Of a DNA stretch of 17,278 nt, positions 1 through 17,278 are shown one piece after another. The position numbers were made by a program, and so were the translations under genes. The first letter of the stretch is position 1; every line of letters starts with the position of its first letter. The DNA lies in the NCBI GenBank assembly GCA_964035545.1, contig CAXIUT010000262.1, forward strand, positions 1 to 17,278, given 5' to 3'. The DNA is from Bugula neritina (lineage: Eukaryota; Animalia; Bryozoa). Below the pieces are notes generated by a model. That model ran no database searches. It saw nothing but the letters and a program-made list of their open reading frames with translations, and was not told the origin of the DNA.

Positions 1-80
1 CCCAACCCCAACCCCAACCCCAACCCCAACCCCAACCCCAACCCCAACCCCAACCCCAACCCCAACCCCAACCCCAACCC
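1..80 (+). repeat. Left telomere, (CCCCAA)n
   Basis: Perfect C4A2 hexamer repeats from base 1 to 80, then unique AT-rich DNA. This is the correct orientation for a chromosome 5' end. Confidence 0.98.
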
Positions 81-514
81 AGTATTTTATATAAAAATAT
101 TAAAATGAATAGTTAATTGTAATACAATTGTTCTCAGACTTTTTAATTTCTTTTCTAATGATATTAATATCATGAGAGATATTGAACTTTATTTTTATTT
201 AGATTTATTTTGTTCAACTTTAATAACTATAAATATTTAATTTATAAATAAAAATCTTTTCAATGTTATTGTATAAAAAAATCTTTTAAAAAACAATATT
301 TTATTTTCAGAGCTTGAAGAAATTGGATAAGATCTAATTTTATAGCACAGATATTTAGAAAGAATAAAATTTTGTTTTGATGTTTATAAAAACGATTATT
401 TTTAAACGAATTATTTTACGAATAATAATCACTTTTAAAAATTAAAAATTAAAGTTATTTCGATCTTAAATAATAAAAATAGATAATAAAATTAATAATT
501 TAAAATCAAAGAAA

Positions 515-1252
515 ATGTTCGAAAAGAAATATTAATAAAAGGAAAATACTAACTAAAGAAAATAATCAAAATAAACAAATATAAAGAAATAACTAAAGAC
601 TGTTTAAATACAAACTTAATAATCTAGGATGGATTAAGCTTAAAGTGATTGGTAAGATATAAATTAGCAATAAAAAATATATTAAATTCTAAAGTCAAAA
701 AGATTAACTATTAGTTCAAGATCATAAAAATAAAGAAATAGAGAAAAAGATTAAATCAAAGAAAAAACTAAATATCACAACAAAAATAATAATAAATATT
801 TCAATTACCAAAAGTAAAAAGAAGAATTTGAAAAGAGAATAATGAAATAGAAGAAGAAGAAGAAGAAGAAGAAGAAGAAGAAGATGAAGAAGAAGAAGAA
901 GAAGAAGAAGAAGAAGAAAAGTGAAGAACTTCAAGAATAAAAATAAAAAATACTTGATGCTAAATTATAAAAGAAACTTAATGAAATGTCAGTCTTCGCT
1001 ACATTTAAGAATGGATTAAGTATTGTTTTTGGGTTTAAAAGTGAAGTAGCCAAATATATGGAAGAATAAAGAGCTAAATTAAACGAAAAGTATAAATAAA
1101 TTATTAATAATGAGAAAAAAATAAGTGTAAAACTATAAAAATATATCATAATAAGAAAAAGAACCACTTATTTCTAGCTCTTAAAAAGAAGAAAAAGTGA
1201 ATCAAACAAATATATTTTAAAAACAATGAACAGGATTAAACATCTCTGTTGA
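515..1252 (+). CDS. Hypothetical Glu/Lys-rich coiled-coil protein with a poly-Lys tract (start uncertain)
   Basis: Frame is free of TGA from 176 to the TGA at 1250-1252. With TAR=Glu it reads MFEKKYEEKE...RMDEAESDWEDINEQE...K11-M-K11-SEELQEEKEK...RIKHLC*. The ATG at 515 has an aaaATG context; in-frame ATGs at 263 and 380 are alternatives. Confidence 0.6.
850..918 (+). repeat. (GAA/AAG)n trinucleotide microsatellite with one interruption
   Basis: About 23 units with a single GAT/ATG interruption at 883-886. Confidence 0.95.
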
Positions 1253-1694
1253 ATATTTTGATCTATTAAAATTAATAAATAATAAATATATATTAACTGT
1301 CAATATGGTTTTATTTGAATTAATGAATCATTTTTAAGATAAATATGGTTAAAAAACAAATATTTTAATCCTTTTAAATACTAAATTAAAACATATGAAA
1401 TATTTCTTAACTTAAAGAATTAAAAGTATTTATTCTTGACTGGACATTACCATAGGAATTTATTAACTATGAATTTATTTTTATGTAGTTATCTTACTAT
1501 TTTACATCTTTATTTTTATAATAATTTGAATACAAGATCTATCTACAATTTATAAGGCCTTTACCTCATACTTATTAAGTAAAATATTTAAAATAGAAAT
1601 TAAAAAAAAATAAGAAAAAGACAATTACAAAATTATATCTTCTACTCTATATTTGATAAATTATGTCAGACATATTATAATTACTATTATGGTT

Positions 1695-4600
1695 TCAATC
1701 AAAGTTTTCAGAAATAAAATCTCCCATTTACTGATTGCCTTCGCTTTAACCTTCTACCTCAAACACTTATACTTCTTTCTTTTCTTATTTTTTTCTTTAA
1801 TTAATCTCTTCTTATTTCGTCGGAATAATAACTTCTTAAACTTCTTAATTATTATAATTAGGCCTAACAATTAATGGTTCTGTTCTTTAAATTATTCTTC
1901 TTCTCTTTACTGTTTTTATTTCTTGATGTATATCTTCATAATTATCACCAAAATCACTTATTTCTAAACCATTATGTTTTTATTTTTATTATGTTTTATC
2001 ATTGAATACTAAAGATGGTTAGAGTAATGTAGCATTTGAGTTAATACTTATAATTTTGTTTACTTAAAGATTACTATTATTTTCACTAACTTCCTGTTAA
2101 CTCTTTTCAATACTCAGCTCTTCTTTTACTTTTTATTTATTTTATACTTCACTAGATAATTAGTTTATTTCTTCTTCTTTACCTTTACATTAATACCATT
2201 TCATCATACTAATCACAACATAGTAGAGTTTTATAAAAGTGATACTTCCAAAGCCAATTCCGGCACAAATCAAAAGAGTCGAGTATTCTAGCTCAAGAAG
2301 AGAAGTGTTAATCACAAAAACATATAGTATCCTTTCCAAGAGATAAAGATGCTTATTGATTTTCTAAGAATGATAAAACCACATATCACCAAAGATAAAA
2401 ATGATCTCTATAAAGTTAATGAATAGAATAAACTCTTTTTTTCCGTCAGCCATCAAAATCATTCCTACTACTCTTAACAAGTTATTAATCTGGTAGAGTT
2501 AAAGGTTGAGATTATCTTTCACCATAAAGATATAGTAAAGACCATAACCAACACAAATTAGAAGAGATATCAGAAGAGTAAAAGCATAAGCCAAGTTAGT
2601 TGATGTGATTGTGTTGTTTTGAATACTTAGTAAACAAAGAAAACATCCAAAAACTATTATAACAGAAGAATAGGCCAACAAGTGATTATGCAGTGATTTG
2701 CATTGATCTTTTCTCAGGTTATTTTATTGATAGTAAAAGACTAAGAAGAAAGTCCAAAGAACGATCTAGATCAAAATAAAGATTTCTATGAAACTTCCAA
2801 AGTTATAGAGCAAGTTCTGAGTTCCATAAACAAAGACTGCTGAGTCAATGGCTACTTCAGAATAGCCTACTTTTTTGAGAATAGTTTAGAACAAGTTAGG
2901 AATGAAGTCTAACTAGTAAAAACTATAACCTTTGACTACATTAAAGAACTGAAAGTCAATAGGAGTTTATCTGATCCTTGACAATCCAAAGATCTGAACC
3001 ATCATAATAAAAGACATACACTCAGCGATAAGTTTATTGTCTTTCAAAAAGAAAATAGCCAACATCAAAAAGACAAAGCTCATACAAGAAAAGATAATAC
3101 CTTCTATGTAGAGATTGATGTTATTGTAAAAGACGTAATAGTAAGAGTCAAGGAAAGAAGGATCACTTAAACTAAAACTACCAGTGAGTTGGTTGTAGGT
3201 CAAACCATTCGCTGTAAGAAGAGTACCTGCTTGAAAAGTAACTGAAACACTAGTAGTCCAGAGATTAGCTTCATAGTAGTTAGTCAAAATAGTCAAAAAA
3301 GTCCTATCACTGCTGATAGTTAGAGACTAAACATTTAGAGAAACAGTTGAAAGAAGCAAACGAGTGCTAGCTGTCACCAAAGCAACTGTCATTCCATTCA
3401 TAATTTAAGTAGCTGAAGAGTTTTAGCTTATTCCTTGAGGAAGTGATATTTTGTGTTCATAGTTTTTACCTTCATTTGCTACTAAAGTACTCACTTGAAA
3501 ACCAATGGCACAAGAACTACCAGAAGCACAGGCTTAGCAAGTTGGAGTTGTTCCTGTAGTTCCAACTAATCCATCAGGACAACTCTCATAACAAACTCCA
3601 TTATAAGTGTAAGTAGTATTAGGACAAGATGAAATACAAGTTTTATTGTAAAATAATAGAGTACTAGCACAAGTAAGACAAGATGTACTTGAAATATTAC
3701 AAGTAAGACAGGTGTTATCGCATAGTTGACAGTAGTTGGGTTGACTGCTGTCAATGAACTGTCCATCAGGACAAGTACTTGCACAAGTTGTTCCTCCATT
3801 CTAAAGATAGTAAATGGTAGTTGAGTTTGTGACTGGGTCAGTTATGGTTCTACACTAAGTACATTGAGCACTCGATGGTCCAGTGCAACTACTACACTTG
3901 ACATCACAGGACTAACACAATAAGGCTGAGGTATTTGCATAGTAAGAAGTAGGACAAGTTGATGAACAACTTGCTGAAGGAGTGAGAAGATTATTAGTAG
4001 CAGAGGGATTACAGCTAGTGCAGCTTTCTTTAGCAATACAAGTCAGACAACTAGGGGAACATGGTTGACAAAGTAGTGGTGAGCCTGTTGAATACTAACT
4101 ACTTGAACATCCTTGAATACATTAAGAAGAAGTAGTCAAAACATATCCTGCAGTATTATTGCAATCAGTGCACGATGTGTTGGAGTTAGGTTGATTGCAG
4201 CGAAGGCAGTCAGTATGACAAATATTACAGACATAAGAAGGAGAGTTTGTGGCATTTTCATAGTAGTTAGAACAAGTAGAAACACAGTAAGCTCCAACTT
4301 AGTCAAGATAAAATTGAGTTCCTGTCGTGTTAGTGCCGCAAGAAGTACAAAAAATTGAAGTAATTTTACAAGTACTGCAGTTACTATCACATAGAAGACA
4401 AGTTGAAGGAGTTCCACCTGAATACTGACCATCAGGGCAACCAGAAATACAAGAAGTAGTTGAATTGTATGCAAAGTTATACCCTGATTTACAACTGATG
4501 CAATCAGTACTAGAGTTGATAGCACTACAAGTCTAACAAGCCAGGTCACATTGATCGCATTGAGACCATGATGAGTTTACTAAATAGTTCTGACTACATG

Positions 4601-6296
4601 TAGTAACACAAGCATTGCTTGAGTCGAGATAAAATTGATTTTCTGCCAAAATGCCACAAGAAGTGCAGTTAGTGGCAACTAAACTACAAGTGAGACAATT
4701 GCTATCGCATAGTTAACAAGAGTTGGGTTGACTCATGCTTATGAATTGTCCATCAGGACAAGTACTTGCACAAGTTGTTCCTCCATTCTAAAGATAGTAA
4801 GTGGTAGTTGAGCTTGTGACTGGGTCAGTTATGGTACTACACTAACTACATTGAGTATTCATTGGTCCAGTACAACTACTACACTTTACATTACAAGAAT
4901 AACACAATAAGGTCAAGGTATCTGCATAGTAAGAAGTAGGACAAGTTGATGAACAAGTTGCTTAAGGAGTAAGAATATTATTAGTAGCAGAGGGAACACA
5001 ACTGGTGCAGTTATTACTAGCAACACTACAAGTCTGACAATTAGGAGAACAGGCAGTACAACTTAGAACTGATCCTGAAACAAACTGACCATCTGGACAT
5101 CCTTGAACGCAAGATATAATTGAGCTGATTTAAAAATTATAGCCACTAGCTTCATTACAACTCGAACAGTCAGTAGATGAATTGCCTGCAGTACATGTTA
5201 GACATGCCACATGACATCGATCGCAATAATACGAACCAGATTCGATGAGATAACTGCTTGTGCAGGGATATTTACAGGTATCATCAAAAGTATCTAAATA
5301 GAATTGTGTTCCAGCAATGCTTGAACAAGAAGTGCAAATAGTACTTAATTTGGTACAAGTGAGACAATTAGCATCACAAAGTTGACATGCCAAGGGTTGT
5401 CCAGTTACAAATTAATTGCTTGCACATGTACTTACACAGCTAGTAGTTGAGTTGTATGAGAAGAAGTAGCCTCCATCGGTATTGCATTATGAGCAGTTAT
5501 TTGCTGTGGGTTTTTAGCAACGAATACATGCTAGATGGCATGAATCGCATAAAAATTATCCATTTCCATAGTAGCTAGTGGGACAAGTAAAAGAACATGC
5601 ACCGTTCAGTTTATAAGTCTGAGTGCCATTACCAGCAGTTCCACAAGTTGTACAATTTGTATAAGAATAACATAAAGCACAGTTTTAACTGCAGATTAAG
5701 AGAACAACAGTGAAATCTTTAATTTTGATAAAAGAGCAACTACCTTCATTATCAATGATAATCGTATCATTTGTTGTTCCATGTATTGAAGCTATGTTAA
5801 AAGGACTACTTGATCCTTATTCATTGATATTTTGAGTATAATTTTGTAGTGGGAAAGTTACAGATACAATATTAGAAATACATGAAGTTTAAGCACTTAA
5901 TTCTAATACCAATAATATTGATAATATATAGTGCGTAGGTAAATTATTAACTGCTACAACCATTCTATAGTTGCTTCCACTAGATTTAGGATTAAGTTGT
6001 ATTCCTTAAGAATCCCAACCCATTTAAGATGCATTGGTATAAGAACTACCGTTTAGCAGTGATAATGAACTAACAATAGTAGAGGTGCTCTGCCAGTTGA
6101 AATCTACATTTTCCATTAAGAAAGTGTTATTAAGTGTACAAATTCCATTTGTTAGTGTAAAAGTACTATCACAACTTGTACAACAATTGTAACAGTAGCC
6201 TGAACAGCTGTTCGCTGGGCAATAGGAATAACACTGAGAAAAGGAACTTTCAATCATTAGAAATAAGACGATTGTCATTAGGATAGTTTGCAACAT
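1695..6296 (-). CDS. Large surface or membrane protein (1533 aa): signal peptide, furin-like CxxC Cys-rich repeats, multi-pass TM region, acidic cytoplasmic tail
   Basis: ORF-track fragments 6024-6296, 5130-5393, 2967-3296 and 2499-2681 are all in one frame and join through TAA/TAG. It starts MLQTILMTIVLFLMIESSFS-QCY (signal-like), has repeats such as CASTCPDGQF...CQLCDNTCLTC, several hydrophobic segments at about 2200-3110, and ends EGESEGNQEMGDFISENFD-TGA at 1697-1695. Confidence 0.9.
3710..5690 (-). repeat. Internal tandem duplication (period about 987-990 nt) in the Cys-rich ectodomain
   Basis: gcacaagttgttcctccattctaaagatagtaa occurs at both 3781 and 4768 (offset 987). Similarity continues, e.g. 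ccttgaa at 4111 and 5101. Outer boundaries are approximate. Confidence 0.8.
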
Positions 6297-6370
6297 CCAG
6301 TTGAAATTTTACTGTGATTGATATATTATATTTAATTAGCCATTTTACAAATATCATGAAGAGGAAATGT

Positions 6371-7510
<1,140 letters not shown>

Positions 7511-7612
7511 AGTTGATTATTAAATTATTTAGAAGAATAAATCATTAGATCAAAAAAAAATATATTATGCTTACTTTCTTCATTAAATAAAATAATAATC
7601 AAACAATCAACT

Positions 7613-8746
7613 TCATTCCTTTCCTTTGTAAAAAGGATAGTCAATATATCCATTCGTAGCTCCATGCTATACCCCATAGAAAGTCTTAGTGTCCCACTTA
7701 TCATTAACTTCCCAATTGTTAACTACTCTTTCTGCCAAATCAGGATTACATACATAATATCGACCAAAGCTAATAGCATCACATAAATCAGATCTCATTT
7801 TACTCAATCCTGTTTCTGGAGTAAATGAATCGTTTCCTACTATTACTCCTGAAAAATATTTTCTAAAAGCCTAGCAAACATCAGGGATCTGCTCTCTTTG
7901 AGTAAGAGCATATTTTTGAGGAAAGTTGTAAGCTTCAGTTGATTACCTGAATTAAATAAATCCTATCTTTCTTTTGTCAAGTTCTTGAAGCAAAGTAGAA
8001 TATGTTTCAATTGGATTTTAATCATACATATCTTTTAGTCTAGTTGCAGGCGACAGTTTAATACCCACTCTATAAGCAGCAAAATGTTTAATAGCGATAT
8101 CTATCAGTTATAAACAAAATCTAATCCTATTCTAGACAGATCCTCCATATTGATCTGTTCTTTTGTTCGATACAGAACATAAAAACTGATTAACTAAAAA
8201 TCCATGAGCACCATGAAGTTAAATTCCATCAAAACCTGCCTATTTTGCCATCTGAACACTTTTCTAAAATTATTATTTAGTTGTTTCAATATCTTATTTT
8301 GTCATTTCCTTAGGCACCCTATAACTAACTCCTGGCATATTACTTATAGGCTCTGTTACTGCTATTGGAGAAGGACCCCATATTTATAACCCCTCCGTTT
8401 TCTAAGGAACAGTGCTTCGACCACAATGCAACATTTGGACAAATATTTTACCTCCCTTCGCATGCACTGCCTCAGTTACCTTCTTCCATCCTTACATTTG
8501 TTCTTTGTTGTACAAACAGGCAGCTCCTGGAGACCCTCTTCCTCTCAGAGAAAAAGCAGTAGATTATGTAATAATGAAACCTGCTCCTGCTCTTTGTGAA
8601 TAATATTCCACTAGAAGATCATTAGGTACTCCTAGTTTAGGATCACAACGTTGTCTAGTCAGAGCAGACATAATAACTCTGTTTTTAAGAGTAAGCTATC
8701 CCATTTTGAGAGGATCTCCCCATTTAAGTTAAGAAGATTTATCCAT
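7613..8746 (-). CDS. Old Yellow Enzyme / NADH:flavin oxidoreductase, paralog 2, 377 aa (catalytic Tyr replaced by Phe)
   Basis: Motifs LKNRVIMSALTR, EYYSQRAGAG, AGFDGIELHGAHGFLVNQFL, YGGSVENR, FGRYYVCNPDL and GYIDYPF. 1134 nt, TGA stop, colinear with paralog 1. Confidence 0.96.
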
Positions 8747-8976
8747 TGATATGATTATTGATTAGAATTTATATTAGGATATAAAAGTTATATTATTATT
8801 CATTTTTGGCTAAATATCTTTAAAAAAGTTCAAATTTATATAATTTCACCATTTGCGATAATTCAAAAATAAATGATCATATTTATAATTTGATTTTTAT
8901 TCTTTTTCAAATTATAAATTAATTCCAATCTGTTTAACTCATGTATTTGGACAAGAAAAAAAAGAATAAATTTACT
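8747..8976. promoter_or_regulatory. Divergent intergenic region (putative bidirectional promoter) between OYE paralog 2 and the SET gene
   Basis: 230-bp AT-rich spacer between head-to-head ATGs at 8746 (-) and 8977 (+). No specific motif identified. Confidence 0.5.
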
Positions 8977-10910
8977 ATGGGCAAATATCTTAGAAAAATG
9001 AAACAGCTCAGAAAAAAAGACTAAACTGCCAAACAAATAGGCTTAACTCCAGAGCTTTAAGCATATAAATAAGATTTACTAAAGCAAGGACTTGAAGTAG
9101 GACCTCTTGAAGTTGCATTATTTCAAACTAAAAATGGATTATCTTATCCAGGATTCATTGCTAAATAACCAATCAACTCCAATAGTGTTCTACTTCGAGT
9201 GCCAGTAGATTGTTTGTTGACAACCAGAGATGCCTTTCTCAGCGAAATCCAAAAGTATTTAGTTTTAGATATAGAGTGTTTGAATAAAATCCTAAGTTCT
9301 ATTCAAAAGCATTTAGTTCAGATTGGTAAGATAGAATTATTCTTACTTATTTACTTTTTGAATATCAAAAAGGAAAAAAATCAAAATGGCATCACTTGCT
9401 TTAAAATCTTCCCAGAGATATCGATTACGTCGCTTTCTGGCCTTAATCATAACTAAAATATCTTTAGGACACCAAATTTGAAAGAACAATAAAAAAATAA
9501 AAATAAAGAGTAATATGTGAACAGCAATAACTGATAGCAATAGCTAAGAGTTATCCTCAATTTTTTGATATCAAAGTCTTTACTCCATAAAATATCACAT
9601 GGATACACGTTCATTTAGTGACTAGATGTTTTGGAAAATATTTTTAATACACAACTATGGTACCTTATGCTTAACTGTTCAATCATTAGTGTGTAGATGT
9701 CTACTATACAATGGATTACGATGAAAATAATCCTCATAGTCAGCAAGAATAGCTAGATAAACCAAAACCTATTACATAGCAAGAAGAAGAGTAATTTGAT
9801 ACTAGCTAAGGATCTTATAATGCATCTGATGTTAGTCTTGAAGATGAATATTTTTAGTAAACTTAAATCCAAGAATAGAAAAGTTAAAATCCTTCATCAA
9901 AAGTCATAACTGAATATAAAACTATTCAGTCTTATCTTATAGCTTTTATAAATTTCAATGATGAGGTCAGTCTTCCTTATCTTTAAAAGATATATACATA
10001 ATTATAAAACATAATAAAATTGGAATAAGAACCTGCTATTCAAAAATTAGCTAAAATGCACAATAAAAATGTCAAATATCTCAAATTAGTTAAATAGTTT
10101 TTCATGAAGCAACAATCCAATAGATACACCTACGGTCTCCGCCAGAGAAAGAAGCACAAACCTGCCAAACACCAAAACAAATAAAAATAATAGCTAAATC
10201 CTCAAAAAAAATATTTTTAAGGTTCATGGCCTAAAGACAAATTTGATGATTTTTTGATGGTTTGTGGCCATAAAGATCAATTCCAAGCAGGATCTCAAGT
10301 CTACTTTTGCTATGGCCGACTCCCCAATCGTTTACTACTCATGCGCTACGGTATTACACTTTAACATAACAAGTATAATCACCTTTTTATCCATATTGAT
10401 ATTTCCCAATTGGTGTATAAGTGCCTTCCTTTACAGAAAGCTGTACAGGAGTAAATAGCACTAAGAAAATATAAGAAATTCAAAATAAAACAAATTACAT
10501 TTTGTAGTGAATTAGTAGTCTATCATCGAAGCTTGCTTTGGAAATATAATTAGGACCCCTAATACATATTTTCAGTTTTTGATTTGAATAGATAGCGAAA
10601 TGTGCTGAAGATGGTTCTGGATATTTTATAATAAAAAATGATTTCTTTTAAACATCCTCTTTAGTAGAATTAAAAATTGTTATTCAGTAAAGAGTTAGGC
10701 TATCATTAATATTTTGCAGTTATATACAAAGTAGAACAACAAAGAATACTAGCCTCACAAATGAGTATGATCAACTATGCATTTGAAATGATATAAGGGA
10801 TGTAGAAAGGAGACAGTTTATAGAAATTATTGAGGAAATAAGACAATTAATAGAAAATGAGATATCAAATTATGATGGAACAATACTTTAAATCTTACAA
10901 GTATTTCTGA
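8977..10910 (+). CDS. SET-domain protein lysine methyltransferase (Rubisco-LSMT/SETD3/SETD6-like), 637 aa; join(8977..9254,9275..10910)
   Basis: Motifs GFIAKEPI..VLLRVP..LLT, LLFEYQKGKKSKWHHLLENLP, FWPESEL, VTRCFG, MVPYAELFNH and GSQVYFCYGRLPNRLLLMRYG. One 20-nt intron restores the frame. TGA at 10908-10910. Confidence 0.9.
9255..9274 (+). other. 20-nt spliceosomal intron GTATTTAGTTTTAGATATAG
   Basis: Removal joins SEIQK to VFEENPKFY and restores the SET frame. Confidence 0.85.
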
Positions 10911-10944
10911 TTTCGGTTATTATTATTATTTAGATCTATTTATA

Positions 10945-12800
10945 TCATTTTTATTGGATTTATTCTTTGTCCCAATCATCTCCATATTGCTCTCTCATCT
11001 CTTCTTCATCCTATAAACTCATATTTCCATATAATTTACTCAAAATCTATATATCTTCAGCTTTAAACTGAGGCCCGTCTTATGGATCCAAAGCAACTCT
11101 CATTGTCTTTCCCTTCTCGCCAGTTACATACTTTTGCAGCTATAAAGGATCATCTAACTTTTTCATATGCTATTCCATCATTTCCTCTATTTTATTTTGC
11201 CTCTTCTGTGCTTTTACGCTCATTACAGGTTCTTTAATATTAAGCAAGTGATCTCTCAGATATTCTTTGTACAGACCTCGGAAAGATCCATAGTGATAGA
11301 TAGGCAATTTGATTCTATCCTCCATTTATACATTCATTTTTCCAACTAATTTGCTAAAAAGAATAATTCCCTCTTTAGAAGTAAATCCCTTAGTAAATTT
11401 ATCAAATAATTCAATTCTATGTTTATCTCCCTCTTCATTCAGATGATCTCTCATTTTCTGCATCAACATCTTCATCTTCTATGAATCCTAATGCACTGAT
11501 AAATAATTCTTAGCCTCATAAGTATAAGGAAAATACTTACTACTTCTTTATTCTATCAATTTGAACTGCTAACTCAATTTTATTCTAATTTGCTCACCTT
11601 CTTTCACATGGATATTCTATCTTCAAGTAAAATTACATCTATTCTTTTACGCATTAATTTATACCACTTCTTTTATGATGATTTTTTAGCCTATTCATAA
11701 CGATTTCTAAGTTATTAGTAAGTCATCGATGAAAAGAGATCACCAAAACACATATCTTTAAAAATGTTTTTGCCATTTGCAAATTAAGATTCAACCCAGC
11801 TTTCTCTCAATAAAACTATTAATGCAAATTTTTATAAAATAACTTGAACTCCTTCTTCTCGAATTTTAACCAATTAATCATATATTTCAGAATTAGGATC
11901 ATTTATTCCATTCCTATACACATTTTAAGGACTAACGTCAATTCGATGGACCTGCTCAGCTATCCTCGATACGAAATAACCAGGAACAAACATCAATATT
12001 TTATCCATCAGTTTAGCATATCTCTTCAGTAAAGCAGCCTGATAAGTTAACTCCCTTGAATGTATTTATGGCTATTCACTCATTACATAATTTTGAATTG
12101 CCTCACGGGTATAACTTATATGCCACTATTTTGATTCTTTTTGACGCTACTCAACTTTATTTAATGCTCTTTCAGCAATTCCTTTTAATTAATCTAAAGA
12201 ATACCTCATAATTAGATCTTAAATAACAAGAATATCTGAAGGCTTACCAAAAGCTAGCCTCGTTGAATCTTAAACAGATGCCAATTAAACAATAGTTTCA
12301 TAATCATGAGGCACAATTCTTCTATCTTTAAAATTGATCGAACAACATTCCTTTTTTTTACTATCCCATAAAAAATCTCTATCATCCTACATCCTCTTCT
12401 GAACATACCTGGTCATCCTTTCTTTACAATGCATCTTCTATGGTTTATAACATGGATATTCATAACGCTGTCTGATTCCTAGTCTATCTTCCCAAACCCT
12501 CACATAGTTATCATTTACCCCACCCAGAATAATAAGTTGATATTGACTATATTTCATCATTGACCTTGCAAATTTCATTGAAGTAAAGCTATAAGGCGTT
12601 AAACCAGCTATTTGACAATTATTACCATAAACAAATTATTAATATAATTTAGGTTAATGTACATATCTTTACTGAGAGGTAAATCTGCTAGAAAAATGAG
12701 CCATTCTTTATATCTTAATTTTAGCCAGTTCCTGATAACTTGGCACCTATTGCTACGATCGACGTGCAAAGTAATAGGACAGCCTCTGTGTCAACTTCAT
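10945..12800 (-). CDS. Hypothetical 611-aa protein with a probable mitochondrial presequence and possible degenerate TraB-like domain; join(12800..11637,11616..10945)
   Basis: Continuous frame from the ATG at 12800 (MKLTQRLSYYFARRS) with one 20-nt intron, to the TGA at 10947-10945. The domain call is by eye only. Confidence 0.82.
11617..11636 (-). other. 20-nt intron GTAATTTTACTTGAAGATAG
   Basis: The unspliced frame hits TGA shortly afterwards; removal gives about 220 further open codons. Confidence 0.85.
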
Positions 12801-12874
12801 TTAGTATTATTAATATCAAATACCATAAATATAATCTTGGTTATTTGAAGAGATTTATCATTAAATAATATATC
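12801..12874. promoter_or_regulatory. 74-bp divergent intergenic region (putative bidirectional promoter)
   Basis: Head-to-head ATGs at 12800 (-) and 12875 (+). Confidence 0.55.
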
Positions 12875-13788
12875 ATGCTTATGCTTAAATAACTTTTGCT
12901 TTTGAGTGTTCTCTTGGTTCTTACTCAAACTTGGTGGGATAAGGGGCATATGATGGTCTCTCAAATTGCCTGGAATCATCTAACTAATACCAAAAGATAA
13001 GCTCATCGTGATAGTTTCAACTAACTTGTTGTAGCCTTTAATAAATTTACTGACGGAAGGTCACAAACTTTCGTATAAGCCGCTGTATGGGCAGATGATA
13101 TCAAATCCTATGGAGCTAATATCTTTGATAGCTATCACTTCACCAACATGTACCTCTATTTATATTTAGAGTTTATGACCCTGACTATACATTTAATGGA
13201 ATGAGTTCGTTTCAGCAAGACGTCAATGCTATCAATATCATCAACTGGTGCCAAAATGTATTGAAATTAAACCAAAATACTATTTCTTTTGAAAGAGCTT
13301 GGATGGCGAGATATTTACTGCATCTTGTGGGAGATATTCATCAACCTTTGCATAGCACCAATATGTTCAATGGTAGTTTCAAAACTGGTGACCTTGGAGG
13401 CAATCTCATCAAGATACTGATTCTTAATGGAACTACAATGAATTTACATGCTTATTTCGATTCAATAGCTTTAGACCAAGATTCTGATCCAAGCAACAGA
13501 ATTCAAAGACCTTTAAACGATTCCTTCAGAGCCTACTTATAAGACGAATCACTAAAGATAATGAAACAGTATCCACCTGAATCTTTGGTTGATGAAATAG
13601 CTGTAAAGGATCCAAAGAGGTGGGGAGTGGATTCTTTTGAAATAGCAGTTGATAAGATCTATTCTTTTACTAAGAAGTCAAACCAAATAACTGAGGAATA
13701 CCAGAAATAGATGAGAGATATTTGTTTTAGACAGATAGCGTTGGCTGGATATCGATTGGCTTAGGCTATTGATCGCATATATGTTTGA
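12875..13788 (+). CDS. Secreted S1/P1 (class I) nuclease, 297 aa; join(12875..13149,13170..13788)
   Basis: Signal peptide followed by the mature N-terminus WWDKGHMMVSQIA, then AAVWADDIK, YHF, LLHLVGDIHQPLH, GDLGGN, NLHAYFDS and RQIALAGYRLA, the Zn-binding motifs of the family. Confidence 0.96.
13150..13169 (+). other. 20-nt intron GTACCTCTATTTATATTTAG
   Basis: Removal joins YHFTNI to VYDPD, in frame with the downstream HQPLH exon. Confidence 0.9.
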
Positions 13789-13822
13789 TCATTGGAATTT
13801 AAATAGAATTTTATTATAGAAT

Positions 13823-15187
13823 ATGGGAAATTAAGTAGAAAAACAAAGACAAACTCACAGGCATCACTACATATTTGATAAAATAAATTAAAATAAACCT
13901 ATAGAACTAGGATTCAAAAAACAATAATTCAAAGAAAAAGACAATAGACCAGTTCAAAAACATCAAAGAAAATAAAATATCATGATAAAACCATCTACTT
14001 CAATAGAACATAAATCAAAAAGATATCTATCTTTAACTAAATAAACTAGTCACCATGACAATGGGTCAGTGTTATCTAGGTGTAGTAGTAAGTAGAAAAG
14101 AGGAATTTCTATGACTCCTATTAAATAACAAACTCAAAAAAGAAGCATAAAATAAGTCATAAACTATCAACCTAAAATTAATAAAAATTAACATATGTAT
14201 TGTAAATATCAAAAACCACCCAAAAATATATCAAAATGCCATTCATACAAATAAATACCCACCCATATAACTCAACAACCAATTTCTTACAATATTCCTG
14301 CTAGAAGTCTAAATACAATTCCAGCTTAAACATCTGAATCTTCCATCAGAACTAGTCTTAACTATTAAAATCAACCCAACATTCACATCAGTTATGCTTT
14401 ACCCCAAAATAAACAAAAATAAAGCAATATCAGTCATAATCATCCTTCTAGAATATATCAAAGGTCATAAAAGTATTTAAATGAAGAAGATCACCCAAAG
14501 AAGTTGAAAAAGGTGGCTTTGACTCGCAGCTAAACAAACAAAACATAAAAATCACAAATTTATAATCAAGAAGAATCAGTCAATATCAATGAATGTTCAG
14601 AATTAAGCATTCTCAAACATAAAATGAAATAATAATCAAAATACAACCTTCCCAGAGATTTTAATCAAATAAACAGTAATAAATAAATATATCCTCTTAA
14701 AATATAACCTATCGATCTCAAAGAAAACAGTCATAAATCTTCACTATCTAATCATAGCTATAAATAAACATAAAGCAAATACGCCTTTTCTCATCAAAAT
14801 TACCACTCTGAACTAGCACAAATAAAAATAGATGAACTAATTGACCACAAACCCCTATCCCACTCGATTCTCAAAGAAAGCATAGTGAATAACTACTCAC
14901 TAGCTTTGGATATTTGGCCATAAAACAACAATACTTTACAACTATAATAAAAAATAGACAAATAAGCTATATCAAAAGCATTAATAGAATAACCCTGCTT
15001 CAACTTCCCAACCACAACAGATCTATCATACTACTCAGGAAATGACAATGGCTCTTTTATTCCCATAAAACCCATTCACAACAATAACACAACTTATATT
15101 CAACTATCAAATGATGAACTGCTGGAATACTGTAAACCGAATATAAATGCTCAAGTTATGGAAGACATCAGAAAGCTATAACGTTGA
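13823..15187 (+). CDS. Hypothetical 454-aa low-complexity (K/N/S/Q/E-rich) protein, possible N-myristoylation (MGNE...)
   Basis: 1365-nt TGA-free frame from the ATG at 13823 to the TGA at 15185-15187. It fills the space between neighbouring genes. No recognised domain. Confidence 0.75.
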
Positions 15188-15239
15188 TATTTATATCATT
15201 ATTTAGAATATCTAATTATAAGTATTGATTATCATACTA

Positions 15240-15707
15240 TCATACTCTTACCATCGCCTAGAGAAATAGTTAGAAAGTGATAAATCCAGTAAAATCTAAA
15301 TCCAAGTCAAAAAATATTGTATCGATGTCCTTGCTTTTCACATTCTATCCCAATCTTATCAGTCCATTTTTTATTTACAATGATGTCAGATGTTCTTAAC
15401 CATTGGCAAAAAACATAAATATCCTTTTAAAATCTGCCTACACCTCCTCATCAATACTAATTCTAGCATAAATACCCAATATTTACTCAGCCAAAAGATA
15501 CTCATCTCTTCTATGATACAACTTCTACATTATCCCATAGATATCACTATCCTGCAAATGATACCCTTGAACTTTGAGAAAATACTGACATTGGTAGACA
15601 TTAAATCGAGTCCTAGCCGGAAAATCTTTCACCAGTTGAGCCTTCAACTCCCTATATTGCTATGGCTTCAATTGGTAGTGAAAACGAGTGCTCTATTTCT
15701 ATTACAT
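15240..15707 (-). CDS. Divergent calmodulin/centrin-like EF-hand protein, 155 aa
   Basis: C-lobe reads ADFKRIFMFF...LEIKNGLIRLGENVKSKDIDTIFFDLDLDFTGFITFELFLEAMVRV*, matching the CaM/centrin LGE..D-x-D-x-x-G-x-I pattern. There is an alternative in-frame ATG at 15749. Confidence 0.82.
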
Positions 15708-15769
15708 CTATGGAATATATATATCGAATGCTAAAAATAATAAGATCATGCATATGATGTATCAGATAA

Positions 15770-15847
15770 GGGGTTGGGGTTGGGGTTGGGGTTGGGGTTG
15801 GGGTTGGGGTTGGGGTTGGGGTTGGGGGGGTTGGGGTTGGGGTTGGG
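15770..15847 (+). repeat. Internal (GGGGTT)n telomeric tract, the right telomere of the 1-15847 molecule
   Basis: About 13 G4T2 units with one irregular G7 run at 15824-15830. Orientation matches a right end. Confidence 0.95.
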
Positions 15848-16697
15848 CTTTGAACTTCTATACTTCTCCTCCATCCTTCCTGAACTTCTCTCAGTTGTTT
15901 CTATAATTTTTATATTTTTATTTCAAGTTCATAAATCTATCTTAAAAAACTAGTACTTTTCCCTCATAGGCATTGCTTTGGTCTAAACACTCTTGCTGAA
16001 TGGTGTTAATTAGTGATTTATATCTTTATAGTTATCCACTTTCAAGATCTGCCTTTCTTTCTTGTTATATTTTTAATTTTTTTAATTTAGAGTATTAACT
16101 TTTGTGTTTCTCGATATCAAAGGCTAGTTTGTTATTATCCATTTTGATATTCTTATTCTATGATGCTAAAGCCCTCAACTCCTAAATCAATTCACTAGAT
16201 ATCAATAAATATACCTAACATTAGAATGGTTAACTGCCTTTAGTTAATTTTTCATTTCTGTAAACTTTACCATTTCTTTACTATAATTCCTAAATAAATC
16301 AATTTGTACTTGATTTCTTCTTACATATTGAGACAATGTTTAACAAGATTTCTATGCTACTTTTATAATTCATTCAAAACTCCATTTTTCTTTACTCCTC
16401 TAGATCGACTTGACCCCTCTCGATGAAATTCGTTAATTACTCTTACATACTTCTAGTTTAATGCTAAGTAGCTTTATCTATACCTAATATATCGATTTTA
16501 TTCTTTTCTAGATCAACTATTTAAGTAGATAGTCGACCGATTCGTTCAATAAGTTGTTTATTTTTACGACGAAGAAAAAGAACTTATCCCTGTTATGCCT
16601 ATACTAGTCTATGGGCTAGTTTCTTTTGCTCTGCCATAGATACATTGAGTGAAGCTTTGGTATCAGTAGTGATGGATTTATTTTTCCCTAGACTCAT
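15848..16697 (-). CDS. Coiled-coil protein, 3'-truncated (about 256 codons, no stop), with four 20-nt introns at 16464-16483, 16290-16309, 16195-16214 and 15937-15956
   Basis: ATG at 16697 (MSLGKNKSITTDTK). Removing the four GTA..TAG 20-mers yields a continuous heptad-like frame ending GKIYELEIKIEKLEKQLREVQEGWRRSIEVQ, which runs directly into telomeric repeat. Confidence 0.78.
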
Positions 16698-16751
16698 CAA
16701 CGAATAAAATAACCAATAATGGCAAAACCAATTTAAATAAACATCAATAAA

Positions 16752-17146
16752 TCAAAAAATGTTATTATCAGTATTCCTCATCTCATTAAAGAAAGAATTC
16801 TTTAACAACTAACCCACTGTCACTCGCCTCTGATAGTGTGGAACCAACATCTTGTCTATCATACCTCTCAAATCACTATCAACTATCAAAGATCGATCAT
16901 ACTATCCCTGAATACGATTAAACTTACCTTGATAATCAATCTTTTAGTCTCATCTTGACTGATATTGAAGAAAGGTGGTCTTCCCACAAACAACTCATAG
17001 GCAATACAACCTAGAGACCAGATATCAATCCTATTATCATAAACAAGTTGAGTTAGTATTTAAGGAGCCACATAATCCAATGTTCCCACATATTACAAAG
17101 AACCATTCGAACAAGAACTGCCAAAATCACCTATCTTGTATGTGTT
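16752..17146 (-). CDS. Ser/Thr protein kinase C-lobe fragment (Aurora-like), 5'-truncated by the telomere; join(17146..16928,16907..16752)
   Basis: Reads [11 protein letters not shown]...VGTLDYVAP(TAA=E)IL...[24 protein letters not shown]...[16 protein letters not shown], with TGA at 16754-16752. The N-lobe and HRD motif are absent. Confidence 0.92.
16908..16927 (-). other. 20-nt intron GTAAGTTTAATCGTATTCAG
   Basis: Canonical GTAAGT donor. Removal joins RLIIK to GEYD and the subdomain XI region. Confidence 0.9.
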
Positions 17147-17160
17147 CTACCTAAAATAAA

Positions 17161-17278
17161 GGGGTTGGGGTTGGGGTTGGGGTTGGGGTTGGGGTTGGGG
17201 TTGGGGTTGGGGTTGGGGTTGGGGTTGGGGTTGGGGTTGGGGTTGGGGTTGGGGTTGGGGTTGGGGTTGGGGTTGGGG
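17161..17278 (+). repeat. Right terminal telomere, (GGGGTT)n
   Basis: 118 nt of perfect G4T2 repeats running to the end of the window. Confidence 0.98.

Follow-up and report, generated by a model that had tools for sequence, protein, structure and literature searches.

How a multi-megadalton spliceosome pairs both splice sites and the branch point within 15–25 nt is an open question, and to our knowledge splicing at these lengths has so far been studied only in Paramecium and heterotrichs. The introns of Stentor coeruleus and Blepharisma spp. are 15 or 16 nt long, near-fixed in length and bounded by GTA...TAG, and they carry a single conserved interior A at −6, i.e. at position 10 of 15 or 11 of 16 (PMC9505925; PMC13685798). 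Paramecium tetraurelia introns range from 18 to 33 nt with a mean of 25 nt (PMC8997360; PMC13685798). Peritrichia are possibly the sister group of Peniculida within the same class, Oligohymenophorea (PMC10553269), and "similarly narrow" intron lengths, like those of Paramecium and heterotrichs, are presented for Vorticella campanula, Epistylis hentscheli and Campanella sinica (PMC13685798, 2026, Fig. 2g). The text of the latter paper states neither a modal length nor a conserved A for peritrichs, and in our literature search no text was found that assigns peritrich introns a modal length of 20 nt or a branch A at −6. Elsewhere, introns from 18 nt upwards occur in chlorarachniophyte nucleomorphs, and introns of 21–29 nt in Nyctotherus ovalis (PMC2633312).

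The window, i.e. the whole 17,278-nt stretch of DNA analysed, contains eight 20-nt segments, two on the + strand and six on the − strand, which on sequence comparison are almost certainly genuine introns of minimal size with a branch-point-like A. Each 20-mer was found by exact match exactly once, where the first-pass annotation had located it; all eight start with GTA, end with YAG and have an A at position 15 (−6). Excision of each segment fuses two long TGA-free frames, and retention shifts the frame (8/8). In total, 18 GTA-N14-YAG 20-mers are present on the two strands of the window, with A at −6 in all eight introns versus 2 of the 10 others (Fisher p = 0.001). A makes up 26% of the remaining interior positions of the introns, so that the chance of eight A's at one given position is P = 2e-5, or 3e-4 when corrected for 14 positions. 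The eight introns are in phases 0, 0, 0, 1, 2, 2, 2 and 2, and no phase-0 bias is visible.

The segments sit on a telomere-capped macronuclear chromosome, a small ciliate chromosome. Comparison was made with L001 and L014, syntenic relatives drawn from assemblies of metagenome and SRA data, and with a third relative, L007. Aligned to L001 codons, TAA in the window corresponds to Glu in 38 cases and Gln in 3, and TAG to Glu in 22 and Gln in 6. This use of UAA/UAG for Glu indicates a peritrich, which narrows down the oligohymenophorean-like ciliate host suggested earlier.

Gene G4 (8941..10910, + strand) has two exons and ends with TGA at 10908–10910, its start being placed at a conserved M(Y/F)LDKK; the protein is 67% identical in amino acids to its L001 orthologue. 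The 20-nt phase 2 intron of G4 (9255..9274, + strand; GTATTTAGTTTTAGATATAG) interrupts EIQK|VFEENPKF, where the spliced protein aligns continuously with the L001 orthologue, and its orthologues are likewise 20 nt long (L001 6135–6154; L014 4039–4058). Gene G5 (10945..12800, − strand), with a start assigned by L001 alignment, also consists of two exons, separated by a 20-nt phase 0 intron (11617..11636, − strand; GTAATTTTACTTGAAGATAG) at the junction RID|NIHV, which is spanned by the protein alignment to L001. The orthologous introns measure 22 nt in L001 (8466–8487), 20 nt in L007 (8235–8254) and 21 nt in L014; the last lacks an in-frame TGA, and in-frame read-through would add seven codons. 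Pfam searches with the stop-free pieces of G1, G4, G5 and G7 gave no useful match.

Gene G6 (12875..13790, + strand) encodes an S1/P1 nuclease, as PF02265 was found on its homologues. Its 20-nt phase 2 intron (13150..13169, + strand; GTACCTCTATTTATATTTAG) lies at HFTNI|VYDPDYTFNG, and the alignment to the L001 protein spans the spliced site. The orthologous intron is 20 nt in L001 and L007, and 22 nt in L014. In the more distant G6 homologues P0011, P0028 and P0046, the sequence HFTNV-(V/A)YDP is uninterrupted. A related-locus search with the nuclease alignment returned only distant homologues (33–54% identity), none of them close enough for intron comparison. An exact-protein look-up of the window nuclease ORF yielded no record, and metagenome contigs searched exactly with the L001 version of the spliced G6 junction gave 0 matches.

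At its right end the window has five introns, which divide between two genes and not one: a protein kinase gene holds one of them and a coiled-coil gene four. Only the 3′ part of the kinase gene (DFG...APE...) is present (16754..17160, − strand), as the terminal telomere truncates the gene at the 5′ side. It stops at TGA 16754–16756, and its APE motif is spelled AP-TAA. The kinase intron (phase 0, 20 nt; 16908..16927, − strand; GTAAGTTTAATCGTATTCAG) splits IIK|GEYD, a site spanned after splicing by the alignment to the L001 protein, and corresponds to introns of 19 nt in L001 (13742–13760) and 21 nt in L014 (11964–11984).

The coiled-coil gene (15848..16637, − strand) comprises five exons from ATG at 16637, and its 3′ end is replaced by an internal G4T2 tract. 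All four of its introns are 20 nt long and on the − strand. Intron 1 (phase 1; 16464..16483; GTATAGATAAAGCTACTTAG) has 20-nt orthologues in L001 (13321–13340) and L014 (11496–11515), as has intron 2 (phase 2; 16290..16309; GTACAAATTGATTTATTTAG; L001 13141–13160). For intron 3 (phase 2; 16195..16214; GTATATTTATTGATATCTAG) the orthologue is 20 nt in L001 (13046–13065) and 21 nt in L014, and for intron 4 (phase 0; 15937..15956; GTACTAGTTTTTTAAGATAG) it is 20 nt in L001 (12788–12807) and in L014. Strain SNPs fall at position 7 of intron 3 (16208) and at positions 11 and 4 of intron 4 (15946 and 15953), and never alter the length.

An intron is present at 8/8 window sites in both L001 and L014, and at two sites in L007. 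The spliced window proteins align with the spliced L001 orthologues without gaps over all eight junctions (58–69% identity), and further introns common to L001 and L014 outside the window genes follow the same pattern. The orthologous introns are only 33% identical in their interiors, which is about random: conservation is confined to GTA, the A, the AG end and the length, in agreement with the first-pass view that the other interior positions vary. Intron calls in the relatives were made by homology-guided junction refinement. Ab initio prediction with a Viterbi gene finder, in which the intron-length prior was flat, proved unreliable, as it chose wrong frame-restoring GT/AG pairs (41 and 50 nt).

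Altogether, 34 homology-defined introns were compiled from the window and its relatives, all with GTA at the start and GT...AG ends. Their lengths were 20 nt (26 introns), 19 nt (one), 21 nt (four) and 22 nt (three), with none above 22 nt, in a histogram that derives mainly from the relatives, as eight of the introns come from the window. A15 was found in 26/26 of the 20-nt introns and is the only invariant interior base, also in relatives of 47–50% GC, in which only 19% of the other interior positions are A (P about 1e-11). In the 19-, 21- and 22-nt introns the A is always at −6 or −7, 14–17 nt from the 5′ end.

We consider it very probable, on sequence grounds, that the segments are peritrich U2-type GT-AG introns at or near the length floor of the spliceosome, their branch point lying a near-fixed distance upstream of the 3′ splice site. 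The signal would be small: GTA at the 5′ end, a presumed branch A at −6 (sometimes −7), usually within T-A-Y, and (Y/A)AG at the 3′ end. The branch point would be at a nearly constant distance from the 3′ splice site and be held 13–16 nt away from the 5′ splice site, the two spacings combined giving a sharp length peak at 20 nt. Steric limits of the spliceosome together with a bias towards deletion may account for the narrow length range.

The stricter "fixed-length" and "ruler" interpretation of the first-pass annotation, by which exactly 20 nt would be accepted with both splice-site-to-branch distances fixed, appears unlikely. The eight window introns and 10 of the 12 L001 introns are indeed 20 nt long, but orthologous introns of the same architecture in close relatives are 19, 21 or 22 nt long. 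Length is thus sharply peaked and not absolutely fixed, and the variable spacing of the A from the 5′ end in those introns implies that at least the 5′ distance flexes. A length floor with a near-constant branch-to-3′-splice-site distance would fit these data better. The A itself might instead form part of a longer 3′ splice-site signal, or of one resembling a polypyrimidine tract, that is recognised by a factor akin to U2AF or SF1, with branching elsewhere. This could be argued from the short T14-A15-Y16 context, which does not match canonical UACUAAC, from other A's nearby in several introns, and from a passage of PMC13685798 describing ciliate branch sequences as highly variable despite a conserved U2 GUAGUA motif. 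Against this, no other interior base is invariant among the 26 introns of 20 nt, an A at −6 or −7 is kept in every intron of another length, and in Stentor and Blepharisma the inferred branch A is just as far from the 3′ end (PMC9505925, PMC13685798); a role other than branching is quite improbable, and the A at −6/−7 is presumed to be the branch point.

Alternatively, the spliceosome might not be what removes the segments, and they would be dealt with by hopping (translational bypassing), by programmed frameshifting or by IES-like excision still operating on the DNA. Such handling would accord with the contigs recovered from public runs (1,313-letter query), all of which are DNA-like and keep the introns, and with the searches of public runs for the locus, in which no RNA run containing it was found. 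As every DNA-like contig keeps the segments, removal does not occur at the DNA level, and this counts against IESs, which are TA-bounded and missing from macronuclear DNA; the ends here are GT and AG, not TA. A skip of 20 nt is neither +1 nor −1, as programmed frameshifting would require, and take-off/landing codon pairs for bypassing are not visible at the junctions. Moreover, the invariant GTA...A...YAG, outside which no base is conserved here, is the spliceosomal signature common to Paramecium, Nyctotherus and Stentor introns. Non-spliceosomal handling is consequently considered highly improbable, and we infer excision of the segments from the transcripts as introns. One sequence from a third SRA run (L016), taken as a candidate transcript, retains a 22-nt intron and is thus genomic. 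Rfam scans for snRNAs in the window and four loci found none.

As 20 is 3n+2, an unspliced transcript is always out of frame, as had been pointed out, and it would run into an early TGA and be exposed to nonsense-mediated decay. The safeguard is uneven: with the intron retained, a TGA follows within 4–36 codons in 7/8 window cases, but for the G4 intron the first in-frame TGA comes 93 codons on, and here the earlier argument is weak. Concerning 3n-length introns, no GT...AG-ended insertion was detected in the proteins of G1–G8 aligned to the L001 and L014 orthologues.

The window introns may be viewed as the 20-base counterpart of the 15-base introns of Stentor. Both have the A six nucleotides from the 3′ end, leaving a gap of 5 nt to the 3′ splice site, and no other interior consensus. 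They differ in that the introns here have the A five nucleotides farther from the 5′ splice site, fall into the 3n+2 length class instead of 3n (15 nt, minor 16 nt), lack a visible phase-0 bias, and occur in an oligohymenophorean host with UAR = Glu. The equal 3′ gap and the longer 5′ side suggest a hard constraint on the 3′ distance and a 5′ distance that depends on the lineage. A 20-nt lineage would offer a second calibration point for tiny-intron splicing. Convergence, put forward in the first-pass annotation, is a conjecture: Paramecium, possibly a sister lineage, likewise has short introns (18–33 nt). A more far-reaching and rather unlikely reading is that a "quantised" class of introns arose a second time, independently, in peritrichs, with a length of 20 nt and an unvarying branch A at −6; were it true, an entire intron of ca. 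20 nt would be treated by the spliceosome as a single unit, and back-to-back introns with 1–2-nt exons between them could in principle be excised.

With Paramecium, the introns have in common GTA...YAG ends, weak signals and selection against 3n lengths, along with telomeres of the G4T2 type (PMC8997360; PMC13685798), whereas the lengths are far narrower (19–22 nt among the 34 introns, 20 nt in 8/8 of the window) and fall at the lower end of what is seen in Paramecium. Nucleomorph and Nyctotherus introns are alike in being spliceosomal, of about 20 nt and with GTA...TAG ends, but the nucleomorphs belong to an unrelated lineage, and in Nyctotherus the range is broader and no positional branch A was detected (PMC2633312). 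For annotation, a minimum intron setting above 20 nt, or a wrong code that ignores UAR = Glu, would mis-annotate every intron-containing gene of these genomes, and such gene finders and RNA-seq aligners would take 3n introns, such as the 21-nt one at the G5 site of L014, for coding sequence.

Counted by length k, the motif GTA...A(−6)...AG occurs 63 times at k = 20 versus about 31 times at other lengths of the same mod-3 class. Over 45.5 kb of exon, six complete or near-complete matches were counted, two of the six with YAG, which means that other splicing determinants must exist; the exonic count of 6 at k = 20 versus about 9 at other lengths does not amount to a significant depletion. A full match to GTA-N11-A-N2-TAG in the window, GTAGAACACATACAAGATAG (17131..17150, − strand), overlies the conserved kinase codons NTYKIG. 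Cutting it out would generate an in-frame TGA and remove residues conserved in L001 and L014, so that this exonic decoy indicates that the motif alone is insufficient for splicing.

The window (17,278 bp, GC content 31%) is bounded by the telomere repeats (CCCCAA)n at 1-80 and (GGGGTT)n at 17161-17278, and therefore represents a complete telomere-capped ciliate macronuclear mini-chromosome. With TGA as the sole stop, about ten genes were identified, i.e. G1 (- strand), encoding a 1,500-codon Cys-rich membrane protein; G2 and G3 (6374-8845, - strand), which are tandem, intronless Old-Yellow-Enzyme (OYE, NADH:flavin oxidoreductase) paralogues; G4 (+ strand) and G5 (- strand), both of unknown function; G6 (+ strand), an S1/P1 nuclease; G7 (+ strand); G8 (- strand); and, past an internal G4T2 tract on the right, two - strand genes, a coiled-coil gene and a protein kinase gene of which only the 3' part is present. 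No RNA genes were found in the window by Rfam. In the AT-rich left arm (81-1697, 20-22% GC), positions 849-918 form an (AGA)23 run, and a Glu/Lys-rich ORF may lie on the + strand at about 515-1252; tandem intron arrays are absent.

The eight 20-nt introns proposed in the first-pass annotation were recovered, each 20-mer occurring once in the window: at 9255-9274 in G4 and 13150-13169 in G6 (+ strand), and at 11617-11636 in G5, 16908-16927 in the kinase fragment and four times within 15937-16483 in the coiled-coil gene (- strand). All eight start with GTA, end with YAG and have A at position 15, i.e. -6 from the 3' end, the presumed branch point. Excision of each segment unites two long TGA-free frames, and retention shifts the frame in every case. 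The five right-hand introns, pictured differently at first, belong to two genes, a kinase with one intron and stop TGA at 16754-16756, and a coiled-coil gene with ATG at 16637 and four introns. Intron phases, in the order G4, G5, G6, kinase and coiled-coil 1-4, are 2, 0, 2, 0, 1, 2, 2 and 0, and the codons to the first in-frame TGA upon retention are 93, 10, 18, 13, 36, 19, 4 and 21. Retention thus always causes a frameshift, as claimed, but an early stop is not certain, with TGA reached only after 93 codons in G4. The expected enrichment of A at -6 over base composition was also present: among the 18 GTA-N14-YAG 20-mers of the window, A stands at -6 in all eight introns versus 2 of the 10 others (Fisher p = 0.001), and eight A's at one position have P = 2e-5 given 26% A elsewhere in the interiors, or 3e-4 when corrected for 14 positions.

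A homologue search with a stop-free piece of the nuclease gene (13201-13539) returned many fragments of 60-92% identity. Three relatives were compared: L001 (20.4 kb taken from a JGI metagenome contig of 249 kb, 47% GC), L014 (an 18.6-kb contig of a Logan SRA assembly, 39% GC) and L007 (12.9 kb, JGI metagenome, 50% GC). L001 and L014 share with the window a collinear block that runs from G1 through OYE, G4, G5, G6, G7 and G8 to the coiled-coil gene (amino-acid identity 31-73%), and the kinase is next in order in both (L001 by tblastn, L014 by L001-L014 comparison); L007 contains G5, G6 and G8. The OYE locus has two copies in the window versus one at the matching position in L001 and L014, and the syntenic region of L001 sits within a 249-kb contig versus a whole chromosome of 17.3 kb here. 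A Syf1/CRNKL1-type HAT-repeat gene (splicing factor) of about 630 codons without an intron was noted at 17055-18962 (- strand) of L001, 74% identical to its L014 counterpart.

Introns were placed by enumerating every GT...AG pair of 8-120 nt around frame switches and retaining the best protein alignment; for two unknown sequences the best combination of pairs was chosen. No length or motif prior entered the placement, and a few introns were taken directly from sequence reading. Both L001 and L014 carry an intron at the same site for all eight window introns, and the spliced proteins of the window and L001 align without gaps over all eight junctions (marked ^): EIQK^VFEENPKF in G4, RI(D/N)^NIHV in G5, HFTNI^VYDPDYTFNG in G6, I(K/Q)^G(E/D) in the kinase, and L^ALNEKYV, EEEIK^NY, HSN(V/T)^(S/K)ELIEEL and YE(G/A)K^IYELEIK in the coiled-coil gene. 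The distant nuclease homologues P0011, P0028 and P0046 read uninterrupted as HFTNV-(V/A)YDP. A further distant S1/P1 nuclease homologue with 51% identity (L011 9290-10477, L012 6760-7947) is in one frame across the G6 intron site, having no frame-breaking intron there.

All eight window introns are 20 nt long, as are both introns of L007; the 12 introns of L001 comprise ten of 20, one of 19 and one of 22 nt, and the 12 of L014 six of 20, four of 21 and two of 22 nt. Altogether, 26 of the 34 introns are 20 nt, one is 19, four are 21 and three are 22 nt, and none exceeds 22 nt. A15 is present in 26/26 of the 20-nt introns (in those of the relatives, P ~1e-11 versus 19% A at other interior positions). 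In the relatives, T at position 14 (12/16) and a pyrimidine at 16 (15/16) give a short T-A-Y context, and two 20-nt introns have AAG as acceptor instead of YAG (L014 4039-4058, L001 16729-16748). Interiors of orthologous 20-nt introns are about randomly similar (43/130 identities, 33%), conservation being limited to the length, GTA, the A and the terminal AG. Over five loci, GTA...A(-6)...[ACT]AG was counted 63 times at k = 20 versus about 31 at same-mod-3 lengths, and no other length was prominent.

The fixed-length ruler suggested at first agrees with the uniform 20 nt in the window, but a strict two-sided ruler is argued against by the 19-22-nt range in close relatives. Candidate A's lie at -7 and -6 in the 19-nt intron, at -7 in one and -6 in the other of two 21-nt introns, at -7 (CC3) and -6 (G5) in two more 21-nt introns of L014 that were read directly, and, in the 22-nt introns, at -8 and -7 in two and at -7 and -6 in the third. 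Across 19-22-nt introns, the distance from A to the 3' end is 6-7 nt and to the 5' end 14-17 nt. The best-supported reading of these sequences is ordinary U2-type splicing at the length floor, with near-constant spacing between branch point and 3' splice site; given 8/8 at 20 nt, the window species may be narrower in intron length than its relatives.

DNA-level excision of the segments was also considered. Searches of sequencing runs turned up no RNA run that contains the locus. Logan contigs of the sequencing runs compared over 15848-17160 (1,313 letters) retain each of the five introns in this stretch and show neither indels nor joints of intron size. The runs behind them behave as DNA; excision at the DNA level is therefore ruled out, and the contigs are uninformative for RNA. 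Strain differences fall on intron positions 4, 7 and 11 and none on GTA, A15 or YAG, with length unchanged. No exact match to the spliced L001 nuclease junction was present among the metagenome contigs searched.

At well-aligned columns, window TAA stands opposite L001 codons for Glu 38 times and Gln 3 times, and TAG opposite Glu 22 and Gln 6 times; therefore UAA and UAG encode Glu, and UGA is the sole stop. The kinase APE motif is encoded as AP-TAA. This reassignment has a single origin, in Peritrichia (PMC10553269), and the oligohymenophorean-like host first suggested is accordingly a peritrich. In Stentor and Blepharisma, introns of 15/16 nt have A at position 10 or 11, i.e. -6 (PMC9505925, PMC13685798); branch point and 3' splice site are thus separated by the same 5-nt gap there and in the window introns, in which the five extra nt lie on the 5' side of the A. 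The splicing factors Slu7 and Prp18 are reported as not found in Stentor (PMC9505925). The proposed convergence with heterotrichs is plausible. Paramecium, a possible sister group of the peritrichs (PMC10553269), has introns of 18-33 nt (PMC8997360), and small size may therefore have been inherited within Oligohymenophorea. An analysis of three peritrich genomes (PMC13685798, 2026) called their intron-length distributions 'similarly narrow', in comparison with Paramecium and the heterotrichs; its text gives neither modal length nor branch-A position for peritrichs, and the narrow length is probably already visible in published figures. A literature search found no other paper describing the 20-nt/branch-A pattern in peritrichs.

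The caveat that TGA-free introns of 3n length escape a frame-based method has a real case in the G5 gene of L014, where the intron at about 6400 (- strand), at the site of window 11617-11636, is 21 nt long (GTAAAATAACTACCTACTTAG), lacks an in-frame TGA and reads through as a 7-codon insertion precisely at the window splice site. A frame-based caller would read it as VKELPTE, with UAR as Glu. When G1-G8 of the window were aligned to L001 and L014, no insertions of at least four residues with GT...AG ends were found. The window genes that can be compared (about 14.5 kb coding) therefore appear to contain no introns beyond the eight of 20 nt. The motif also occurs in exons: the decoy GTAGAACACATACAAGATAG at 17131-17150, on the sense strand of a kinase exon, matches fully including A15 and TAG, and spans the conserved NTYKIG codons immediately upstream of DFG; its excision would produce a TGA. 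Six exonic matches (two with YAG) were found in 45.5 kb of exons of three species, not significantly below other spacings; therefore, either the 13-bit motif is insufficient alone or low-level mis-splicing is tolerated.

The internal (GGGGTT)n tract at 15771-15847, between G8 and the coiled-coil gene, has about 13 units, one irregular, in the polarity of the right-end telomere. Compared to L001 and L014, it takes the place of at least 33 codons of the coiled-coil gene 3' end and the intergenic spacer, and the gene order across it is syntenic. Contigs from sequencing runs X1 and X2 extend beyond 15848. The tract may mark a site of alternative fragmentation or telomere addition, or result from an assembly join. 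At the right end (17150-17170), the kinase gene is cut off by the terminal telomere. The last unique bases before it, TTTATTTTAG, resemble an intron 3' end, and their location approximately matches an intron of L001 and L014 (20 and 22 nt) immediately upstream of the DTCKVGDFG codons. Judging from this boundary, the terminal telomere appears to have been added within an intron, resulting in a promoterless kinase gene fragment. An X1 contig ends nearby, at 17079.
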